Origin: Thermoplasmata archaeon
GTDB lineage: Archaea; Thermoplasmatota; SW-10-69-26; JACQPN01; JAJPHT01
Direction: 5' to 3'
Length of the DNA: 54,921 bases
Assembly: GCA_034667685.1 (NCBI GenBank)
Contig: JAXDQU010000028.1
Coordinates: 1 to 54,921 of the forward strand
Shown: positions 1 through 54,921 of the stretch, piece after piece
Position numbering within the stretch: position 1 is the first letter of the stretch
Layout: every line of letters begins with the position of its first letter
Translations under genes and position numbers: made by a program
Notes under the pieces: model-generated
The model's input: the letters and a program-made list of their open reading frames with translations, nothing else
Told to the model about the DNA's origin: nothing
The model's database searches: none

Positions 1-889
1 GCCCGTCGCGGCCGCGGAACCCGCTGGCGCGCAGGATGAACCAGCGCTTCTGGGTCGGCCCGTGGCAGGGGTACTCGCGGAAATACTCGTGGATGCGCCC
101 CGCCAGCGCGTCGCGGATGCCGGCCGCGTCGTTCGCGGCCTCGGCGGCGCCTTCGCGCGCGGCCCGCTCGCACACGTCGAGGTAGCTCGTGCCCACGCCG
201 TGGTCGGGTGCCGGAAGGCCGTTCTCGTCCGCGAACGCGCGCCATGCGCGGTTGACGCCGATGATGGTCCCGCGGTCGTCCAGGAGCGCGACGTGCAGCG
301 AGATCGCGTCGAGCATCGACCGGAGGAAGAAGCGCGAGTCGTCCAGCTCGGCCTCGGCGCGCTTGCGGTCGGTGATGTCGGAGAACGCGATCACGACGCC
401 CTCGACGGGGAGGTCCTCCTCGGCGTCGTGCGGCGCCGACGTGAAGATGGGCGCGACCGTGCAGGCGATCGGGAAGCGCGTCCCGTCGGCGCGCGTCATG
501 GTCATGTCCTCGTACGTGCCCGCCCGGCCCTCGAGCGCGGCATCGAGGCGGGCGCAATCGTCCAGCCCCACCAGCGCGCAGAAGTTGTGGCCCACGATCT
601 CCTCCGCGGGCAGGCCGACCAGCCGCGCGGCCATCGGGTTGGCGTAGGTCGCGGCGCCCTGCGGGTCCATCGTGACGACGCCTTCGCCCAGGTTGCGCGC
701 CGCGGCCCGGAGGCGCCGGATGCGGTTGAGCGCCTCGGTGGCGACGGTGTTCGCCAGGTAGGGATCGTGGTCGCGCGAGGCCGAGGCCAGCGCCTCGATG
801 ACCTCCTCCTCCGTCATCCGCCGCAGCTGGGTCGCCGTGTCGCCCGCCTTCAGGCGACGATAGGGGCGCTCGAACCGGATGTCGCCCAT
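1..889 (-). CDS. PAS-PAS sensor protein with uncharacterised N-terminal helical domain (3'-partial, runs off window start; not in ORF track)
   Basis: Manual translation from ATG 889: MGDIRFERPYRRLK...DPYLANTVATEALNR...LGEGVVTMDPQGAATYANPMAARLVG...VVIAFSDITDRKRAE (PAS/PAC), then a second PAS (LDAISLHVALLDDRGTIIGVNRAW). Open to base 1. Confidence 0.88.
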   Translation of the reverse strand, partial: MGDIRFERPYRRLKAGDTATQLRRMTEEEVIEALASASRDHDPYLANTVATEALNRIRRLRAAARNLGEGVVTMDPQGAATYANPMAARLVGLPAEEIVGHNFCALVGLDDCARLDAALEGRAGTYEDMTMTRADGTRFPIACTVAPIFTSAPHDAEEDLPVEGVVIAFSDITDRKRAEAELDDSRFFLRSMLDAISLHVALLDDRGTIIGVNRAWRAFADENGLPAPDHGVGTSYLDVCERAAREGAAEAANDAAGIRDALAGRIHEYFREYPCHGPTQKRWFILRASGFRGRDG

Positions 890-997
890 GCCCCTCGCAT
901 GAGGCTCCTGCCGTGCTTCAAGCTCGGCCCTCACAGAGTAGGGCTGCCGGCCTGGGAGACCGGAATGTCTTAATAGGGCTTCCGGGGCGACCCGGTT

Positions 998-1072
998 TGT
1001 CTCGGAAGTGATGATTGATTGTCCCCAGCGCTCCCGCTGGGATGATCGCCCCGCTTCTCGCGACACGATTTT
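998..1072 (+). ncRNA. Candidate small hairpin RNA or 5' leader
   Basis: TTAATA at 970-975; long G-U-rich hairpin (GGAAGTG/CGCTTCT, TGATTGTCCC/GGGATGATCG, CAGCG/CGCTG); TTTT at 1069-1072. Confidence 0.35.
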
Positions 1073-1096
1073 CCGCAGCGTGAGCCCTCGCCGCGC

Positions 1097-1822
1097 GTGG
1101 TCCTGGCCGCCGACCGTCCGGTCTTCCTCTACGTCGAGTGCGATGGCATGGTGAAGCTCGTCCGCCGCGAGGGGAAGCTCGCCTTCCCGCGCGAGGGCGA
1201 GGTCGACCTGCCCCTGGAATTCAAGGGGGAGATGGACTTCCCCGAGGGCAAGGTCCTCTTCGCCGTCCCCCTGCTGGACGCCTGGCCGCGCGACTGGACG
1301 TTCAAGGACGACGTGCCCGGGCTGCGCGACGTGGAGCCCATCGTCCAGCGCGCCATCAACGCCAGCCTGGTGCGCGAGGTCGTCGGCGCGCTCGTCTTCC
1401 ACCCGGACGACTGGCCGTCGTCCTCGCCGCGTCCCCGCGGCCCGGACGGAAGCGGCCGCATCCTGCTGGTCAAGGCCAGCCGCGGCTTCACGAAGGGGAC
1501 GTGGAACGTGCCGGGCGGCTTCGTCACGTACGGCGAGCCGCCGGAGGAGTCGATGCGCCGCGAGATGCTGGAGGAGACCGGCATCGCCCTGCGCGTCGAG
1601 AAGCTGCTGGGCGTCTTCACCCAGAAGTTCGCCTCGCCCTACTTCATGCGCGGCCACATGTACGCGGCGCGCGCCGAAGGCACCGCGCTGAAGCTCAAGG
1701 CGGACGAGATCGCCGAGGCGCAGTGGTTCTCTCTAGAAGATGCGCGCCGGCTCCTCATGAACCCGTTCGCCCGGAAGGCCCTGGGCGCATGGGACGCCGG
1801 GCGCGGGTTGCCCCTCGACTGA
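1097..1822 (+). CDS. NUDIX hydrolase with extra N-terminal domain
   Basis: Nudix box PGGFVTYGEPPEESMRREMLEETGI. Confidence 0.9.
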   Translation: MVLAADRPVFLYVECDGMVKLVRREGKLAFPREGEVDLPLEFKGEMDFPEGKVLFAVPLLDAWPRDWTFKDDVPGLRDVEPIVQRAINASLVREVVGALVFHPDDWPSSSPRPRGPDGSGRILLVKASRGFTKGTWNVPGGFVTYGEPPEESMRREMLEETGIALRVEKLLGVFTQKFASPYFMRGHMYAARAEGTALKLKADEIAEAQWFSLEDARRLLMNPFARKALGAWDAGRGLPLD

Positions 1823-1865
1823 CGGGCGCACGATTGAATACCTCGTCGCGCAGACCACGGGGGAC

Positions 1866-2234
1866 GTGCAGGGCTTCCGCCTCCTCTCGGGTGTCTTCGC
1901 GGCCCTGCTCGTCATGCCCGGCGCGCTCTTCCTGGCGGCGCAGATGCGCGGCGCGGCGTTCGTCCGCCCCAGCGACCTCGCGCTGGCGGGCATCCTCCTC
2001 ACCGCCTCGGCCGTGATCTTCTCGGCGCTGCACGCCCGCAGCCGCGTCGCCCTGCGCGCCAGCTCGGCCTTTTGCGTCGGGACGGGGCTCGTCGCGCTCG
2101 TCGCCGCCGCCAGCTCGGAGGCCTGGCCGCAGGACGTCGCGCTGGGCGGCTTCCTCCTCGCGGGCGCCACCTCGCTCGCCCTCGCCGCGGGGGAGCCGGC
2201 GCAACGTACTTCGACGCAGCCCGCGAAATCCTAG
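1866..2234 (+). CDS. Hypothetical membrane protein (about 4 TM)
   Basis: Four hydrophobic segments; fills the gap and abuts the next gene. Confidence 0.65.
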   Translation: MQGFRLLSGVFAALLVMPGALFLAAQMRGAAFVRPSDLALAGILLTASAVIFSALHARSRVALRASSAFCVGTGLVALVAAASSEAWPQDVALGGFLLAGATSLALAAGEPAQRTSTQPAKS

Positions 2235-2236
2235 GC

Positions 2237-3505
2237 ATGCCCTACCGCGACCGCGTCGAGGCCGGACGCATCCTCGCGACCCACCTCCGCGACCTCGCGG
2301 GTCCCGGCACCCTGGTCATCGGCCTCGCGCGCGGCGGCGTCCCCGTCGCGGCCGAGGTCGCCCACGCGCTGGGCGCCCCGCTCGACGTGATGGTCGCGCG
2401 CAAGCTCGGCGCGCCTGGGAACCCCGAGTTCGGCGTGGGTGCCGTCGCGCCAGGAGGCGTCCGCGTCGTGGACGAGGGCTCGCTCCACCTGCTCGGGATG
2501 CTTCCCGAGCAGCTCGACCAGGTGATCCACGACGAGGAGCAGGAGATGGAGCGCCGCCTCCTGCTCTACCGCGGCGACCCGCGCGCGCCCGACGTGCGCG
2601 GCAAGACGGTCATCCTCGTCGACGACGGCCTCGCCACGGGCGTGACCGCGCACGCCGCCCTCGATTCGCTGCGCGCGCAGCGCCCGCGCCGGCTCGTCCT
2701 CGCCGTGCCGGTGGGCGCGCCCGACAGCGTGCAGCGCCTCGCGCGGCTCGCCGACCAGGTGGTCTGCCCCGAGCAGCCCGAGGACTTCCGCGCGGTCGGG
2801 CTCTGGTACGACGACTTCGCGCAGACCACCGACGAGGAGGTTCTCGGCGCGCTCCCGCCGCGCCGCCGCGAAGCGCGCATCGCGACCGAGGCCGGTGATA
2901 TCATCGGCGACCTCACCGTGCCGCGCGATGCGAAGATGCTCGTTGTCTTCGCGCACGGCAGCGGCAGCGGCCGGATGAGCCCGCGCAATCGCGCCGTCGC
3001 GCGGCGGCTCGAATCCGCCGGCCTCGCCACGCTCCTGCTCGACCTGCTCACGGAGCGCGAGGAGCGCGAGCAGGACCTGCGCTTCGACATCCCGCTCCTG
3101 GCGCGCCGCGTCGTCGCCGCGCTCGCGTGGGTCCGCGCGGACGAGGACCTCCGCGCCCTGCCCCTGGGCATCTTCGGCGCGAGCACCGGCGCCGCCGCAG
3201 CGCTCGTGGCCGCCGCGAGCCACCCGGTCGCGGCCGTCGTCTCGCGCGGCGGAAGGCCCGACCTCGCGGCCGATGCGCTCGCGGACGTCGAGGCGGCCAC
3301 GCTGCTCATCGTGGGCGGCGACGACGAGCCCGTCATCGGCCTCAACGAGGAGGCCTTCGACCGGATGCGGTGCGAGAAGCGCCTGGAGATCGTGCCCGGC
3401 GCCACGCACCTCTTCGAGGAGCCCGGCGCGCTCGACCGCGTGGCCGACCTCGCGGCCGCGTGGTTCGTCCAGCACGCCACCGTGCCGCGCCAGGACGCGC
3501 GATAG
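2237..3505 (+). CDS. Phosphoribosyltransferase fused to dienelactone-hydrolase-like alpha/beta hydrolase
   Basis: PRPP motif VILVDDGLATG, GLARGGVPVA; hydrolase motifs FAHGSGS, GASTG, PGATHLFEE. Start set at ATG 2237. Confidence 0.92.
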   Translation: MPYRDRVEAGRILATHLRDLAGPGTLVIGLARGGVPVAAEVAHALGAPLDVMVARKLGAPGNPEFGVGAVAPGGVRVVDEGSLHLLGMLPEQLDQVIHDEEQEMERRLLLYRGDPRAPDVRGKTVILVDDGLATGVTAHAALDSLRAQRPRRLVLAVPVGAPDSVQRLARLADQVVCPEQPEDFRAVGLWYDDFAQTTDEEVLGALPPRRREARIATEAGDIIGDLTVPRDAKMLVVFAHGSGSGRMSPRNRAVARRLESAGLATLLLDLLTEREEREQDLRFDIPLLARRVVAALAWVRADEDLRALPLGIFGASTGAAAALVAAASHPVAAVVSRGGRPDLAADALADVEAATLLIVGGDDEPVIGLNEEAFDRMRCEKRLEIVPGATHLFEEPGALDRVADLAAAWFVQHATVPRQDAR

Positions 3506-3506
3506 C

Positions 3507-3833
3507 ATGCGCGCGCTCGCCGTGGCGCTCGCCCTCAGCGCAGTCGCGCTGGGCGCCTACGGGCTCTGGACCGAGGCGACGTGCGGCGCGAAGACCGACG
3601 GCCGATGCGTGGCGATCCACAACCCGTTCTCGTGGATCGAGGTCGCGCTCGCGCTGGGCGGCGTCGTGGCGGCGTGGCTCGTCCGCCCGCAGGCGCTCCT
3701 CTGGCTGGGGATCGCGCTCTTCCCGTTCGCGGTCTTCTGGTCGTTCACCGTCGCGTCGCTCGTGGCGCCCCTGATGGGCGCGCTGCTGCTCGGCGCGTCC
3801 TGGGCCTCGCGGCCGCGAGCACGCGCTGGTTGA
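3507..3833 (+). CDS. Hypothetical membrane protein
   Basis: MRALAVALALSAVALGAYGLW...; 3-4 TM and a Cys pair; starts immediately after the upstream stop. Confidence 0.65.
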   Translation: MRALAVALALSAVALGAYGLWTEATCGAKTDGRCVAIHNPFSWIEVALALGGVVAAWLVRPQALLWLGIALFPFAVFWSFTVASLVAPLMGALLLGASWASRPRARAG

Positions 3834-4791
3834 TGATATCATCATCGTCGGCGCCCGCCTCCTCCGCCATGCGCCGCGCGGTGGCGATGTGCAGCATCTC
3901 CGAGGCGCTGTGCCCGTCGCTGCCCAGGCTCAGCTTGCACCCCGCCTTGAGCGCCTGCTTCGCGAGCCGCACCGGCAGGTCGAGCCGGCCAGGGTTGCCG
4001 TTCACCTCCATCGCGACGCCGCGCTCCGCCGCGCGCTGGAAGATCGCCTCGAAATCGAGGTTCGCGGCCGGCCGGCGCCCCGGGACGGCGGTCGTCGGAT
4101 GGCCCAGCGCCGTGAGGTAGGGCTGATCCAGCGCCGCGAGCACGCGCTCCGTCTGCTCCTTCTTCGGGAGGCGGAGCTGCGAGTGGAGCGAGCCGATGAC
4201 GTAGTCGAAGCCGGTCAGGATGTGCTCGGGGTGGTCGAGCGTCCCGTCGCGGAGGATGTCGCATTCGGTGCCGCGCAGGATCGTGAAGTCCGGATGCCGC
4301 GCCTGCACGCGTGATATCTCGTCCCACTGGAGGAGCTGCTCGGCGATGCGCAGGCCGCGCGCGATGCGCAGGCTCCCCGAGTGGTCGCTCACGCCGATGG
4401 CGGAAGCGCCCATGCGCCGGGCGAACGCGACGATCTCCTCCAAGGTCAGCGTGCCGTCGCTCCACGTGCTGTGGCAGTGCAGGTCGGGCGCGTCGGGGAA
4501 CGGCGCGCTCTTGGCCCATGCGGGCACGCGCGTCTGCGGCGCCTCGGCGGCCTCCTCGTCGAGCCACGCGGGCGCCGCGCCCGTCCGCGCGAAGTCCTGG
4601 ATCGTGCGCTCGATGGAGGGCCCCACGCCCTCGATCTCGCGCAACGCGCCGCGCCCCAGCAGCGTCTCGAAGTCCGGCGTCCGCGCCACGTTGTTCGCCG
4701 CGCGGAGGTAGGCCCGCGCGCGCCGCAGGTCGCCTCGGCCGCGCCACGCGGCCCCCATGCGCGTGAGCAGGTCCACGACTTCGTCGCGCAT
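3745..4791 (-). CDS. PHP-domain phosphoesterase with N-terminal PolX-type helical/HhH domain (no polymerase core)
   Basis: RARAYLRAA...LREIEGVGPSI (PolX N-terminus); PHP motifs DLHCHSTWSDG, SDHS, GTECDI, SLHS, GHPT, GSDGH. Confidence 0.88.
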   Translation of the reverse strand: MRDEVVDLLTRMGAAWRGRGDLRRARAYLRAANNVARTPDFETLLGRGALREIEGVGPSIERTIQDFARTGAAPAWLDEEAAEAPQTRVPAWAKSAPFPDAPDLHCHSTWSDGTLTLEEIVAFARRMGASAIGVSDHSGSLRIARGLRIAEQLLQWDEISRVQARHPDFTILRGTECDILRDGTLDHPEHILTGFDYVIGSLHSQLRLPKKEQTERVLAALDQPYLTALGHPTTAVPGRRPAANLDFEAIFQRAAERGVAMEVNGNPGRLDLPVRLAKQALKAGCKLSLGSDGHSASEMLHIATARRMAEEAGADDDDIINQRVLAAARPRTRRAAARPSGAPRATRR

Positions 4792-4887
4792 GCGGACGCC
4801 TCGCCCGGTCCCGCGGAAGCAACCTTTCGCCTGCGGATCGATGACATGGCGTTCGGCTTATGCTCGGCAGCCGCGTTGGCGGGGCCG

Positions 4888-6168
4888 ATGACCGACCCAC
4901 GCGCGCTGACCCTTGAGCTGCTCGACGACGTCCTGGGCGCGGTGGCTCCCGAGGGCGCGCGCGTGCGGCTCTGGGACGGCACGACGTGGCCCGACGCGAG
5001 CCCCGGCTTCGCGACCGTCGTGCTTCGCCACCCGGGCGCCCTGCGCCGCATGTTCCTCCCCGCCACGCAGCTTCGCCTCGCGCGCGCGTACCTGCGCGAC
5101 GACTTCGACGTCGAGGGCGACTTCGAGCGCCTGCTGGAGACCGCGATGCGCGCGGGCGGCGCCCTCGACGCGCCCGCGCTGCGCGCCAAGGTCGCCCTGC
5201 GCCTCGCCCAGCTTCCGCGCGCCCCCCTCGCGCAGCGCGTCGTGCCCCAGCGCGCGAAGCTCCGCGGCCGCCGCCACAGCATCGAGCGCGACCGCGAGGC
5301 GATCCGATATCACTACGACGTCTCGAACGAGTTCTACCGGCTCTTCCTGGGCGAGCGCATGGTCTACTCGTGCGCGTACTTCGAGCGTCCCGAGGCGACG
5401 CTCGACGAGGCGCAGGCCGCCAAGCTCGACCTCGTCTGCCGCAAGCTGCGCCTGAAGCCGGGCCAGCGCTTCCTCGACGTCGGTTGCGGCTGGGGCGGGC
5501 TCGCGCTCCACGCCGCGCAGAAGTACGGCGTCGAGGCCACCGGCATCACGCTCTCGGAGCGCCAGGCGCAGGAGGCGCGCGAGCGCGCGGCGAAGGCCGG
5601 CCTGGAGGACCGCGTCCGGATCCTCGTGAAGGACTACCGCGAGCTGGAGGACGAGCAGGGCTTCGACGCCATCGCCAGCGTGGGCATGTTCGAGCACGTC
5701 GGCGCCGCGATGCTGCCCGCGTACTTCGCGCAGGCCTGGAGCCTGCTCAAGCCGCGCGGCGCGTTCCTCAACCACGGCATCGCGAGCGTCGGCGGCACGT
5801 TCGGCAAGGACGCGCGCTCGTTCATCGACGCGTACGTCTTCCCCGACGGCGAGCTGGTGCCCATCGAGCGCACCATCGCGGCCGCGGCCGGCGCGGGCTT
5901 CGAGGTGCGCGACGTCGAGAGCCTCCGCGAGCATTACGCGATCACCCTGCGCCACTGGGTCCGCAACCTGGAGCGCGAGCACGCGGCCGCGCTGCACCAC
6001 GTCGACGAGCCGACGTACCGCGTCTGGCGCCTCTACATGGCGTCCTGCGCGGGGAGCTTCGCGGCCGGGCGCATCAACGTCTACCAGACGCTGCTCTCGA
6101 AGCCGGACGAGCGCGGCGCGAGCGGGCTGCCGATGACGCGCGAGGATTGGTACGGCTCGCCCGGATGA
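4888..6168 (+). CDS. cfa: Cyclopropane-fatty-acyl-phospholipid synthase family SAM methyltransferase
   Basis: HYDVSNEFY, YSCAYF, LDVGCGWG, SVGMFEHVG, FIDAYVFPDG, HYAITLRHW. Confidence 0.9.
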   Translation: MTDPRALTLELLDDVLGAVAPEGARVRLWDGTTWPDASPGFATVVLRHPGALRRMFLPATQLRLARAYLRDDFDVEGDFERLLETAMRAGGALDAPALRAKVALRLAQLPRAPLAQRVVPQRAKLRGRRHSIERDREAIRYHYDVSNEFYRLFLGERMVYSCAYFERPEATLDEAQAAKLDLVCRKLRLKPGQRFLDVGCGWGGLALHAAQKYGVEATGITLSERQAQEARERAAKAGLEDRVRILVKDYRELEDEQGFDAIASVGMFEHVGAAMLPAYFAQAWSLLKPRGAFLNHGIASVGGTFGKDARSFIDAYVFPDGELVPIERTIAAAAGAGFEVRDVESLREHYAITLRHWVRNLEREHAAALHHVDEPTYRVWRLYMASCAGSFAAGRINVYQTLLSKPDERGASGLPMTREDWYGSPG

Positions 6169-6171
6169 CTT

Positions 6172-6342
6172 ATGCCGCGGGGCGAGCCATCCTCGGACGT
6201 GCAGGACGCACGCGTTCGACGTCGGGTGGCGCTCGCCGTGGCGCTGCGCGACGCTCCCCCGGAGCGGACCATCCTCATGCTCTGCGACCTGAGCGATTTC
6301 GCCCGAAGGCTCGCGGAGGCGGCGGAACGTGCGCGGGATTGA
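6172..6342 (+). CDS. Small hypothetical helical protein (56 aa), possible antitoxin-like
   Basis: Manual ORF MPRGEPSSDVQDARVRRRVALAVALRDAPPERTILMLCDLSDFARRLAEAAERARD fills the intergenic gap. Confidence 0.45.
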   Translation: MPRGEPSSDVQDARVRRRVALAVALRDAPPERTILMLCDLSDFARRLAEAAERARD

Positions 6343-6395
6343 GGCGACGGCGACCGCCTTCGACGCGGCGTGCCGGAAGGCTGGCGTCTCCTACG

Positions 6396-6680
6396 TTAGT
6401 CCCACTCGATGACCTCGTAGGTCATGTGGTAGCGCCCCGTCTCGGGGTCCTGGCGTCCGCCCTGGATGCCCGTGTCGATGCCCACGGAGTCGTGGAGCAG
6501 GAACTGGATCTCGCTGAAGTCCTGGTCGATGCACTGCTCGGCGGGCATCGCGCGGTCGGGGAACGATAGCACGAAGCGGCCCGGCGCGTCGTAGGACTCC
6601 ACGACGATCTCCTCGCCGGCCTTGCGCTCCTTGTTGAGGCGGGCCACGTGGGCGTCCAGGACGTCGCGGGCGATCGGCAT
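6396..6680 (-). CDS. Hypothetical protein (94 aa)
   Basis: MPIARDVLDAHVARL...YEVIEWD; TGATG coupling to the upstream gene; typical codon bias. Confidence 0.8.
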   Translation of the reverse strand: MPIARDVLDAHVARLNKERKAGEEIVVESYDAPGRFVLSFPDRAMPAEQCIDQDFSEIQFLLHDSVGIDTGIQGGRQDPETGRYHMTYEVIEWD

Positions 6681-7390
6681 CAGCGCGCCTTCGGGAGCGG
6701 GAAGGGGAACTTGACGTTGGTGCGGCGCGGCTCGCGCTTGCGGTAGCTGGGCTGGTACTGCGTGCGGTAGCCCTTCTCGCGCTTCCAGAAGCGCGGCGGC
6801 GTCTTGGCCTTGAGCGCCTTGAGGCGCTCCGGTGATAGCAAAAAGCCCAGCACGCCCACGGGCATGTAGACGGTGTAGTCGCGCTTGGGCCAGAGGCGGC
6901 CGTAGGTGTCCAGCGTCTTGTAGAGCGCCGCCATCATGCGGTCGGTCTCCTTCTGCGCGTAGACGAACGCCTTGCCGTCCTGGAGGCGGTTGCGCGGGCA
7001 CCACTCGTCGACCTCGAGGACGACGCCGTACGCGCGGCAGATGGCGGGGCGGAACGGATAGATCGTGCAGCCGTCCTCGAAGAACGCGCACATGTGGTCG
7101 CCCACGCTCTCGCCCCACGTCCAGGCCTCGTCCGCGAGCGCGTGCTCCAGCCGGTCGACGACGCCTTCCAGGCCGTCGGGGTCGTCGCGGTACGTGGCGA
7201 GCAGGTGGCGCGCGATGTTCTCGCACTCCATCACGTGGAGCTGGAGGCCGACCTTGCAGCAGTGGCCGCTGCGCTGGCAGCCGAAGGGCGTCTTGTTGTG
7301 GAGGTCCTGCACCTCGGTGAGGTCGTCGTACGACGCCTCCAGCAGGCGGAACAGCTCCGCCTTGCGCGCCGCGAGGTCCACGTCCTGCAC
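6680..7390 (-). CDS. YkgJ family Cys-cluster (Zn/Fe-chelating) protein
   Basis: CQRSGHCC...CAFFEDGCTIYPFRPAICRAYG; GTG start inferred. Confidence 0.85.
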   Translation of the reverse strand: MQDVDLAARKAELFRLLEASYDDLTEVQDLHNKTPFGCQRSGHCCKVGLQLHVMECENIARHLLATYRDDPDGLEGVVDRLEHALADEAWTWGESVGDHMCAFFEDGCTIYPFRPAICRAYGVVLEVDEWCPRNRLQDGKAFVYAQKETDRMMAALYKTLDTYGRLWPKRDYTVYMPVGVLGFLLSPERLKALKAKTPPRFWKREKGYRTQYQPSYRKREPRRTNVKFPFPLPKAR

Positions 7391-7428
7391 GCGCCGCGCA
7401 GGCGAGGCCGGGGTCAAAAGGGTTCGCG

Positions 7429-8136
7429 CTACGGCGCCGGCGGCGGCGCCTGTTCCTTCGCGGCCGCGGCCTTCTCCGCCTTCTTCACGGCGCGGTAGCG
7501 CAGGCCCGCGATGACGATGACGACGACCACGAGCAGCAGCACGAGCGACGTGCGCCCCAGGAGCTTCTCGACCTGCTTGTAGGAGCGCCCGAAGAGGAAG
7601 CCGGCGCCGATGACGATGGTGCACCAGAGCGCGCTGCCCAGCGTCTCCCAGAAGAGGAAGCGGTACCACTTGACCTTGGACGCGCCGGCCAGCGGCGGGG
7701 CGAGGGCGCGGGCGGGACCGAGGAACTTGCCCAGCGTCATCGTCTTGCCGACGTGCTCACCCAGCCCGTCGCTCACGGCCTGCGCGCGATCGGCGAGGGC
7801 CTTCGGGAGCTTTTTGAAGAGCGCCATGCCGTAGCGCGCGCCCAGGGCGAAGGAGATCGTGTCGGCGACGATCAGCGAGACGATGGCGATGGGGAGCAGG
7901 TAACGCAGGTGCAGCACGCGCGGGTCCTGCGCGGTGGCGAGGAAGCCGGCGCCCAGGAGGAAGAGCTGCGCGGGGATCAGCGCGCCCAGGACGGGCACCG
8001 CTTCGAGGAGCAGCACGAGGCTGACGATGACGTAGGCCCACTTGCCCGACTCCTCCAGGAGCATGTCGGGCTGCGCGACCTGCTTGAGCTGGCCGGACGC
8101 GGCGGCGAGCACGAGGGACGGCTCGAACGCCAGCAA
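7429..8136 (-). CDS. DedA family membrane protein
   Basis: LEAVPVLGALIPAQ, DTISFALG, GKFLGPARALAPPLAGASKV. Start uncertain. Confidence 0.88.
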   Translation of the reverse strand: MLAFEPSLVLAAASGQLKQVAQPDMLLEESGKWAYVIVSLVLLLEAVPVLGALIPAQLFLLGAGFLATAQDPRVLHLRYLLPIAIVSLIVADTISFALGARYGMALFKKLPKALADRAQAVSDGLGEHVGKTMTLGKFLGPARALAPPLAGASKVKWYRFLFWETLGSALWCTIVIGAGFLFGRSYKQVEKLLGRTSLVLLLVVVVIVIAGLRYRAVKKAEKAAAAKEQAPPPAP

Positions 8137-8142
8137 GCCCGC

Positions 8143-8715
8143 TCACTTCCGGCAGGCCTGGATGAAGTTGCGGAAGATGCGCTCGCCCTGCTCGGTGTGC
8201 TCGACCTCGGGGTGGAACTGGAGCCCGTAGCGCGGCAGGACCTCGTGCTCGATGGCCTGCACCGGGCAGTTGGCGCTGTGCGCGAGCACGCGGAAGACCT
8301 TGGGCACGTCGACGACCTCGTCGTTGTGCGACTCCCAGACGATGCTGCGTTCCGGGAGCCCGGCGAGGATCGTGCCGCCCTTCGGGTCGTCGAGAACCAG
8401 CTCGGTCTTGCCGAACTCGGGGACCTTGCCCGGCGCGCAGCGGCCGCCGTAGTGGCTCGCCATGAACTGCTCGCCCGCGCAGATGCCCAGGATGGGGAAC
8501 GCGGCCTGGTCGAGGTACGTCGCGCAGTTGCCCAGCGTGTGCTGCAGGCCGACGCGCGGCGCGCCGCCGGAGAGCACCAGGCCATCGAGGTCCGCGAGCT
8601 TCTCCCAGGGCGTGTCGTGGGGAACGATCTCGCTCTCGACGCCCAGGTATTTCAGCACGCGCCACTCGCGGTGCGTCCACTGGCCGCCGTTGTCCACGAC
8701 GAAGATACGGGCCAT
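8143..8715 (-). CDS. guaAA: GMP synthase glutamine amidotransferase subunit A (copy 1)
   Basis: DNGGQWTHR, LSGG, PILGICAG (catalytic Cys), SHNDEV, QFHPEVEHT. Confidence 0.92.
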   Translation of the reverse strand: MARIFVVDNGGQWTHREWRVLKYLGVESEIVPHDTPWEKLADLDGLVLSGGAPRVGLQHTLGNCATYLDQAAFPILGICAGEQFMASHYGGRCAPGKVPEFGKTELVLDDPKGGTILAGLPERSIVWESHNDEVVDVPKVFRVLAHSANCPVQAIEHEVLPRYGLQFHPEVEHTEQGERIFRNFIQACRK

Positions 8716-8771
8716 GCGTCTCCCTGGGGAATGCCAGTTGGGCCCGGCTCATAAAGGCTTGCGAGCCGCGT

Positions 8772-9137
8772 TCAGGCCAGCGTGATCCGCACGACGTGCG
8801 TCGTCTCCTGGGAGGCCTCGCCGCCCAGCGCGATCTTCAGGGTGCCATCCTTCTGCACGACGACCTGAAGCTCCAGCGTGGTCCCCGTCATGCGCAGCGT
8901 GGGAAGCTTCTGGGCCGCGGCGCGGGCGGTGGCGGCGGCCACGACGATCGCCTCCGCGAGCGCGTCGCCCACCGAGGGCGCGTCGAGGCCGAGGGTCTTG
9001 CGGGCCGGCGGCGCGGCCAGCGCGACCGTGATCGTCTGGACCTCCGAGCGCGCCACGCCGCCGCCCACCGTGATCGGGCCGAGCTTGATCGTGCCGTCCA
9101 GGCCGCGCTTCGCGGCGCACGACACCTCCAGCTCCAC
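8772..9137 (-). CDS. Trypco2-like tandem-repeat protein, probably 5'-truncated
   Basis: Two copies of the pattern [ELxVxxxxxGxxKL..GG..S....xIxL]; the second is preceded by a helix (LAEAIVVAA). No convincing start; GTG 9137 used. Confidence 0.5.
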   Translation of the reverse strand: MELEVSCAAKRGLDGTIKLGPITVGGGVARSEVQTITVALAAPPARKTLGLDAPSVGDALAEAIVVAAATARAAAQKLPTLRMTGTTLELQVVVQKDGTLKIALGGEASQETTHVVRITLA

Positions 9138-9172
9138 GGACTCGATGCGCAGCGCGGCACCGAAGCAAAGTG

Positions 9173-9736
9173 TTACCGGCGGCAGACGCCGATGAAGTTC
9201 CGGAACAGCAGCTCCCCGAACTGGGTGTGCTCGACCTCCGGATGGAACTGCGTGGCGTAGCGCGCGCGGCGCTCGTCCTCCATCGCCTGCATGCCGCACC
9301 CCTCGGAGCGCGCGAGGAGCCGGAAGCCCTGCGGCAGCGAGACCTCGTCGTTGTGGTTCTCCCAGACGACGCTCTCCGGGGGAAGGCCTTCGAGGAGGCG
9401 CCCCGGCTCGACGAGCTTGAGCGTCGCCTTGCCGAACTCGGGCGACTTGGCGGGGAAGAGGCGGCCGCCGTAACGCAGGCCCATGACCTGCGCACCGGCG
9501 CAGATGCCCAGCACGGGGAAGGGCGCCCGGTCGAGGTACTCGGGGCAGAGGCCCATCGTGTCCAGCGTGACGCCATTCGGCGCGCCGCCCGAGAGCACGA
9601 GCCCGTCGAGATCGGCGAGCTTCTCCCAGGGCGTGTCGCGCGGCACGATCTCCGTCTCGACGCCGAGGTACTTCAGCACGCGCCACTCGCGGTGCGTCCA
9701 CTGGCCGCCGTTGTCGACCACGAAGACGCGGACCAC
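9173..9736 (-). CDS. guaAA: GMP synthase glutamine amidotransferase subunit A (copy 2)
   Basis: Same motifs as copy 1 (GICAG, NHNDEV, QFHPEVEHT); GTG 9736 with CTTAAG about 25 nt upstream. Confidence 0.88.
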   Translation of the reverse strand: MVRVFVVDNGGQWTHREWRVLKYLGVETEIVPRDTPWEKLADLDGLVLSGGAPNGVTLDTMGLCPEYLDRAPFPVLGICAGAQVMGLRYGGRLFPAKSPEFGKATLKLVEPGRLLEGLPPESVVWENHNDEVSLPQGFRLLARSEGCGMQAMEDERRARYATQFHPEVEHTQFGELLFRNFIGVCRR

Positions 9737-9818
9737 GCCGCGCCGATCGAGGCGATCCGCCTTAAGCCTGCGCCGGGGAAACGGCAGCCTCAAGGCGGGC
9801 TTGCTCCGAACCCGCCGC

Positions 9819-10160
9819 GTGGCGATCAGCCTCCGACCGCTGGGCTGGATGCTCACGCTCATGGCCAGCGTGGGCGGGCTCTACTACGCATGGCGCCAGC
9901 CGGGCAGCGCGCTGGCCGTGCTCGCGGCGTTCGTCGTCGCGGCCCTCGCCGCGCTCGCGCTGCTCGTCGTGCTCGACGTCCTCCAGCGCCGCGACCTCGA
10001 CGCGCGCCAACGCGCCGCGTGGATCGCGCTCGCGCTGCTCTCGCCCGTGGGTCCGGGCGCGTACTACGTGCTGCGCCGGCGCATCGGGCACGCCGAGCCT
10101 CCGCCGCGCGAGCGCCCGCCCAGCGCGTACCGCGTGCACGACCCGTTCCACCGGCACTAG
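9819..10160 (+). CDS. Small membrane protein with PLDc_N-like segment
   Basis: LDVLQRRDLDARQRAAWIALALLSPVGPGAYYVL resembles PLDc_N. Start 9819 or 9849. Confidence 0.65.
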   Translation: MAISLRPLGWMLTLMASVGGLYYAWRQPGSALAVLAAFVVAALAALALLVVLDVLQRRDLDARQRAAWIALALLSPVGPGAYYVLRRRIGHAEPPPRERPPSAYRVHDPFHRH

Positions 10161-10173
10161 CGCCAGGCGCGGC

Positions 10174-10701
10174 TCATGCAGGGCGGACGCGCCCGGTCTC
10201 GTTGTCGTACACGAGCCCGAAGACGTGGATGTCCTTGGGCATGTAGGGGTGGTTGCGGATGAGGTCCACGCTCTCGCGGACCTGCGCCGTCACGTCGGGG
10301 AAGCCGCCCAGCCAGCGCTGGAAGTCGGGGCGCATGACCTCGTGGAGCGGGACGCCCGTGCTCTGGCTGATGGAGTTCGCGATGCGGAACTCGCCGCGCC
10401 CCACCTGCGTCATGCCGCACTTGGAGTGCCCCATGATGACGATGTTGCGCACGCCCAGGAAGTGCACCGCGACGATCAGGCTGCGCAGCGCGCCGTCGTC
10501 CACCACGCCGCCCGCGTTGCGGATGATCTTCGCGTCGCCGTGCTCCAGCCCGAGGACGCGCTCGACGTTGTGGCGCGTGTCCATGCAGGCCACGACGGCC
10601 AGGCTCTTCGCCGGAGGCGCCGCGAGCCCGCGGTCCGCGGGGTCCCAGCCGCTCTCCACGTAGCGCTCGTTGCCCTTCAGGAGCTCGTCGAGGAGGGACA
10701 T
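10174..10701 (-). CDS. Beta-class carbonic anhydrase
   Basis: ACMDTR, RNAGG, GHSKCG zinc motifs. Confidence 0.93.
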   Translation of the reverse strand: MSLLDELLKGNERYVESGWDPADRGLAAPPAKSLAVVACMDTRHNVERVLGLEHGDAKIIRNAGGVVDDGALRSLIVAVHFLGVRNIVIMGHSKCGMTQVGRGEFRIANSISQSTGVPLHEVMRPDFQRWLGGFPDVTAQVRESVDLIRNHPYMPKDIHVFGLVYDNETGRVRPA

Positions 10702-10736
10702 GATCTCGCGAGACGGACCGATTGGCTTGAACGTTC

Positions 10737-11186
10737 CTAGCCCGAGCGTGGCAGGCGAGCCGGCAGCGCCTTCCGCGCGGCGTCGACCCGCGCGAAGCCC
10801 GCGTGAGCGGGGTTCAACAGGACGTTCCAGCCCGGCACGAGGCTGCTGGGCACGCGGAGCGCGACGCCCCGGCCCGAGGCGAGCCAGGCGTCGCCGAGCG
10901 CGCGCGTGGCCGGATCGTGCACGGCGGCGTCCCAGCCGGGCGCGAGCCGCTTCGGGTCGAGGTCCTCGACGAGCGCGTCGGGGACGTGCGCCTCCACGAG
11001 CCGGAAGCCGGCAAGCTCGTCGAGCGTCGCGTGCACCATCGTCTCCAGCACCGCGAGCGCCGCATGCTCCGCCGCGTAGACGACGGGCTTGCCCTTCGTG
11101 TGCCAGCGGCCCGAGGCCTTCAGCCCTCCTTCACCGTTCCACGCGTGCGGGACGTGGCGCTCGTGCGTGAAGCGGTAGAGGCGCAC
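10737..11186 (-). CDS. RES-domain toxin (type II TA)
   Basis: GEGGLKASGRWHTKGKPVVYAAE, LAVLE, LRVPSSLV, NVLLNPAH. Confidence 0.92.
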   Translation of the reverse strand: MRLYRFTHERHVPHAWNGEGGLKASGRWHTKGKPVVYAAEHAALAVLETMVHATLDELAGFRLVEAHVPDALVEDLDPKRLAPGWDAAVHDPATRALGDAWLASGRGVALRVPSSLVPGWNVLLNPAHAGFARVDAARKALPARLPRSG

Positions 11187-11599
11187 TAGAACACACCGTG
11201 CTCGACGCGCGAGAGCAGCTCGTTGACCTCCTCGGCGCCGAAGGCGGTCTCCGCGAGATCGACGGGCCGGTGCCCTTCGAGCGCGGGCTGCGCGCGCTCC
11301 ATCCAGGCCTTGGCGTGGGCCGGGCCGCCGAAGATCGCCTCCGCGTGCGAGAAGAGCAACGCCAGCCGCGCGACGCGCTCGGACTCGCCCGCGCTCAGCT
11401 TGCCCTCGCGCTTGCGGCGGGCCCAGGTGGTCGGGGCGATGCCCGCCGTCCGAAGCAGGTCCGCCTCGGTGAATCCCGTGTGCCGGAGGAAGCGCCGGAC
11501 CGCGGCGACGGTGAGGCCCGCCTTCACCTTGCGGTCGATCTCCAAGCGCGACTTGGAGCCGAGGCCCAGCGCGTCCGGGAACCGCGCAGCTTCCACCAT
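11186..11599 (-). CDS. Xre/MbcA/ParS-like antitoxin
   Basis: HTH plus LSAGESERVARL...AKAWMERAQPALEGHRPVDL...LLSRVEHGVF. Start 11599 or 11611. Confidence 0.92.
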   Translation of the reverse strand: MVEAARFPDALGLGSKSRLEIDRKVKAGLTVAAVRRFLRHTGFTEADLLRTAGIAPTTWARRKREGKLSAGESERVARLALLFSHAEAIFGGPAHAKAWMERAQPALEGHRPVDLAETAFGAEEVNELLSRVEHGVF

Positions 11600-11630
11600 A
11601 TGGTCATTCATGACCTACCATCTGGCATAA
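11595..11630. promoter_or_regulatory. Putative TA operator and promoter
   Basis: Palindrome ACCATATGGT (11595) and near-copy ACCATCTGGC (11617); TTTATG on the minus strand at about 11625-11631. Confidence 0.5.
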
Positions 11631-11643
11631 AGTCTTCCGAGCT

Positions 11644-12492
11644 CTATCCCTTCTCCACGGGCCGCATCGGGTTGCGGATCCATTCGGACCAGCTTCCGGG
11701 ATACAGCGCCGCGCCCGGGAGCCCGGCGATCTCCATGGCGAGGATGTCGTGCGGCGCGGTGACGCCGCTGCCGCAGTAGAACGCGACGTCCTGCGGGCGC
11801 GCGCCGGCCAGCGCCTTTTGATATCGGTCGCGAAGCTCGGGCGCGGGCAGGAAGCGGCCGGTGGCGTCGTTGTTGCCGCTGAAGGGGAGATTGATCGCGT
11901 GCGGGATGTGGCCGCCCACGGGGTCGATGGGCTCCTCGTCGCCACGATAGCGCGGGCCGGCGCGGGCGTCCACGAGGCAGCGCGGCGCGCGGGTCGTGAG
12001 CTCCCACGTGGTGACGGTCGGCATCTGCCCGGGACGACCCGCGAAGTGCCGCGGGGCGCGTTTCGGGACCTCCGCGCCCAGGGGCAGGCCGGCCTCGGTC
12101 CACGCCTGGATCCCGCCGTCGAGCACCGCGACCGCCTCGTGGCCGTAGTAACGGAGCAGCCACCACGCGCGGCTCGCCCACGCGCCGCCCCAGTCGTCGT
12201 ACGCCACGACCTGCACCGAGGCGTCGATGCCCCAGCGCGAGCAGGTCTCCAGGAACGCGTCGATGTCGGGCAGCGGGTGGCGCCCGGTCTGCGGGCGCAT
12301 GGGCGCGGAGAGGTCGCGGTCGACGTGCGCGTGGAAGGCGCCCGGGACGTGCCCCGCGGCCCAGAGGCGCGGCCCCTTCTCCGGGTCCTTCAGGTCGTGG
12401 CGCACGTCGAGCACCACGACGCGGTCCGGGTCGTCGCGCAGCGCCTTCGCCAGGCTCGCGGCGTCCACGAGCGTGCGCCAGGGGCGGTCCAC
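11644..12492 (-). CDS. Tandem-rhodanese sulfurtransferase (SseA/MST-like)
   Basis: GHVPGA, GRHPLP, GGHIPHA, active site YCGSGVTA, LYPGSWSEW. Confidence 0.93.
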   Translation of the reverse strand: MDRPWRTLVDAASLAKALRDDPDRVVVLDVRHDLKDPEKGPRLWAAGHVPGAFHAHVDRDLSAPMRPQTGRHPLPDIDAFLETCSRWGIDASVQVVAYDDWGGAWASRAWWLLRYYGHEAVAVLDGGIQAWTEAGLPLGAEVPKRAPRHFAGRPGQMPTVTTWELTTRAPRCLVDARAGPRYRGDEEPIDPVGGHIPHAINLPFSGNNDATGRFLPAPELRDRYQKALAGARPQDVAFYCGSGVTAPHDILAMEIAGLPGAALYPGSWSEWIRNPMRPVEKG

Positions 12493-12553
12493 GCCGAGGC
12501 GACGGCGCGCCTTCCTCAAAAACCCTCATCCGCGTGCGCTCGCCTGCCGCCGC

Positions 12554-13705
12554 GTGTCGTTCCTCACGCACCTCGAATGCGGGAAGTGCGGCGCGCGCCA
12601 CGACGCGGACGCGCTCCAGAACCTCTGCCGCGCGTGCGGGAAGCCGTTGCTCGCGCGGTATGATATCACCGCGGCGCGCGAAGAGGTCACGTCCGACACG
12701 TTCGAGCGCGGCGCGGACACGCTGTGGCGCTTCGCCCCGCTGCTGCCGGTGCGCGACGCGCGCCGCGTCGTCTCGCTGGGCGAGGGCATGACGCCCTTGC
12801 TATCAGGCGGCCGGCTCGCCGAGACGCTGGACCTGCCCCATCTTCTCGTGAAGGACGAGTCCGGGAATCCCACGGGCTCGTTCAAGGCGCGCGGGATGAG
12901 CGTCGCCGTCTCGCGCAACTTGGAGCTGGGCGCCACGCGCTTCGCGGTCCCCAGCGCGGGCAACGCGGGCGCGGCGCTGGCGGCGTATGCGGCGCGCGCG
13001 GGCGTGCCGGCCGACGTGTACCTGCCCGCGGACACGCCCGCGCCGATCTTCCGCGAGTGCGAGGCCGCCGGGGCGACCGTCCACGCGGTGAAGGGGCTCA
13101 TCACCGACGCCGCGCGCGAGGTGCAGCAGCGCAAGGAGGTGTTCGACGTCAGCACGCTGCGCGAGCCCTACCGCGTCGAGGGCAAGAAGACGATGGGCTA
13201 CGAGATCGTCATGCAGAACGGCTGGCGCATGCCCGACGTCGTGCTCTACCCGACGGGCGGCGGCACCGGCATCGTGGGGATGTGGAAGGCGTTCGAGGAG
13301 ATGGAGCAGCTCGGCCTCATCGGCGCCGAGCGGCCGCGCCTCGTCACCGTACAGAGCGAGGGGTGCGCGCCGATCGTCCGCGCGTTCGCCAGCGGCGCGG
13401 CCGAGGCGGCTCCGTGGGAGAACGCCAAGACCTCCGCGTGGGGACTGCGCGTGCCGCGCGCGATCGGCGACTTCCTGATCCTGCAGGCGCTGCGCGCGAG
13501 CCGCGGCGATGCGATCGCCGTCTCCGAGGAGGAGATCGCGCAGGGCAAGCGCGACCTCGCGCGGCTCGCCGGGCTGCACGCCTCGGAGGAGGGCGCGGCC
13601 ACGCTCGCGGCGGCCCGGCGGATGCGCGACGCGGGAACGCTCCGACGCGACGAGACGATCGTCCTCTTCAACACGGGCGCGGCCTGGCCCTACGGCAATA
13701 GCTAA
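12554..13705 (+). CDS. thrC: Threonine synthase (PLP)
   Basis: N-terminal CxxC...CxxC; NPTGSFKARG, SAGNAG, EGKKTMGYE, PTGGGTG. Confidence 0.88.
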   Translation: MSFLTHLECGKCGARHDADALQNLCRACGKPLLARYDITAAREEVTSDTFERGADTLWRFAPLLPVRDARRVVSLGEGMTPLLSGGRLAETLDLPHLLVKDESGNPTGSFKARGMSVAVSRNLELGATRFAVPSAGNAGAALAAYAARAGVPADVYLPADTPAPIFRECEAAGATVHAVKGLITDAAREVQQRKEVFDVSTLREPYRVEGKKTMGYEIVMQNGWRMPDVVLYPTGGGTGIVGMWKAFEEMEQLGLIGAERPRLVTVQSEGCAPIVRAFASGAAEAAPWENAKTSAWGLRVPRAIGDFLILQALRASRGDAIAVSEEEIAQGKRDLARLAGLHASEEGAATLAAARRMRDAGTLRRDETIVLFNTGAAWPYGNS

Positions 13706-13730
13706 GACGCGCCCGGCGGGTGCGCGCCGC

Positions 13731-14462
13731 ATGGAACTGACGCGCCTGCCGGAGATCCCGTACGTGGATGCGCGCAAGATGGCCGAGGCCGGCGTCGTCA
13801 CCGTCGCGGCGCTCGCGTCGCTGCACGAGCTGCATGGCCTCGCGCACCGCACCGGGCTCGACGAGGAGGCGCTCGAAGGCTACCGCGCCGCCGCGCGCTC
13901 GCACGTGGAGCGCCTGCTCGCCGGCGCGGGCATCGCGCACGAGACCGACCTCGCCGCCGCCGACTCGCACGCGCTCGCCGCCGCGACCGGGCTCCCGGTG
14001 GACGAGGTCGAGCAGTTCCAGGCCGCCGCGCGCGCCAGCCTCGCCAAGGCCGCGCCGCCGCATCACGAGCACCCGACCGTCGCCGAGGAGGCGAGGCCCG
14101 TCGAGATGGTCCCCCAGTCCACGACCCCGGAGCGCGTCGTGCTCGTCGAGGGCGAGCCCACCGCGCAGCTCGTCGTGGGCGCTCGCACGCTCGCCTCGGT
14201 CCCGATCGTCGCGGGCCGCTTCGCCGAGGACGCGCCAGGCGCCCTCGCCCGCGCCGGGGAGATCGGCGTCTTCCTTTCCGAAGGCGCGACCGCCGCGATC
14301 GTGCGCGTCGAAGGCGCGACGTACGCCGACGTCCCGATCTACAAGGGCGACACGCGCGTCCGCATCAAGGAGATCCGCGAGCGCGGCGCCGGCCCGAAAT
14401 CTCCGCCCGCGCCCGAGCCCGCGAAGAAGGGGCTCTTCTCGAAGCTCCTGAAGCGCTCGTGA
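13731..14462 (+). CDS. HhH/DUF4332-like repeat protein with C-terminal amphipathic helix
   Basis: Two AGV/AGI...LA...TGL...AAAR helical repeats; two beta repeats; ends KKGLFSKLLKRS. Confidence 0.75.
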   Translation: MELTRLPEIPYVDARKMAEAGVVTVAALASLHELHGLAHRTGLDEEALEGYRAAARSHVERLLAGAGIAHETDLAAADSHALAAATGLPVDEVEQFQAAARASLAKAAPPHHEHPTVAEEARPVEMVPQSTTPERVVLVEGEPTAQLVVGARTLASVPIVAGRFAEDAPGALARAGEIGVFLSEGATAAIVRVEGATYADVPIYKGDTRVRIKEIRERGAGPKSPPAPEPAKKGLFSKLLKRS

Positions 14463-14517
14463 GCCTTCGTCGATCGCCCCGAAACGCCTTTTCTCCCTCC
14501 CCGCCAGAATCCGGCGC

Positions 14518-14862
14518 ATGGACTTGACGGAGATCTCCGGCATCGGACCCACGTACCGCGAGCGCCTCGAGCAGGCGGGCATCGCCGATGTCGCCGCGCT
14601 CGCGCGCGTGCCCGACCTGTCCAGCCTCTCCGAGTGGACCGAGATCCCGGCGCCGCGCCTCGCCACCTTCCAGGCGAGGGCCCTCGTCCTCCTGGAGCGC
14701 ACGCCGACGGACGACGCGGGCATCGTGCTCGACCCGCCGCCCCGGCACGAGCGGCTCGGCGCGCGCCTCGCGTCGGCGGCCCGCGCCGCGCAGATCCGCG
14801 TCCTCGCCGCCGTCGGGGCGCTCGGGGCCACGCTGAAGCCGGCCCAGAGGAAGAGCGCGTGA
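14518..14862 (+). CDS. Helix-hairpin-helix (DUF4332/HHH_5-like) protein
   Basis: DLTEISGIGPTYRERLEQAGIADVAALA. Confidence 0.8.
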   Translation: MDLTEISGIGPTYRERLEQAGIADVAALARVPDLSSLSEWTEIPAPRLATFQARALVLLERTPTDDAGIVLDPPPRHERLGARLASAARAAQIRVLAAVGALGATLKPAQRKSA

Positions 14863-14888
14863 CGACCCCCCGCGGACGGAGCGGCATC

Positions 14889-14919
14889 TTTAAGCCAATG
14901 TAATACAGACGTAATACCG
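14889..14919 (+). promoter_or_regulatory. TATA box with tandem operator-like repeats
   Basis: TTTAAG at 14889-14894; GTAATAC at 14900 and 14911 (11-bp period), directly before ATG 14920. Confidence 0.65.
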
Positions 14920-15171
14920 ATGACCGACGCGGAGGAGATGGTCGCCTTCCGGCTGCCCGCTCGCGATCGGGCCGCGATCCAGCGGCTCGTGGACGACGGG
15001 CAGTTCCACAACCGGAGCGACTTCTTCCGCTACGCCGTCAAGGCCGCCCTCAGAGAGTACCCGGCGCCGGCTCCCCGGCTCCCCGACCTCGAGGGCGTCA
15101 GCCTTCCGGAACCAGCGCCCGCCCGCGCCTCGCGCGGAGGGCCTCGCGCCCGGAAGGGGGTGAACCTGTGA
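14920..15171 (+). CDS. Ribbon-helix-helix regulator (CopG/Arc; CdrS-like)
   Basis: MVAFRLP...IQRLVDDGQFHNRSDFFRYAVKAAL. Confidence 0.85.
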   Translation: MTDAEEMVAFRLPARDRAAIQRLVDDGQFHNRSDFFRYAVKAALREYPAPAPRLPDLEGVSLPEPAPARASRGGPRARKGVNL

Positions 15172-15350
15172 CGCAAAGGAAACTGAAGAAGAAGGCCAAG
15201 CAGGAGAAGGGCGCCGAGGTCAAGCTGGATGTCGGCGACACCTTCGAGATCGCCGAAGCGAAGGACAAGGACTTCGACCTCGACCTGGACGCCGCCAAGT
15301 TCCAGGGCAAGAAGGGACAGGCTGGCACTCGCACGAAGGCCGTCACGTGA
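15168..15350 (+). CDS. Small highly charged hypothetical protein (60 aa)
   Basis: GTGA overlap with the RHH stop; SD-like GGGGGTG upstream; strong codon bias. Confidence 0.7.
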   Translation: MTQRKLKKKAKQEKGAEVKLDVGDTFEIAEAKDKDFDLDLDAAKFQGKKGQAGTRTKAVT

Positions 15351-15359
15351 TATCGCGCT

Positions 15360-15432
15360 CTTGGGCTCAGGGCTCTGGACTCGGGACTCCCGGTCAGCCG
15401 GAGAGCCCCGAGTCCAGAGCCCTGAGTCCAAG
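15360..15432. repeat. Palindrome built from 7-nt units
   Basis: 30-bp arms with 2 mismatches; units GGCTCAG GGCTCTG GACTCGG GACTC. Confidence 0.85.
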
Positions 15433-15483
15433 GTCCCTCGTTCTGTAGATTGGTTTAAGGGCACGACGCCCCGTTTTCTCCGT

Positions 15484-17400
15484 ATGCGCGTCTACAGCGG
15501 CGGCCCGCTCGACGTCCCGAACGAGACGATGGCCCAGATGTTCCACCGGACCGCGCGCAACCACGCGGAGAAGGTCGGCTACCGCGGCCGGCCGGGCAAG
15601 GGGCTGCCGTTCCAGGACATGACGTGGCGCCAGACCGAGGCCGCGTGCGACGAGATCGCGAACGGCTTCCTCGCCAACGGCGCGGCGCCGCACGAGCGCG
15701 TGGCGCTGCTGGCCGAGACGAGCGCGTGGTGGAGCCTCGCCGACTTCGCGATCCTCTCCGTGGGCGGCGTGACCGTCACGGTGTATCCGACGCTCACGCC
15801 CGAGCAGATCGGCTACCTGCTCAACGACAGTGGCACGACGATGATCGTGCTCGACGGGCAGGCGGCGCTCGACAAGGTCGCGCAGATCCACGCCAAGGTG
15901 CCCAAGCTGCGGCGCATCGTCACCTTCGAGCCGTGCAACGTCCCCGCGGACCTCCAGAAGATCACGACGACGCTCGACGTCTTCCGCGAGGAGGGGCGCG
16001 CCTTCGCCGCCTTGAACCCCGGCAAGCTCGCCGAGCGCCTCGCGCAGAGCAGGCCCGAGGACGTCGCGACGATCGTCTACACGAGCGGCACGACGGGCGT
16101 CCCCAAGGGCGCCGTGCTCACGCACCGCAACTTCGTCTCGGCGACGCGCGCCGCGCGCAAGCTGCTCGACCTCGACGCGAGCTTCGCCAAGCATCCCCAG
16201 GCTTCGACCACCGTGTTCCTCCCGATGGCCCATTGCTACGGGCGCATCCACGCGCTCATGGGCGTCGACATGGGCGTGCCCGTCGCGTTCGGCGCCACGA
16301 ATTCGCTCGTGGAGGACTTCAAGGCGACGAAGCCGTTCATGATCGCGAGCGTGCCGCGCCTCTACGAGCGCATGTACGCGCAGATGCTCAAGGCCGTCGA
16401 GGAGGGGAGCCCCGCCAAGAAGCGCATCTTCTACGCCGCGGCCGCCACGGCGCGCGAGTACGGCCACGCCATCAGCAACGGCGGCCAGGCCGGCCTCGGC
16501 CTGCGCGTGCGCCACGCCATCTTCGACCGGCTCGTCTACCACAAGCTGCGCGCCGCGCTGGGCATGGAATACATGGAGGCGTGCACGACGGGCGCCGCCG
16601 CGATCCGCACCGACCTGCTCTACTTCTTCCAGGGCGTGGGCATCCCGATCCTCGAAGGGTACGGCCTCACCGAGACTTCCGCGCCCAGCAACGTCAACCC
16701 GCCGCACAAGTTCAAGCCCGGCACCGTGGGCCCGCCGTTCCCCGGCATGGAGATGACGTTGGCCGAGGACGGCGAGATCCTCATGAAGGGCCCCAACATC
16801 TTCCAGGGCTATCACAACCTCCCCAAGGAGACGGCGGAGGCGTTCAACGCGGAGGGCTGGTTCAAGACCGGCGACATCGGCGCGTTCGACGAGGACGGCT
16901 ACCTCAAGATCGTCGACCGCAAGAAGGAGCTGGAGGTCCTCAACACGGGCAAGAAGATCGCGCCCGTCATGGTCGAGGAGAAGCTCAAGGTCAATCCGCT
17001 CGTGGGCGAGGCGCTCTTCGTCGCCACCGACCGCAAGTACGGCGCGTGCCTGATCCAGCCCAACTTCGACGCGCTCGTCGCCTGGGCCAAGAAGGAGGGG
17101 ATCGCGTTCGATGGCAGCAAGGTCGTCATCAAGCCCGACCCCACCGGCCAGCCCATGACGTACAGCGTGGGGCGCGACCTGCTCGACAACCCGAGGACGA
17201 AGGCGCTCTACCAGCAGATCGTCGACGAGATGAACCGCACGCTCGCCGACTTCGAGCAGGTGCGCAGCTTCGCGTTCGCGGACAACGTGTTCAGCATGGA
17301 CCGCGACGAGATGACGATGACGCTCAAGAAGAAGCGCCGCGTCATCGCGAAGAACTACCACGACGTCATCGAGGGGATGTTCAGCCGCGGATCCACTTGA
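15484..17400 (+). CDS. Long-chain fatty acid-CoA ligase (AMP-binding)
   Basis: YTSGTTGVPKG, EGYGLTET, GWFKTGDIG, DRKKEL; TTTAAG at 15454. Confidence 0.93.
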   Translation: MRVYSGGPLDVPNETMAQMFHRTARNHAEKVGYRGRPGKGLPFQDMTWRQTEAACDEIANGFLANGAAPHERVALLAETSAWWSLADFAILSVGGVTVTVYPTLTPEQIGYLLNDSGTTMIVLDGQAALDKVAQIHAKVPKLRRIVTFEPCNVPADLQKITTTLDVFREEGRAFAALNPGKLAERLAQSRPEDVATIVYTSGTTGVPKGAVLTHRNFVSATRAARKLLDLDASFAKHPQASTTVFLPMAHCYGRIHALMGVDMGVPVAFGATNSLVEDFKATKPFMIASVPRLYERMYAQMLKAVEEGSPAKKRIFYAAAATAREYGHAISNGGQAGLGLRVRHAIFDRLVYHKLRAALGMEYMEACTTGAAAIRTDLLYFFQGVGIPILEGYGLTETSAPSNVNPPHKFKPGTVGPPFPGMEMTLAEDGEILMKGPNIFQGYHNLPKETAEAFNAEGWFKTGDIGAFDEDGYLKIVDRKKELEVLNTGKKIAPVMVEEKLKVNPLVGEALFVATDRKYGACLIQPNFDALVAWAKKEGIAFDGSKVVIKPDPTGQPMTYSVGRDLLDNPRTKALYQQIVDEMNRTLADFEQVRSFAFADNVFSMDRDEMTMTLKKKRRVIAKNYHDVIEGMFSRGST

Positions 17401-18373
17401 CGGCCACGGCCCGCGCGTAGACCCAATCGTTGGTGCCCCCGGCGGCGAGCCCGAAGCTCCACGTTCCAGATGGCGCCGCGAAGCCGCGCGTGTCCCACGC
17501 CTCCGTGCCGTTGGTGAACGTGGGCGACCACGAGGCGCCGCCCGGCCCGCCGACCACGAGGCTTCCGCGCGTCCCGCCCGCCGAGACGACGAGGCCGTCG
17601 TACTTCGCCGGCACGTCGAACGTCTGCGCGCCCGTGGGCGGCGCGACCGGCGGCGCGACGGGAAGCGTGCCGGGCCCCACTTCGACGTCGGGGCCGCGCT
17701 CCGCCCAGACCCACTTCGATGCGATGCCCACGCGTGCGAGGCCAAGCTCGACGAACGTCGCGTTGCGGACGCGCCAGTCCATCGAGGTCAGGTAGCCCAC
17801 CGAGGGCGCGTAGGCGTACGTGACGCTCGCGTGGTCGGTGGCGCCCGACATCGTCCAGCCGGCCCGCGTCGCGCGCGCCGTCACGGTCAGGTTGCCCGTG
17901 AACGTCCACGTCTTGCCCTCCTCCAAGGGAAAGTCGAAGAGCCTCACGGCGTCCTCCGTGGGGTTCAGCCCGAGCGACTGCGGCCCGTGCGTGAAGCGGC
18001 CCCACGCCAGCGGCTCCAGGACGTCGTCCGCCGTCGCGCCCGCGAAAAGATAGCCCGTGGCGTTCTTCGACGCGACGACGATGGTGATCTCCGTCCGGCT
18101 GTCGTAGCGCGTCTTCGCGTGGTAGGTCCACGAGCGGCCGACGGGGAGGTCGGGAGCCGCGGAGGAGACGACCTCGACGCCATCGCATCCTCCCACTTTC
18201 ATGCACGTGGTTGTGCCGCGTGGATCGCAGCATGGCAGCCTCCCGCAGGCCGCGGCCTCCGGCACGCACATGACCTTCGGCGTCCGTGCCGGCGTTGGCG
18301 GCGCCGGATCTGACGTGCCGACGCAGCCCGCGGGAATCGAGAGGACCAGGACCAGAAGCCAGACGCCTCGCAC
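17381..18373 (-). CDS. Lipoprotein with Cys-knot-like segment
   Basis: Signal VRGVWLLVLVLSIPAG-C; beta-rich mature region. GTG start inferred. Confidence 0.7.
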   Translation of the reverse strand: MRGVWLLVLVLSIPAGCVGTSDPAPPTPARTPKVMCVPEAAACGRLPCCDPRGTTTCMKVGGCDGVEVVSSAAPDLPVGRSWTYHAKTRYDSRTEITIVVASKNATGYLFAGATADDVLEPLAWGRFTHGPQSLGLNPTEDAVRLFDFPLEEGKTWTFTGNLTVTARATRAGWTMSGATDHASVTYAYAPSVGYLTSMDWRVRNATFVELGLARVGIASKWVWAERGPDVEVGPGTLPVAPPVAPPTGAQTFDVPAKYDGLVVSAGGTRGSLVVGGPGGASWSPTFTNGTEAWDTRGFAAPSGTWSFGLAAGGTNDWVYARAVAVKWIRG

Positions 18374-18539
18374 GCGGCCATCGTCCGCATCGCGGGCCAC
18401 GTCGTCTCCGGTGGCCGCCTCGCACCGTTGCACGACATCGCGAGGCCGCGTCCCGCGCCAACCGTTTCCGGAGGGACGGCGTCGCGGCTTCGACGATCGG
18501 GCCAAAGCTCCTTAGCGCGCGGCACCACGAACGGCGCGC

Positions 18540-20120
18540 ATGAGCGGAGCGAGCGGCAACGAGCGGATGTCGTACTGGATCGACACCGTGCCCGCGGACC
18601 AGATCATGGCGCCGCGGCTCGACGTGGACGAGCGCGCGGACGTCGCGGTGATCGGCGGCGGGATCGCGGGGCTCACCACGGCGTACCTGCTCGCCAAGGC
18701 CGGGAAGGACGTCGTGCTGCTCGACAAGGCGCCCTTCGCGATGGCCGAGACGGGGCACACGACGGCGCACCTGCAGATCGTGTGCGACACGCGCCTCGCG
18801 GACCTCGTGCCGGCGTTCGGGCTCGACGGCGCGCGCAAGGTCTGGGACTCGCAGATGGAGGCGGTGCGTCTCATCGAGCAGATCGCGCAGGACGAGGGCA
18901 TCGCGTGCGACCTGGAGCGCCTCGACGCCTTCCTTTACACGGACCGCGACGACGAGCGCAAGCTGCTCCAGGAGGAGCTTCGCCTGACGAAGCGCATCGG
19001 GTACGAGGCCGAGTGGGCCGAGCCGGACGACGTGCCTTTCCCCGCGAAGCACGTGCTGCGCTTCCCGCACCAGGGCAAGTTCCACGTGCGCAAGTACCTG
19101 CGCGGGCTCGCGGTGGCGGCGCGGAAGCGCGGCGCGCGGCTCTACGCCGACACGGAGGTCTCCGAGGTCAAGGAAGGGCGCAAGGCGAGGGTCGAGACGC
19201 GCGGCGGGCCGGACGTGCGGGCCAGGCACGTCGTCCACGCGACCAACGTGCCGCTCTGGGGCAACGAGCTGTTCCACGTCCGCGTCGAGCCGTACCGCAC
19301 CTACGTCATCGGCGCGCGCGTGCCGAAAGGCGTCTTCGACGACGCGCTCTACTGGGACACGCGCGACCCGTACCACTACGCGCGCGTCGAGCCCGCCGGC
19401 GAAGGGGCGGACCTCGTGATCCTGGGCGGCGAGGATCATGCCGTGGGCGACGAGGAGGCCACCGACCTGCATTGGGGCAAGCTGTACGAGCACCTGCGCA
19501 AGGCGACGGACCGGTTCACGCCGGTCTACCAGTGGTCGGGCGAGATCTTCGAGACGGACGACGACCTTCCCTACATCGGCCGCGCGTGGGGCCGGCGCAA
19601 GAACGAATGGGTCATCGCGGGAGACTCCGGCACGGGCATGACGAACGGCACCATCGGCGCGCTCATGGTCAGCGAGCGCATCCTCGGACGCGGCACGCCC
19701 TGGGACGAGCTTTATGATAGCACGCGCCCGGCGGACACGGACCGCGGCGCCCTCAGCACCGTGGCGCACAAGGCGCTCCGCGACACGCAGCGGCTCGGCC
19801 GCCTCGCGTGGAAGCGCAGCGAGATCGACGACGTGGCGGAGCTGGTGCCCGGCCAGGGCGCGATCCTCAAGCAGGGCCTCAAGCCCGTCGCCGTCGCGCG
19901 CCTGGAGAACGGCGACCTGCGCGCCCTGAGCGCCATCTGCACGCACGCCGGATGCATGGTCAAGTGGAACCACGGCGAGGGCTCGTGGGACTGCCAATGC
20001 CACGGCTCACGCTTCAGCCCCGAGGGCGCGGTGCTGCACGGGCCGGCGAACAAGGCGCTGCCGGAGGTCGACCTGAACGGCATCCTGGAGCGGCGCGGGG
20101 AAAAGGCCCACGAGCAGTAG
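18540..20120 (+). CDS. FAD-dependent oxidoreductase with C-terminal Rieske domain (YhfW-like)
   Basis: VIGGGIAG, TGHTTAHL; Rieske CTHAGC...WDCQCHGSRF. Confidence 0.93.
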   Translation: MSGASGNERMSYWIDTVPADQIMAPRLDVDERADVAVIGGGIAGLTTAYLLAKAGKDVVLLDKAPFAMAETGHTTAHLQIVCDTRLADLVPAFGLDGARKVWDSQMEAVRLIEQIAQDEGIACDLERLDAFLYTDRDDERKLLQEELRLTKRIGYEAEWAEPDDVPFPAKHVLRFPHQGKFHVRKYLRGLAVAARKRGARLYADTEVSEVKEGRKARVETRGGPDVRARHVVHATNVPLWGNELFHVRVEPYRTYVIGARVPKGVFDDALYWDTRDPYHYARVEPAGEGADLVILGGEDHAVGDEEATDLHWGKLYEHLRKATDRFTPVYQWSGEIFETDDDLPYIGRAWGRRKNEWVIAGDSGTGMTNGTIGALMVSERILGRGTPWDELYDSTRPADTDRGALSTVAHKALRDTQRLGRLAWKRSEIDDVAELVPGQGAILKQGLKPVAVARLENGDLRALSAICTHAGCMVKWNHGEGSWDCQCHGSRFSPEGAVLHGPANKALPEVDLNGILERRGEKAHEQ

Positions 20121-20164
20121 GCGCGAAGACGACGTCGGGGGCGGCCGCCCCGAGCGCCCGCTTC

Positions 20165-21124
20165 TCACCAGTTCTTCTCGGTGTTGATCGGCACGTGCGG
20201 CGCGTGCTCGTGCAGCCAGCGCTCCACGTCGATCGCCGCCTTGCAGCCGGAGCCCGCGGCGGTGATGGCCTGGCGGTAACGCTGGTCGAACACGTCGCCC
20301 GCGACGAAGACGCCCTCGACGCTCGTGCGCGTCTCCAGCGGCCCGTGCGTGCGGATGTACCCCTTCTCGTCGATGTCGAGCTGGCCCTTCAGGAACTCGG
20401 TGTTGGGGACGTGGCCGATGGCGAGGAAGAAGCCCTGCACCGCGAGCTTGCTGGTGCTGCCGGTCTTGACGTTGCGGAGCGCCAGCGCCTCGACGGTCTT
20501 CTCGCCCAGCACGTCCTCGACGGTCGTGTCGTAGACGACCTCGACCTTCGGGTTCGAGAGCACGCGCTCCTGCATGATCTTGGACGCGCGGAATTCCCCG
20601 CGCCGGTGGATGAGGTAGACCTTGCTGGCGAACTTCGTGAGGAAGCTCGTCTCCTCCATCGCGGTGTCGCCGCCGCCCACGACGGCGATCTCCTTGTTCT
20701 TGAAGAAGAAGCCGTCGCACGTCGCGCAGGCGCTCACGCCGTGGCCGCGCAGGCGCGTCTCGTTGGCGAGGCCGAGCCACTTGGCGCTGGCGCCCGTCGC
20801 GACGATGACCGTCTGCGCCTCGATCACGTCCTCCTCCACGAAGAGCTTGAAGGGGCGGCGCGAGAAGTCCACGCGCGTGACGTTCTTGTCGATGAACTTG
20901 GTCCCGAAGCGCTCCGCCTGCTTGCGGAACTTCTCCATCAGCTCGGGGCCCTGGATGCCGTCGGGGAAGCCAGGGTAGTTCTCGACCTCGGTGGTGATCA
21001 TGAGCTGGCCGCCCGCCTCGTACCCCGCGATGACGAGCGGGTCGAGGTTCGCGCGCGCGGCATAGAGGGCGGCCGTGAGGCCCGCAGGCCCGGAGCCGAT
21101 GATCACGACCTTGTGGACCGACAT
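20165..21124 (-). CDS. trxB: Thioredoxin reductase
   Basis: IIGSGPAG, GVSACATCDG, VGGGDTAMEE, AGDV, QAITAAGSG. Confidence 0.96.
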   Translation of the reverse strand: MSVHKVVIIGSGPAGLTAALYAARANLDPLVIAGYEAGGQLMITTEVENYPGFPDGIQGPELMEKFRKQAERFGTKFIDKNVTRVDFSRRPFKLFVEEDVIEAQTVIVATGASAKWLGLANETRLRGHGVSACATCDGFFFKNKEIAVVGGGDTAMEETSFLTKFASKVYLIHRRGEFRASKIMQERVLSNPKVEVVYDTTVEDVLGEKTVEALALRNVKTGSTSKLAVQGFFLAIGHVPNTEFLKGQLDIDEKGYIRTHGPLETRTSVEGVFVAGDVFDQRYRQAITAAGSGCKAAIDVERWLHEHAPHVPINTEKNW

Positions 21125-21207
21125 CGAACGGGCAAGGACGGCTCCGGTTTTTGAGCCTTCGCCCCGTACCGGCAACGGGGCCGCACGGGGCGCGGCTTCT
21201 CCTGGAA

Positions 21208-21582
21208 TCAGAGGAGCGGGTTGCCGCAGGCCTCGCACTCGCCGCAGACCCAGTGGCCGTGGAGCGGGTCGGTCTCGACGCCGATCCACGCCCAGCCGTC
21301 GTTGCAGGGCGCGCACATCGCGTAGCCGACGCAGACGGGCACCGTGACGGTCGGATTCGGGGGCGGGCAGAGGTCGCCGCACGTGATGACGCGGGCCGGG
21401 CTGTCGAAGCAGGCGGGGACCATCTCGGAGACGGAGACGCACACGTCGTGGCCGCCGTAGCAGGAGGGCGCGTTCTGGCCCGCGACGCAGACGCCCACGG
21501 GGACGGTCATGGCGCTGGCGACGCCGGCGAAGGTGAAGGAGACGCAGAGGAGCGAGAGCGCGGCGAGGACGGTCTTGAGCAT
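21208..21582 (-). CDS. Small secreted Cys-rich protein
   Basis: Signal peptide ending ASA; 12 Cys in about 100 mature residues. Confidence 0.75.
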   Translation of the reverse strand: MLKTVLAALSLLCVSFTFAGVASAMTVPVGVCVAGQNAPSCYGGHDVCVSVSEMVPACFDSPARVITCGDLCPPPNPTVTVPVCVGYAMCAPCNDGWAWIGVETDPLHGHWVCGECEACGNPLL

Positions 21583-21697
21583 GGGGGTTGTGCCTCGGCG
21601 TTGCCACGATCGGTCAGGATGAAGCGATGCCGGCGCCGCAGCGGACGAGGTGCGACCTCCGGAGGAGGGTTAAGCCACCCTCGCCCGTCCCACGCTC

Positions 21698-23605
21698 GTG
21701 TGGCGCGCGCTCCTGCTGCTGGTCCTCCTCGCTCCCGGCGCCGCGGCGTGGAGCGTGACGCTGCGCGCGCCCCCGGCCGCCGCGGCCGGGCTGCCCTACC
21801 TCGTGGAGGCGTGCGTCGACGTGCCCGGCGAGCTTCGGCTGGAGCCCGGCCGCTACGCCCCGTTCGCCGGCTGCGGCGCGCTCGTCGCCACCGGCGGCAG
21901 CCTGACCGCGCGGCTACGCCCGGTGGGCGGCGCGGCGAAGGCGACGGCCCGCGCCAGCGTGGCGCTCCTCGACACGCCCCTTGCCGAGGTCGCGGCGCGC
22001 GGCAACCTCACCTTGCTCGACGCGAACGGCTCCGAGCTGCTGCGTCTGCCGCCGCCATTCGTGCCGCTCCTCCCCGATGCGGTGGCGTGGCGCGACGACG
22101 CGGGCGAGCACGCGATGCCGCCACCCGACGCGCCCGTGCTCGTCGCGGCGCGCGGGCCGCCCTTCTCGGGCGCGCTGCTGCGCAACGACGGCGCGGCGCC
22201 GCTGCGGCTCGCGGGGCGCACGCTGGGCGGCGCGCCCCTTCCGGACGCCACGCTCGCGCCGGGCGAGAGCGTCTTCCTGGGCGCGGCGGCGCCGCCCGAC
22301 GCGCGTTGGATCGCGTGGAAGGCGCCGCGCGCCGGGACGTGGACGCTCCAGGCCGCGCAGCGCGTCGAGGGCTCGCTCGACGCCACGCGCCCCGAGAAGG
22401 TCGGACGCACGAACGTCTCGGCCGAGCCCTTCGCGCTCGCGGGGAACGTGACGCTCTTCGCGACGCCCGACGCGGGCGCGGCGCCGGTGGTCGCGCTGCT
22501 CGACGGCGCGCGCCGCGAGGTGCTGCTCGAAGGCTACACGATGACGAGCCCGGACGTGGCGGCGGCGCTCGCGCGGGCGCTGGCGCGGGGCGTCACGGTA
22601 CGCGCGCTGCTCGACGGCTCGCCCGTGGGGGGACGGCCCGCGACGGAGGGCGGGATCGTGGCGGCGCTCATGGCGCGCGGCGCGGACGTCTCGTTTCTCT
22701 CCGGCATGCGCTACGCGACGCTCCACGCCAAGGCGATCGTCGTCGACCGCGAGCGCGCGCTCGTCTCGACCGACAACTTCCACGTGGGCTCCTACCCCGC
22801 GACGCCGGGGGCGGGCGACACGCGCGGCTTCGGCGTCGGGCTCGACGATCCCGCGTTCGCGCAGCGCCTCGCGGCGATGATGGACGCGGACATGGCGGCG
22901 TGGCCCGACGTGCAGCCCGCGGAGGGCGCGGAGCCCAGGGACGTCACGCCGGGCCTTGCGCAGGAAGGCCCGACGTTCGCGGCGCATGCTTCATCGGCCA
23001 CCCTCGCCGTCTCGCCCGACGACGGCCTGGACGCCGTGCTCGGGATGCTCCGCGGAGCGCGCTCGCGCGTCGACGTCGAGATCCTCTTCGCCGACGCGCG
23101 CTTCGGGAATCGGACGAGCCCGCTCCTCGACGCGCTCGTGGACACCGCGCGGCGCAACGTCAGCGTGCGCCTGCTGCTCGACGGGCGCGACGACGCCGCG
23201 CGCAACGCGCCGGTGGCCGAGGCGCTCGGCGCGCTCGCGGCGCGGGAGGGGCTGCCGCTCGTGGCGCGCGTGGACGCGAGCGGCCGCGTGCTCCACGCCA
23301 AGGCGATCGTGGCCGACGACGCGATCTACGTGGGCAGCATGAACTGGGGGCGCGCGAGCGCGACGGAGAACCGCGAGGTCGGCGTCATCCTCTGGAACGC
23401 GACGGAGGGCGCGGCGTGGATGCGCGCGCGGATGGAGCGCGACTGGGCGCCTCCGGCGACGAAGGCCGTGCCGGGCGCGCCCGCGCTGCTCGCGCCGCTG
23501 CTTGCGGTCAGCCTGACGTGGGCGCGAGGTGCAGCACGACGTGGTAGTCGGCCGTGGCGAGGGGGACCACGCCCTGCACGTAGCTCATGCCCAGGACGAG
23601 GTTGA
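21698..23605 (+). CDS. Secreted phospholipase D-superfamily protein (two HKD motifs)
   Basis: Signal peptide; HAKAIVVD...STDN and HAKAIVAD...GSMN, NREVG. Confidence 0.88.
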   Translation: MWRALLLLVLLAPGAAAWSVTLRAPPAAAAGLPYLVEACVDVPGELRLEPGRYAPFAGCGALVATGGSLTARLRPVGGAAKATARASVALLDTPLAEVAARGNLTLLDANGSELLRLPPPFVPLLPDAVAWRDDAGEHAMPPPDAPVLVAARGPPFSGALLRNDGAAPLRLAGRTLGGAPLPDATLAPGESVFLGAAAPPDARWIAWKAPRAGTWTLQAAQRVEGSLDATRPEKVGRTNVSAEPFALAGNVTLFATPDAGAAPVVALLDGARREVLLEGYTMTSPDVAAALARALARGVTVRALLDGSPVGGRPATEGGIVAALMARGADVSFLSGMRYATLHAKAIVVDRERALVSTDNFHVGSYPATPGAGDTRGFGVGLDDPAFAQRLAAMMDADMAAWPDVQPAEGAEPRDVTPGLAQEGPTFAAHASSATLAVSPDDGLDAVLGMLRGARSRVDVEILFADARFGNRTSPLLDALVDTARRNVSVRLLLDGRDDAARNAPVAEALGALAAREGLPLVARVDASGRVLHAKAIVADDAIYVGSMNWGRASATENREVGVILWNATEGAAWMRARMERDWAPPATKAVPGAPALLAPLLAVSLTWARGAARRGSRPWRGGPRPARSSCPGRG

Positions 23606-24584
23606 AGTCGCCCGCGGGCACGCCGCGCAGCGTCCACGAGTACGACCGCTGGAGGTCGGTCGCGCTGACGCCGCCGCTGGAGAGGACCTTCGTCCCCTGC
23701 ATGATGGCCCACGAGATGTCCCGGGCGTCTCCCCCGAGGGTGGCGCTGAGGTTGAGCGTGCCGCGCGTCGGGGCGTCGCTGTGGAAGGGGAACGTCTTGC
23801 TGCTCTCCGAGGGGGTGAGCGTGCCGTTCGCGTCGAGGTGGATGGGGCGCGGCGCGGCGCGGACGCTCGCGGGCTTCTCGGGGGTGGGCGGCGCGGCGGG
23901 CACGCTCATGGCGCCCTGCCAGGCGTAGTGGGAGAGGTCGCGCACGCCGGTCACCTCGCCGCTGGTCTGGTTGACGAGGGCCACGACGTTCATGCCCTCG
24001 GAGCTGGCCAGGAGCGTCCAGCCCGGGACGTCGGTCTCGCCCAGCGCCAAGACGAGGGTCGCGTTGTCGCCCTGGGCCGCCTCGGCGAAGGTCCCGTTCT
24101 CCAGCGCGGCGCGCACGGCGCGGTCCGAGTCCACGGACCAGTCGCCCAGGGGCTCCGCGTTCGCGGCCGCGCCGCCGCGGTAGGACTGGTAGGCCGCCGC
24201 GTAGCCGCCCATGTAGGACCCGTACTCGTCCATGGCCTGCGTCTCGTTCTTGAGGACGATCGTGCCGTCGGCGCTGGCGTCGACGTAGCGCAGGTCGCTG
24301 GCGTTGTTGACGAAGGCGTAGGTCCACTGCACGGCCAGGCCATTGGCCACGGCGGGGTCGGCGGGGACCTCGGCGTTCTCGTCCGCCGTCTCGGCCGCGG
24401 CGATGGCGACGAGCCGGGCCGTGGGGTCCCACGACTTCGCGGCGTGCGTGGCGGCGGCGAGGTTCGCCCGCGCGGTGACCTCCGAGGCGCCCGCGTTCTC
24501 GAAGTGGGGCTGCTGCATGCAGCCGCTCAGCGCAAGCGCGAGGAAGAGGGCCGCCGGAAGGGCGACGCGCAGCCTGCCGTCCAT
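23508..24584 (-). CDS. Hypothetical lipoprotein
   Basis: Lipobox LALSG-C; TTATAG on the minus strand about 26 nt upstream. Confidence 0.8.
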   Translation of the reverse strand: MDGRLRVALPAALFLALALSGCMQQPHFENAGASEVTARANLAAATHAAKSWDPTARLVAIAAAETADENAEVPADPAVANGLAVQWTYAFVNNASDLRYVDASADGTIVLKNETQAMDEYGSYMGGYAAAYQSYRGGAAANAEPLGDWSVDSDRAVRAALENGTFAEAAQGDNATLVLALGETDVPGWTLLASSEGMNVVALVNQTSGEVTGVRDLSHYAWQGAMSVPAAPPTPEKPASVRAAPRPIHLDANGTLTPSESSKTFPFHSDAPTRGTLNLSATLGGDARDISWAIMQGTKVLSSGGVSATDLQRSYSWTLRGVPAGDFNLVLGMSYVQGVVPLATADYHVVLHLAPTSG

Positions 24585-24701
24585 GGCGGGCCAAGCCCTG
24601 GCGTGGGGCTATAATCTTGTTGGCGCCACCGTTGAGATGATCCGGGGGCCGGAGGGCGCCGGAGCATGGGTAGAAGAGGGGGGCGCGGGAGAGCCCTCCG
24701 C

Positions 24702-25916
24702 GTGGCGGCGCCCCTGAGCCTTTTCGCCCTGGTAGGCGGAGCCCTGGCCGCCGGCTACGTCGGGCATCTCCTCTTCCAGAGGACGCGCCTCTCGGACGTC
24801 TCCTTCCTTCTCCTGGTGGGCCTGGCCCTGGGCCCGCTCTTTCACCTGGTCGACACCGGCCCGCTGGCCGCCGCGATGCCCTTCCTCTCGCCGCTCGCGC
24901 TGGTCATCGTCCTCTTCGAGGGGGGCCTGGAGCTGGCGTGGGCCGACATCAAGCAGCACGCGCCGGTCGCCCTCCGCATGGGGCTCCTGGTCTGGGCGCT
25001 CACGGGCTCTGCGGCGGGGCTCGCGGCCTGGCTGACCCTCGGCCTCTCGCCCGGCCTGGCCCTGCTCTTCGGCTTCGCCGTGGCCGCCACGGGCATGCTC
25101 GTCGTGGTGCCGCTCCTCGCGCAGCTCCAGGCGCCCTCGGACGCGCGCGTCATCCTCACCGTCGAGACGAGCCTGGGCGACCTGCTCAGCGCCGTCGTCG
25201 TCACCACCGCCGCGGCCATGATCGTCGCGGGCGGCACGCTGGCGCAGGGGGCGGGCCTGCTCGCGGTCCGCTTCGCCGTCGACGGGTCGGTCGGGCTGCT
25301 CGCCGGCATCGCGTGGGCCCGCGCGCTCCACTGGCTCAAGCCGGCGCGTTACGCCTACGCGTTCACCCTCGCGGCGCTGCTGCTCACCTACGCCATCGGC
25401 GTGCGCCTGGGCGGGAGCGGCTACCTCGCGGCGCTCGTCTTCGGCCTCTTCCTGGGCAACGCGCGCACGCTGGTCAAGCTGGGCGGGATCCGCGACCTCG
25501 CCCCCCTGCCCCACGAGCAGCGCGGCCTGGGCAGCGAGCTGATCTTCCTGCTGCGCAGCGTCTACTTCGTCTTCCTGGGCATGTCGGTGCCGCGCAGCCT
25601 GCTCACGCCGCACTACGCGCTGGCCGCCCTCGCGCTCGTCGCCGCGCTGCTCGTCGCGCGCGCGATCGGCGTCTGGGCCACCGCGCGCCGCTCCCCCTCG
25701 CGCGGGCTGCTGCTGGCCATGATGCCGCGCGGCCTCGCCACCGCCGTCATCGCCTCGCTGCCCGCCGCGATGGGCGTGCCCGGCACCGCGGCGTTCCCGG
25801 CCTACGTGTTCCTCGTGATCGTGGGCGCGGACCTCGCCACCAGCGCGATGCTCGTGCCGATCACGCGCCGCGCCGCGCGCCAGGCGGAGGCCGCCGCGCC
25901 GGCCACGGCGCGCTGA
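24702..25916 (+). CDS. Cation:proton antiporter (CPA1/NhaP-like)
   Basis: About 12 TM; LFEGGLEL, ETSLGD, MPRGLATAV. Start 24702 or 24666. Confidence 0.9.
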   Translation: MAAPLSLFALVGGALAAGYVGHLLFQRTRLSDVSFLLLVGLALGPLFHLVDTGPLAAAMPFLSPLALVIVLFEGGLELAWADIKQHAPVALRMGLLVWALTGSAAGLAAWLTLGLSPGLALLFGFAVAATGMLVVVPLLAQLQAPSDARVILTVETSLGDLLSAVVVTTAAAMIVAGGTLAQGAGLLAVRFAVDGSVGLLAGIAWARALHWLKPARYAYAFTLAALLLTYAIGVRLGGSGYLAALVFGLFLGNARTLVKLGGIRDLAPLPHEQRGLGSELIFLLRSVYFVFLGMSVPRSLLTPHYALAALALVAALLVARAIGVWATARRSPSRGLLLAMMPRGLATAVIASLPAAMGVPGTAAFPAYVFLVIVGADLATSAMLVPITRRAARQAEAAAPATAR

Positions 25917-25975
25917 GGCGGGAACGTCCGCGAGACTGCGGGGTTCATGCAGCCCGCGACGCTCTTGGGAGCGGC

Positions 25976-26218
25976 ATGCCCCTCGATCCGATCAAGCGCA
26001 TCACGTGGCAGGAGCAGAACTGCCTCGCCTGCATGTGGTTCCGCCCCTACGACCCGATCAACGCCGACCTCCTGGAGCGTGGCGACTGCGTCCACAAGGA
26101 CCTCAAGAAGTTCAACCTCGTCGTCTCGGGCCGCGACTGGTGCAATGCGTTTGACGAGGTCACGCAGAAGCAGATCGACGCCATGCAGGCGAAGGCCATG
26201 GCGGCGGAGCCGGGTTAG
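25976..26218 (+). CDS. Small 4-Cys protein, HiPIP/BssC-like
   Basis: CLAC-x18-C (GDCV)-x17-C (WCNAF); no signal peptide. Confidence 0.7.
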   Translation: MPLDPIKRITWQEQNCLACMWFRPYDPINADLLERGDCVHKDLKKFNLVVSGRDWCNAFDEVTQKQIDAMQAKAMAAEPG

Positions 26219-26278
26219 AGCCTGTTCCATGACCTCCTCCATCAGCTGCGAGGTCTTTCTTTTCATCTTCCGCGTGGC

Positions 26279-26356
26279 GCTTCCGTTTTCTGCCATCACG
26301 CCAAGACGCCAGCACGCCGCGTGCTGGCGTCTTGGCGTGATGGCGGAAAACGAAGC
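26279..26356. repeat. Palindrome built from 8-nt ACGCCAnn units
   Basis: 34-bp arms with 1 mismatch; GCCATCAC GCCAAGAC GCCAGCAC. Confidence 0.9.
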
Positions 26357-26371
26357 CCGGCCAGAGGCGTA

Positions 26372-26574
26372 GGGCGTAACCACAGGAGCGAATCCTGCGT
26401 GGGTGATGATATCAGGATCGGGGGCAGGCGCCGCGCATCCGGACGGCTCGCGCGCCCGCCGGGCGGTTCCTCCACCGTGGGTGGGCCAAGCCTGGCGCCG
26501 ATCCGGCGTATTCATACCACGGAGGGCCATCAGGAGTTTGTCACGCGCGCTCCGCCCACCCCCCCATTTTTTTT
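26372..26574 (+). ncRNA. Candidate ~190-nt multibranched structured RNA ending in a T8 tract
   Basis: Nested stems GGGCG/CGCCC, CAGGA/TCCTG, CGTGG/CCACG, GGATCGG/CCGATCC, CAGGC/GCCTG, CCACC/GGTGG. Strand not certain. Confidence 0.45.
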
Positions 26575-26651
26575 CGTCGGGGTTCTCTGCTCGCCTGCCC
26601 GGAGACCACGACGATGCGCGCACTTGTTATCGCCCGTATGGAGCCCTGAAG

Positions 26652-27464
26652 ATGGACGGCGAGCCCCTCGCCCGCCTGCGCGAGTTCGGCCTGAGCGAGT
26701 ACGCCTCGCGCGCCTACCTCGCGCTCCTGCAAGTCGGCTCCGGCGACGCGAGGACCCTCGCGCGCCTGGCCAAGGTCCCCATCGCGAAGATCTACAGCAC
26801 GCTCGATCAGCTCCAGGCGCGCGGCCTGGCGCGGATGATCGTCGAGACGCCCAAGCGGTTCGAGCCGATCCCGTTCGAGGACTTCCTGGCGCAGCTGCGC
26901 CAGACGCACCTTCGCGAGGCCGAGCGCATCGCGGACCTCTCGCCCAAGCTCGCCCCGCTCTTCGCCATCCGGAGCGAGGAGGTGCCAAGCGACCGGGGCA
27001 GCCTCACCATCTTGCGGGGCCGGCGCAACGTCCTGGCCAAGTACCATGCCCTCGCCTCGGAGGCGACCGAGGAGATCTTCCTCGTGCTCACGGAAGGCGC
27101 CGGCAAGCGCGCCTCCTCCAGCCGGTCGATCTTCGACGAGGCCGCCCAGCGCCGGGTCCCCGTCCGGGCGATGGCGCCGCTCCACGGGCCCAACCACACG
27201 ATCTTCGCGGCGATGTCGGGCTGGGCGGACATCCGCTCCCGCGAGGAGTTCGACGTGCGCGACGGCGCGGTGGGCTACGGGATCTTCGACTCGAGGATCG
27301 CTTTCGTCACGCACTTCGTCCCGGACGACGGCAACGTGCACAACGGGCACGACTTCGGGATCCTGATCACCGAGCAGGCGATCGTCCACTCGCTCCTCGA
27401 CCTGCTCGAAGGGCACTGGCGCCGCGCGGCCCAGGCGACCGCGCAGATCGGCGGCAAGCCCTAA
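26652..27464 (+). CDS. TrmB family transcriptional regulator
   Basis: FGLSEYASRAYLALL...VPIAKIYSTLDQLQARGL, PKRFEPIP. Confidence 0.92.
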   Translation: MDGEPLARLREFGLSEYASRAYLALLQVGSGDARTLARLAKVPIAKIYSTLDQLQARGLARMIVETPKRFEPIPFEDFLAQLRQTHLREAERIADLSPKLAPLFAIRSEEVPSDRGSLTILRGRRNVLAKYHALASEATEEIFLVLTEGAGKRASSSRSIFDEAAQRRVPVRAMAPLHGPNHTIFAAMSGWADIRSREEFDVRDGAVGYGIFDSRIAFVTHFVPDDGNVHNGHDFGILITEQAIVHSLLDLLEGHWRRAAQATAQIGGKP

Positions 27465-27489
27465 GCAGCCTCGCGCGCGAAGGTCGAGC

Positions 27490-27882
27490 ATGGCCGCCCC
27501 CCGCGAATCCTCCAATGCGCTGGCCGAGGTCGCGCTCGCCTTCGACCCCATCGCGATGGAGAAGGTGAGCTAGTTCGTCGCCGACGCCGAAGGCCAGCTC
27601 GACGAGCTCCGGCGCGTTACCGCCGACTGGGCCCGGAGCCTCGCGCCGCCGAGCAACGCGACGCTCGACGCGGGCAGCCGCGCCGAGGAGATCCGTTACA
27701 TGATGCAGCAAGGCCTGCGCGCGCTGGGCACGCTGGAGGAGCGCGCGGCGCTGGCGTTACCCCGCCGTGGCGCGCTCCGAAGGATGATCGGCGAGCACGG
27801 CCGGGCCCAGGATGAGCAGAGGGACTTGGTCCGAAGGGAGCAGCAGCGAGGCGCGCAGCGCGCGCTCCAGCTCTTCGCGTGA
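27490..27882 (+). pseudogene. Coding-like frame interrupted by in-frame TAG (27571-27573)
   Basis: ATG 27490, 27 codons, TAG, then the same frame continues with host-like codons (FVADAEGQLDELRR...). Confidence 0.5.
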
Positions 27883-27912
27883 ATCGAGACGAAGGATCAT
27901 GGGTGCATCCAT
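27757..27912 (-). CDS. Possible small protein (51 aa)
   Basis: MDAPMILRLDSREELERALRASLLL...; purine-rich SD-like sequence upstream; overlaps the tail of the pseudogene. Confidence 0.3.
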   Translation of the reverse strand: MDAPMILRLDSREELERALRASLLLPSDQVPLLILGPAVLADHPSERATAG

Positions 27913-28124
27913 CCGCCCTTCCCATCCGGCGCGCAAGGAAGAGCCTGATCCTTCCACGCGCGGGGAAGAAGAGAGCGTGAAACCGCCGGCGCGACCATGA
28001 ACGATCGTCGGCTGCCGACGCGCGCCGTGGCATCCCCAGTACCCCATCCTGCGCGCGGGCAATGCGACACACCACCTTCCGGGCCGCGCTTCGACGCCGG
28101 CCCGGTCGCTCCCCCTCGCCGCGC

Positions 28125-29249
28125 TCACGGCGGCAGCGCATCCTCGAGGCCGGGCGGCGCGCGGTCGTACCCCATGCGCTTCAGGAACGTCGCGCGGTCG
28201 GGCAGGTCGTACGCGCGCTCCAGGCTCGCCACGCGCGCGCCCGACGCATCGCGCGCCTCCACCGCCACGGTAACAGACTGCGGCTCGTCGCGCGCCAACC
28301 GCCCGTGCAGCGTGAGCCGCTCGCCCACCGCGATCCAGCGTTGCGCGTCCAGCGCGCTCGTGCGCACCGGGATGCCCACGCGCCCGCGCAGGCCGTAGAG
28401 CGTCCAGTTCGCCGTCTCCAGCAGCGCGAGGTAGAGCAGCCCCGAGTGCAGGCGGTCCGGCCACCCTTGGCGCTCGCGCGTCGCGTCGAGGCTCGACGTG
28501 ACCTCCGCGCCCTCCCGCGCGAAGACGAGGCGCAGGCCGTGCGGATGCTCGGGACCGCAGCCGACGCAGGGGTTCGCGGGATCGTTCTCCAGGATGCGCG
28601 GCGCGAGGAGCGCCTCGACTTCGTCCATGCCGCGCTCGCGCGCGAAGTCCAGCGCGGTCTTGCCGCCGGGCCCCCTCGCGCGCGGGTCCGCCTTCCCCGC
28701 CAGGAGCGCCTCGACGCCGCGCACGGAGCCGTTCGCCGCCGCGACGTGGAGCGGGAGGTAGCCGTTGCCGTCGGCGAGGCTCGGGTCCGCGCCCGCCGCG
28801 AGCAGCAGCGCGATCGCCTCGCCCTGCGCGCCCGCGGCGGCCGCGTGGAGCGGCGCGTTGCGGAACTGCCCGCCCGCCATGCCGTCCACCGGCGCGCCCA
28901 GGTTGAGCAGCGCGCGCAGCGCGTCGAGCTGGCCGAAGTGCGCGGCCAGATGCAGGGGCGCCGCGCCGTCCGGACCCGGCTTCGCCACGAGGGTCCGATC
29001 CTGCGCCGCGAGCGCGCGCAGACGCTCCACGTCGCCCAGCGCCGCCGCGGCCCAGACGTCCGGCTGCGCGCCGGCCTCGCGCAGCGCGCGCACGCCCGCC
29101 GCGAAGCGCAGGTACGCCGCGAGCTGGAGCGCGCTCATGCCTTCGGGCGTGCGCGCGTCGGCCCGCGCGGGCCGCTCCCGCAGCAGCGCGTCGAGGCGCT
29201 TGACGTCCTTGTCCTTCAACGCCTGGATCACCGGCGCGGCGTCGTCCAT
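28125..29249 (-). CDS. Ankyrin-repeat protein fused to hotdog (PaaI-like) thioesterase domain
   Basis: Ankyrin units (SALQLAA, APLHLAAHFG, PLHAAA, PLHVAAANG, GKTALD), then CVGCGPEHPHGLRLVF...QGWPDRLHSG...LLE. Confidence 0.88.
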   Translation of the reverse strand: MDDAAPVIQALKDKDVKRLDALLRERPARADARTPEGMSALQLAAYLRFAAGVRALREAGAQPDVWAAAALGDVERLRALAAQDRTLVAKPGPDGAAPLHLAAHFGQLDALRALLNLGAPVDGMAGGQFRNAPLHAAAAGAQGEAIALLLAAGADPSLADGNGYLPLHVAAANGSVRGVEALLAGKADPRARGPGGKTALDFARERGMDEVEALLAPRILENDPANPCVGCGPEHPHGLRLVFAREGAEVTSSLDATRERQGWPDRLHSGLLYLALLETANWTLYGLRGRVGIPVRTSALDAQRWIAVGERLTLHGRLARDEPQSVTVAVEARDASGARVASLERAYDLPDRATFLKRMGYDRAPPGLEDALPP

Positions 29250-29292
29250 GCCTCCGCCACCCGCGCGCGGGCGCGATGAACGTTGCGCAACC

Positions 29293-29310
29293 CCTGTACG
29301 ATCGTACAGG
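29293..29310. promoter_or_regulatory. Perfect 18-bp palindrome, putative operator
   Basis: CCTGTACGATCGTACAGG between the divergent ankyrin-hotdog and ArsR genes. Confidence 0.65.
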
Positions 29311-29343
29311 CTTCCCGCGCGCGTGGTGACGACGGACAAGGAG

Positions 29344-29607
29344 ATGGCGCCCGAGCAGGCGGCGCGCTATCACGAGGGGCTCGCGCACCCCGCGCGGGTC
29401 TGCGCGCTTCGGGTCCTGCGCGAGCGCGGCGCGAGCAGCCTGGCCGACCTGCGCGAAGCCATCGCGGGACAGGGCGTCGACCTCGACCGCACGACCCTCA
29501 AGTTCCACGTGCGCAAGCTCGTCGAAGCGGGCCTCGTCGACCTCGACGGCGAGGACGTGGCGCTCCTCGTCGACGTCGCGCTGCGCGTGCGCCACCCGAA
29601 GGCGTAG
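29344..29607 (+). CDS. ArsR-type wHTH regulator
   Basis: LAHPARVCALRVL...TTLKFHVRKLVEAGLV; AAGGAG before the ATG. Confidence 0.85.
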   Translation: MAPEQAARYHEGLAHPARVCALRVLRERGASSLADLREAIAGQGVDLDRTTLKFHVRKLVEAGLVDLDGEDVALLVDVALRVRHPKA

Positions 29608-29612
29608 CCCGT

Positions 29613-31118
29613 CTACGCCGCCGGATCGCGCGCCCGGTCGAGCTTGCGCATCGCGAGGCGCATCGCCCGCGACAGCTCGGGGTCCTGCCGCGCCTGCGCG
29701 AAGATCGGATCGTCCGCCATCTCCAACACGACGCTGGGCGTGCGCTGGATCGCGCGCAGGAGGTGCGGCCGCGCCGCGGAGATCCCCTGCCCATGCTGGA
29801 GCTGGAGCACCGCCGCGTGGAAGTCCGCCTCGCCGCTGGACGAGCCCTCCGCGAGCGCCACGTAGATCTCCAGCGCCAGGCCGACCTCGCCCGTCTCGGC
29901 GAGGAACCACGCCTCGTCCATCTTGAGGCGCTCGCTGGAAGGCGCGTGCGCCCGCGCGGTGCGGATCCACTCGAGCGCCTCCCCGAACCGCCCCCCGTCC
30001 GCGGCGAGGTAGGCCAGCTCCGCCATCTGGTCGACCGAATGGCGCCCCTTCGACGCCACGCGGATCCGCGCCACCGCGAGCGCCACCAGGACGCCCAGGA
30101 GCAGGAGCGCCGCCGGCAGCACGAGGTCGGGCCCCGGCAGCGGGGCGGACGGAGCGCGGGCGAAGGCGAGCGTCGTGGAGTCGAGCTCGCCGCGAAGGGT
30201 GGAAGAAAGGAGGGTGGGAGCGTCCTTCGAGGGCGCGGCCTGGACGTCGAAACGTCCCGCCAGGATGGCGGTGTCGTTCATCGCCAGGTAGGAGCCGCTC
30301 CCCGCGCCGAGCGTCCCCGTGGCGCCCTGCACCTGGAGGACACCCACCGTCGCGAGGCGCGCATCGGACAGGGCGAATTGGGCCGGTACGCTGCTGGCCG
30401 CGGCGAAGTGCGCATTCTCGGCTTCCAGGAAGATCGAGCTGACGGTCATCACCCCCTCAGCCCGGGTGGAGGGGCGGGTGCCCGTCCTGTAGGTGAATTC
30501 GCCCTGGTCCGCGCTGACGTGGACGGTCGGGCCGTAGAGCTGCGTCACCACGAACCCGTCCCGAGCCCACGTGAGCGCCCCCGAGAGGAGGACATAGGCG
30601 TGGTTCGGCGCGTACGTGTACGCGGGGATGCTCGGGTCGGAAGATTTCAAGGGGCCGAGGTCCGGCGTGGTGCCGAGGGTCTGGTTGGACACGGACAGCT
30701 GGAGGTTCGTGCCCTGGAAGTGCGTCGGCTCGCCGGAGGGCCGGTCGTACTCGGCGACCCACCCGGTGGTCGGTTGCTCGGCGAACGTCACGAGGGCGTG
30801 GTCGAACTCCATGCTCTCCGAGTAGTTGCCCTTGTCCTGGGGGAGCGTGTTGTAGGGGAGCACCACGCGCGCGGGCCCCGCAATGACCTGGTCATTTTCG
30901 GCCAGATAGAGGTGGAGGTGGTCGGCCCGGACCTCGAACGACGAAATTCCCGAGGCGTTGGGCCAGTAGGCCGCCTCCGCCGTCGCCGAGCTCGGACCCG
31001 CGGATTCGGCGATCAGCTCGCTGGAAACCAGGGTCCCAGACAGGGAGGATGCAGCGCCGGCCGTGCCTGCCAAGAGAAGAAGCAGGGCTAACCATGCCGC
31101 GCTCCTCGTCCCAAGCAC
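29613..31118 (-). CDS. Single-pass membrane protein: beta-rich ectodomain, TM, cytoplasmic TPR-like helices
   Basis: Signal peptide WLALLLLLAGTAGA; TM LVLPAALLLLGVLVALAVA; TPR-like AYLAADGGRFGEALEWI, AWFLAETGEVGLALEIY. Confidence 0.8.
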   Translation of the reverse strand: MLGTRSAAWLALLLLLAGTAGAASSLSGTLVSSELIAESAGPSSATAEAAYWPNASGISSFEVRADHLHLYLAENDQVIAGPARVVLPYNTLPQDKGNYSESMEFDHALVTFAEQPTTGWVAEYDRPSGEPTHFQGTNLQLSVSNQTLGTTPDLGPLKSSDPSIPAYTYAPNHAYVLLSGALTWARDGFVVTQLYGPTVHVSADQGEFTYRTGTRPSTRAEGVMTVSSIFLEAENAHFAAASSVPAQFALSDARLATVGVLQVQGATGTLGAGSGSYLAMNDTAILAGRFDVQAAPSKDAPTLLSSTLRGELDSTTLAFARAPSAPLPGPDLVLPAALLLLGVLVALAVARIRVASKGRHSVDQMAELAYLAADGGRFGEALEWIRTARAHAPSSERLKMDEAWFLAETGEVGLALEIYVALAEGSSSGEADFHAAVLQLQHGQGISAARPHLLRAIQRTPSVVLEMADDPIFAQARQDPELSRAMRLAMRKLDRARDPAA

Positions 31119-31249
31119 ACAGTGGGAACCGGCGGGCCCCCATATGTCGTTTGTTGAGGTCGGCCCGTGCAAACAAGCACCCATGCGCGAGAATTCTCCA
31201 CCGAATCAAATCGGAGCGGATTTCGCTTCGGTGGTGCATGATGGTGCGC

Positions 31250-31507
31250 ATGTCTCCGAACTTGCTCCAAAACGCGACGATTGCCGGAATGATGAGCGCC
31301 CTGTTCCTCGCCTCCTGCGTGCCCACGGCGATCGCGGACACCTTTGGGCTCGCGCGCACGACGACCGGAGGGTGCGTCGAGGTCAATTGGTCGACCAACC
31401 CCTATTACGTGGTCGCCCCAGCGACGGGCTGCACGTCCCTCGACCCCTGTGTCTCGGTCGACCCGAACACGTCGCCCCCCACGGCGGTTCCGAGCAACAA
31501 CTGTTGA
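31250..31507 (+). CDS. Small secreted peptide with two Cys-bracketed repeats
   Basis: Hydrophobic signal ending AIA; GCVEVNWSTNPYYVVAPATGC and PCVSVDPNTSPPTAVPSNNC. Start 31238-31250. Confidence 0.65.
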   Translation: MSPNLLQNATIAGMMSALFLASCVPTAIADTFGLARTTTGGCVEVNWSTNPYYVVAPATGCTSLDPCVSVDPNTSPPTAVPSNNC

Positions 31508-31555
31508 CACCCCCCGACCGAAATCTCCAGGGGGACGGAGCCGCATGGTTGCGGC

Positions 31556-32092
31556 GTGCCGCTCGTGTTAGCCCCGTTCCCCCCGGGGTCACCCATCTTT
31601 CTCCTGGCACGGAAGCCCTGGCCCGACAAGGGCGAGCACGTGCTTGCGCACCCCCTGCGTCGGGCGATCCTGCGCGTGGTCACCCACCAGCCCGGGGTTA
31701 CCCTGGGTGAGCTGCTCCGCCTCGTCCCGATGGGCTGGGGCAACGCCTACCACCACCTGGGCATGCTGGAGCGCGCGGGCCTCGTCAAGCGCGTGCGCGT
31801 CGGCCGGCGCGTCGTGGTCGTCTCCCAGGCCGCGACGATGGACGAGATGGAGGCGCGGGCGCGGGCGTACCTGCACGGAAGCACGGCGGCCGCGGTCTGC
31901 CGCGACGTCTTCCTCCACCCCGGCACGAGCGTGGTGGACGTCGCGTCCCGCACGGGGCACACAGTGCGCACCGTCTATTACCACGTGCGCCTGGCGACCA
32001 GCGTCGGCCTCCTCGTCTCGCGCTCCCCCACGCGGCAGTTCGCGCTCCACGCGCTCCCGCTCTACGCGCGCATCGCCGGCGCGGATCAGTAG
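31556..32092 (+). CDS. Tandem winged-HTH transcriptional regulator
   Basis: HPLRRAILRVVTHQPG...YHHLGMLERAGLV and HPGTSVVDVA...TVYYHVRLA. Confidence 0.82.
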   Translation: MPLVLAPFPPGSPIFLLARKPWPDKGEHVLAHPLRRAILRVVTHQPGVTLGELLRLVPMGWGNAYHHLGMLERAGLVKRVRVGRRVVVVSQAATMDEMEARARAYLHGSTAAAVCRDVFLHPGTSVVDVASRTGHTVRTVYYHVRLATSVGLLVSRSPTRQFALHALPLYARIAGADQ

Positions 32093-32259
32093 CCGCGGCA
32101 ATCGCCACAAATGGGCAACGCGGCGCGCGCGCTGAAGCAGACCATCAGCCGCGTGGGGCGCCCGCACGCGACGCAGGGCAGGTCGCCCGGACAAAGATAC
32201 ACCGTGGCCCAGTCGCGCCCCTTGAGGACGAAGGCTTGCGTGGCGGGCGGACTCGGCAC
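32086..32259 (-). CDS. Small zinc-finger-like protein (57 aa)
   Basis: CVACGRP...CGDC; GTG start inferred. Confidence 0.55.
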   Translation of the reverse strand: MPSPPATQAFVLKGRDWATVYLCPGDLPCVACGRPTRLMVCFSARAALPICGDCRGY

Positions 32260-32549
32260 ACCCTGGGGAGCCGGACACCCGCGCTTCAGGGGGCGGAGGA
32301 GGGTGCGCTGGAACGAATCGGGGTTACTTCTTCCCGAGTGAAGCGACTTAACTAGTTCTGGTGGGGCCTCGGGGGTCGACGCCTTTGGAAAAGGGTCACC
32401 CGTGCAGGCACGGCGCCGGGATTGAGCGTCTCTTCTTGGGCCGATGTGTTCACACCCCGAACCGCGGTTTAGCGAGGGGTCAGCCGGTCGCCGCCAAGGT
32501 AAAATCTCAGGTGGGTAAACGTCTAGACTGAGCCATCGTCGAGCCGACC

Positions 32550-33881
32550 ATGGGAACACCCAACGCGCAAAGCCCTGGGTCAGAGAGCGTGCCAGCTATC
32601 ACGTCGGAGCAGTTCGAGCGCGTCTTTGAGCATGCGCCGGGATTGTTCCTCGTCCTTGAGCCAAAGAGTCCGTTCCGCATCGTGGCGGTGAGCGACGCGT
32701 ATTTGCGCGCGACGATGACACAGCGCGAGTCGATCCTTGGCCGGGGAATCTTCGATGTCTTCCCCGACAACCCATCCGATATCACCGCGACTGGCGTTCG
32801 GAACTTGGGCGAATCGCTCGCGCGCGTGCTCACGCATCGGATGCCGGACACGATGGCGGTGCAGAAGTACGACATCCGCAAGCCCGCGCAGGATGGAGGC
32901 GCGTTCGAGGAGCGATACTGGAGTCCCCTCAATTCTCCCGTGCTGGACAATGAGGGGCACGTCACGTTCATCATTCACCGCGTGGAGGACGTGACGGAGT
33001 TCGTTCACCTCAAGCAGCTTGGCGAGAACCAATCGAAGCTAGCCGCGGCTCTTCGCGCTCGCGTCGAGGAGCGCGAGGCCGAGATCTTCCTTCGCGCGCA
33101 AGAGGTCGCCGAAGCCAATCGTCAGCTCCGCGACGCGAACGCGCGGCTCGAAGCCATGAACAAAGCGCTTGCCATCGCCAACGAGGGGCTTGAGAGCTTC
33201 GCGTACGTCGTGAGCCACGATATCAAAGAACCCGTCCGCGCGATCCAGACGTACCATGACCTCATCGAGGAGAAGGCGATCAATCCAGAAGTGCGCGAGA
33301 TCGTTCGCAAGAGCCACGCGAGCACGGATCGCCTCGCGAGCCTCATGCAAGGACTTCTCGAAGTGAGTCACGCGTCCCGGCTTGAGCCAGACGCCCTTGC
33401 GCCGCTAAGCGTCAAGGACGCCATCTACAGCGACGCATGCACGACGCGGTACGCCACTTTGTATGAAGAGAAGCACGTTCACCTCGACGTCCACGAGGAT
33501 CCCGATAGTGCCGTGCGGGCGACGCCCGAGCACTTGGCGCAGATCTTCGGCAATCTGCTGCTCAACGCGGCCAGGCACAACACGAGCGCATCCCCGCGCG
33601 TCATCGTCCAGATCCGGCTCCACATGGGGGCGACGGATCGCGTGCTCGTGACGGTCGAGGACAATGGACCTGGTTTCGATGAGAACATCCTTCGTCAGTT
33701 CGATCGCGCCAAGCCTGGTCGGCCGACGACGCTTCGCGGAGGATTCGGGCTCATCATCGTAAGACGCGCGGTGGAGCGGCTTGGCGGCAGCATGACGCTG
33801 ACGCGAAGCCAAAGCATGGGTGGCGCTTGCGTCGGAGTCGCGCTGCCACGCTGGGCATCCCCAACGCAAGATCTACCCTGA
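32550..33881 (+). CDS. PAS-domain sensor histidine kinase
   Basis: PAS ([23 protein letters not shown]); H-box SHDIKEP; NLLLNA, DNGPG, GFGL. Confidence 0.93.
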
Positions 33882-33907
33882 CATTTTCGATCCGGCGGAT
33901 TCGCTAG

Positions 33908-34060
33908 ATTGATGAGCGGAAGCGCGCGCGGGACGAACTTGCGACCGCCGAGCACTCGGCTGGTGAGGCCGAGGACATGATCAAGATCGCGCGCGTGGAG
34001 TTGACCAAGGCCGCGGGCGAGATCATCCAGTCGCGTACCCCTGCGCCTTCAGAGTTGTGA
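33908..34060 (+). pseudogene. Possible remnant of a PAS-linker/coiled-coil gene
   Basis: Start-less frame IDERKRARDEL..., resembling the PAC-terminal DITERKRA motif. Confidence 0.3.
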
Positions 34061-34894
34061 GTACATCGTGAGGTAGGCGGGCTCGTGCTCCCACTCCGAG
34101 GGCACGGTCCGCAGGCGTGCGCGCTTCCACGTGCCGCCGGCGGTGGACACGTCGACCACGTTTCCCTTCGCGTCGAGGGAGGGAACGCCCAGACTCATGC
34201 CAAGGAGGCTCTCAGTCGTGCGTCCGAAGAGTTCACTTGCGGCCGGATTCGCATAGCGCACGCGCCCCTTCTCGTCGAGCATGAGGATCGCGTCGGGGAT
34301 GGCGTCCAAGAGTTGCCGGTGGCGCGCTTCGCTTCGCGCGAGCGCTTCTTCGCTGCGGCGCCGCTGCGTGATGTCGCGAAAGCTCACCACGACGCCTGTG
34401 ATCTCGACCTCGCGGCGCAGGGGTACGGCGGAGTAGGCGATGAGGATCGGAGGGCGTTGGTCGTTGGCGTGGATCATGCCGTGTTCGGTCTCGATGGTGC
34501 GACCGGTGGCGAGCGCGACCTCGTCGGGTCGTTGGTCGGGATGCTCGGCGAGCGTGGGGTCCGTGAGGTGAATGATCTCGCGGGAGGGATGTCCCACGAT
34601 GTCGGTTGCCGGGCGTTGGAGCATGTCGGCTCCGGCTTGGTTGATGTACGCGATGCGCGCGTTCGCGTCCACGACGTAGACGCCGTGGCCCAGCTGCTCG
34701 ATGGCGGTGGCTTCGCGGCTGACGCGGTTCTGGGCTTCGGTGGCAAGCACGTTCGCGAGGAGAGGGTCGTTCTGGCGCGAGGCTGCGGCGAGAGCTGCGA
34801 TGACATCTTCGCTGGGCATCGTGCGGAGGAACTCGGCGGGACGCATGGCCTCCTTGAGTCGCTCGTATGGCTTGTCGAAGCGCGCGTCACCCAT
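34049..34894 (-). CDS. PAS-PAS protein with uncharacterised N-terminal helical domain
   Basis: PAS/PAC (YINQAG, FRDITQRR), second PAS (YANPAA); TGATG coupling to kaiB. Confidence 0.9.
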   Translation of the reverse strand: MGDARFDKPYERLKEAMRPAEFLRTMPSEDVIAALAAASRQNDPLLANVLATEAQNRVSREATAIEQLGHGVYVVDANARIAYINQAGADMLQRPATDIVGHPSREIIHLTDPTLAEHPDQRPDEVALATGRTIETEHGMIHANDQRPPILIAYSAVPLRREVEITGVVVSFRDITQRRRSEEALARSEARHRQLLDAIPDAILMLDEKGRVRYANPAASELFGRTTESLLGMSLGVPSLDAKGNVVDVSTAGGTWKRARLRTVPSEWEHEPAYLTMYSQL

Positions 34895-35229
34895 CAGGCT
34901 CCTCTCCGTCCATCACCTGGGGGGAGGGAAAGTCCGAAGGCTTGGGCGACGCGCGCATCGTCCGCGAAGCTTCCCGTGAGGCGGACTTGGGGTTCGGGCT
35001 GTTTTCGGATGACGGCGGGGAGGACGATGAGCTGTTCCTCGGCCGCTCGCTCGGGGTGCTCTCGAAGATCGACCACTTCGAGGTGATATCCTTGCGGCAG
35101 GTGGGCGTCGAGCGCTTTGCGGAGGTCGGCGATCGCGCGCTCGGTGTGGACGGCCGTGAGGTCGATGACGAAGAGCTGGAACGACTGTGTCGCCTTCTTG
35201 GGAATGGGCGTATTGCCCTTCGTCGGCAA
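34894..35229 (-). CDS. kaiB: KaiB-like protein (divergent)
   Basis: LFV...AIADLRKAL...YHLEVVDLREHPERAAEEQLIVLPAVIRKQPEP..RLTG; directly downstream of kaiC. Confidence 0.85.
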   Translation of the reverse strand: MPTKGNTPIPKKATQSFQLFVIDLTAVHTERAIADLRKALDAHLPQGYHLEVVDLREHPERAAEEQLIVLPAVIRKQPEPQVRLTGSFADDARVAQAFGLSLPPGDGRRGA

Positions 35230-35231
35230 GC

Positions 35232-36758
35232 CTACGCCCCGCCTTTCCTGGACTTGCTGGCCGCGCCGGGGGTGCTCCTCGTGCGCCGGTCGAGCACGAT
35301 CTCTGGATCTTCAGGCATCTCTTCGACGCTAACGCCTTTGTCGGAGAGGACGAGCTTGTGCACGTCGCTCGAGTGGTTCATGCCGCGCGATTTGACGATG
35401 TAGAGGCCGCGCAGCCGCTTTCGGCCTTGGCTCGTTTCGATCTCTCGGACGACGATCCACGTGTCGATGAGGCTCGACACGCCGATCTCGCCGCTCGTGT
35501 CGTTGAGCGCGGAGGACCCGACGAGGCTTGTGAAGAACGAGGTCACGCGGCGCCGTTTGAGGACGTCGATCATGCGCGTCGTCATGCTTTGGAGCTCGTT
35601 GGGATCGCCTTGGCCAATGAGGCTCGTCAAGGGATCGATGACGACGCTGTCCGGCTTGAAATCGTCAAGCGCTTTGTGGAGCTCAAGCAAGTGATTCTCG
35701 AGGCCCAGCGTCCCGGGTCTCGTGGAGACCAATCTCAAGAGGTCCTTGCTCATCCACTTCCTCAGATCAAGGCCGATGGACTTCATGTTCTGCACGAGCT
35801 GATCGGCCGATTCTTCGTAGCTGACGAAGAGGCATCGCTCGCCGCGCTTGCACGTCGCGATGGCGAAGGCCGCCGCGAGGCTCGTCTTTCCCGTGCCGGC
35901 CGTTCCCGAGGCCAAGATGGTGCTGCCTTTGGCGTACCCGCCGCCCGTGAAGAGCGCATCGAGCGAGGGAATGCCCGTGCTGAGCCGCTGGCCGGAAGCC
36001 GGTTGGTCGAGCGTGGCGCTCGTGATGGGGATGACGCTCAGACCGTCATCGCTGATGACGAAGGGGAACTCGTTGGTCCCATGTCGCGAGCCGCGGTACT
36101 TCACGACTCGGAGGCGCCGGATGGCGACTTGGTCCTTCACGCGATTGTCAAGGAGGATGATGCAGTCGGAGATGTTCTCTTCGAGACCGTGCCGCGTGAA
36201 CTTGTCGGCGCCGGGCTCACCCGTCACGATGGACGTGACGTGCTTCGTCTTCAGCCAGCGGAAGAGCTTCTTGACCTCGAGACGCAAGACGCCGGGGTCA
36301 CGCACACCCGCGAAGAGGGATTCGATCGAGTCGATGACGACGCGCTTGGCGCCAATCGAGTCGATGGCGTGCTCAAGACGCACGAAGATGCCGTCGAGGT
36401 TGAACTCGCCCTCCGTCTGGATCTCGTCCCGGTGGAGCACGACGTGATCGATAACGATCTTCTTCTGCGCGACGATGGGCTTGAGATCCAGGTTGAGGGA
36501 ACCCACGTCGTCGAAGAGCTCCTCGGGCGTCTCCTCGAAGGACATGAACACGCCATTCTCTGCGTGCTCGGTGACGCCCTTGACGACGAAATCGAGCCCG
36601 AGAAGCGTCTTGCCCGAACCGGCGCCTCCGCACACGAGCGTCGTCCGATCCTTCGGGATGCCACCCTGCGTCACTTCGTCGAGACCCTTGATGCCTGTCG
36701 GGCACTTGGGCAGGGCTTTGGGCGTACGCGCGTTCTTCTTGAAAGACGTTCGGGGCAT
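35232..36758 (-). CDS. kaiC: Double-domain KaiC (KaiC2/3-like)
   Basis: Walker A GGAGSGKT and GTAGTGKT; SFEE and SYEE; KYRGSRHG; phosphosite region GVSSLIDTW; KSRGMNHS. Confidence 0.95.
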   Translation of the reverse strand: MPRTSFKKNARTPKALPKCPTGIKGLDEVTQGGIPKDRTTLVCGGAGSGKTLLGLDFVVKGVTEHAENGVFMSFEETPEELFDDVGSLNLDLKPIVAQKKIVIDHVVLHRDEIQTEGEFNLDGIFVRLEHAIDSIGAKRVVIDSIESLFAGVRDPGVLRLEVKKLFRWLKTKHVTSIVTGEPGADKFTRHGLEENISDCIILLDNRVKDQVAIRRLRVVKYRGSRHGTNEFPFVISDDGLSVIPITSATLDQPASGQRLSTGIPSLDALFTGGGYAKGSTILASGTAGTGKTSLAAAFAIATCKRGERCLFVSYEESADQLVQNMKSIGLDLRKWMSKDLLRLVSTRPGTLGLENHLLELHKALDDFKPDSVVIDPLTSLIGQGDPNELQSMTTRMIDVLKRRRVTSFFTSLVGSSALNDTSGEIGVSSLIDTWIVVREIETSQGRKRLRGLYIVKSRGMNHSSDVHKLVLSDKGVSVEEMPEDPEIVLDRRTRSTPGAASKSRKGGA

Positions 36759-36959
36759 GCAGATCACGGCTCGATCTGACGGCAGGTCTTCCCGGTGCGG
36801 ATGGCGAAGCAGCGATTCAGAGAGTCTTTGGGGTACATGGGTCGCACGGAGCGGGGGCTTGGATCCTTTTCTCACGCGGAGGCGTCCTTGCTTTGGCCCA
36901 AGGACCGATGCAGCGCTCAAGCGAGCGCCACGGGCCCCCGGTTTTCTCGCTGCCGAGGG

Positions 36960-37340
36960 ATCGTGGACGGAAGGTCGTTCGCGGACCTGACGCATGCTGT
37001 GGCGCCCTCGGCGGCGGGCCGCTTCGCCTCGGCGCTCCTGTTCATGGGCTTTGGCACCTTCGGACCCGCCTTGTTCATGAGCGCTCTGGCGGAGGCGATG
37101 GAGGGCGAGGTCGCGGCTTCGCCCCGGCCGCCCTTCTGGATGGCGACGGCCCATTCCTCCTGCCCCGCCGGCCTCTTCGTCGGCGCGGGAGCGGGCCGCA
37201 CCGCGCCGGCGGGCGTCGTACTCGGGACGCTCGCCGGCGCCGTCGTGGGCGCCCTCATGGCACGGATGGCAAATGCGGAACGGCCTGGCATGAGTTTGAG
37301 GCTCCACTTGAGCCATGGCCGGCCGCGCCCGACGTTGTAG
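36960..37340 (+). pseudogene. Possible membrane-protein fragment
   Basis: Hydrophobic segments (FASALLFMGFGTFGPALFM; VVLGTLAGAVVGALM) with no clear start, at the island edge. Confidence 0.3.
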
Positions 37341-37437
37341 ATCTCCACAGGAAAAAGTAGGGGTGAGCCTGACTCGGAAGGTTTTCTACGGGTCGGGCAA
37401 TCCGCTCTTAAGCGCGGGAGAGGCTAGCTACTCCGCC

Positions 37438-37644
37438 TTACTTCTTCCCCAGCACGAACATCCCCGTCTCGGTCTGCATCAGGGTGCGGTCCTTGGGGAT
37501 CTCGGTGGTCTTGTTCCAGCCGGGCTTCGTGGCGGTGCGGTCGCCCACGTACATCATGTAGGGGCGCTCCTTGTTGACGAAGATGGCCTTGTCGGCGGGG
37601 AGGTCCTTGAACACCTTGTTGTTCTTCGCGCTGGTCTTCGCCAT
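37438..37644 (-). CDS. Small basic hypothetical protein (68 aa)
   Basis: Near-exclusive G/C third positions; 11 Lys; ATTAAG about 32 nt upstream. Confidence 0.8.
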   Translation of the reverse strand: MAKTSAKNNKVFKDLPADKAIFVNKERPYMMYVGDRTATKPGWNKTTEIPKDRTLMQTETGMFVLGKK

Positions 37645-37778
37645 GGCGGATCAGGGGCGGAGGCGAACGCTCCAGCTTAATCCCCGCCGGTCCGCGCCGC
37701 AACCCCCATCCCCCGGTTCCGGTGGAATGCTTGCTGGGGTTTTTCCCAGCCTGGGGGGCATGGGGGCCCGGCTTCGCC

Positions 37779-38618
37779 ATGTCCCGCGCTCCGATCCTCC
37801 TCGCCTCGCTCCTGCTCCTCGCGCCGCTGCTCGCGGGCTGCGCGACCAACAACGGCTCGCCCGCGGCCAGCAGCACGCCGGCCTCGTCCACGGTCGCCTC
37901 GTCCACCCCCGCCTCCTCGACGCCCGTCTCCTCGACCCCGGCCAGCGGCCTGGGCACGGTGAAGGTGGGGACGGAGGCCGACTATCCGCCCTTCGAGGAC
38001 ACGACGAGCGACGGCAAGATCGTGGGTTTCGACATCGACGTCATGAAGGAGGTCGCCAACCGGTCGGGCTTCCAGGTCTCGTTCCAGAACGCGCAGTTCC
38101 AGGCGATCATCCCCTCGATCCAGAGCGGCCAGTTCGACATGGGCGCCAGCGCGTTCACGATCACGGACGAGCGCAAGCAGCAGGTGGACTTCTCGGTCCC
38201 CTACTACGACAACGACCTCCAGGTCGCGGTGCGCGCGGACGAGGGCAGCATCACGAAGGAGTCGGACCTCCCGGCGCACAAGGTGTGCACGCAGACGGGC
38301 ACCACGAGCGAGACGTGGCTCCTGGATCACCACCAGCCCAACGCGAGCATCGTGCGCTTCGACGCGTTCCCGCCGTGCGCGGACGCGCTCAAGCGCGGCG
38401 ACGTCGACGCGATGATGATCGACCAGGCCACGGTGCGCGACCTCGTGCAAAAGTCCAACGGCGCGCTCAAGAACGCGTTCCTCATCACGACCGGCGAGCA
38501 GTTCGGCTTCCCCGTGAAGAAGGGGAGCGCGGCGCTGCTCACCGCGATCAACGCCGCGCTCGTCGCGATGAAGCAGGACGGCACGCTGGACCGGATGGCC
38601 CAGCAGTGGTCGGTGTGA
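37779..38618 (+). CDS. Polar amino acid ABC transporter substrate-binding lipoprotein
   Basis: LAG-C lipobox; ASSTP repeats; YPPFE, GFDID, TITDERKQQVDFSVPY. Confidence 0.94.
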   Translation: MSRAPILLASLLLLAPLLAGCATNNGSPAASSTPASSTVASSTPASSTPVSSTPASGLGTVKVGTEADYPPFEDTTSDGKIVGFDIDVMKEVANRSGFQVSFQNAQFQAIIPSIQSGQFDMGASAFTITDERKQQVDFSVPYYDNDLQVAVRADEGSITKESDLPAHKVCTQTGTTSETWLLDHHQPNASIVRFDAFPPCADALKRGDVDAMMIDQATVRDLVQKSNGALKNAFLITTGEQFGFPVKKGSAALLTAINAALVAMKQDGTLDRMAQQWSV

Positions 38619-39889
38619 GGCTCCGGCTCCTCCTGCTCGCGGCGCTCGTGGCGTTCCCCGCGGCCGCGGCGCAGGCGGCGGCCGGCCCGCTGGCGTACTT
38701 CGAGGTCTCGCCCTCGCAGACCGCGACGGGGAAGACGGTCGTGGCGGACGCCTCGCTCTCCCGCGGCGCGGCCGAGTACGCCTGGCGCTGGAGCGCGGCG
38801 GAAAGCTATCAGCCCGGCAACGTCACGGAGACCCACGCGTACCGCGACGCGGGCGTCTTCGAGATCGGCCTGCGCGTCACCGACGGCGCGGGGCGCGTGG
38901 CGTTCGCCAACCAGAGCGTGCTCGTCGAGGGCTCGCGCCCCAGCGCGTACTTCACGTTCGACCAGCAGACGCCGCAGGGTCCGGGGCTCCACGTCGTCGT
39001 CAACGCGACGTTCAGCGAGCCCTCGCGCGGCGCGAAGCGCATCGCGCGCTATCATTGGGCGTGGGGCGACGACACGCCCGGCTACGACGGCAACGTCACC
39101 GAGACGCACGACTACGCCTCCATCGGCCAGTACAAGGTCACGCTCACCGTGACCGACGACGCCGGCCGCAGCGCGCTCACCAACAACTCGCTCACCGTCA
39201 AGTCCACGTTCCTCACGCGCATGCTGGAGGTCTGGCAGTTCCGCAGCTTCTTCCTCCAGGGCGCGAAGCTCACCGTGGAGCTCGCCATCGTGACCACGCT
39301 GGTCGGCTTCGTGCTCGCGCTCGCCCTCGCGACGATGCGCATCAGCCGGCTGCCGTTCCTCCGGTGGCCCGCGGCCGTCTACATCGAGTTCATCCGCGGC
39401 ACGCCGCTGCTCGTGCAGGTCCTCGTCGCGTGGCTCGTGCTCCCCGAGCTGGGGCTGAAGCTCCCGATCCTCTGGGCCGGTGGGCTCGCGCTCATCGTCA
39501 ACACGAGCGCCTACCAGGCCGAGGCGATCCGCGCGGGCATCCAGTCGATCCCCACGGGCCAGATGGAGGCCGCGACGAGCCTGGGCATGACGAACCTCCA
39601 GGCGATGCGCCACATCATCCTGCCCCAGGCGTTCCGCCTGACGCTCCCCGCGCTGGGCAACGAGTTCATCATCCTGCTCAAGGACACGAGCCTCGTGGGC
39701 GTCATCGGCGTCGTCGAGCTGGCGCAGGCGGCCCGCATCATCAGCGCGCGCACGTTCCTCGTGCTGGAGACGTTCCTCCTGGCCGCGCTGATCTACTTCG
39801 TCATGACGTACGCGCTCTCCACGGGACTGCGATGGCTGGAGAAGCGGCTCGCGATCCCGGGCATGGGCGTCACGGGGGCGAGCCCGTGA
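38615..39889 (+). CDS. Amino acid ABC permease fused to two N-terminal PKD domains
   Basis: PKD motifs (YAWRW...[22 protein letters not shown]...[15 protein letters not shown]), then [19 protein letters not shown]. Confidence 0.92.
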
Positions 39890-39906
39890 TCGTTCGCGTG
39901 ACCCCG

Positions 39907-39989
39907 CCTGGAACCCGAGGACCCGAAGACCCGAGAACCCGATGCGAATCCAGGTCGTCGGGTCCGCGGGTCCTCGGGTTTCCTCCAGG
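39907..39989. repeat. Palindrome built from 8-nt ACCCGAnn units inside the ABC operon
   Basis: ACCCGAGG ACCCGAAG ACCCGAGA ACCCGATG ... TCGGGTCC GCGGGTCC TCGGGTT. Confidence 0.8.
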
Positions 39990-40013
39990 GTCGCGCAGCG
40001 TGGAGGCGCCACG

Positions 40014-40745
40014 ATGCCATTGATCGACGCCCGGAACGTCCGCAAGCGCTTCGGCGCGAACGAGGTGCTCAAGGGCGTCGACCTCGTGGTCGAGGCGGGG
40101 CAGGTCGTGTGCGTCATCGGCCCCTCGGGCTGCGGCAAGAGCACGCTCCTGCGCTGCCTCACGCGGCTCGTGGAGGCGGACGCGGGCGACATCGTCCTGG
40201 ACGGCATCGACGTTCGGCGCCGGGACGCCGACATCCGGAAGGTGCGCGAAGGGTTCGTGATGGTCTTCCAGCAGTTCAACCTCTTCCCGCACCTGCGCGT
40301 GCGCGAGAACATCACGCTGCCGCTGCGCGAGGTGCTCGGCCTCTCGCGCGAGGAGTCGGAGCAGCGCGCCCGCGACGTGCTCGCGCGCGTGGGGCTCGCC
40401 GACAAGGAGGACGAATATCCGGGCCGGCTCTCCGGGGGCCAGCAGCAGCGCGTCGCCATCGCCCGCGCCATCGCGATGCAGCCCCGCGCGATCCTCTTCG
40501 ACGAGCCCACGAGCGCGCTCGACCCCGAGCTGACGGGCGAGGTGCTGCGCGTCATGCGCAAGCTCGCGGAGGAGGGGCTCACGATGGTCGTCGTGACGCA
40601 CGAGATGGGCTTCGCGCGCGACGTCGCGGACCGCGTGATGTTCATGGAGGCCGGGCTCGTCGTCGAGGAGGGCCCGCCCGCGCAGGTGCTGGAGCAGCCC
40701 AAGCACGCGCGGACGCGCGAGTTCCTGGCGCGATATCTGCGGTAG
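40014..40745 (+). CDS. Amino acid ABC transporter ATP-binding protein (GlnQ-like)
   Basis: [36 protein letters not shown]. Confidence 0.95.
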
Positions 40746-40853
40746 GGCCACTCTGCGACGCGGAAGACGGATTCCGGGAAGCCCACGCACGGCCCCTCGC
40801 GCGCCGGCTCTTCGGGCGCGAAGCTTCTTGACGAGCGCGCGCCACTCCCCCGC

Positions 40854-41321
40854 GTGGCCCGTCCGCTGCGCGTCGGCGATCCGCTCCCCGCCTTCGCGGC
40901 GCAGGAGGCCGATGGCCGGACGTGGACGGAGCGCGACGTCGCGGGCCGCGCGTTCGTGCTTTACTTCTACCCCAAGGACGAGACGCCGGGCTGCATCGTG
41001 GAGGCGTGCGCGTACCGCGACGCGTGGGACGACTTCCAGGCCGCCGGCGTGCTCGTGATCGGCGTGTCGCGCGACGACCTCGACGCGCACCGGCGCTTCG
41101 TCGCGCACCGCATGCTCCCCTTCACGCTGCTCTCGGACGGCGAGGGCGCGATGCACGATGCGTTCGGCGCGACAATGCTCGGCGGCCTGCCGCGGCGCGT
41201 GAGCTATCTGTTCGGTCCCGATGGTCGGGTCGCGGCGGTCTTCGACTCCCACCTTCGGCCCGAGGCGCACGCGCACAAGATGCTGGATGCGGCGCGCCAC
41301 CTCGGCTTTGCTCGTGCTTAG
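40854..41321 (+). CDS. bcp: Peroxiredoxin (BCP/PrxQ)
   Basis: YFYPKDETPGCIVEAC. Confidence 0.9.
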   Translation: MARPLRVGDPLPAFAAQEADGRTWTERDVAGRAFVLYFYPKDETPGCIVEACAYRDAWDDFQAAGVLVIGVSRDDLDAHRRFVAHRMLPFTLLSDGEGAMHDAFGATMLGGLPRRVSYLFGPDGRVAAVFDSHLRPEAHAHKMLDAARHLGFARA

Positions 41322-41328
41322 CGCCCTT

Positions 41329-41413
41329 TCCTCCAGCCACAGAGGACACAGAGGTCACAGAGGACGATTAAGGAACGGCCTCTGTGTCCTCTGTGTCCAC
41401 CGGGGCTGGAGGA
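41329..41413. repeat. Palindrome built from 9-nt CACAGAGGn units (copy 1)
   Basis: CCTCCAGCCACAGAGGACACAGAGGTCACAGAGG...CCTCTGTGTCCTCTGTG...GGCTGGAGG. Confidence 0.85.
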
Positions 41414-41435
41414 GCAAACCGGCAAACAAGCAAGG

Positions 41436-43649
41436 TCAGCCGAAGTCGAACAGCTTGACCTGCTTCGTGGGACGCCAATCGATATCAAGGCGATCCAGCA
41501 CGGTCTCGACCAGCCCCTTGTAATAGTCTCGGTCGAGCCGCTTGTACGCCTCGGGCGTGGGCGGCTCGTAGCCCTGGGAGGTCTTGACGTACTCGAACTG
41601 CTCGCCCTTCTTGACGTCGCGGCCGTACATCTGCTGGTACTTGCGGGCGACCTGCGCGCCCACGGCGTTCTCGGCGGCGTAGTCGTCGAGCGATTTGCCC
41701 AGCCGCACGCGCATCACGAAGTCCTCGGGCGCGTACTGCTCCAGGTTGAACGCCTCGCGGCCGATGAGCTTGGGGTCGCCCTTGCGCGTGAGCAGCGCCT
41801 CGGAGACGGCGGCGAGCGTCTTGTCGAACACGCCGCACTGGCTGGAGCCCTTGAAGGCGACGCCGTGCTTCTCGATGCGGCCGTCGTGGTGCAGCAGGAG
41901 GTACGACTTCCGCTCGTGGAAATAGCCCGCCTTGTACGAGTCCATCTCGAGGCGCATGAAGTTCTCGCCGCCCAGCTCGTGCTGCACGAACTGCTCGACG
42001 AGCCGGTTGATGCCCTCGACGTCGACGGGCTTCGCGGTGTAGATGCCGTCGGTGTCGGTCTCGACCTTGCCCTCGCCGATGAACTCCTCGCACACGCGGA
42101 TCAGGCGCCGGGCGACGCCCACGATGGCGACGGCGACGGGGAGCGAGCCGTAGCGCGAGAAGGCGCTCGCCATGTTGCCGTAAATCGAGTTGAGGACGAC
42201 CTTGATGACGTTCTGCTGCGCGCCAAGCCGCTCGCGCTCGTCGGGGTCGGTGGTCTCCTTGGCCTTCTTCTTCAGCTCCATCCTGAGCTTCAGGAGGCGG
42301 CGCATCTCCAGCGCCATCGGGGAGACGCCGTCGATCTCCACGAGGAGGTTGACGCCGCGCGACTCGTCGGGGATGCTGTAGACGCGCTTGCCGTCGACCT
42401 TCTTCTGCGAGAGCGTCTTGGTGAGCGCCTCGGTGCCCACGAAGCGGGTGTTGTCCGCGCCCGCGCCCAGGCTCACCATGATGCTGGGGTACATCGACGA
42501 GAAGTCGACCTTCCACATGGGCTCGAAGAGGCCGCGCTGGTAGATCTCGACGATCCCGCCGACGAACGCGACGCCGCCGGTCTGCCCGAAGAGGTCCTTG
42601 TAGCGCTCCTCGTTGGTGCCGTCGCTGACGATGCGCGGCTCCGCGTTCCGGAAGACGCGCCCCTGGAGGATGTTGGTGTGGAAGATGCTCGTGCTGCGCA
42701 GGACGACGTTGAGCGGCGCGCCGTAGAACTCCGCGAGCGCGATGAAGTTGCGCCAGTAGATGCGCGCGAGGTTGCGCGTCAGCATCACGTCGTTCTTGTT
42801 GTACTTCGCGAGGCGCTCCGTCCCCACGAGCGCGCGCAGGTCGGTGACGTCCTCCTTCACGACGGGGTACTTCATCCACGCCGCGACGGTCTTCAGCTTG
42901 AGGTCCTTGATGCCGTGCAGCGTCTGGTCGAGCTTGACGCTGGTGAACACGTCGTAGACGAGCCGCCCGTCGAGCGTGATCTCGTCGTCCTCGCCTTCCA
43001 TGGGCGGGCGGCCGCTGCGCGCGAGCCGGCGCGTGTCGAGCCCGTTGACCCGCAGGCGCTTGAGGATCATGGGCAGGTCGTAGCCCGTGACGTTGTAGCC
43101 CGCGATCACGTCGGGGTCGAGCGTCTCGACGGCCTTGAGGAAGGCATCGAGGATGTCGGTGTCCGTCTTGCCGTCGCCCATGACGCACACGGGCTCGGCC
43201 TCGTCCAGCGCCCAGGCGATCGCGATGAGCGGGTCCTTCTCGGTGGGGAAGCCCTGGCCGCTGCTGAGCTGCTCGACGTCGAGGTACATCAGGCGCGGCG
43301 CGCGGCCCAGCGGGAAGCGCGTGAAGAACGCGGGCTCGTCCATGAGCACGCGCTCGACGAACGCGACGTGGTTCTCCGCCATCTCCAGCGCGCGCTCCTC
43401 GCGGTTCATGTCGGAGACGCCGCGCACGGTCGGGAAGTCGTACTGGTACCACGTCTGCGCCTTGAGCGACGAGACGGGCCGGACCGTGACCTCCTTGATG
43501 GCGGTCGCGTAGGGCATGTCGCGCTTGCGCTTCGCGTAGCAGTACGGCTGGAAGGGCGCCGCGACGCGCTCCATCCCCTTGCCGCTCCAGACGTCCAGGT
43601 ACTGGCGGTCCTGGCTGATGCTGCGGAACGCCGCGAGCGGGACTTGCAC
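41436..43649 (-). CDS. polB: Family B DNA polymerase (intact exonuclease and polymerase motifs, non-canonical subtype)
   Basis: ExoI LDVE, ExoII GYNVTGYD, ExoIII YNKNDV; DFSSMYPS, KVVLNSIYG, ETDTDG. Confidence 0.93.
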   Translation of the reverse strand: MQVPLAAFRSISQDRQYLDVWSGKGMERVAAPFQPYCYAKRKRDMPYATAIKEVTVRPVSSLKAQTWYQYDFPTVRGVSDMNREERALEMAENHVAFVERVLMDEPAFFTRFPLGRAPRLMYLDVEQLSSGQGFPTEKDPLIAIAWALDEAEPVCVMGDGKTDTDILDAFLKAVETLDPDVIAGYNVTGYDLPMILKRLRVNGLDTRRLARSGRPPMEGEDDEITLDGRLVYDVFTSVKLDQTLHGIKDLKLKTVAAWMKYPVVKEDVTDLRALVGTERLAKYNKNDVMLTRNLARIYWRNFIALAEFYGAPLNVVLRSTSIFHTNILQGRVFRNAEPRIVSDGTNEERYKDLFGQTGGVAFVGGIVEIYQRGLFEPMWKVDFSSMYPSIMVSLGAGADNTRFVGTEALTKTLSQKKVDGKRVYSIPDESRGVNLLVEIDGVSPMALEMRRLLKLRMELKKKAKETTDPDERERLGAQQNVIKVVLNSIYGNMASAFSRYGSLPVAVAIVGVARRLIRVCEEFIGEGKVETDTDGIYTAKPVDVEGINRLVEQFVQHELGGENFMRLEMDSYKAGYFHERKSYLLLHHDGRIEKHGVAFKGSSQCGVFDKTLAAVSEALLTRKGDPKLIGREAFNLEQYAPEDFVMRVRLGKSLDDYAAENAVGAQVARKYQQMYGRDVKKGEQFEYVKTSQGYEPPTPEAYKRLDRDYYKGLVETVLDRLDIDWRPTKQVKLFDFG

Positions 43650-43761
43650 GGCCGCGGGAGGGGGCGCCTCGCGCTAAAGCGTTGCTTCGGAGACCCCTGC
43701 GGAACCAAGACGTAGGGCATCGCCCTGGCGGATGCCCGATGCTGTTCGCCGCGCCGCCCTT

Positions 43762-43843
43762 CGCTCCGCATGCGGGGACGCGGAGGTCGCGGGAATCGCG
43801 GTGGCCGAGGCTCCGCGGCCTCCGCGTCTCCGCATGCGGAGCG
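43762..43843. repeat. 31-bp-arm hairpin in the polB/nuclease divergent spacer
   Basis: CGCTCCGCATGCGGGGACGCGGAGGTCGCGG vs CCGCGGCCTCCGCGTCTCCGCATGCGGAGCG; both mismatches are G-U on +. Confidence 0.85.
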
Positions 43844-43854
43844 GGAGGCGCGCC

Positions 43855-44388
43855 ATGACCGCGACCCGCCTGATGGAGTGCGCGCGGTGCAACGTGCTCG
43901 TCCACGCCGCGGCCACGGGCAAGTCCATCTGCCCCGAGTGCCGCCGCCCGCTCGCGCCCGGCCTGCGCGACGTAGGGTTCCACGACGACCCGCGCGTCTA
44001 CGGCGTGCCCGGCGAGCCGTACGTTCCCGAGCCCGATTCCGCGTCCGAGCCCCGGAAGGCGCCCAAGCTGCGCTGCGCCGACGGGCACCGCGTCCGCAGC
44101 AGGCCGGAACGCGCCGTGGACGACTGGCTCCACCAGAACGGCATCCTGCACGAGCTGGAGCCGATCCTCAAGGGCATGCGCCCCGACTGGCGCGTCGGCT
44201 CCGTCTACATCGAGATGTGGGGTCTCAAGGGCCAGCAGGGGTACGAGACGCGCCGCGCGCAGAAGCTGGCGCTCTACCGCAAGCGGAAGCTCCGGCTCGT
44301 CGAGCTCTTTCCCGAGGACGTGGAGGACCTGGAGCCCAAGCTCGGCTTCCTCCGTGGCGTGCGCGCAGGGTTGACGCGCTGGGAATGA
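43855..44388 (+). CDS. Zn-ribbon plus PD-(D/E)XK-like nuclease domain protein
   Basis: CARC...CPEC; DGHRVRSRPE..VDDWL...RPDW...YIEMWG...K..LY. Confidence 0.8.
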   Translation: MTATRLMECARCNVLVHAAATGKSICPECRRPLAPGLRDVGFHDDPRVYGVPGEPYVPEPDSASEPRKAPKLRCADGHRVRSRPERAVDDWLHQNGILHELEPILKGMRPDWRVGSVYIEMWGLKGQQGYETRRAQKLALYRKRKLRLVELFPEDVEDLEPKLGFLRGVRAGLTRWE

Positions 44389-44401
44389 GATACACGCCGC
44401 G

Positions 44402-44869
44402 ATGCCGGCGATCGAGGAGATTGTGCGCGAGATCGGCGCGATGGAAGGCGTGGCGACCGTTGTGGGTGAAGGTGTAGGCGAGGGCGCCTGGTTCTTCTTC
44501 TACGACCCGCGGCGCGACCAGGACCCCACGAAGCGGCAGCCGTTCGCGACGGTCGTCACGCGCGACGACTTCGACGCGGGCGCCTCGGCCCTCGAAGCGC
44601 GCGGCGCGTTCCGCGTGAACCTCGGCGTGAAGCCCGAGACGTACCGCGCCCGGTTCGGCCCGCTGCCGGCCTGGAACCGCAGCGGCGGCGCGGTCGAGAC
44701 GGGGCACGACCACGCGAGGGAGGACGTGCTGCTGCCGCACCCGGTGTACGCGCCCATGGGCTGGGTGTGCGTCGTGAACCCCTCGGACGCGACGTGGCGA
44801 GCCTTGCGTCCGCTGCTGGAAGAGGCGTACGAGACGCAGCGCCGGCACGTCACCGCTGGCCGAACCTGA
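44402..44869 (+). CDS. DUF6194-like hypothetical protein
   Basis: FFFYDP...PFATVV...FRVNLGV...LLPHPVYAPMGWVCVVNP. Confidence 0.75.
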   Translation: MPAIEEIVREIGAMEGVATVVGEGVGEGAWFFFYDPRRDQDPTKRQPFATVVTRDDFDAGASALEARGAFRVNLGVKPETYRARFGPLPAWNRSGGAVETGHDHAREDVLLPHPVYAPMGWVCVVNPSDATWRALRPLLEEAYETQRRHVTAGRT

Positions 44870-44900
44870 TGGCTCGGCCGCGTCTTGCGGCGAAGCCGCT

Positions 44901-45071
44901 TCAACGGAGCGGGAAGATCAGCGTGACCGCGATGACGATGATCGCGACGCCGAAGGCCATGCCGAGCACGATGCGCGGGTCGATCTTGATCGACGTCTCC
45001 TCTTCCGCGTCGAAGTAGCGGATGAGGCCAGCCGCCTGCTGGAAGCCCGCGTTCTTGTTCTGCTTCGCCAT
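44901..45071 (-). CDS. secG: Preprotein translocase subunit Sec61-beta
   Basis: AGLIRYFDAEEETSIKIDP plus one TM. Confidence 0.93.
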   Translation of the reverse strand: MAKQNKNAGFQQAAGLIRYFDAEEETSIKIDPRIVLGMAFGVAIIVIAVTLIFPLR

Positions 45072-45095
45072 CGCGGCGTGGAGCGGGGGCAGTTC

Positions 45096-45104
45096 CATAT
45101 AAGC
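45096..45104. promoter_or_regulatory. Shared bidirectional TATA element
   Basis: CATATAAG lies about 21-30 nt from both divergent ATGs (45071 and 45124). Confidence 0.55.
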
Positions 45105-45123
45105 GTTCTCCCGATGGGGGGTC

Positions 45124-46053
45124 ATGGCGGGGCCGGCCATCCGCACCGAGGGGCTGACGCGGGCCTTCCAGTCCGTCCGCGCGGTCGACGGGCTGACGCT
45201 GGAGGTCCCGCGCGGCGTCGTCTTCGGCTTCCTGGGGCCCAACGGCTCGGGCAAGACGACGACCATCCGCCTGCTCCTGGGGCTCCTCGCGCCCACGAGC
45301 GGCTCGTCGCGCGTGCTTGACCTCGACCCGGTGGGCCAAGGCGCCGAGCTTCGCGCCCGCTGCGGCGCGCTCCTGGAGTTCCCGGGACTCTACGAGCGCA
45401 TGAGCGCGGAGGACAACCTGGAGTTCGCTGGTCGCCTCGCGCGCCTCGACGCGACGGAGCGCCGCGCCCGCGCCCGCGAGGGTCTGGAGCGCGTCGGGCT
45501 CTGGGAGCGGCGCAAGGAGATGGCCGGCACGTGGAGCCGCGGCATGAAGCAGAAGCTCGCCGTGGCGCGCGCGCTTTTGGCGCGTCCCGAGCTCGTCTTC
45601 CTCGACGAGCCCACGGCGGGGCTTGACCCGGTCGCGGCCGCGCAGCTGCGCGACGACCTGGACCGGCTGGTCCGCGCGGAGGGGCTCACCGTCTTCCTCA
45701 CGACGCACAACCTCGCGGAGGCCGAGCACCTCTGCGGCCGGGTCGCCGTGATCCGCGAGGGGAGGCTGCTCGCCGTGGGCACGCCCGCCGAGGTCCGCGC
45801 GCGCGGCTCGCACGGCGCGATGCACGTCATGGTCCAGGGGCGCAAGCTCGACGCGGGCCTCGCGCGCGGGCTCGCCGGCGTGCGCGAGGTGAGCGAGCGC
45901 CAGGGCGCATTGGACCTCACCGTCGAGGCCGGCTTCGACCCGGCGCCGCTCGTGCGCGCGCTCGTGCTGGCCGGCTGCGACGTGCAGGAAGTCCGCCGCG
46001 GCGACGCGACCCTGGAGGAGACGTTCCTGAAGCTCGTGGAGGAGAAGGCATGA
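45124..46053 (+). CDS. ABC-2 type exporter ATP-binding protein
   Basis: GPNGSGKTT, WSRGMKQK, DEPTAGLDP. Confidence 0.93.
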   Translation: MAGPAIRTEGLTRAFQSVRAVDGLTLEVPRGVVFGFLGPNGSGKTTTIRLLLGLLAPTSGSSRVLDLDPVGQGAELRARCGALLEFPGLYERMSAEDNLEFAGRLARLDATERRARAREGLERVGLWERRKEMAGTWSRGMKQKLAVARALLARPELVFLDEPTAGLDPVAAAQLRDDLDRLVRAEGLTVFLTTHNLAEAEHLCGRVAVIREGRLLAVGTPAEVRARGSHGAMHVMVQGRKLDAGLARGLAGVREVSERQGALDLTVEAGFDPAPLVRALVLAGCDVQEVRRGDATLEETFLKLVEEKA

Positions 46054-46772
46054 TCCGCGACGCGCTCTCTGTCGCCTGGAAGGAATGGCGCGAGCTTGTC
46101 CGCGCCCGCACGACGCGCATCGGGGCCCTCGTCATCGTCGTGATCTTCGGCGTCGTGCTCCCGCTCAATGGCCGCGTCGAGGAGTCGCGCTCGCCCTTCC
46201 AGGCCATCACGTGGGCGGTCATCCCGTTCGCGCTCACCATCCCGATCATCTCCGACGCCATCGCCGGCGAGCGGGAGCGCCACACGCTGGAGACGCTCCT
46301 GGCCTCGCGCCTGACCGAGCTGGACATCCTCGCGGGCAAGATCGGCACGTCCGTCGTCTATGCGTTCGGGGGCTCGCTCGTCGTCATGGTCATGCAGATC
46401 GCCGTCTGGAGCGGCCGCGCCGGGACGTTCACCGCGCCCCCGGTGGACGTGATGCTCGCGGGGCTCCTGGCGGCGCTGGGCGTCGCGCTGGTGGCCGCGA
46501 GCGCGGGCGTGCTCGTCTCGCTGCGCGCCCAGACGGTGCGCCAGGCCCAGCAGATCCTCGGCCTCTCGTTCGCGGCGCTCTACGTCGCGGGGATCGTCCT
46601 CTTCCAGCTCGACGCGCTCGCGGACGCGCGCCGCTCGCTGCTCTCGTTCCTGACGCGCGAGGGCCCCACCGAGCTGACGCTCGTCGTCGCGCTGGTCCTC
46701 CTTGCGGTCGCCGCCGCGCTCCTCGTCGCCTGCCGCGCCGCGTTCCAGCGCCAGAAGCTCCTCCTGGACTGA
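46050..46772 (+). CDS. ABC-2 type permease
   Basis: AIAGERERHTLETLLAS...GK; about 6 TM. Confidence 0.9.
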   Translation: MIRDALSVAWKEWRELVRARTTRIGALVIVVIFGVVLPLNGRVEESRSPFQAITWAVIPFALTIPIISDAIAGERERHTLETLLASRLTELDILAGKIGTSVVYAFGGSLVVMVMQIAVWSGRAGTFTAPPVDVMLAGLLAALGVALVAASAGVLVSLRAQTVRQAQQILGLSFAALYVAGIVLFQLDALADARRSLLSFLTREGPTELTLVVALVLLAVAAALLVACRAAFQRQKLLLD

Positions 46773-47425
46773 TGCCCTTGGCCGACCCGCTCCTCGACCT
46801 CCTGCCGAAAGCAAGACGCTCGTGGGCCCGCAAGGACCCCGTGCTGCACAAGCTCTCGAAGGAGCACCCGCCCACGTCGCGCAGCGTGGAGAAGGCGCCC
46901 CCCTTCGCCGCGCTCGTGGGGAGCATCACGCACCAGCAGGTGAGCCTTGCCGCGGGGCGCACGATCTACCGGCGCGTGGAGGAGGCCACCGGCGTGACGC
47001 CCGAGGGCGTGCTGCGCGCGGGACCCGACGGGCTGCGGGCGGCCGGGCTCTCGCGGCCCAAGGTCGCCTACGTGCTCGACCTCGCGCAGAAGGCGAAGGA
47101 CGGCCACGTGGACTTCGCGCGGCTCGCCGAGGCGCCCGACGCGGAGGTCGTCGAGACGCTCACGCAGGTCAAGGGCATCGGCGTCTGGACCGCCAAGATG
47201 TTCCTCATCTTCCACCTGGACCGGCCCGACGTGAGCGCGCCGGAGGACCTCGGCCTCCAGATCGCGGTCGCGCAGGCTTACAAGGTGCCGCGCGCCCGAG
47301 CCGCGAAGAAGATGGCCGCGATGGCGCCGCTCTGGTCGCCCTACAACAGCGTGGCCGCGCTCACGCTCTGGCACTGGCGCCATGTGATGAGCGCCCAGAA
47401 AGGGGACGCGCTCTCGCACACGTAG
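46772..47425 (+). CDS. DNA-3-methyladenine glycosylase (AlkA-like, HhH-GPD)
   Basis: HQQVS, GLSRPK, VKGIGVWTA, PEDLGL, WSPYNS. Confidence 0.92.
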   Translation: MPLADPLLDLLPKARRSWARKDPVLHKLSKEHPPTSRSVEKAPPFAALVGSITHQQVSLAAGRTIYRRVEEATGVTPEGVLRAGPDGLRAAGLSRPKVAYVLDLAQKAKDGHVDFARLAEAPDAEVVETLTQVKGIGVWTAKMFLIFHLDRPDVSAPEDLGLQIAVAQAYKVPRARAAKKMAAMAPLWSPYNSVAALTLWHWRHVMSAQKGDALSHT

Positions 47426-47445
47426 ATTGTAGATTACCCCCCTCT

Positions 47446-47510
47446 CTTCCAGCCACGGAGGACACAGAGGAACGAGAAAAATCGCCTCTGTGATCCTCTG
47501 TGGCTGGAGG
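47446..47510. repeat. Palindrome built from 9-nt CACAGAGGn units (copy 2)
   Basis: TCCAGCCACGGAGGACACAGAGG...CCTCTGTGATCCTCTGTGGCTGGAGG; same termini as the 41329 copy. Confidence 0.85.
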
Positions 47511-47532
47511 CGGCGCTACGCCTGGAAGGGAT

Positions 47533-47976
47533 TCACGCGCCAGGCGGGTCGCGCACGGGCCTGACGTCGATCACGGCGCCATCGAGGTTGACCGGCGCCC
47601 GGAACCCGCCCTCGCGCCACGCGCGCCCGATCTCGCGCAGCAGCGTCAGCGTGGCGAACGGGATCAGGTCGAGGCCGGGCACGAGGTCCACGCCCGCGAA
47701 GAGGAGCGAGTAGCTCGTCTGGCCCGTGATGCCCATGAGGAACGCCGCTTCGAGGACGAACGCGATCGCCATCGTGAACGGCCCGCCCAGGATGTCGAGC
47801 GGCGAGTCCACGAGATCGAGGAAGAGCGCGACGGGCAGCAGGCCGATCAGGCCCACGGGCACGCGCCCCTGGCGGATCGCGGCGACGCGCGCGACGAGGT
47901 CGGCAAGCTGGCCCACGCCGGGGATTTTCGCCACGAGGCCGCGGCGCTTGTCGTTGCGGGAGACGGTGCGTGTCAA
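47533..47976 (-). CDS. Hypothetical membrane protein
   Basis: Hydrophobic hairpins, GVDLVPGLDLIPFATL. Start uncertain (47934 or 47976). Confidence 0.7.
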   Translation of the reverse strand: MTRTVSRNDKRRGLVAKIPGVGQLADLVARVAAIRQGRVPVGLIGLLPVALFLDLVDSPLDILGGPFTMAIAFVLEAAFLMGITGQTSYSLLFAGVDLVPGLDLIPFATLTLLREIGRAWREGGFRAPVNLDGAVIDVRPVRDPPGA

Positions 47977-48098
47977 GGCGGGCGGCCTTTTCCCGCCACG
48001 TGGATAAGGGCGCCGGCAGGCCGGCTGATCGGACGCTAACACAAGTTTCCTCCACCAAAACGATTTGACCGCTGGCTGTTACCTCCCTCGGGGAGATC

Positions 48099-48791
48099 AT
48101 GGACTCGGGGGAGACCGTGCAGCAGGATGAGCTTCGGCGCACGCTGGAGGCGCTCTCCAGCCCAACGAGGCTTTGGCTTCTCGCGCGACTCGCGACGCCC
48201 GGCTTCGTCACCGGCCTGGCGAACGAGCTGGGCGTCAGCCGCCAAGCCACGCAAAAACACCTGGACGCGCTCACGGGGGCCGGGCTCGTGCAGGGGCGCC
48301 TGGCGTGGCGCGGGACCGTGCGCGCCGTGGAGTACGTCGCGAGCCCCGCGGGGATCTTCGCCTTCCGGGAGACGCTCCACGGGCTGACGGGGGAGGCCAA
48401 CACCCTCGCGTTCCCGCTGACGCCCACCCGCCCTTCCTCGCCTTCGGGCTTCGATGCGCACGGCGTCGGCCCCGGCCTCCTGCTGGTGCACGGCGACGTG
48501 CCTGGGCGCTGGTACCCGCTGGAGGGGCGCTCCGAGTGGATCGTCGGGCGCGCGGCCCAGCAGCACGTCTGCCTCGCGTACGATCCCTTCGCGAGCGCGC
48601 AGCACGCGCTGCTCCGGCGCGGCCCGGAGGGGTGGCGCATCGCGGACCTGCGCAGCCGGAACGGCACGCGCGTGAACCTCCGTCCCCTGCCGCCGGGCGG
48701 CGTGCATCCGCTCCGGCAGGGCGACCTGATCACGGTGGGCCGCAGCCACCTCATCTTCCGGGAGGGATCGTCGTCGCCTCCGCCATCGTGA
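48099..48791 (+). CDS. ArsR-type HTH plus FHA domain regulator
   Basis: LSSPTRLWLL...SRQATQKHLDAL..AGLV; FHA GR...DPFASAQHA...DLRSRNGT. Confidence 0.92.
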   Translation: MDSGETVQQDELRRTLEALSSPTRLWLLARLATPGFVTGLANELGVSRQATQKHLDALTGAGLVQGRLAWRGTVRAVEYVASPAGIFAFRETLHGLTGEANTLAFPLTPTRPSSPSGFDAHGVGPGLLLVHGDVPGRWYPLEGRSEWIVGRAAQQHVCLAYDPFASAQHALLRRGPEGWRIADLRSRNGTRVNLRPLPPGGVHPLRQGDLITVGRSHLIFREGSSSPPPS

Positions 48792-50782
48792 CGTTGAGCG
48801 GCGCCGCGAACGCGCTCCTGGGGGCGTTCCTCCTGGCGGTGGCGGGGGTCGTCGCGCGCCGCGGCACGGACCGGCGGACGCGCTGGCCCCTCGCGGCCTA
48901 CCTGGCGCTCGTGGGCGCGAACTACCTCATGGACGGCCTGCGCATCTCCGTCGTGGACGCCGGCGTTCCGGGATGGTCCCAGGCCCTCGGCCCGTTCGTC
49001 GAGGGCCATTACGCACCGCGCATCCCGCTCCTCTTCGACCCGCTCGCGCTGCTCCTCTTCGCCCTCATGACGTGGCGCCCCCGCGTCTCGCCGGGCCTCG
49101 TGGCGGCGGCCGCCCTGCCCGCGCTGGCGATCGGCGTCGCGGTCATGCTCGTGCTGCCGGCCCCGACCATCCATGCCCCGCTCTGGGACGCCTTCCTCGC
49201 CGAGCTCGTGCTCTACTACGCGTTGGCCTTCGCGCTCCTCGCGCGCACCTACCTCGCCGCCCGCAGCGCGGCCGAGCGCGACCGGCTCGGCACGCTGCTC
49301 GTGGGGTTCGGCATCGTGCTCGTGCCGCGCTTCGCGCTCCTGCACCTCGACATCGGGCTGGGCACGTACATTCCCTTCCCGCCGGGATTTCCTTCCCTGG
49401 TCACGGTCGACCTGAGCGCGCTCGTCGTCGCGTTCGCGCTCGTCGCGATCCTCCTGCTGCGGCATGCCAGCCCCGAGGCGCGCCCGCACGTGGAGCGCAC
49501 GACGATCGAGATGGGCTGGATGCTCGTCGTCGTGGCGCTGGCGTGGGCGCTCTTCGACTTCCTGCACGACGCGATCACGCTGACGTTCGGGCTGCTCTAC
49601 TCGATCCGCTGGTTCGTCTTCGGCGGGTTCCTCGCCTACGGCGGCCGCAGCGAGGGATTCCTGGGCCTGCCGGGCCGCCCCACGGCGAGGCTGCGCGCGC
49701 TCTTCACCGCGCTGCTCGCGGCGTCGGTCCTCGTCGAGCTCGTCGCCGTCGCGCAGGCGCTCCCCGGCCTGGCGCCCAGCGTCCGCCTGCTCGACGTCCT
49801 GGCGATCGCGGGCTTCGGCCTCCAGGTCTACGCGGTGCTGCGGCTCGCGCGCCCCCGCAACGCCGCCGAGGCGTCCTGGCGACGCGCCCAGATCTACCGC
49901 GCGCAGGTCCAGTTGGGCGCCTCGGAGGAGGACCTCGCCACCCTCCAGGAGCGGCTGGGCCTCTCGGCGCGCGAGGCCGGCGAGATCCGGCGCGCCGTGG
50001 CGCTGGAGCGCGACCGGGCCGCGCCGGCGCCCCACGGCGCGCTCGATCACGGCGCCATGCTCGCGGAGCGTTACGAGGTGGGCGCGCTCCTGGGCGCTGG
50101 GTCGTTCGGCCTGGTCCACGAGGCGCGCGACCGGCTCACCGGCGAGCGCGTCGTGCTCAAGGAGCTCAACCTGCGCTGGCGCGCCGACGCCGAGGCGCTC
50201 GGGCGGTTCCGCCGCGAGATCGAGACGGCGCTGCGCGTCGAGCACCCGAACCTCGTCGCCTTCCGCGCGCTGGAGAGCGCGGGCGACGCGAGCGTCCTCG
50301 TCCTGGCCCACGTCGAGGGGGAGACGCTCGCGGCGCGCCTCGCGCGCGGTCCGCTGACGCCCGCCGAGTCGGCGCAGGTCGCGCGCGACGTGCTCGCGGG
50401 CCTCTCCGTGCTCCACCGCCACGGCATCGTCCACCGCGACGTGAAGCCCGAGAACGTGATGCTCCAGCCCGACGGCCGCGCCGTGCTGCTCGACTTCGGC
50501 TGCGCGACGGACCCCGTCTCTTCGGGCGCGACGCAGGCGGCGCTCCAGCCGGGCACGCCCGAGTACATGAGCCCGGAGCAGGCGCGCGGCGAGGCCGTCT
50601 CGCCCGCGAGCGATCTCTACGCCGTGGGCGTGGTGCTCTGGGAGGCGCTCAGCGGCGCCCGCCCGCCGGGCCGCGCTCCTTCCTCCCCGTGGCGCGTCAC
50701 CCTGCTGCGCGCCCTCGACCCGGACCCCGCCCTGCGTTGGCCCGACGCCGAAGCGTTCCGCGCGGCGCTGCCCGTGGCGTGA
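48788..50782 (+). CDS. Multi-pass membrane Hanks-type Ser/Thr protein kinase
   Basis: About 11 hydrophobic segments, then GAGSFG, VVLKE, HRDVKPEN, DFG, GTPEYMSPE, SDLYAVG; GTGA overlap with the FHA gene. Confidence 0.92.
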   Translation: MTLSGAANALLGAFLLAVAGVVARRGTDRRTRWPLAAYLALVGANYLMDGLRISVVDAGVPGWSQALGPFVEGHYAPRIPLLFDPLALLLFALMTWRPRVSPGLVAAAALPALAIGVAVMLVLPAPTIHAPLWDAFLAELVLYYALAFALLARTYLAARSAAERDRLGTLLVGFGIVLVPRFALLHLDIGLGTYIPFPPGFPSLVTVDLSALVVAFALVAILLLRHASPEARPHVERTTIEMGWMLVVVALAWALFDFLHDAITLTFGLLYSIRWFVFGGFLAYGGRSEGFLGLPGRPTARLRALFTALLAASVLVELVAVAQALPGLAPSVRLLDVLAIAGFGLQVYAVLRLARPRNAAEASWRRAQIYRAQVQLGASEEDLATLQERLGLSAREAGEIRRAVALERDRAAPAPHGALDHGAMLAERYEVGALLGAGSFGLVHEARDRLTGERVVLKELNLRWRADAEALGRFRREIETALRVEHPNLVAFRALESAGDASVLVLAHVEGETLAARLARGPLTPAESAQVARDVLAGLSVLHRHGIVHRDVKPENVMLQPDGRAVLLDFGCATDPVSSGATQAALQPGTPEYMSPEQARGEAVSPASDLYAVGVVLWEALSGARPPGRAPSSPWRVTLLRALDPDPALRWPDAEAFRAALPVA

Positions 50783-50872
50783 GCCCTCCCTGACGCGTCC
50801 CGCAGAGGGCCGGATGGCTCAATGTCCGCTGTCCGAATCCTTATGCCCCTCAGCCGACGAAGGGGAAGGTTG

Positions 50873-51385
50873 GTGGTCCGCGTGGAGCCCAGCGATCGTG
50901 TTCGTCAATTCATCTCGCAGACCATGAGCCCCGAGTCCGTCCGCATCGCCGAAGCGCTGCTTTCGCGCAAGGAGGCGACCGACAGCGAGCTTGCCGAGGA
51001 GCTTGGCGAGAAGCCTTCCCACATCCGCAAGGTGCTCTACGACCTCTACGAGGCGCGCATCGCGGAGTACCACAAGGAGAAGGACAAGGAGACCGGCTGG
51101 CTCACCTTCTACTGGCAGATCAATCCCCAGCACGCCAGCGCGCACATCCTCGACAAGGCGCGCAAGGACCTCCAGCAGCTCACCAAGGCGCTGGAGTACG
51201 AGGAGACCCACGAGTTCTTCGTCTGTCCCCAGGGCGCCGAGCGCTTCGACTTCGCCCGCGCCACCGAGTCGGACTTCCACTGCCCCGAGCACGGCGCGAT
51301 CCTCCAGCAGCACGACAACCGCCGCGAGCTCGACCAGCTCCGCGAGCGCGTGGAAGCGCTCCGGCGCGAATCGACCGCGAGCTAG
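50873..51385 (+). CDS. tfe: Archaeal transcription factor E (TFE alpha)
   Basis: TDSELAEELG...IRKVLYDLYE, KDKETGWLTFYW, FFVCP...FHCPEHG. Start 50870-50882. Confidence 0.93.
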   Translation: MVRVEPSDRVRQFISQTMSPESVRIAEALLSRKEATDSELAEELGEKPSHIRKVLYDLYEARIAEYHKEKDKETGWLTFYWQINPQHASAHILDKARKDLQQLTKALEYEETHEFFVCPQGAERFDFARATESDFHCPEHGAILQQHDNRRELDQLRERVEALRRESTAS

Positions 51386-51395
51386 CGCCTGAGTC

Positions 51396-51617
51396 TCAGT
51401 CCGTCTTTTTCGAGGCCGCGTAGACGCCCAGCGCCAGCGCGGCCACCAGCGCGCCCAGCCCCACGAGCTGCTGGAAGCGCGCCTCCAACGGATTCCCGTC
51501 GGCGTCCGGCGCGCCCGCCCACGCGTCGAGCACCGGCGCGAGCATGAGACGCACCGCGGCGAGGATCAGGACCGCGCACCCCAGGATGGCGAGCACGCGC
51601 CACGCGTCCAGCTTCAT
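51396..51617 (-). CDS. Small 2-TM membrane protein
   Basis: Two hydrophobic helices, MKLDAWRVLAILG.... Confidence 0.65.
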   Translation of the reverse strand: MKLDAWRVLAILGCAVLILAAVRLMLAPVLDAWAGAPDADGNPLEARFQQLVGLGALVAALALGVYAASKKTD

Positions 51618-51644
51618 CGGACGGGCTTCGGCGCGCGCCACGGA

Positions 51645-51860
51645 AAAGACGCTCGGTTTCGGGATGAAAGGGATTCCTCTCCAGGGGCGGAACAGGACAG
51701 GATGCCTGCGGCGCTTGCGCGTCGCGGGGCGGTGGTGGGATTTCCCTGGAGAGGGGGGAAGCGTCGAAACGCTCGCGGCAGACCCACGAGGTCGGCACCG
51801 GCCAGGGAGCCCCGAAGGGCCCGTCGCGAACCAGTCTCCAACGCGCTTCGTTCTTCCTTG
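51645..51860 (-). ncRNA. Candidate ~210-nt structured RNA with its own TATA box
   Basis: TTGATATAG at 51890-51882; stems with cUUCGg and GCAA tetraloops; 11-bp CCTCTCCAGGG/CCCTGGAGAGG; G-U pairs favour the minus strand. Confidence 0.55.
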
Positions 51861-52026
51861 AGACGAAGGACGCTGGGCGCACTATATCAAGTTGCGGAAC
51901 TCGCGACGGGCAGGCGCGATTGCGAAGGCTTATCCGACATTTTCCTCGGGGGCGGCGTGGCCTCCCATGCATGGCGAGCCAGGTCGGGCCTTCCCGCACG
52001 AGGTCCATGCCGCGCCGGCGCGATGG

Positions 52027-52098
52027 GCCGCCACCACGCCATCACGCCGGCCGGGAAATCCACGGGTTGGCGTGTTGGCGTCATGGCGTGTTGGCGGC
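52027..52098. repeat. Palindrome built from 8-nt ACGCCAnn units (copy 2)
   Basis: GCCACCAC GCCATCAC GCC...TTGGCGTG TTGGCGTC ATGGCGTG TTGGCGGC. Confidence 0.8.
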
Positions 52099-52123
52099 AG
52101 GGCGAAGCCCGATCTCTTGGGTT

Positions 52124-53434
52124 CTACCTCCACGTCGTCGCCGCGCTCGTGTACGCGACGCCGCCCACGGTGGCGGTGAACGTCACCTGCGCGCCGCTCG
52201 CGACGTGCGTGCTGAGGGCCCACGTGCCCCACGAGGTGGCGCGCAGCGCGATGGGCGCTCCGCCGTCGATGGTCGCGCTCACCGCGCTGGGCGAGCCGCT
52301 GACCTTGACCTCGACCCACCAGGTGTTGACGTTGGGGCTCACGGCGAACGTGGGCGCGTTGGCGGTCGGGATCGGAGCCGGAGCTGGAGCCGGCGCGGGT
52401 GGGGCGGCGCCGAGCCACGCGTAGGTCGGGCTCGCGACGGCCGCGCCGTTGACGATGGCGGTGAAGCTCACCTGGCTTCCGGCGGGCGCGTGGACGCTCG
52501 CGGCCCACGTGCCCCAGCTCTCGTGCGTGAGCGGGACGGGCGCGCCGCCGTTCACGATCGCGTTGACCGCGCTCGGGCCGCCCGAAACGCTCACCTCGAT
52601 CCACCATGCGTTCACGTTCGGGGAGAGCGTGAACGTCGTTGGCGAGGGCGAGGGAAGAGGCGACGGCGCGGGGGCGGGCGGGGGCGTCGTCGTCCCGCCG
52701 CTCGCGGGCCACGTGTAGTCGTTGAGCACCGCGGGCTTGTAGACCGCGACGTACTTGTCGTAGAGGCAGAGGTAGTCGCAGTTGTTCGGGTCGTACTTCT
52801 GGTACTCGCCCTTGTTCCAGTGGAATGCCACGGCGCGGAGCACCTGCTCCGTCGTGAAGCTGGGGTACGTCTTCTGGATCACGAGGAAATCGGGCAGGAC
52901 CTCCTCGGTGACGAAGCGGTCCAGGTTCTGCTGCGGGTCGAAGGGGTTGGAGAGCGGCGTGACGGGGCGAGGCGGCGCGATGCTGCCGTAGATGCCCTTG
53001 CCGAGCATCGTGGGCGCGCTGCCCGAGTTGCCCGGGTACGTCATGCCCTCGTGCGTCCAGCCCGTGAGCTGCGTCAGGCCGCAGCCGTGGGGCAGGTGGT
53101 CGCTCGTGGGCCAGAAGGAGGAGAGGGGCTTGTTCCAACCTCCCGCGCCGTCGTTGTAGTTGCAGAACGTGGCGCTGAACGTGGACTCCCGGTGCTCCAC
53201 CGAGTAGAGGAACCATCGCAACGTCTTGGCGTCGAGGCCGGGGACGGCGTTGGCGTAGGCCTGCGCGGTGGTGAGGGTCGCGGTCTGGACCGCGGCGTTG
53301 GTCAGTTGAGGCGGCTGGTACGTCGTCGCGGCCTGGGCGCTGGGCGTCACGAGGACGGCCAGGCAAGAAGCGAGCAGCAGGCTGCCCGCCACCCAAGCGA
53401 AGGACGACTGTTGGCGCGTCTTGAGGCGTGCCAT
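52124..53434 (-). CDS. Secreted lysozyme-like (SLT/GH23-like) protein with two expansin-like C-terminal repeats
   Basis: Signal ending AQA; RESTF, GLTQL, FDPQQNL, HWNKG; Pro linkers; 2x NVNxWW..V.VSG...SWGTW...QVxFTA. Confidence 0.75.
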   Translation of the reverse strand: MARLKTRQQSSFAWVAGSLLLASCLAVLVTPSAQAATTYQPPQLTNAAVQTATLTTAQAYANAVPGLDAKTLRWFLYSVEHRESTFSATFCNYNDGAGGWNKPLSSFWPTSDHLPHGCGLTQLTGWTHEGMTYPGNSGSAPTMLGKGIYGSIAPPRPVTPLSNPFDPQQNLDRFVTEEVLPDFLVIQKTYPSFTTEQVLRAVAFHWNKGEYQKYDPNNCDYLCLYDKYVAVYKPAVLNDYTWPASGGTTTPPPAPAPSPLPSPSPTTFTLSPNVNAWWIEVSVSGGPSAVNAIVNGGAPVPLTHESWGTWAASVHAPAGSQVSFTAIVNGAAVASPTYAWLGAAPPAPAPAPAPIPTANAPTFAVSPNVNTWWVEVKVSGSPSAVSATIDGGAPIALRATSWGTWALSTHVASGAQVTFTATVGGVAYTSAATTWR

Positions 53435-53602
53435 GGGGTCCGCTCGACTCCAAGCGCTTGGTCAAGCAGGCATCCGCCAGTCCGCCTGTCCGCCAAGTCC
53501 GCGCAAGCGACGAAGCGCGCCCGCACGGAGACGGGATCGCCCCCAACATGCCAGCGATCGAAGCCTTGCGCCGCGGCGCCCTCCCGCCCGCGGAGAGCTC
53601 CC

Positions 53603-54355
53603 ATGGCCAAGTGCCCCGTCGATTCTGCGTCCACCGCGTTCGTCCCGCCCGAGGCCGTCTTCGACAAGCGCGCGGGAAACAAGATCGTCGTGACGAAGGA
53701 CGGACCCTACGTCGTGACGGGCGAGGTCCCCCTGCGCGTGCAGACCATCACGCCCAACGCAGAGGGCTTCTCGTGGGACTGGGTGAAGGGCCGGGCCTTC
53801 GACGTGGGGAGCAGGTACGCGCTCTGCCGCTGCGGGCTCTCGGGCGCCAAGCCCTTCTGCGACGGCAGCCACACGAAGGCGCGCTTCGACGGCACGGAGC
53901 GCGCGACGCGCCGGCCCTACGCGCGGCAGGCCGAGACGATCCGCGGGCCGCAGTTGGACCTGGAAGACGCCGAGTCGCTCTGCGCCTTCGCCCGGTTCTG
54001 CGACCCGGCCGGCAAGATCTGGCGCCTCGCCGCCGAGGGCACGACGCCGGAGGCGCGCGCGTTGGCGATCCGCGAGGCGAACCACTGCCCCGCGGGCCGG
54101 CTCGTCGTGCTCGACAAGGCGACGCACAAGCCCTTCGAGGAACCGCGCCCCCAGGAGATCGGCGTCGTCGAGGACCCCGCGCTGGGCGTGAGCGGCCCGC
54201 TCTGGGTGCAGGGCGGCATCCCCATCGAGAGCGCGGACGGCAAGCGCTACGAGGTGCGCAACCGCGTCACGCTGTGCCGCTGCGGCGCCTCGGCCAACAT
54301 GCCCTTCTGCAACGGGAGCCACGCGACGGTCCAGTTTCAGGATGGGATCGGCTAA
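53603..54355 (+). CDS. CDGSH iron-sulfur protein (two CDGSH plus central Cys domain)
   Basis: LCRCGLSGAKPFCDGSH, CAFARFC...CPAG, LCRCGASANMPFCNGSH. Confidence 0.92.
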   Translation: MAKCPVDSASTAFVPPEAVFDKRAGNKIVVTKDGPYVVTGEVPLRVQTITPNAEGFSWDWVKGRAFDVGSRYALCRCGLSGAKPFCDGSHTKARFDGTERATRRPYARQAETIRGPQLDLEDAESLCAFARFCDPAGKIWRLAAEGTTPEARALAIREANHCPAGRLVVLDKATHKPFEEPRPQEIGVVEDPALGVSGPLWVQGGIPIESADGKRYEVRNRVTLCRCGASANMPFCNGSHATVQFQDGIG

Positions 54356-54463
54356 GAGGGGGGTTCGGGGGGCGAAGCCCCCCGACATAGAATCAGGACG
54401 ATATCACATTCATGTGGCCAGGGCGAGACGTCAGGGGGCTGCGCCCCCTGAAACCCCCCTCTT
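54354..54463. repeat. Inverted pair of ~33-nt REP-like hairpin units
   Basis: AAGAGGGGGGTTCGGGGGGCGAAGCCCCCCGAC and an inverted AAGAGGGGGGTTTCAGGGGGCGCAGCCCCCTGAC. Confidence 0.85.
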
Positions 54464-54531
54464 GTCGCCGCGCTGCGGCGCGGCGAAGCGACGAGAAAAT
54501 CTCCCAGACGCGGAAGGTTCTGAAACTGGCT

Positions 54532-54921
54532 CTAGCTCTCGGGCTCCGCGACTCCGAACCTCTTCTGGAAGAAGAAGCGGAGGTTCTTCCATCCGTCCTT
54601 CCACGAGGCGAGCTTGACCTCGCCGACGCGGACGCGGTACTCGATGGGGATCTCGCGGCTGCGCAGGTCCTGCTTCGTGAAGGCCTCGAGCTTGATCTCC
54701 TCGCTGAAGGGCATGCCGTCGCTGGTGAGCTTCAGCCGGGGCAGGATGCCGCGCTTGAAGATCCACATGCCGCTCTGCGAGTCCTTGATGCTGGCGAGGA
54801 AGAGCACGCGCCCGGTGGTCGAGAGGACCCAGTTGCCGAACTTGTGCTTCGCGCTCATGGCGCCGGGCTGGAGCTTGCCGAAGCGGTTCCCGGTGAGGAA
54901 GTCGAGCCTCTCGCGCTCGAA
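54532..54921 (-). CDS. GT2 glycosyltransferase (DPM1-like), C-terminal part, 5'-partial
   Basis: DFLTGNRF, FGNWVL, DSQSGMWIF, EIPIEYRVRVGEVKL..WKDG. Confidence 0.88.
   Translation of the reverse strand, partial: FERERLDFLTGNRFGKLQPGAMSAKHKFGNWVLSTTGRVLFLASIKDSQSGMWIFKRGILPRLKLTSDGMPFSEEIKLEAFTKQDLRSREIPIEYRVRVGEVKLASWKDGWKNLRFFFQKRFGVAEPES

Follow-up and report, generated by a model that had tools for sequence, protein, structure and literature searches.

Two PAS proteins encoded at this locus, one of them beside kaiC and kaiB, share a short N-terminal segment, and the question is whether it is a domain of its own, what it could do, and whether it belongs to the Kai genes. The window (the whole stretch of DNA that was analysed) is 54,921 bases long and starts at the first base of contig C28, from a genome of 3.48 Mb with 71% G+C in 124 contigs. 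P0001 (positions 2-889, reverse strand) starts with MGDIRFERPYRRLK and is read for 296 aa before it remains open at the window start, which is the contig end, as an earlier note on this DNA had described. P0002 (34052-34894, reverse strand, with its stop codon at 34049-34051) starts with MGDARFDKPYERLK and is complete with 281 aa; its start is the ATG of MGD, because an in-frame stop lies 6 codons upstream and no alternative start codon occurs between them. Both ORFs were located on the strand and at the positions given by the earlier note, and the N-terminal sequences that it quoted are exact.

Two PAS proteins and the Kai locus

Over their full length, P0001 and P0002 are 38% identical across 224 residues (E 3e-36). 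In particular, 36 of 59 aligned positions are identical in the N-terminal ~60 residues (61%), compared to 38 of 117 in the first PAS domain (32.5%), which bears out the proposal that the N-termini are conserved while the PAS domains diverge. When the 62-residue N-termini were compared to the whole genome by tblastn, each recovered the other with an E of 1.2e-15, together with further copies. Past residue ~65, P0002 has PAS-family matches only, with a kinase or other output domain absent according to Pfam and NCBIfam; the complete copy is accordingly as bare of output domains as had been claimed. The likely orthologues of P0001, P0029 (690 aa) and P0051 (424 aa), contain further PAS domains only. 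The features of the window are listed in Table 1.

Table 1. Positions of the two N-terminal domains, of the Kai locus around P0002, and of the domain matches adjacent to KaiC-family genes.
Feature	Position	Strand	Evidence
N-terminal four-helix domain of P0001, residues 1-63	701..889	-	translation; own-genome profile match E 3.0e-30
Remainder of P0001: PAS (~58-182) and second PAS-like region	2..700	-	Pfam PAS_9, PAS, PAS_4; TIGR00229 over 58-182
N-terminal four-helix domain of P0002, residues 1-65	34700..34894	-	translation; AlphaFold2 helices
P0002 PAS1 (~66-180), short PAS2 (~187-281), stop codon	34049..34699	-	PAS_4 E 3.6e-26, PAS E 8.2e-20, TIGR00229
kaiB	34894..35229 (ORF 34897-35229 + stop)	-	PF07689, 51.9 bits vs cut-off 27
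kaiC, two RecA-like domains	35232..36758	-	PF06745 E 3.6e-107, two stretches
PAS-HisKA-HATPase histidine kinase	32550..33881	+	HATPase_c 8.7e-18, HisKA 1.6e-08, PAS_4
KaiC-family-adjacent domain matches	G000 C28, C97; G070 C53, C22; G093 C97 (weak); G123 C188		

At P0002, a two-domain KaiC gene, kaiB and a PAS gene are consecutive on one strand, and the junction TGATG joins the last two, where the TGA of kaiB and the ATG of P0002 share 1 nt. The earlier note had placed P0002 inside a kaiCB operon. The Kai context holds, but not the word inside: because kaiB and kaiC lie directly upstream, with the TGATG overlap, P0002 is the last gene of the kaiC-kaiB string. The two domains of KaiC are encoded at 35319-35981 and 36024-36704. 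The longest kaiC ORF has 694 aa and reaches 37316, with an Arg/Ala-rich N-terminal stretch of ~186 residues that falls outside the low-GC block; the true start is probably the ATG at 36758 (508 aa), just ahead of the first KaiC domain, and the 694-aa ORF over-extended.

The histidine kinase and P0002 converge with 167 bp between them and share one low-GC block (GC 0.62-0.63); an own-genome profile search finds the N-terminal domain absent from the kinase. The block at 32200-36900, which holds the kinase, P0002, kaiB and kaiC, has a G+C of 0.60-0.68, compared to 0.69-0.73 in the segments that flank it, and a GC3 of 0.75-0.85, compared to 0.93-0.97 in the neighbouring genes and in the other paralogues. 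The block has the appearance of a compositional island and was possibly acquired. Because P0002 bears a family-specific domain, an acquisition would imply that the donor was a relative, or that the fusion took place afterwards.

Sequence, architecture and predicted fold of the N-terminal domain

By tblastn and profile search, the genome contains six copies of the domain. Besides P0001 and P0002, these are found on a 290-aa protein with two PAS domains (contig C123), on a kinase of 816 aa that has HisKA, HATPase and three PAS domains (C97), and on two divergent proteins of 155 aa (C36) and 254 aa (C106), whose helical coiled-coil-like tails have no Pfam match; the divergent pair scores 40.8 and 21.7 bits, respectively, against a profile built without them. 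The earlier note had asked whether a profile built from the N-termini would find further homologues. The six-copy profile matches 333 clusters at E<=1e-3 among 1.84 billion representative proteins, 229 of them at E<=1e-10, and both this genome and related ones carry more copies.

In 145 of the 165 proteins examined, residue 1 is also the first residue of the domain, which opens with [MVL]GD. In 17 of the remaining 20, M, V or L directly precedes GD, so that their called starts are probably too far upstream. What follows the domain varies. Among the best 149 of the 333 representatives, PAS occurs in 134, HATPase_c in 28, GAF in 27 and HisKA in 25; P0143 has the order domain-GAF-PAS-HisKA-HATPase, with the domain immediately before GAF; and 9 of the 165 proteins are 120-140 aa long and consist of the domain and two hydrophobic helices with basic flanks, with no PAS. 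In every architecture observed, the fourth helix of the domain passes without a break into the helical or dimerising element that follows it. Both P0002, with 281 aa, and the C123 copy, with 290 aa, are complete ORFs, and apart from the N-terminal domain itself neither carries an output domain. Many of the PAS-only representatives of ~300 aa may be kinases truncated on short metagenome contigs, and the statement that there is no other output is therefore drawn from these two proteins and the orthologue of P0002, which is 75% identical to P0002 within the domain and 58.8% identical in the rest of the protein. The segment is a distinct autonomous domain, strictly N-terminal, that combines with several downstream architectures.

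Its consensus is MGDxRFxxxYxRVxxAxDxxxAxRxLxDEEVIxALAAASRxxDPYLANVLATEAxNRxRR. Among 142 sequences, G2, D3, R5, A34 and N48 are invariant, while L35, L50, A51, E53, N56 and R57 occur with a frequency of at least 0.94. The helix-4 residues T52, E53, N56, R57 and R60 are conserved at 0.85 to 0.99 and form a polar stripe (i, i+4, i+8) that, judging by its conservation pattern, would fit a binding or stapling surface. AlphaFold2 predicts a compact four-helix unit for the 66-residue segment of P0002 with a 142-row alignment (pLDDT 94.8, pTM 0.81), with helices at residues 4-15, 19-25, 28-40 and 44-65; this segment was used instead of the whole of P0002, for which a prediction without alignment was unusable (pLDDT 39.7).

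The proposition that no named family has this motif is upheld by every search for known relatives. Residues 1-57 of P0001 and P0002 match no named Pfam or NCBIfam family, nothing exceeds a cut-off on residues 1-60 in either collection, and the 63-aa segment alone yields zero Pfam families even at E<=10. A confident match to a known domain, which was named beforehand as an outcome that would overturn the proposal, was found neither in Pfam and NCBIfam nor by PDB sequence or PDB fold. In particular, a PDB sequence profile search gave a best E of 0.031, to unrelated helical proteins, and Foldseek against the PDB gave none at E<=1e-3 (best E 1.5). An exhaustive VIA-align comparison to 48,161 chains gave heterogeneous and unrelated helical proteins with a best Z of 6.2 and none of 8 or more; this best Z lies under the level that helical models reach by chance, and a new fold is not thereby proven. 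The ESM Atlas returned a best feature score of 0.78, for leads that are structurally generic helical hairpins at chance level. Further, no such domain appears in the titles and abstract openings of the papers listed on archaeal Kai/PAS operons or Thermoplasmatota kinases, or in passages of PMC4794148 and bioRxiv 10.1101/2022.01.26.477890.

The other outcome named beforehand was that the segment is a generic PAS N-cap. PAS models omit residues 1-57, starting at the earliest at residue 58 in P0001 and 65-66 in P0002, and the domain is also present on transmembrane-hairpin, coiled-coil and GAF proteins, which together speak against an N-cap. The long kinase models that extend back to residues 11-33 score 25-49 bits, against cut-offs of 400-725.

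Two candidate memberships were rejected. An HPt phosphotransfer four-helix bundle is ruled out, as there is no conserved phospho-accepting His on any helix; the share of His is at most 0.14 at any position of the domain, and nowhere is it the commonest residue. Membership in DUF3040 (PF11239) fails with a best score of 20.5 bits, below the cut-off of 24.7, over profile positions 19-83 only. Sub-threshold DUF3040 matches were found for the short forms (5 of 16 at E<=10 and 3 of 10 at E<=0.05), and none over the cut-off occurs in the 9 family genomes. DUF3040 proteins are small membrane proteins, and the likeness consists of helix 4 and the two transmembrane helices of the short forms; in contrast, helices 1-3 of the new domain are left uncovered, and the match is probably due to the hydrophobic hairpin.

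Distribution, gene neighbourhoods and the link to Kai genes

The domain is present in 9 of 401 Thermoplasmatota genomes sampled across the phylum, all within one GTDB family (8 of 8 genomes, plus the present one), with 3-15 matches in each; it is absent from the 392 genomes outside the family, of which 6 belong to the same order and 6 to the same class. A DNA pattern of the helix-4 motif, scanned over 185,579 species with one genome each, was found in 23 places. Eighteen are in records titled Thermoplasmatota archaeon, and three (L092, L099 and L102) are in a single record titled 'Proteobacteria bacterium', where the full domain is encoded (97-99 bits). This title is probably wrong, because the metagenome-assembled genome carries an archaeal ribosomal protein S8e together with the three domain copies. 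The last two, in bacterial records, are attributed to chance, because a stop codon precedes the motif and nothing else matches. One database protein with the domain is named as Candidatus Thermoplasmatota. Based on the 401-genome survey, the motif scan and this named protein, the family is restricted to one family of uncultured soil Thermoplasmatota and is expanded there, in keeping with the lineage-expanded module that had been proposed.

The gene neighbourhoods were compared around the 6 own copies and 59 domain matches from the 8 related genomes, over ~6 kb to either side or up to the contig end where this was nearer. Genes were called by a crude GC3-based method and the neighbours were clustered; the domain gene itself was called in 52 of the 65 loci. 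The 13 loci outside the neighbour count are the own C106 copy, L034, L043, L048, L061, L065, L072, L076, L078, L080, L083, L086 and L087, two of which, L048 (G123:C188) and L061 (G093:C97), are sites with KaiC-family matches. No neighbour family occurs in more than 4 of the 52 counted loci. Receiver-domain-like genes (in one genome only), ABC-ATPase-like genes, a PAS/kinase cluster and KaiC-family genes recur in 4 loci each, and a large protein with a CheB methylesterase-like N-terminus recurs in 3; the receiver-, ABC-ATPase- and CheB-like names were judged from the first 60 residues, the KaiC and PAS/kinase clusters excepted.

Individual loci have features of their own. The C36 copy (L003 7537-8001 = G000:C36:9536-10000) is followed on the same strand, ~270 bp downstream, by an SMC-like gene of 1197 aa, past which are two further same-strand ORFs of 327 and 210 aa that are kleisin-partner-like by appearance only; this adjacency is absent from the related loci examined. 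At G093:C89 (L046), G076:C48 (L055) and G108:C25 (L082), small domain proteins adjoin large proteins of 773-1035 aa on the same strand, whose N-termini, judged from the first 60 residues, are like a CheB-type methylesterase.

Across the family, 4 of the 9 genomes, which all belong to one genus, have KaiB, compared to 9 of 9 for the domain; two of the five KaiB-less genomes are 97% and 100% complete, and in 2 of the 4 KaiB genomes the contig with kaiB bears no domain match. These counts contradict the suggestion that KaiB is the common partner. At G093:C102:49937-52376, a tandem pair of kaiB-like genes stands by a two-domain kaiC, on a contig without domain matches. The sole close orthologue of P0002 among the 9 genomes (G070:C53, 62% identity) also stands behind kaiC and kaiB.

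KaiC-family matches occur in 9 of 9 family genomes. Among the 66 domain matches, six have a PF06745 match at a distance of at most ~2.1 kb, which is more than chance, and the other 60 have none nearby. Another case in the present genome is an apparent operon on C97 (L002 6074-10376 = G000:C97:16073-20375) that encodes a single-domain KaiC-like ATPase (362 aa, PF06745 4.5e-43), a 256-aa protein with a hydrophobic N-terminus and no Pfam match, and the domain-bearing 816-aa kinase, whose start is overlapped by the end of the 256-aa gene. At G000:C119:5043-8108 and G108:C26:35022-38108, a KaiC-family gene with three PF06745 matches in one frame is followed by a PAS gene without the domain. Because such domain-less PAS genes follow KaiC, and because the bacterial kaiC-kaiB-PAS/histidine-kinase operons described in passages of PMC4794148 are without the domain, the Kai link seems to track PAS and kinase genes, not the domain. 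Overall, the domain is not specifically tied to Kai clock genes, and KaiC-family ATPases are possible but weakly supported partners.

Possible roles and comparison with known systems

The reading that we prefer, tentatively and with a probability of roughly 45%, is that the domain is a lineage-specific cap for protein-protein assembly or docking; we infer both that it binds protein and what it binds. Residues 1-~65 form an autonomous, compact four-helix domain at the extreme N-terminus, and its long fourth helix leads straight into what comes next, be it the N-cap helix of PAS, a GAF domain, a coiled coil or a hairpin of transmembrane helices. According to this reading, the cap would sit atop these usually dimeric elements. 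It may self-associate with copies on other paralogues, or recruit a shared partner. In proteins that have PAS domains only, P0002 and the C123 copy among them, the domain would be the sole candidate for the output end, and in P0002 it may link that network to a PAS sensor whose gene is translated together with kaiC and kaiB. Against this reading, no conserved neighbour indicates a partner in the 52 counted loci, and the invariant polar residues may be structural, stapling the N-terminal segment onto helix 4, or may line a small-ligand site. A stronger form, in which sensors, membrane anchors and coiled-coil scaffolds would assemble through a homotypic N-terminal plug into mixed complexes, is unlikely. 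A two-copy complex prediction of the 66-residue domain, run without controls, scored 0.10 against a mark of 0.42, which speaks neither for nor against self-association.

A rival reading is a passive structural cap, a unit that would do no more than stabilise or lengthen the dimerising helix behind it (PAS N-cap, transmembrane helix or coiled coil), would lack a partner and would hold its invariant polar residues in an internal network. The continuity of helix 4 (44-65) with the following element in all architectures agrees with it, as do the failure to find a conserved partner gene among the neighbours and the helix 3/4 motifs ALAAAS and ANVLATEA, whose richness in Ala and small residues fits tight intramolecular packing. 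However, at least 10 near-invariant polar positions are kept over 142 sequences despite differing downstream domains, and retention on otherwise domain-less small membrane proteins is unexpected for a passive cap, making it a reading to which we give a minor share of belief. That the domain is an input, binding a small molecule or ion and relaying its state down helix 4 to PAS, GAF or kinase, is distinctly unlikely. The N-terminal position of the domain is typical of inputs, it stands upstream of kinases (the 28 representatives with HATPase_c), and D3, R5, N48, E53, N56 and R57 could make a polar pocket; but the domain is short (~60 residues) and its predicted fold is compact, Cys, His and Met residues that could bind metals or haem are not conserved, and it is also carried by transmembrane-hairpin and coiled-coil proteins without a signalling output. 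Known four-helix sensor domains gave no fold match to the domain model by Foldseek or VIA-align, where the best matches did not exceed chance level.

The idea in the earlier note that the domain plugs PAS sensors into KaiB or KaiC draws on P0002 being translationally coupled to kaiB behind kaiC, on the kaiC-kaiB-PAS order kept in G070, on the C97 kinase located two genes behind a KaiC-like ATPase, and on the six matches near PF06745. The narrower range of KaiB, the 60 domain genes without a nearby KaiC-family gene, the domain-less PAS genes behind KaiC, and the bacterial operons of this type in the passages of PMC4794148 all count against it and make it very unlikely. The KaiB-like N-domain of SasA and the C-domain of KaiA are known KaiC/KaiB-binding modules. 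Neither is among the PDB fold and sequence matches listed, an absence that, for the fold list, leaves kinship possible; the predicted domain is all-helical. Least probable, to the point that we give it hardly any weight, is a DNA-binding helical domain that would make the PAS proteins one-component regulators. The helix 3-turn-helix 4 arrangement, with N, T, N, R and R on helix 4, is loosely like a helix-turn-helix, and a putative transcription regulator stands at rank 18 of the fold search (Z 5.1). Against these points, the net charge is approximately neutral with an invariant Glu on the same helix face, the domain is fused to membrane hairpins and histidine kinases, and there is neither a sequence match to a helix-turn-helix family nor a prominent fold of this kind among the best fold matches, which are heterogeneous with Z<=6.2.

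Whichever role applies, a new family with a confidently predicted fold marks one uncultured soil archaeal lineage and expands within it, and several PAS proteins, among them one co-translated with KaiB and KaiC, have no other non-sensor part. If the domain is an assembly or docking module, then it would show how these archaea wire numerous cytoplasmic sensors, along with a Kai-type timer, to shared targets in the absence of classical output domains, and it would offer a handle for pulling down these targets. If its association were homotypic, the system would correspond, in archaea, to the homotypic-adaptor systems of eukaryotes, and the KaiBC timer would be one input, through P0002. As a structural cap only, it would still be a lineage marker and a domain worth naming.

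Among known systems, the D/D domain of the regulatory subunits of protein kinase A is an N-terminal module for homotypic docking and dimerisation. Like it, the new domain is small and all-helical, stands at the very start of signalling proteins and could serve assembly, an analogy in the way that it might work only; a PDB sequence profile, Foldseek and VIA-align found no sequence or fold relationship to modules of this type. With respect to its gene context, the purple bacteria Rhodopseudomonas palustris and Rhodobacter sphaeroides have kaiC-kaiB-PAS/histidine-kinase operons, according to passages of PMC4794148, and the likeness to the present locus lies in kaiC, kaiB and a PAS gene that are tightly spaced on one strand. 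In contrast to the operons described there, the PAS gene here is without a kinase part, the kinase is convergent downstream, an extra N-terminal domain is present, and the host belongs to Thermoplasmatota. In its position, the domain is comparable to the PAS N-cap (A'-alpha helix) and other helical N-extensions of PAS sensors, in that it occurs on PAS, GAF and histidine-kinase proteins, directly before a PAS core, and that its last helix is continuous with the N-cap helix. Unlike these, it is self-contained, with ~60 residues and its own invariant motif, lies outside the PAS models and also occurs without PAS. It is a new domain family within a known kind, the accessory domains of modular sensor proteins.

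Follow-up and report, generated by a model that had tools for sequence, protein, structure and literature searches.

The locus at positions 48099-50782 of a 54,921-nt contig from a Thermoplasmata archaeon, analyzed here over its whole length (the window), raises the question of whether a polytopic membrane Ser/Thr kinase and the FHA-containing regulator encoded against it form a dedicated signaling pair, and how such a pair would carry a signal from the membrane to DNA. The features of the locus are as follows, the two genes being called H and K.

48043..48098 (no strand): spacer of 56 bp between a divergent ORF for a 169-aa membrane protein (47533-48042, minus strand) and gene H
48099..48791 (+): gene H, 230 aa, a regulator with an ArsR-like winged helix and an FHA domain
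48105..48386 (+): winged helix-turn-helix domain of H, residues 3-96, delimited by model secondary structure, conservation and PDB matches
48426..48428 (+): codon of T110 of H, an invariant Thr in an otherwise variable linker and a candidate phospho-acceptor
48474..48761 (+): FHA domain of H, residues 126-221, with G150, R151, S166 and N188
48788..48791 (+): GTGA overlap of 4 bases, read from the sequence, in which the K start GTG (48788-48790) lies over the H stop TGA (48789-48791)
48788..50782 (+): gene K, 664 aa, a polytopic membrane Ser/Thr kinase
48788..49849 (+): 11-helix membrane module of K, residues 1-354, from AlphaFold2
49862..50020 (+): three-helix juxtamembrane element of K, residues 359-411, cytosolic and conserved, from AlphaFold2
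50060..50779 (+): Hanks-type kinase domain of K, about residues 425-664 (Pkinase E 4.3e-41)

The original prediction of translationally coupled genes agrees with the GTGA overlap, GTG 48788 being the earliest plausible start in a long ORF that spans 48173-50782; in the nearest paralogous pair (contig C95), the stop codon and the ATG abut. The promoter of the pair is presumably located in the 56-bp spacer, which contains no inverted repeat, the sole repeat found (47952-48000) falling within the upstream ORF. A promoter and terminator scan of the locus, of a bacterial type not built for archaea, found nothing. The host is archaeal, with TFIIE-alpha/TFE, Sec61-beta, family-B polymerase and TrmB genes in the window. 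There, the pair is surrounded by housekeeping genes, which encode TFE, a glycosylase and an ABC transporter, and a tblastn search for a third conserved gene with five neighbor proteins gave no match in the 1.5-kb flanks of seven loci encoding relatives of the K membrane module. The sequencing runs listed for the locus are five soil-metagenome DNA runs, of which one may be the source, with no RNA runs among them.

The kinase that had been described as intact and set behind a large polytopic membrane domain is so in every catalytic position. Pfam PF00069 (Pkinase) scores 141.5 bits (cut-off 31.7) over positions 634-831 of the long ORF, which correspond to residues 429-626 of K. Hanks kinases are recognized by a Gly-rich loop, the VAIK Lys, the alpha-C Glu, the HRD Asp, an Asn, the DFG Asp and the APE Glu, and K has the full set in GAGSFG, K458, E477, H549-R-D551, N556, D569-F-G and P596-E597. 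Across 69 kinase sequences, K458, H549, D551, K553, D569, P596 and E597 are invariant, and the activation-loop Thr column and T590 nearly so. The closest solved sequence to this domain is Mycobacterium tuberculosis PknB (E 6.6e-40). The juxtamembrane element is modeled as helices 359-375, 380-390 and 394-411 at a pLDDT of about 90-97, with the consensus RRLExYRAxLE...LGxxxxE (alignments A4 and A6) and nearly invariant columns 365, 383 and 387, and it also terminates the kinase-less relatives of the membrane module, which are about 430 aa long and of which two are encoded in this genome (contig C106, 146492-147772; contig C7, 4531-5865).

Of the membrane module, the original prediction had counted about 11 transmembrane helices and proposed topology prediction and a Foldseek search. 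AlphaFold2 (pLDDT 88.8, pTM 0.85) gives 11 long helices within residues 3-354, at 3-25, 29-58, 78-96, 102-122, 130-156, 161-183, 204-226, 232-257, 260-285, 300-324 and 330-354, and hydropathy gives 9-11 segments. With an N-out/C-in topology, the inner loops contain 18 Lys or Arg residues and the outer loops 2, each set comprising 88 residues. The outer loops are 20 residues or shorter, and thus any sensing must take place in or at the membrane. R181, R274 and W275 are invariant in 131 sequences, and D84, L88, Y144 and F278 are nearly so. The membrane part had no Pfam match at E values up to 10, and Foldseek against the PDB found nothing at an E value of 0.001 or below. Among 59 relatives, four pass the cut-off of HisKA_7TM (PF16927, 28.6 bits), namely P0039 (43.3), P0033 (36.1), P0042 (35.9) and P0083 (33.1), with matches that span the first ~190 residues. 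An hhalign comparison of the family profile with 14 bona fide HisKA_7TM domains of the phylum gave a weak match (E 0.0027, probability 11%) over 148 collinear columns. The best 50 rows from VIA-align are all GPCRs or GPCR-like 7TM proteins, aligned over about 230 residues at an rmsd of 4-5 Å with Z values of 12.5-10.7, which lie within the tool's noise band for helical bundles. As leads only, an ESM Atlas feature search gave a best score of 0.88, where the tool asks 0.9, to a Thermoplasmatota cluster of ~437-aa proteins, and one cluster from the same search (top score 0.88, likewise under 0.9) is 14% HisKA_7TM. The module is thus weakly linked to HisKA_7TM, with no clear solved fold, and by analogy may sense a signal.

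The regulator likewise has the predicted composition, an ArsR-like helix-turn-helix fused to an FHA domain with conserved GR, SxxH and NGT. Pfam HTH_20 matches residues 19-64 (E 3.8e-8, 33.6 bits against a cut-off of 27), and FHA (PF00498) matches residues 147-214 (E 1.3e-14, 54.8 bits against 20.7), whereas HTH_5/ArsR, at 21.2 bits, falls slightly below its cut-off of 22. The AlphaFold2 model of H has a mean pLDDT of 93.0, with 76-81 in the linker, and its pTM of 0.81 indicates that the model defines how the two domains are arranged. The N-terminal domain matches ArsR-family regulators in the PDB (2oqg, E 1.6e-8; 2p4w, E 6.2e-7), and its probable recognition helix is formed by residues 48-60, in which, across 57 sequences, R48 and H54 never vary and Q49 rarely does, and positions 50-53 differ among the H paralogues. 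H is predicted to bind DNA. We rejected H as a metal sensor of the ArsR/SmtB type. Such sensors bind metal at clusters of Cys or His residues in helix alpha3 or alpha5; H has no Cys in residues 1-157, and NCBIfam NF033788 reaches 35.8 bits where its cut-off is 55. H therefore has the ArsR/SmtB fold and its helix-turn-helix and should not be classed as a metal sensor. In FHA domains, phosphothreonine is contacted by the Arg of GR, the Ser of SxxH and the Asn of NG. These motifs are G150-R151, S166-x-x-H169 and N188-G-T in H, and the pocket residues G150, R151, S166 and N188 are invariant in the 57 sequences; the SxxH His is replaced in some paralogues by Q, N or S. The FHA model superimposes on that of GarA (7rj3_C) over 101 columns at an rmsd of 1.1 Å (Foldseek E 5.1e-9, TM on target 0.90). 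T110, located 40 residues ahead of G150, is kept in 11 of 11 paralogues and in 57 of 57 H-family sequences, suggesting that it may be the phospho-acceptor site.

Whether the two genes belong together is answered by their relatives, and a survey of paralogous pairs had been proposed for this purpose. H and K are each present in the genome as 11 paralogues, and 10 of the 11 H genes adjoin a K gene. Under a chance model in which H is placed at random and falls within 3.5 kb of one of the 11 K genes with p = 0.024, adjacency of 10 or more of the 11 has P = 7.8e-16. Three of the 10 pairs have H before K, one has K before H and six are convergent, five of these six with 3′ ends that overlap by 11-96 nt. 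The H on contig C17 and the K on contig C85 stand alone, with no partner gene less than 5 kb away, and the eleventh K is split over contigs C88 and C109, with its membrane module on C88. All 10 K proteins whose N-terminal part lies on the examined contig have 8-12 hydrophobic segments before the kinase domain, and all eight Pfam FHA matches in the genome fall inside H genes. In phmmer searches, the membrane part of K finds one of 10 paralogues and the kinase domain finds all of them. A phosphatase search limited to PP2C, PP2C_2 and SpoIIE found none in this genome, which is rated 99% complete.

The same arrangement recurs beyond this genome. H was found in 21 of 21 genomes of the class and in 1 of 130 other genomes of the phylum. 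A kinase domain lies within 3.5 kb of at least 93 of the 140 H matches in the class, which is a lower bound, many contigs being short; the other 47 are without a nearby kinase among the matches listed. These pairs comprise 44 that are convergent, 21 with K before H, 20 with H before K and eight that are divergent. For the second order of the class, at least 24 of 51 H genes have a nearby kinase, and the best H locus is adjoined by a kinase domain in 17 of 20 genomes. Some H-family matches in relatives lie in open frames of 600-1200 aa, which we considered as fusions and rejected, as these are stop-poor frames of DNA with 70% G+C, and the matches within them always span ~230 residues. A locus search with a 4-sequence alignment returned a single locus, L051. 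The distance matrices of H and of the kinase domain for 27 pairs are correlated with a Mantel r of 0.755, a value reached by 0 of 5000 permutations, and nearest neighbors are concordant in 15 of the 27. Because related pairs are not independent, this covariation speaks for co-inheritance, not for contact. Together, the adjacency and the correlated distances support, at the level of sequence comparison, a conserved unit of H and K that is inherited and diversifies together. The pairing is thus conserved, and the single pair first noticed belongs to a larger family of pairs, expanded in number and restricted to the class.

Known systems resemble this family in part. PknH-EmbR of M. tuberculosis combines a Ser/Thr kinase with an FHA-containing transcription regulator and shares with H-K the genetic linkage of a Hanks kinase to a regulator, predicted to bind DNA in the case of H, with a C-terminal FHA domain of the phosphothreonine-reading kind. 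EmbR consists of a SARP-type winged helix and a bacterial transcriptional activation (BTA) domain in addition to its FHA domain, which matches that of H at E 6.4e-7 by sequence and 1.4e-7 by fold (structures 2fez and 2ff4). The alignment is confined to this FHA domain (TM on query 0.40), and H carries in Pfam only an HTH_20-type domain and FHA. PknH is a single-pass protein with an extracellular sensor domain, in contrast to K with its 11 helices and lack of any extracellular domain, and the mycobacterial pair is single, whereas H-K forms a family of at least 10 pairs per genome. As judged from these comparisons, H-K would function like the PknH-EmbR pair, yet it is not a member of that type. 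For both partners, the nearest solved relatives come from the PknB/PknG-GarA (OdhI) system, PknB at E 6.6e-40 for K and GarA at 1.6e-12 for H by sequence. In PDB 6i2p, titled as the PknB kinase domain with its substrate GarA, chain A matches K and chain D matches H, and the titles of other entries that match H (2kfu, 2kb3 and 6hc1) describe phosphorylated forms or complexes of an FHA domain with a phosphopeptide. GarA and OdhI have an ETTS acceptor motif whose phosphothreonine is bound by their own FHA domain, and H resembles them in having a conserved threonine ahead of its FHA domain. They differ from H in having no DNA-binding domain, acting as inhibitors of metabolic enzymes, and PknB differs from K in its PASTA domains and single helix.

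Among archaea, the part of PMC5007285 used here describes Sulfolobales systems (ST1565-ST0829 and ArnC/ArnD-ArnA/ArnB) in which a Hanks kinase phosphorylates or binds an FHA protein that acts at a promoter. In ArnA and ST0829, according to the same part of that paper, a zinc finger takes the place of the winged helix, and their partner is of the vWA type; ArnA and ArnB share an operon, and kinase-regulator gene pairing is not mentioned there (PMC5007285). These systems belong to a different phylum and are without paralogue expansion, and the ArnA FHA domain (5a8i) matches H weakly by sequence (E 0.0025), in the FHA core. On the membrane side, K resembles HisKA_7TM histidine kinases and other prokaryotic 7TM receptors in having a polytopic N-terminal module without an extracellular domain, followed by a cytoplasmic kinase, as far as the part of PMC5847659 used here describes them. 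K differs from them in its Ser/Thr kinase output, in place of HisKA/HATPase, and in having 11 helices versus seven. The original prediction had called the pair an archaeal two-component analogue with an architecture not known as characterized. Kinase and FHA-regulator pairing is already a known kind, and full-text literature searches returned no description of this 11-helix version. The term two-component analogue holds as a description of one-to-one paired logic; it does not hold in the sense of a replacement for two-component systems, since 26 receiver-domain matches also occur in the genome. In contrast to His-Asp systems, H-K is predicted to use Ser/Thr phosphorylation read by an FHA domain, and HisKA, HATPase_c and receiver domains are absent from the Pfam matches of K and H at E values up to 0.01.

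We favor, with a probability of roughly 60%, a dedicated one-to-one pair in which K is a membrane receptor kinase and H an FHA winged-helix output protein that switches its DNA binding. The 11-helix module, in which invariant R181, R274 and W275 and near-invariant D84 and Y144 are buried, would answer a membrane-associated or small external signal, and the three-helix cytosolic element would relay the change to the PknB-like kinase domain, which would autophosphorylate its activation-loop threonine. The FHA domain of H would dock on a phosphothreonine of K, K would phosphorylate H, most likely at T110 in the linker, and the FHA domain would then bind phosphorylated T110, either within its own molecule or in a partner, in the manner of GarA/OdhI. 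This binding would in turn alter DNA binding by the winged helix; both the phosphorylation of H by K and the direction of its effect on DNA binding are what we infer. Prediction of a complex between residues 356-664 of K and H, both entered as alignments, scored 0.00 in two runs without controls, which argues neither for nor against binding. Several observations count against the proposal: one H and one K are unpaired here and 47 of 140 H matches in relatives have no kinase nearby among the matches listed, the context of T110 is not of the ETTS type found in GarA/OdhI, the absence of a PP2C-type phosphatase leaves the reset step without a candidate of that class, and the invariance of R48 and H54 and near-invariance of Q49 are unexpected if each paralogue reads its own operator.

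The last of these would be accommodated if H, instead of being a transcription factor, acted on the kinase as an adaptor or regulator, with an FHA domain that binds phosphorylated K and keeps H at the membrane or tunes the kinase, and a winged helix used for protein contacts or oligomerization. The conserved helix residues argue against paralogue-specific operators, and the solved FHA matches GarA, OdhI and FhaA/TB39.8 are, by their PDB titles, adaptors or enzyme regulators, not DNA binders. We nevertheless regard this role as unlikely, given that HTH_20 scores above its cut-off, that 2oqg and 2p4w are ArsR-family DNA binders, that helix positions 50-53 do vary among paralogues, and that the equal numbers of 11 and 11 and the co-diversification suit a dedicated output protein. 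A comparable doubt attaches to the idea that the membrane module is a polytopic anchor or a transport-like or lipid-handling unit, on which the kinase reports, which it regulates, or behind which it is constitutive. The existence of kinase-less forms, two of them in this genome, means that the module has a function without the kinase. Buried R181, R274 and D84 resemble the sites at which membrane enzymes and carriers bind substrates or ions, and Foldseek offers no clear solved fold. Against such a module stand the four of 59 relatives that pass the threshold of a histidine-kinase sensor module and the 50 of 50 listed VIA-align rows that are GPCR or GPCR-like, though inside the noise band. The membrane sequence also diverges far more than the kinase domain among paralogues, as expected of a module that defines the input, and so we rate the non-sensor role as improbable.

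Far less probable still is a conflict or anti-virus function, in which the membrane kinase would detect infection and the FHA protein execute the response. The kinase domain matches the PADLOC models PD-T4-6 (E 2.4e-62) and mad6 (E 6.5e-55), and the family is multi-copy, fast-diverging and restricted to its lineage. However, the PADLOC matches are all confined to the generic kinase domain (residues about 420-630), with none on the membrane module, and H matches only the winged helix of Csa3 (E 1.1e-6). In an NCBIfam scan of the pair, every score is under its cut-off, including MAD6 (134 bits against 460) and PglW (80.6 against 990), and the scan, like PADLOC, gives generic kinase, FHA and helix-turn-helix similarity only. 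The neighbors are housekeeping genes, moreover, and none of them is conserved. That the adjacency is meaningless, the two genes being unrelated and merely overlapping, we consider barely credible in view of the 10 of 11 H genes beside a K gene, the retention of the pair in four gene orders across 21 genomes and the Mantel correlation.

The family stands out in that partner assignment can be read from the genome, from 10 adjacent pairs here, at least 93 in 21 genomes, and their joint diversification. According to the part of PMC5007285 used here, what is known of archaeal Ser/Thr kinase signaling comes from a few Sulfolobales proteins, with most of its wiring still to be worked out. With partners legible in this way, three questions become directly testable: how an FHA regulator distinguishes its own kinase from ten paralogues, whether phosphothreonine-FHA binding can switch a winged-helix DNA binder, and what a polytopic, loop-less module with invariant buried arginines senses. 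Our broader proposal, which we advance tentatively and at less than even odds, is a second two-component-like system, with a wiring rule of its own, across a class of soil archaea (probably Thermoplasmatota), composed of 11-helix receptor kinases with a 7TM-like core and a buried Asp/Arg/Arg/Trp site, each matched to a winged-helix-FHA regulator in which T110 would provide a GarA-like intramolecular phospho-switch of DNA binding. Were this true, kinase/FHA-regulator specificity could for the first time be studied in a family of pairs, as it has been for histidine kinases and response regulators, and the membrane module would represent a new class of receptor. Besides having no clear solved fold, that module is rare, with 232 representatives among 1.84 billion proteins in an exhaustive profile search.

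Two adjacent forward-strand genes in the window encode an ArsR-like winged-helix regulator with an FHA domain (H) and a polytopic membrane Ser/Thr kinase (K), and the original prediction described the sequence correctly in all points checked: the genes are coupled through GTGA, the Hanks kinase is intact, and the regulator joins an HTH to an FHA domain.

48099-48791 (+), gene H, 230 residues
H residues 19-64, HTH_20 (Pfam E 3.8e-8, above the cut-off)
H residues 147-214, FHA (Pfam E 1.3e-14)
48788-48790 (+), GTG start of gene K, the earliest possible start in the downstream frame
48788-50782 (+), gene K, 664 residues from this GTG
K residues 429-626, Pkinase (Pfam E 4.3e-41)

The stop codon of H (TGA, 48789-48791) overlaps this GTG, and the canonical kinase residues of K are complete (GAGSFG, K458, E477, HRD/D551, N556, DFG/D569, APE/E597). 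The window has a G+C of ~71%, and its genes for TFIIE-alpha/TFE (50822-51385), Sec61-beta, family-B DNA polymerase and a TrmB regulator mark it as archaeal.

The polytopic domain of about 11 transmembrane segments that had been claimed for K is borne out by its predicted topology. By hydropathy, residues 1-355 contain 9-11 hydrophobic segments. An AlphaFold2 model of residues 1-420, built on a 131-sequence alignment (mean pLDDT 88.8, pTM 0.85), has 11 long helices within residues 3-354 and, after them, three helices on the cytosolic side (359-411). With the kinase placed in the cytoplasm, the N-terminus lies outside; in this topology the inner loops carry 18 Lys/Arg and the outer loops 2, each loop set comprising 88 residues. 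No outer loop exceeds 20 residues, and K thus lacks an extracellular domain. R181, R274 and W275 are invariant among 131 relatives and D84, L88, Y144 and F278 nearly so; judging from helix position, D84 would sit close to the outer end of helix 3 and R181 close to that of helix 6, and Y144, R274 and W275 probably lie mid-membrane.

The membrane module of K has no Pfam match even at E 10, and a word-indexed protein search with residues 1-400 returned just K itself. An exhaustive profile search of 1.84 billion proteins, queried with eight membrane modules from this genome and related ones, recovered 232 representatives with E-values of 0.001 or below. Among the 59 of the 150 listed matches that were scanned with Pfam, all 25 long relatives (617-830 aa) contain Pkinase, two of them also passing the HisKA_7TM cut-off; the 34 shorter ones comprise six with Pkinase, two passing HisKA_7TM, one with a weak DUF7546 match and 25 with nothing. 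The HisKA_7TM link, which covers the first ~190 residues, thus appears in 4/59. HisKA_7TM is a sensor module of histidine kinases (PMC5847659). When the family profile was compared with 14 bona fide domains of this type, all taken from the same phylum, the alignment was collinear but weak (E 0.0027, probability 11%); kinship of the K module to HisKA_7TM is possible but unproven. Foldseek matched no solved fold to the membrane model at E 0.001 or better, and the best 50 VIA-align rows are exclusively GPCR or GPCR-like 7TM entries, at Z scores (12.5-10.7) that unrelated helical bundles can reach. The module also occurs in kinase-less forms of ~430 residues, whose C-terminal end is the conserved cytosolic helical motif (RRLEVYEATLE...) by which module and kinase are joined in K. 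Of the 150 representatives listed, at least 18 have 410-446 aa and no Pfam domain, and P0051, P0072, P0112 and P0125 are further kinase-less relatives of ~430 aa beside two in the window's own genome (G000):

C106:146492-147772 (+), kinase-less module relative
C7:4531-5865 (+), kinase-less module relative

In the structural model of H (pLDDT 93.0, pTM 0.81), a winged helix (residues 3-96) is connected by a linker to an FHA sandwich (126-221). Its FHA domain can be superposed on GarA (TM 0.90, rmsd 1.1 A), OdhI, DgcB and EmbR, and no solved chain recovered by the structure search spans both domains (TM-score on the query at most 0.42). For the FHA part, the closest solved sequences are an Arabidopsis FHA domain (1uht) and then GarA/OdhI; for the HTH part, they are ArsR-family regulators. 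G150, R151, S166 and N188, which make up the phosphothreonine pocket, are invariant in 57 family members, and so are three winged-helix residues, R24, R48 and H54. Unexpectedly, the linker threonine T110 is also invariant (57/57), although the linker otherwise varies. Within the probable recognition helix, invariant R48 and H54 and nearly invariant Q49 accompany positions 50-53, which vary among the paralogues. As judged from its sequence, H is ArsR-like in fold and is not a metal sensor; residues 1-157 contain no cysteine, and the NCBIfam metalloregulator cut-off is missed. Family members carry generic source names, such as "FHA domain-containing protein [Thermoplasmatota archaeon]".

H belongs to a set of 11 full-length paralogues that occur alongside 11 kinases in the genome of the window (3.48 Mb, 99% complete), and all eight Pfam FHA matches of this genome fall inside H genes. 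Gene models place ten H/K pairs side by side, and 10/11 adjacencies would arise under random placement with P = 7.8e-16.

Adjacent H/K pairs in the window's genome, by contig (C28 carries the pair in the window)
C28, H then K, 4-base overlap
C95, H then K, abutting
C108, H then K, 77-nt gap
C54, K then H, ATGA overlap
C25, convergent, 3' ends overlap by 17 nt
C97, convergent, 3' ends overlap by 89 nt
C122, convergent, 3' ends overlap by 96 nt
C31, convergent, 3' ends overlap by 11 nt
C12, convergent, 3' ends overlap by 87 nt
C109, convergent, 151-nt gap

Because the 3' coding ends of five convergent pairs overlap by 11-96 nt, their transcripts would be mutually antisense over the stop regions. 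All ten kinases whose N-terminal part lies on the examined contig have 8-12 hydrophobic segments ahead of the kinase domain, and the membrane-module profile picks up eight of these ten plus a fragment on C88. This fragment belongs to a kinase with its membrane module on C88 (1-1563, -) and its kinase domain on C109 (2-553, +); the contig ends share a 15-residue peptide, and this overlap indicates that the kinase is whole and split by an assembly gap. The H on C17 and the K on C85 are orphans with no partner near either, and given 11 of each, one may guess that the two might work together in trans. PP2C, PP2C_2 and SpoIIE phosphatases were not found in the genome despite its 11 Hanks kinases. 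Since it has 26 receiver-domain matches, the H/K pairs add to two-component signaling rather than replace it.

The H family is present in all 21 genomes of the class to which the window's organism belongs (1-15 copies each, by H profile) and in 0/20 from other classes; when more of the phylum was sampled, 22 of 151 genomes had it, these same 21 and one of 130 others. Each class genome has 2-21 Pkinase matches, vs 0-1 in those of other classes (21 and 20 genomes, respectively). The one genome outside the class that has the H family, G078, belongs to another class of the phylum and has eight matches (e.g., G078:C45:13377-14033); misplacement of the genome, a second lineage carrying the family, or a transfer could account for it. 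One locus, L051, comes from a record labeled as a Proteobacteria MAG, the other named family members being labeled Thermoplasmatota; the label may be the submitter's default.

The pairing on which the original prediction was built extends to the paralogous pairs and is conserved in relatives. When one H locus, the best, was taken per genome from 20 genomes, 15 had a kinase domain within 1.5 kb; longer flanks of the remaining five revealed a divergent kinase in two and none in three, one of these on a 4-kb contig. Across the 21 class genomes, at least 93/140 H matches have a listed kinase domain no more than 3.5 kb away; the true count may be higher, as the listing lacks 24 kinase matches and many contigs are only a few kb long. 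Among the matches listed, the convergent arrangement is commonest (44/93), followed by K then H (21), H then K (20) and divergent (8), and the class's second order has a lower adjacent fraction (24/51). In tblastn searches with five neighbor proteins at seven loci with K-module relatives, no further gene was conserved beside the pair. Distance matrices of the kinase domain and of H are correlated across the 27 pairs in which both genes were sufficiently complete (Mantel r 0.755, reached by 0/5000 permutations); nearest neighbors agree in 15/27, and gene order tracks the clades. This covariation shows that pairs duplicate and persist as units; it is not proof of physical contact, since related pairs are not independent.

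Kinase and FHA-regulator pairs are already a known kind, of which PknH-EmbR is an example. Archaeal examples are ST1565-ST0829 and ArnC-ArnA/B (PMC5007285). In contrast to the kinases of known pairs, which have one helix and an outer domain, K has an 11-helix module, and H has an ArsR-like HTH where known regulators have a SARP or zinc finger. Unlike known pairs, H/K is organized as a class-restricted family with at least 10 co-diversifying pairs per genome. The original prediction held that this architecture was not known as characterized, and in agreement, a full-text search of open-access papers and bioRxiv found no description of it.

To the observed architecture, conservation, topology and genomic coupling of the pair we add a mechanism whose every phosphorylation step, like DNA binding by H and the signal, we infer. 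We favor, with a probability of roughly 0.6, a general model in which a sensing membrane kinase phosphorylates H and an FHA-phosphothreonine switch alters the winged helix. A signal would be sensed by the membrane module and relayed through the cytosolic three-helix element, and K would autophosphorylate on its activation loop, where a nearly invariant Thr column corresponds to T582, beside alignment position 581. The FHA domain of H would then dock, H would be phosphorylated at T110, and FHA-phosphothreonine binding would rearrange the winged helix. The assignment of T110 as the switch is tentative and falls somewhat short of probable. The scheme is drawn by analogy with the closest solved relatives of K and H, PknB and GarA, which according to PDB titles form a solved kinase-substrate complex (6i2p); other titles describe GarA, OdhI and DgcB structures in which an FHA domain holds a phosphorylated threonine.

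Several other genes in the window were noted. Divergent from H is a hydrophobic 169-aa ORF (47533-48042, -; GC3 0.90) that has no Pfam/NCBIfam match and, by tblastn, no second copy in the genome and none in seven K-module loci. A 436-aa protein (52124-53434, -) outside any Pfam family carries a signal-like hydrophobic stretch at its N-terminus and contains three internal repeats (…NAWWIEVSVSGGPSAVNAIVNGGAP… and similar) between PAPAP linkers. An Xre/MbcA/ParS-type antitoxin (11186-11614, -) combines an Xre-like HTH with a toxin-binding C-terminal domain (E 3e-16). Translation of ~53600-54355 (+) contains two CxC...C(D/N)GSH motifs, which presumably mark putative CDGSH-type iron-sulfur domains.

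Follow-up and report, generated by a model that had tools for sequence, protein, structure and literature searches.

Archaeal peptidoglycan hydrolases that kill bacteria have been described (Strock et al., 2025, PLoS Biol, PMC12352652). In its accessible parts, that paper counts 175 archaeal genomes, out of 3,706 surveyed, that encode homologues of peptidoglycan hydrolases; Thermoplasmatota figure prominently among them. It also cites the GH25 muramidase of Aciduliprofundum boonei. The available part of a preprint reports extracellular murein-type transglycosylase proteins in DPANN archaea (bioRxiv 10.1101/2021.01.12.426361). The protein presented in this study would be a variant within the archaeal peptidoglycan hydrolases already described, and in view of the 175 genomes its unusualness in archaea is weaker than the original prediction had implied. 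As far as the criterion is given in the accessible text of PMC12352652, proteins were counted when they carried one Pfam catalytic domain plus one Pfam wall-binding domain; neither domain of the present protein reaches Pfam level, so a Pfam-based survey of this kind would miss it. Among titles and abstract openings, with few subscription journals covered, we found no paper on a fusion of SLT and CBM63 or on this clade.

The window, by which we mean the whole analysed stretch of 54,921 nucleotides, contains at 52124..53434 on the minus strand an ORF of 436 aa with an ATG start (ORF listing of the window). Because GC3 reaches 0.96 in the stretch encoding the catalytic domain and 0.94 in that encoding the repeats, and because homologues of the encoded protein are found at 41-78% identity, the reading frame is coding, and this ORF is a genuine gene. 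Its product is laid out as a predicted signal peptide, a catalytic domain of 210 aa, Pro/Ala/Thr linkers and two 79-aa Trp-rich repeats:

52124..53434, minus strand: whole CDS, 436 aa plus stop codon (ORF listing, homologues, GC3).
53330..53434, minus strand: residues 1-35, predicted Sec-type signal peptide (sequence reading: MARLKTRQQSS, hydrophobic core, TPSAQA/A).
52700..53329, minus strand: residues 36-245, lysozyme/lytic-transglycosylase-like catalytic domain (domain model, VIA, homologues with Pfam SLT).
53183..53188, minus strand: E83-S84, candidate catalytic acid and the next Ser (invariant in the family; aligned to MltC ESSFNP).
53081..53164, minus strand: residues 91-118, insertion of ~28 aa between E-S and GLTQ (alignment).
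53069..53080, minus strand: G119-L-T-Q122, the GLxQ motif (G and L invariant in 27 sequences).
52925..52939, minus strand: D166-P-Q-Q-N170, the DPxxN motif (N170 invariant; D166 and Q169 at least 90% conserved).
52808..52819, minus strand: W206-N-K-G209, corresponding to the SLT 'YNxG' (W and G do not vary; N conserved to at least 90%).
52646..52699, minus strand: residues 246-263, linker 1, Pro/Thr/Ala/Ser-rich (sequence; pLDDT <50).
52409..52645, minus strand: residues 264-342, repeat 1, Expansin_C/CBM63-like beta-sandwich (BLASTP, fold Z 9.6, homologues).
52364..52408, minus strand: residues 343-357, linker 2, Pro/Ala-rich (sequence; pLDDT <50).
52127..52363, minus strand: residues 358-436, repeat 2, Expansin_C/CBM63-like beta-sandwich (BLASTP, fold, P0053 alignment).

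We infer secretion from the basic N-terminus, the hydrophobic stretch and the AQA/A site; the family alignment keeps a hydrophobic N-terminus and an A-x-A-like site. L-A-S-C24 was considered as a lipoprotein signal and rejected, since its Cys is not conserved across that alignment.

The SLT/GH23-style motifs named in the original prediction (E-S, GLxQ, DPxxN, WNxG) each occur once and in that order, as E83-S84, G119-L-T-Q122, D166-P-Q-Q-N170 and W206-N-K-G209, and are conserved in relatives. These four motifs are those of SLT-type enzymes acting on N-acetylated sugars. In a family alignment of 13 sequences, H81, R82, E83, S84, G117, C118, G119, Q122, D166, Q169, N170, W206 and G209 are invariant. 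When distant relatives are included (27 sequences), R-E-S, G-L, N170 and W206/G209 are still invariant or at least 90% conserved; three of these 27 homologues have Lys in place of the Gln of GLxQ. Four Cys residues are conserved. The insertion is bounded by invariant C91 and C118 and carries invariant D95, D112 and H116 (13-sequence alignment); in the 27-sequence alignment it is present in the window's clade and in a Peregrinibacteria/DPANN clade and is missing from a short SLT-like clade. With its invariant Asp and His residues, it could reflect a shift in substrate or in chemistry inside the SLT superfamily.

At the single-sequence level, the protein had no direct match to Pfam or NCBIfam at E up to 10, stayed below the gathering threshold of Pfam SLT PF01464 (21.3 bits; 0 families at E up to 10), and gave an empty PHROGs search at E up to 0.01. 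PF01464 found no match in the whole genome at E up to 1; the same model matched in 8 of 14 control genomes. A PDB search with the single sequence yielded nothing better than E 0.16, and its hits were low-complexity noise, such as LH1 alpha and EBNA1 aligned to the Pro/Ala linker. A Pfam SLT row is present in 10 of the 17 homologues scanned, four of which exceed 21.3 bits (P0105, 27.5 bits; P0110, 24.1; P0111, 27.2; P0129, 25.4). These four are tied to the query by phmmer (E 1.2e-21 to 9e-19) and share one tree with the window's clade. Through such homologues, which pass PF01464, the protein can be placed transitively in the SLT/GH23-like group on sequence grounds. The 27-sequence family profile gave two PDB hits at E up to 10, both to MltC (E 0.016 and 0.11) and aligned on E-S; GH124 chains were absent from the PDB sequence hits of both the protein and the profile at this cut-off. 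The aligned Glu of MltC (ESSFNP motif) is presumably its catalytic residue. The SLT set accounts for 11 of the 30 feature hits from the ESM Atlas.

The full-length model has an overall pLDDT of 67.6, with about 80-93 in the repeats and <50 in the linkers. Foldseek with this model retrieved only tandem Ig/FnIII-type chains with TM of at most 0.16, an artefact that we attribute to a pair of beta-sandwiches connected by a floppy linker. After this result had been set aside, the catalytic domain was modelled alone with AlphaFold (pLDDT 91.4, pTM 0.90); helix 34-49 of this model ends at model residue 49, which is S84. The VIA fold search, covering 48,161 representative chains, found 18 chains with Z of at least 8, all of them lysozyme-like enzymes. 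MltF scored highest (Z 11.9-12.0, rmsd 2.7, 140 residues aligned), and MltC (Z 9.8-11.0), MltE (Z about 10) and the lytic transglycosylase entry 5o2n (Z 10.2) were also among the matches; the rmsd to MltF and MltC was 2.6-2.9 Å. Structure-based identity was highest for the g-type lysozymes (16-20%; Z 10.1-10.7). For the GH23 chitinase of Ralstonia sp. A-471, Z was 9.6-10.0. GH124 (Z 10.9, rmsd 4.0 Å, 17% identity) gave the longest alignment, with 162 residues compared to 137-140 for the transglycosylases. As modelled, the catalytic domain has the lysozyme/lytic-transglycosylase fold, and the possibility of there being no lysozyme-like fold, which the original prediction had named as evidence against itself, does not apply. 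The Foldseek comparison of the domain model with the PDB returned no match at E up to 0.001; its best three rows are the lysozyme-fold GH124 cellulase (E 0.035-0.093, TM 0.45-0.53). The original prediction is thus supported in part: its two structural claims, on the fold and on the repeats, stand, and its functional proposal of a muramidase or a chitin-active enzyme is a reasonable candidate. The named top matches in the viral structure library were phage lytic transglycosylases, all weak (E of at least 0.02). Because GH124 lies within about 1 Z of the transglycosylases and has the most residues aligned, the fold cannot choose the substrate. A GH124-type cellulase-like activity is a rival raised by the fold search and was missing from the original prediction.

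The two repeats of ~80 aa, Trp-rich and with SWGxW, had been likened to expansin domain 2 (CBM63), and this likeness is borne out by transitive Expansin_C homology and by fold. The 79-aa repeats share 58% identity across 74 aa (BLASTP E 2e-29), so their resemblance is not due to chance. SWGTW lies at residues 306 and 401 and N-x-W-W at 275 and 370, and WW and SWGxW are conserved in the family alignment. Both repeats are below the gathering threshold of PF01357 (24.6 bits), without a hit at E up to 10; across the whole genome this model gave three sub-threshold hits, none in the enzyme gene, one of which (E 0.16) is a paralogous repeat on contig C6. Expansin_C matches 16 of the 71 homologues scanned at E of at most 0.001, and 12 of these score 24.6 bits or more (P0053, 55.4 bits; P0063, 55.5 bits). 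The window repeat aligns to residues 350-428 of P0053 (BLASTP 46% identity, E 1e-16), where the Pfam Expansin_C hit spans 353-422, and to 585-646 of P0063, where it spans 585-650. In the fold comparison, the repeat matched domain 2 of the Clavibacter expansin (Z 9.6, rmsd 2.5, 80 residues aligned, 19% identity) and other expansins (Phl p 1, Z 9.2; Talaromyces, 9.1; Streptomyces, 8.1; a fifth, 7.9), tied with the beta-1,3-glucan-binding CBM56 (Z 9.6, 9.3 and 8.6). An Expansin_C/CBM63-like identity of the repeats is thus supported by transitive homology and by the domain-2 beta-sandwich of the model. In expansins that have been characterised, the CBM63 modules bind to cellulose.

In a sample of 301 genomes from the phylum, one genome has the catalytic domain; none of 8 other genomes of the same family has it. 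The repeat was found in 26 of the 301, in 8/8 other same-family genomes and in 6/6 genomes of a sister family of the class, often in many copies per genome. At least eight ORFs of this genome carry it, with unrelated catalytic parts. Since its partners here include CBM60 (xylan-binding), DUF4015 (a putative glycosidase), a phosphoesterase domain and an FG-GAP propeller, the repeat is not peptidoglycan-specific; in metagenome proteins its partners include M10 and S8 proteases, metallophosphoesterases, FG-GAP propellers and GH72/GH2-like barrels. In the window's clade, 1, 2 or 7 repeats follow the catalytic domain in 13 of 14 proteins. The catalytic domain looks like a rare, patchy acquisition, joined by fusion to a module that is endemic in this lineage of archaea. 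The family tree has three deep clades and is unrooted, hence it names no donor. Recent transfer from low-GC Peregrinibacteria/DPANN genomes was ruled out by the GC content of the gene (0.70, compared to 0.71 for the genome) and by its GC3 (0.94-0.96).

An archaeal host is supported by the adjoining gene for TFE (PF02002) and by two homologues with the NCBI name 'Thermoplasmatota archaeon'. The neighbours of the enzyme gene are TFE, a CDGSH protein and a membrane Ser/Thr kinase. With these neighbours, and with no tRNA or Rfam family in the 54,921-nt window, a mobile element or provirus context was discarded, no sign of a provirus or conjugative element being seen beside the gene. Synteny was also dropped as evidence of insertion: the CDGSH neighbour is present in only 1 of 5 close relatives (G108), where TFE and the other neighbours do not adjoin it. 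Metagenome DNA carrying the gene or near relatives is labelled soil and rhizosphere; habitats are named from this labelled DNA, and runs matching small shares of the gene were left aside. RNA libraries from a single study yielded short contigs that match the gene at 92-96% identity and thus come from relatives. They hint weakly at its transcription; one of them bridges a divergent intergenic (promoter) region and may therefore be DNA.

We favor the reading of this protein as a secreted peptidoglycan-cleaving enzyme, an activity predicted from sequence and model to which we give about an even chance. Following removal of its signal peptide, it would be a modular glycan-cleaving enzyme secreted by a soil Thermoplasmata-type archaeon. 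Glu83, at the end of the central helix of the divergent SLT/GH23-like domain, would act as proton donor in breaking the beta-1,4 bond between N-acetylated sugars, and the two CBM63-like modules on their flexible Pro/Ala linkers would hold the enzyme on insoluble polysaccharide via exposed Trp. The likeliest substrate would be the glycan strand of bacterial peptidoglycan. Walls of neighbouring bacteria would thereby be lysed or stripped, whether to antagonise these bacteria or to give the other secreted hydrolases of the archaeon access to cells, dead or living. Lytic transglycosylase chemistry (1,6-anhydro product) and that of a hydrolytic muramidase would both be compatible with the data. Bacterial members of the family stand in a cell-wall context, because P0058 and the L014 protein carry SLH domains and because SLH proteins flank the L012 and L013 homologues; SLH proteins aside, gene neighbourhoods are heterogeneous at the eight homologous loci. 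The genome, 99% complete, has no recognisable AnmK, GH20, GH18 or GH5 and no MurQ above cut-off. Their lack speaks against a dedicated pathway for taking up any single sugar, and lysis or access fits better than scavenging.

It is possible, if somewhat doubtful, that the lysozyme-fold domain instead cuts cellulose or some other beta-glucan, as CtCel124 does, or else chitin, as does the Ralstonia sp. A-471 GH23 enzyme, the CBM63-like modules targeting plant or fungal walls in soil or the rhizosphere. The leading GH124 rows in Foldseek, the long GH124 alignment and the chitinase match in VIA all point this way, as do the Expansin_C-like repeats with their CBM56 tie, the sister repeat proteins with CBM60, DUF4015 or GH72/GH2-like barrels, and the soil and rhizosphere labels. 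However, the PDB sequence searches, at E up to 10, matched MltC and not GH124, all four motifs are of the SLT type, relatives pass Pfam SLT, and the bacterial relatives are SLH-anchored wall proteins; no GH18, GH20 or GH5 partners were found in the genome either, in a search that covered these three families. A bolder form of the idea, which we think unlikely, would make the protein not antibacterial but an archaeal counterpart of an expansin or GH124 cellulase, cutting or loosening cellulose-type plant or fungal wall polymers via its CBM63-like modules as one tool of a lineage-wide kit. That kit, just as unlikely, would be one in which soil and rhizosphere Thermoplasmata fix proteases, phosphoesterases and glycosidases to polysaccharide through a single expansin-type module. 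If this cellulose-type reading were true, wall-less archaea would be direct actors on plant and fungal cell-wall material.

The breadth of the repeat, on at least eight ORFs with unrelated catalytic parts here and throughout the same-family and sister-family genomes, would also suit a lineage-wide anchor holding exoenzymes on the producer's own surface, in place of a module for target binding, and M10, S8, metallophosphoesterase and FG-GAP partners suit a general anchor. The enzyme would then act on its own or other archaeal surface or matrix (S-layer glycans, glycocalyx or exopolysaccharide), which we judge quite unlikely. Given its rarity in the phylum sample (1/301) and its absence from the other family genomes (0/8), the catalytic domain cannot be needed for envelope upkeep in the lineage, and we know of no polymer with GlcNAc-MurNAc-like bonds in Thermoplasmata envelopes. 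We think it very improbable, finally, that the protein is non-catalytic and acts by binding or loosening, as expansins do, its lysozyme-like domain standing where expansin domain 1 would be. Its two-part layout does resemble that of expansins (groove domain plus CBM63-like module), and there is no direct match to catalytic family models, but Glu-Ser and the other three motifs vary little or not at all among the three deep clades, as would be expected if the enzyme is active.

If the preferred reading holds and the enzyme lyses bacteria, a soil Thermoplasmata lineage and a Pfam-invisible clade would join the short list of archaeal anti-wall weapons, and domain-based surveys would undercount such enzymes. 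The protein also offers a clear example of the origin of such proteins, in which a rare catalytic domain of patchy distribution (1/301) is joined to a module already on many secreted enzymes of the host lineage (26/301). The class-wide expansin-type module itself gives a starting point for understanding how archaea without walls hold their exoenzymes to insoluble material.

Compared to known systems, the catalytic domain is like the family-1 GH23 lytic transglycosylases (MltF, MltC, MltE, Slt70; PF01464) in its modelled fold (MltF Z 12.0) and shares with them Glu-Ser at the end of the central helix, GLxQ, DPxxN and xNxG in order. It differs from them in the Cys-bounded insertion of ~28 aa with D95, D112 and H116, in having W instead of Y in the 'YNxG' motif, in its host, an archaeon without murein of its own, and in its CBM63-like binding module. 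Goose-type lysozymes, which are GH23 hydrolases, and the Ralstonia sp. A-471 GH23 chitinase resemble the domain in fold, without a sequence-level hit. D95 and D112, following the candidate catalytic Glu, may recall Asp residues of g-type lysozymes.

GH124 CtCel124 of Clostridium (Ruminiclostridium) thermocellum is, like the window protein, a lysozyme-fold enzyme joined to non-catalytic modules, acting in its case on a plant polymer; it superposes less closely (rmsd 4.0 Å, versus 2.6-2.9 Å for MltF and MltC), and the SLT motifs are kept in the window protein. With expansin domain 2/CBM63 (Clavibacter, Bacillus EXLX1, Phl p 1), the repeats share the ~80-aa beta-sandwich, N-x-W-W and S-W-G-x-W. 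The window protein is nevertheless not an expansin because it lacks domain 1 (DPBB/GH45-like), its N-terminal domain being lysozyme-like with no DPBB family reported; its module, unlike expansin domain 2, occurs in tandem (1 to 7 or more copies) and on many kinds of enzyme. Also comparable are the archaeal peptidoglycan hydrolases and the DPANN transglycosylase-like proteins, which, as presented in the accessible parts of PMC12352652 and the DPANN preprint, share with the window protein a secreted bacterial-type wall-cleaving domain, a chimeric build that includes a binding module, and a patchy distribution. The window protein departs from the archaeal hydrolases described there in its binding module, which is CBM63-like and not a classical peptidoglycan-binding domain.

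Overlapping ORFs are numerous in the window because its G+C content is 64-76%. The frame at 52124..53434 is the real coding frame, as judged from its GC3 of 0.94-0.96 and from homologues that are 41-78% identical to its product. Gene and genome are close in GC (0.70 and 0.71). The layout of the gene and its product is as follows.

52124..53434, minus strand: lysozyme-like gene, 436 aa, ATG start
Residues 1-35: putative Sec signal peptide (basic N-terminus, hydrophobic core, AQA-A)
Residues 36-245: catalytic domain (N-domain) with four Cys
Residues 264-342: repeat 1, 79 aa
Residues 358-436: repeat 2, 79 aa

Residues 1-35 read as a Sec signal peptide, and two Pro/Ala/Thr/Ser linkers keep the domains apart. 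The two repeats are 58% identical (E 2e-29). All catalytic motifs named in the original prediction were found in single copy and in the right order (E83-S84, GLTQ at 119-122, DPQQN at 166-170 and WNKG at 206-209), together with SWGTW and NxWW, each present twice in the repeat region.

The window protein had no match in Pfam or NCBIfam at E up to 10, none in PHROGs, and only linker noise among PDB sequences. The SLT (PF01464) and Expansin_C (PF01357) models did not recover the gene when run against the whole genome; the same SLT model matched in 8 of 14 control genomes. Identification therefore rests on relatives and predicted structure. At E up to 1e-3, 19 proteins were found by a word-indexed search and 329 by an exhaustive phmmer search; of the latter, 218 reach 1e-10 and 27 reach 1e-30, and the analysis covered the best 150 of the 329. 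Among 165 proteins compared, the repeat occurs in 145 (1 to 8 copies), an N-domain match in 35, and both in 15.

Alignment of window residues 36-250 with 26 homologues showed no variation, or conservation of at least 90%, at R-E-S, the G-L of GLTQ, N170, R173, F174, A203, W206, G209, Y221 and Y225. Of the four Cys, C91 and C118 do not vary across the family alignment, and conservation of C219 and C223 there is at least 90%. Among PDB sequences, the N-domain profile matched nothing but two of MltC at E up to 10 (0.016 and 0.11), aligned on ESSFNP, the motif with MltC's catalytic Glu. Searching 17 homologues against Pfam at E up to 5 returned SLT for 10, four of them above the curated cut-off, and no SLT row for the other 7. 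The AlphaFold model built from the alignment (pLDDT 91.4, pTM 0.90) had no Foldseek match in the PDB at E up to 0.001; the top-ranking entries were GH124 cellulase (E 0.035-0.093), followed by g-type lysozymes, MltE, MltF and GH23 chitinase. An independent structure search of 48,161 chains placed MltF at Z 11.9 (rmsd 2.6, 137 aligned), GH124 at 10.9 (rmsd 4.0, 162 aligned), a lytic transglycosylase (entry 5o2n) at 10.2, g-type lysozyme at 10.1, MltC at 9.8, and fungal muramidases and GH23 chitinase both at 9.6. Every one of the 18 chains that reach Z 8 is a lysozyme-like enzyme. When the comparison was repeated, MltF scored 12.0, MltC 11.0, GH124 10.9 and g-type lysozymes 10.5-10.7 (16-20% identity). 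Matches in a viral structure library were weak (E at least 0.02), those with names being phage lytic transglycosylases and LT_GEWL proteins, and 11 of 30 ESM Atlas feature matches fell within the SLT set. With these structural matches and with relatives that pass Pfam SLT, we regard the lysozyme/SLT-like fold of the domain, as originally predicted, as settled.

The likeness of the repeats to expansin domain 2 (CBM63), also part of the original prediction, is borne out through relatives. Among 71 homologues, Expansin_C matched 16 at E up to 0.001, 12 of them at or above the 24.6-bit cut-off, with homologues P0063 (55.5 bits) and P0053 (55.4 bits) the best. BLASTP aligned the window repeat to P0053 at 350-428 (46% identity, E 1e-16; Pfam match at 353-422) and to P0063 at 585-646 (Pfam match at 585-650). 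Across the repeats, pLDDT is about 80-93 in the full-length model, and comparison with Clavibacter expansin domain 2 gave Z 9.6 (rmsd 2.5, 80 aligned, 19% identity), followed by Phl p 1 (9.2), Talaromyces (9.1), Streptomyces (8.1) and cotton EXLA1 (7.9); the beta-1,3-glucan-binding CBM56 tied with the expansins (9.6, 9.3 and 8.6). By transitive homology and predicted fold, the repeats are CBM63-type modules.

The repeat lies on 8 ORFs of this genome, joined there to an FG-GAP propeller, to CBM60 plus three PKD domains, to a phosphoesterase domain (PF04185) and to DUF4015; in three ORFs the partner has no family. Its partners in metagenome proteins include DUF4015, M10 and S8 peptidases, metallophosphoesterases, a GH72/GH2-like barrel, PKD, SBBP and FG-GAP. 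Two secreted repeat-bearing proteins of the source genome, L024 (G000:C9:6360-7865) and L025 (G000:C97:20682-23363), have in common an N-terminal domain, about 300 aa long and with the motif WYYWGD, followed in L025 by CBM60 and three PKD domains. This domain had no Pfam match and may represent an undescribed glycoside hydrolase family.

A maximum-likelihood tree of 36 N-domains, from which 8 of 44 HMM matches were excluded as fragments (P0019, P0022, P0026, P0049, P0074, P0122 and two L015 pieces), contained three well-supported groups. The window's clade numbers 14 proteins and has P0021 as its sister (support 100/100); in 13 of the 14 the catalytic domain is followed by 1, 2 or 7 repeats, the count across the clade being 0 to 7. 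A short clade has canonical spacing from E-S to GLxQ; a SAR202 (Chloroflexota) genome belongs to it, as do the proteins scoring above the Pfam SLT cut-off. In the third, Peregrinibacteria/Peribacteria are basal; nested inside are one MAG of Woesearchaeota and two that bear the label Methanosarcinales. The window's clade and the third clade both have about 28 extra residues between E-S and GLxQ, and in the former this insertion is bordered by C91 and C118 and carries invariant D95, D112 and H116. In bacterial members the N-domain sits in a wall context: SLH domains open P0058 and the 550-aa L014 protein, and the L012 and L013 genes are flanked by SLH proteins.

Several members deserve mention. 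In the 849-aa P0020 the catalytic domain is followed by seven repeats in direct succession. Paralogues P0006 (ACYDDF_13890) and P0011 (ACYDDF_13885), one with a long Thr/Ser-rich linker, are apparent neighbours on a 31,974-bp contig of another Thermoplasmatota MAG; the window's clade thus duplicates in tandem. In a Peribacteria MAG (L015, 6202-6516 and an upstream frame) the homologue is split over two ORFs (HMM positions 9-89 and 93-194), which suggests a frameshift or sequencing error. The two MAGs with the Methanosarcinales label, L011 and L017, have their homologue, of the Peregrinibacteria/DPANN type, on contigs with a G+C content of 38% and 29%. L017 is archaeal, since an eIF2-gamma gene lies near its homologue, but the taxonomic label looks doubtful.

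The catalytic domain is rare and the repeat endemic. Only the source genome, among 301 sampled across the phylum, carries the former, and it is absent from 4 other same-genus and 4 other same-family genomes (72-100% complete). In the phylum of the Peregrinibacteria carrier it occurs in 2 of 301, the centre genome and a weak match (E 8e-4). The repeat was found in 26 of the 301 phylum genomes (up to 15 matches each), among them 8/8 other genomes of the family, 4/6 others of the order and 6/6 from a sister family within the class. We infer that a rare SLT-like domain was fused, not recently, to a module already in the lineage's use; the N-domain tree, being unrooted, names neither donor nor direction of transfer.

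The source assembly, of which the window is contig C28, is 3.48 Mb in 124 contigs and 99% complete; two homologues bear the NCBI name "Thermoplasmatota archaeon". The neighbours of the gene are:

About 53602-54355, plus strand: protein with two CDGSH and a Fer4_19 domain, divergent, upstream, about 167 bp from the gene
51396-51641, minus strand: 81-aa hydrophobic ORF, a candidate gene with two hydrophobic stretches, between the lysozyme-like gene and TFE
48173-50782, plus strand: Ser/Thr kinase ORF (C-terminal PF00069, E 4e-41, after a large multi-pass hydrophobic region)

Only one of five close relatives (G108) has a counterpart of the CDGSH protein (76% identity), which does not adjoin TFE. 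Downstream, a 480-bp region (51642-52123) held no convincing ORF or Rfam match and contains an imperfect 21-nt palindrome at 51953-51986. An AT-richer patch on its minus strand, TTGATATAG, near 51882-51890, could be a promoter of the small downstream gene. Beyond this region come the 81-aa ORF, for which no Pfam family was found, archaeal TFE (PF02002) and the membrane-anchored kinase, whose true start is probably further in because the listed TTG yields an implausible Arg/Pro-rich leader. The window had no tRNA or Rfam family, and the surroundings of the gene no sign of virus, plasmid or secretion system.

Two of 22 listed runs, both labelled soil metagenomes, hold all sampled words of the gene and may be the source of the genome; another soil run reaches 0.34 of them and the remaining listed runs 0.11 or less. 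Four runs (soil DNA, rhizosphere DNA and two root RNA libraries from a single study) were compared with the gene as assembled contigs. The DNA runs carry relatives, such as a contig of 913 nt that shows 51 differences across 52757-53503. The RNA libraries gave contigs of 157-353 nt, 92-96% identical over 52884-53503. One reaches across the divergent intergenic region and into the CDGSH gene; these contigs may thus be DNA carry-over rather than transcripts.

The predicted fold does not single out a substrate, because transglycosylases, lysozymes, chitinase and cellulase lie within about 2 Z. Peptidoglycan, which we judge to have an even chance of being what the protein would cleave, is favoured by the SLT motif set, by sequence links that through Pfam and the PDB reach transglycosylases only, and by the SLH context of bacterial homologues. 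Cellulose or chitin is an unlikely but serious candidate: by fold, GH124 and GH23 chitinase match the transglycosylase scores, CBM63 binds cellulose in characterised expansins, and partners of the repeat in this genome include xylan-binding and glycosidase-like domains, all points that are neutral or count against peptidoglycan. A genome search detected neither AnmK nor GH20, GH18 or GH5, nor any MurQ above cut-off, so that, as far as these families go, no canonical anhydro-muropeptide, chitin or GH5-type cellulose pathway is visible. This absence is more in keeping with the breaching of walls than with the harvest of sugars. Surface glycans of the archaeon itself or of other archaea are an improbable substrate, and a non-catalytic role is more improbable still.

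Published archaeal precedent also counts for peptidoglycan. A survey reports archaeal homologues of peptidoglycan hydrolases in 175 of 3,706 genomes, Thermoplasmatota being prominent, and experiments in which such enzymes killed bacteria (PMC12352652). Extracellular murein-transglycosylase-like proteins are described for Woese- and Pacearchaeota in another study (10.1101/2021.01.12.426361). No fusion of SLT to an expansin-type module was found in the literature, as covered by titles and the openings of abstracts. Since its catalytic clade is invisible to Pfam, the protein would be missed by the survey of PMC12352652, which is defined by Pfam.

Expansins have a domain 1; the window protein lacks it and is therefore not an expansin. 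The concept of an archaeal peptidoglycan hydrolase is already known, and this protein is distinguished by three features: a Pfam-invisible catalytic clade, an insertion with invariant Asp and His, and an expansin-type binding module.
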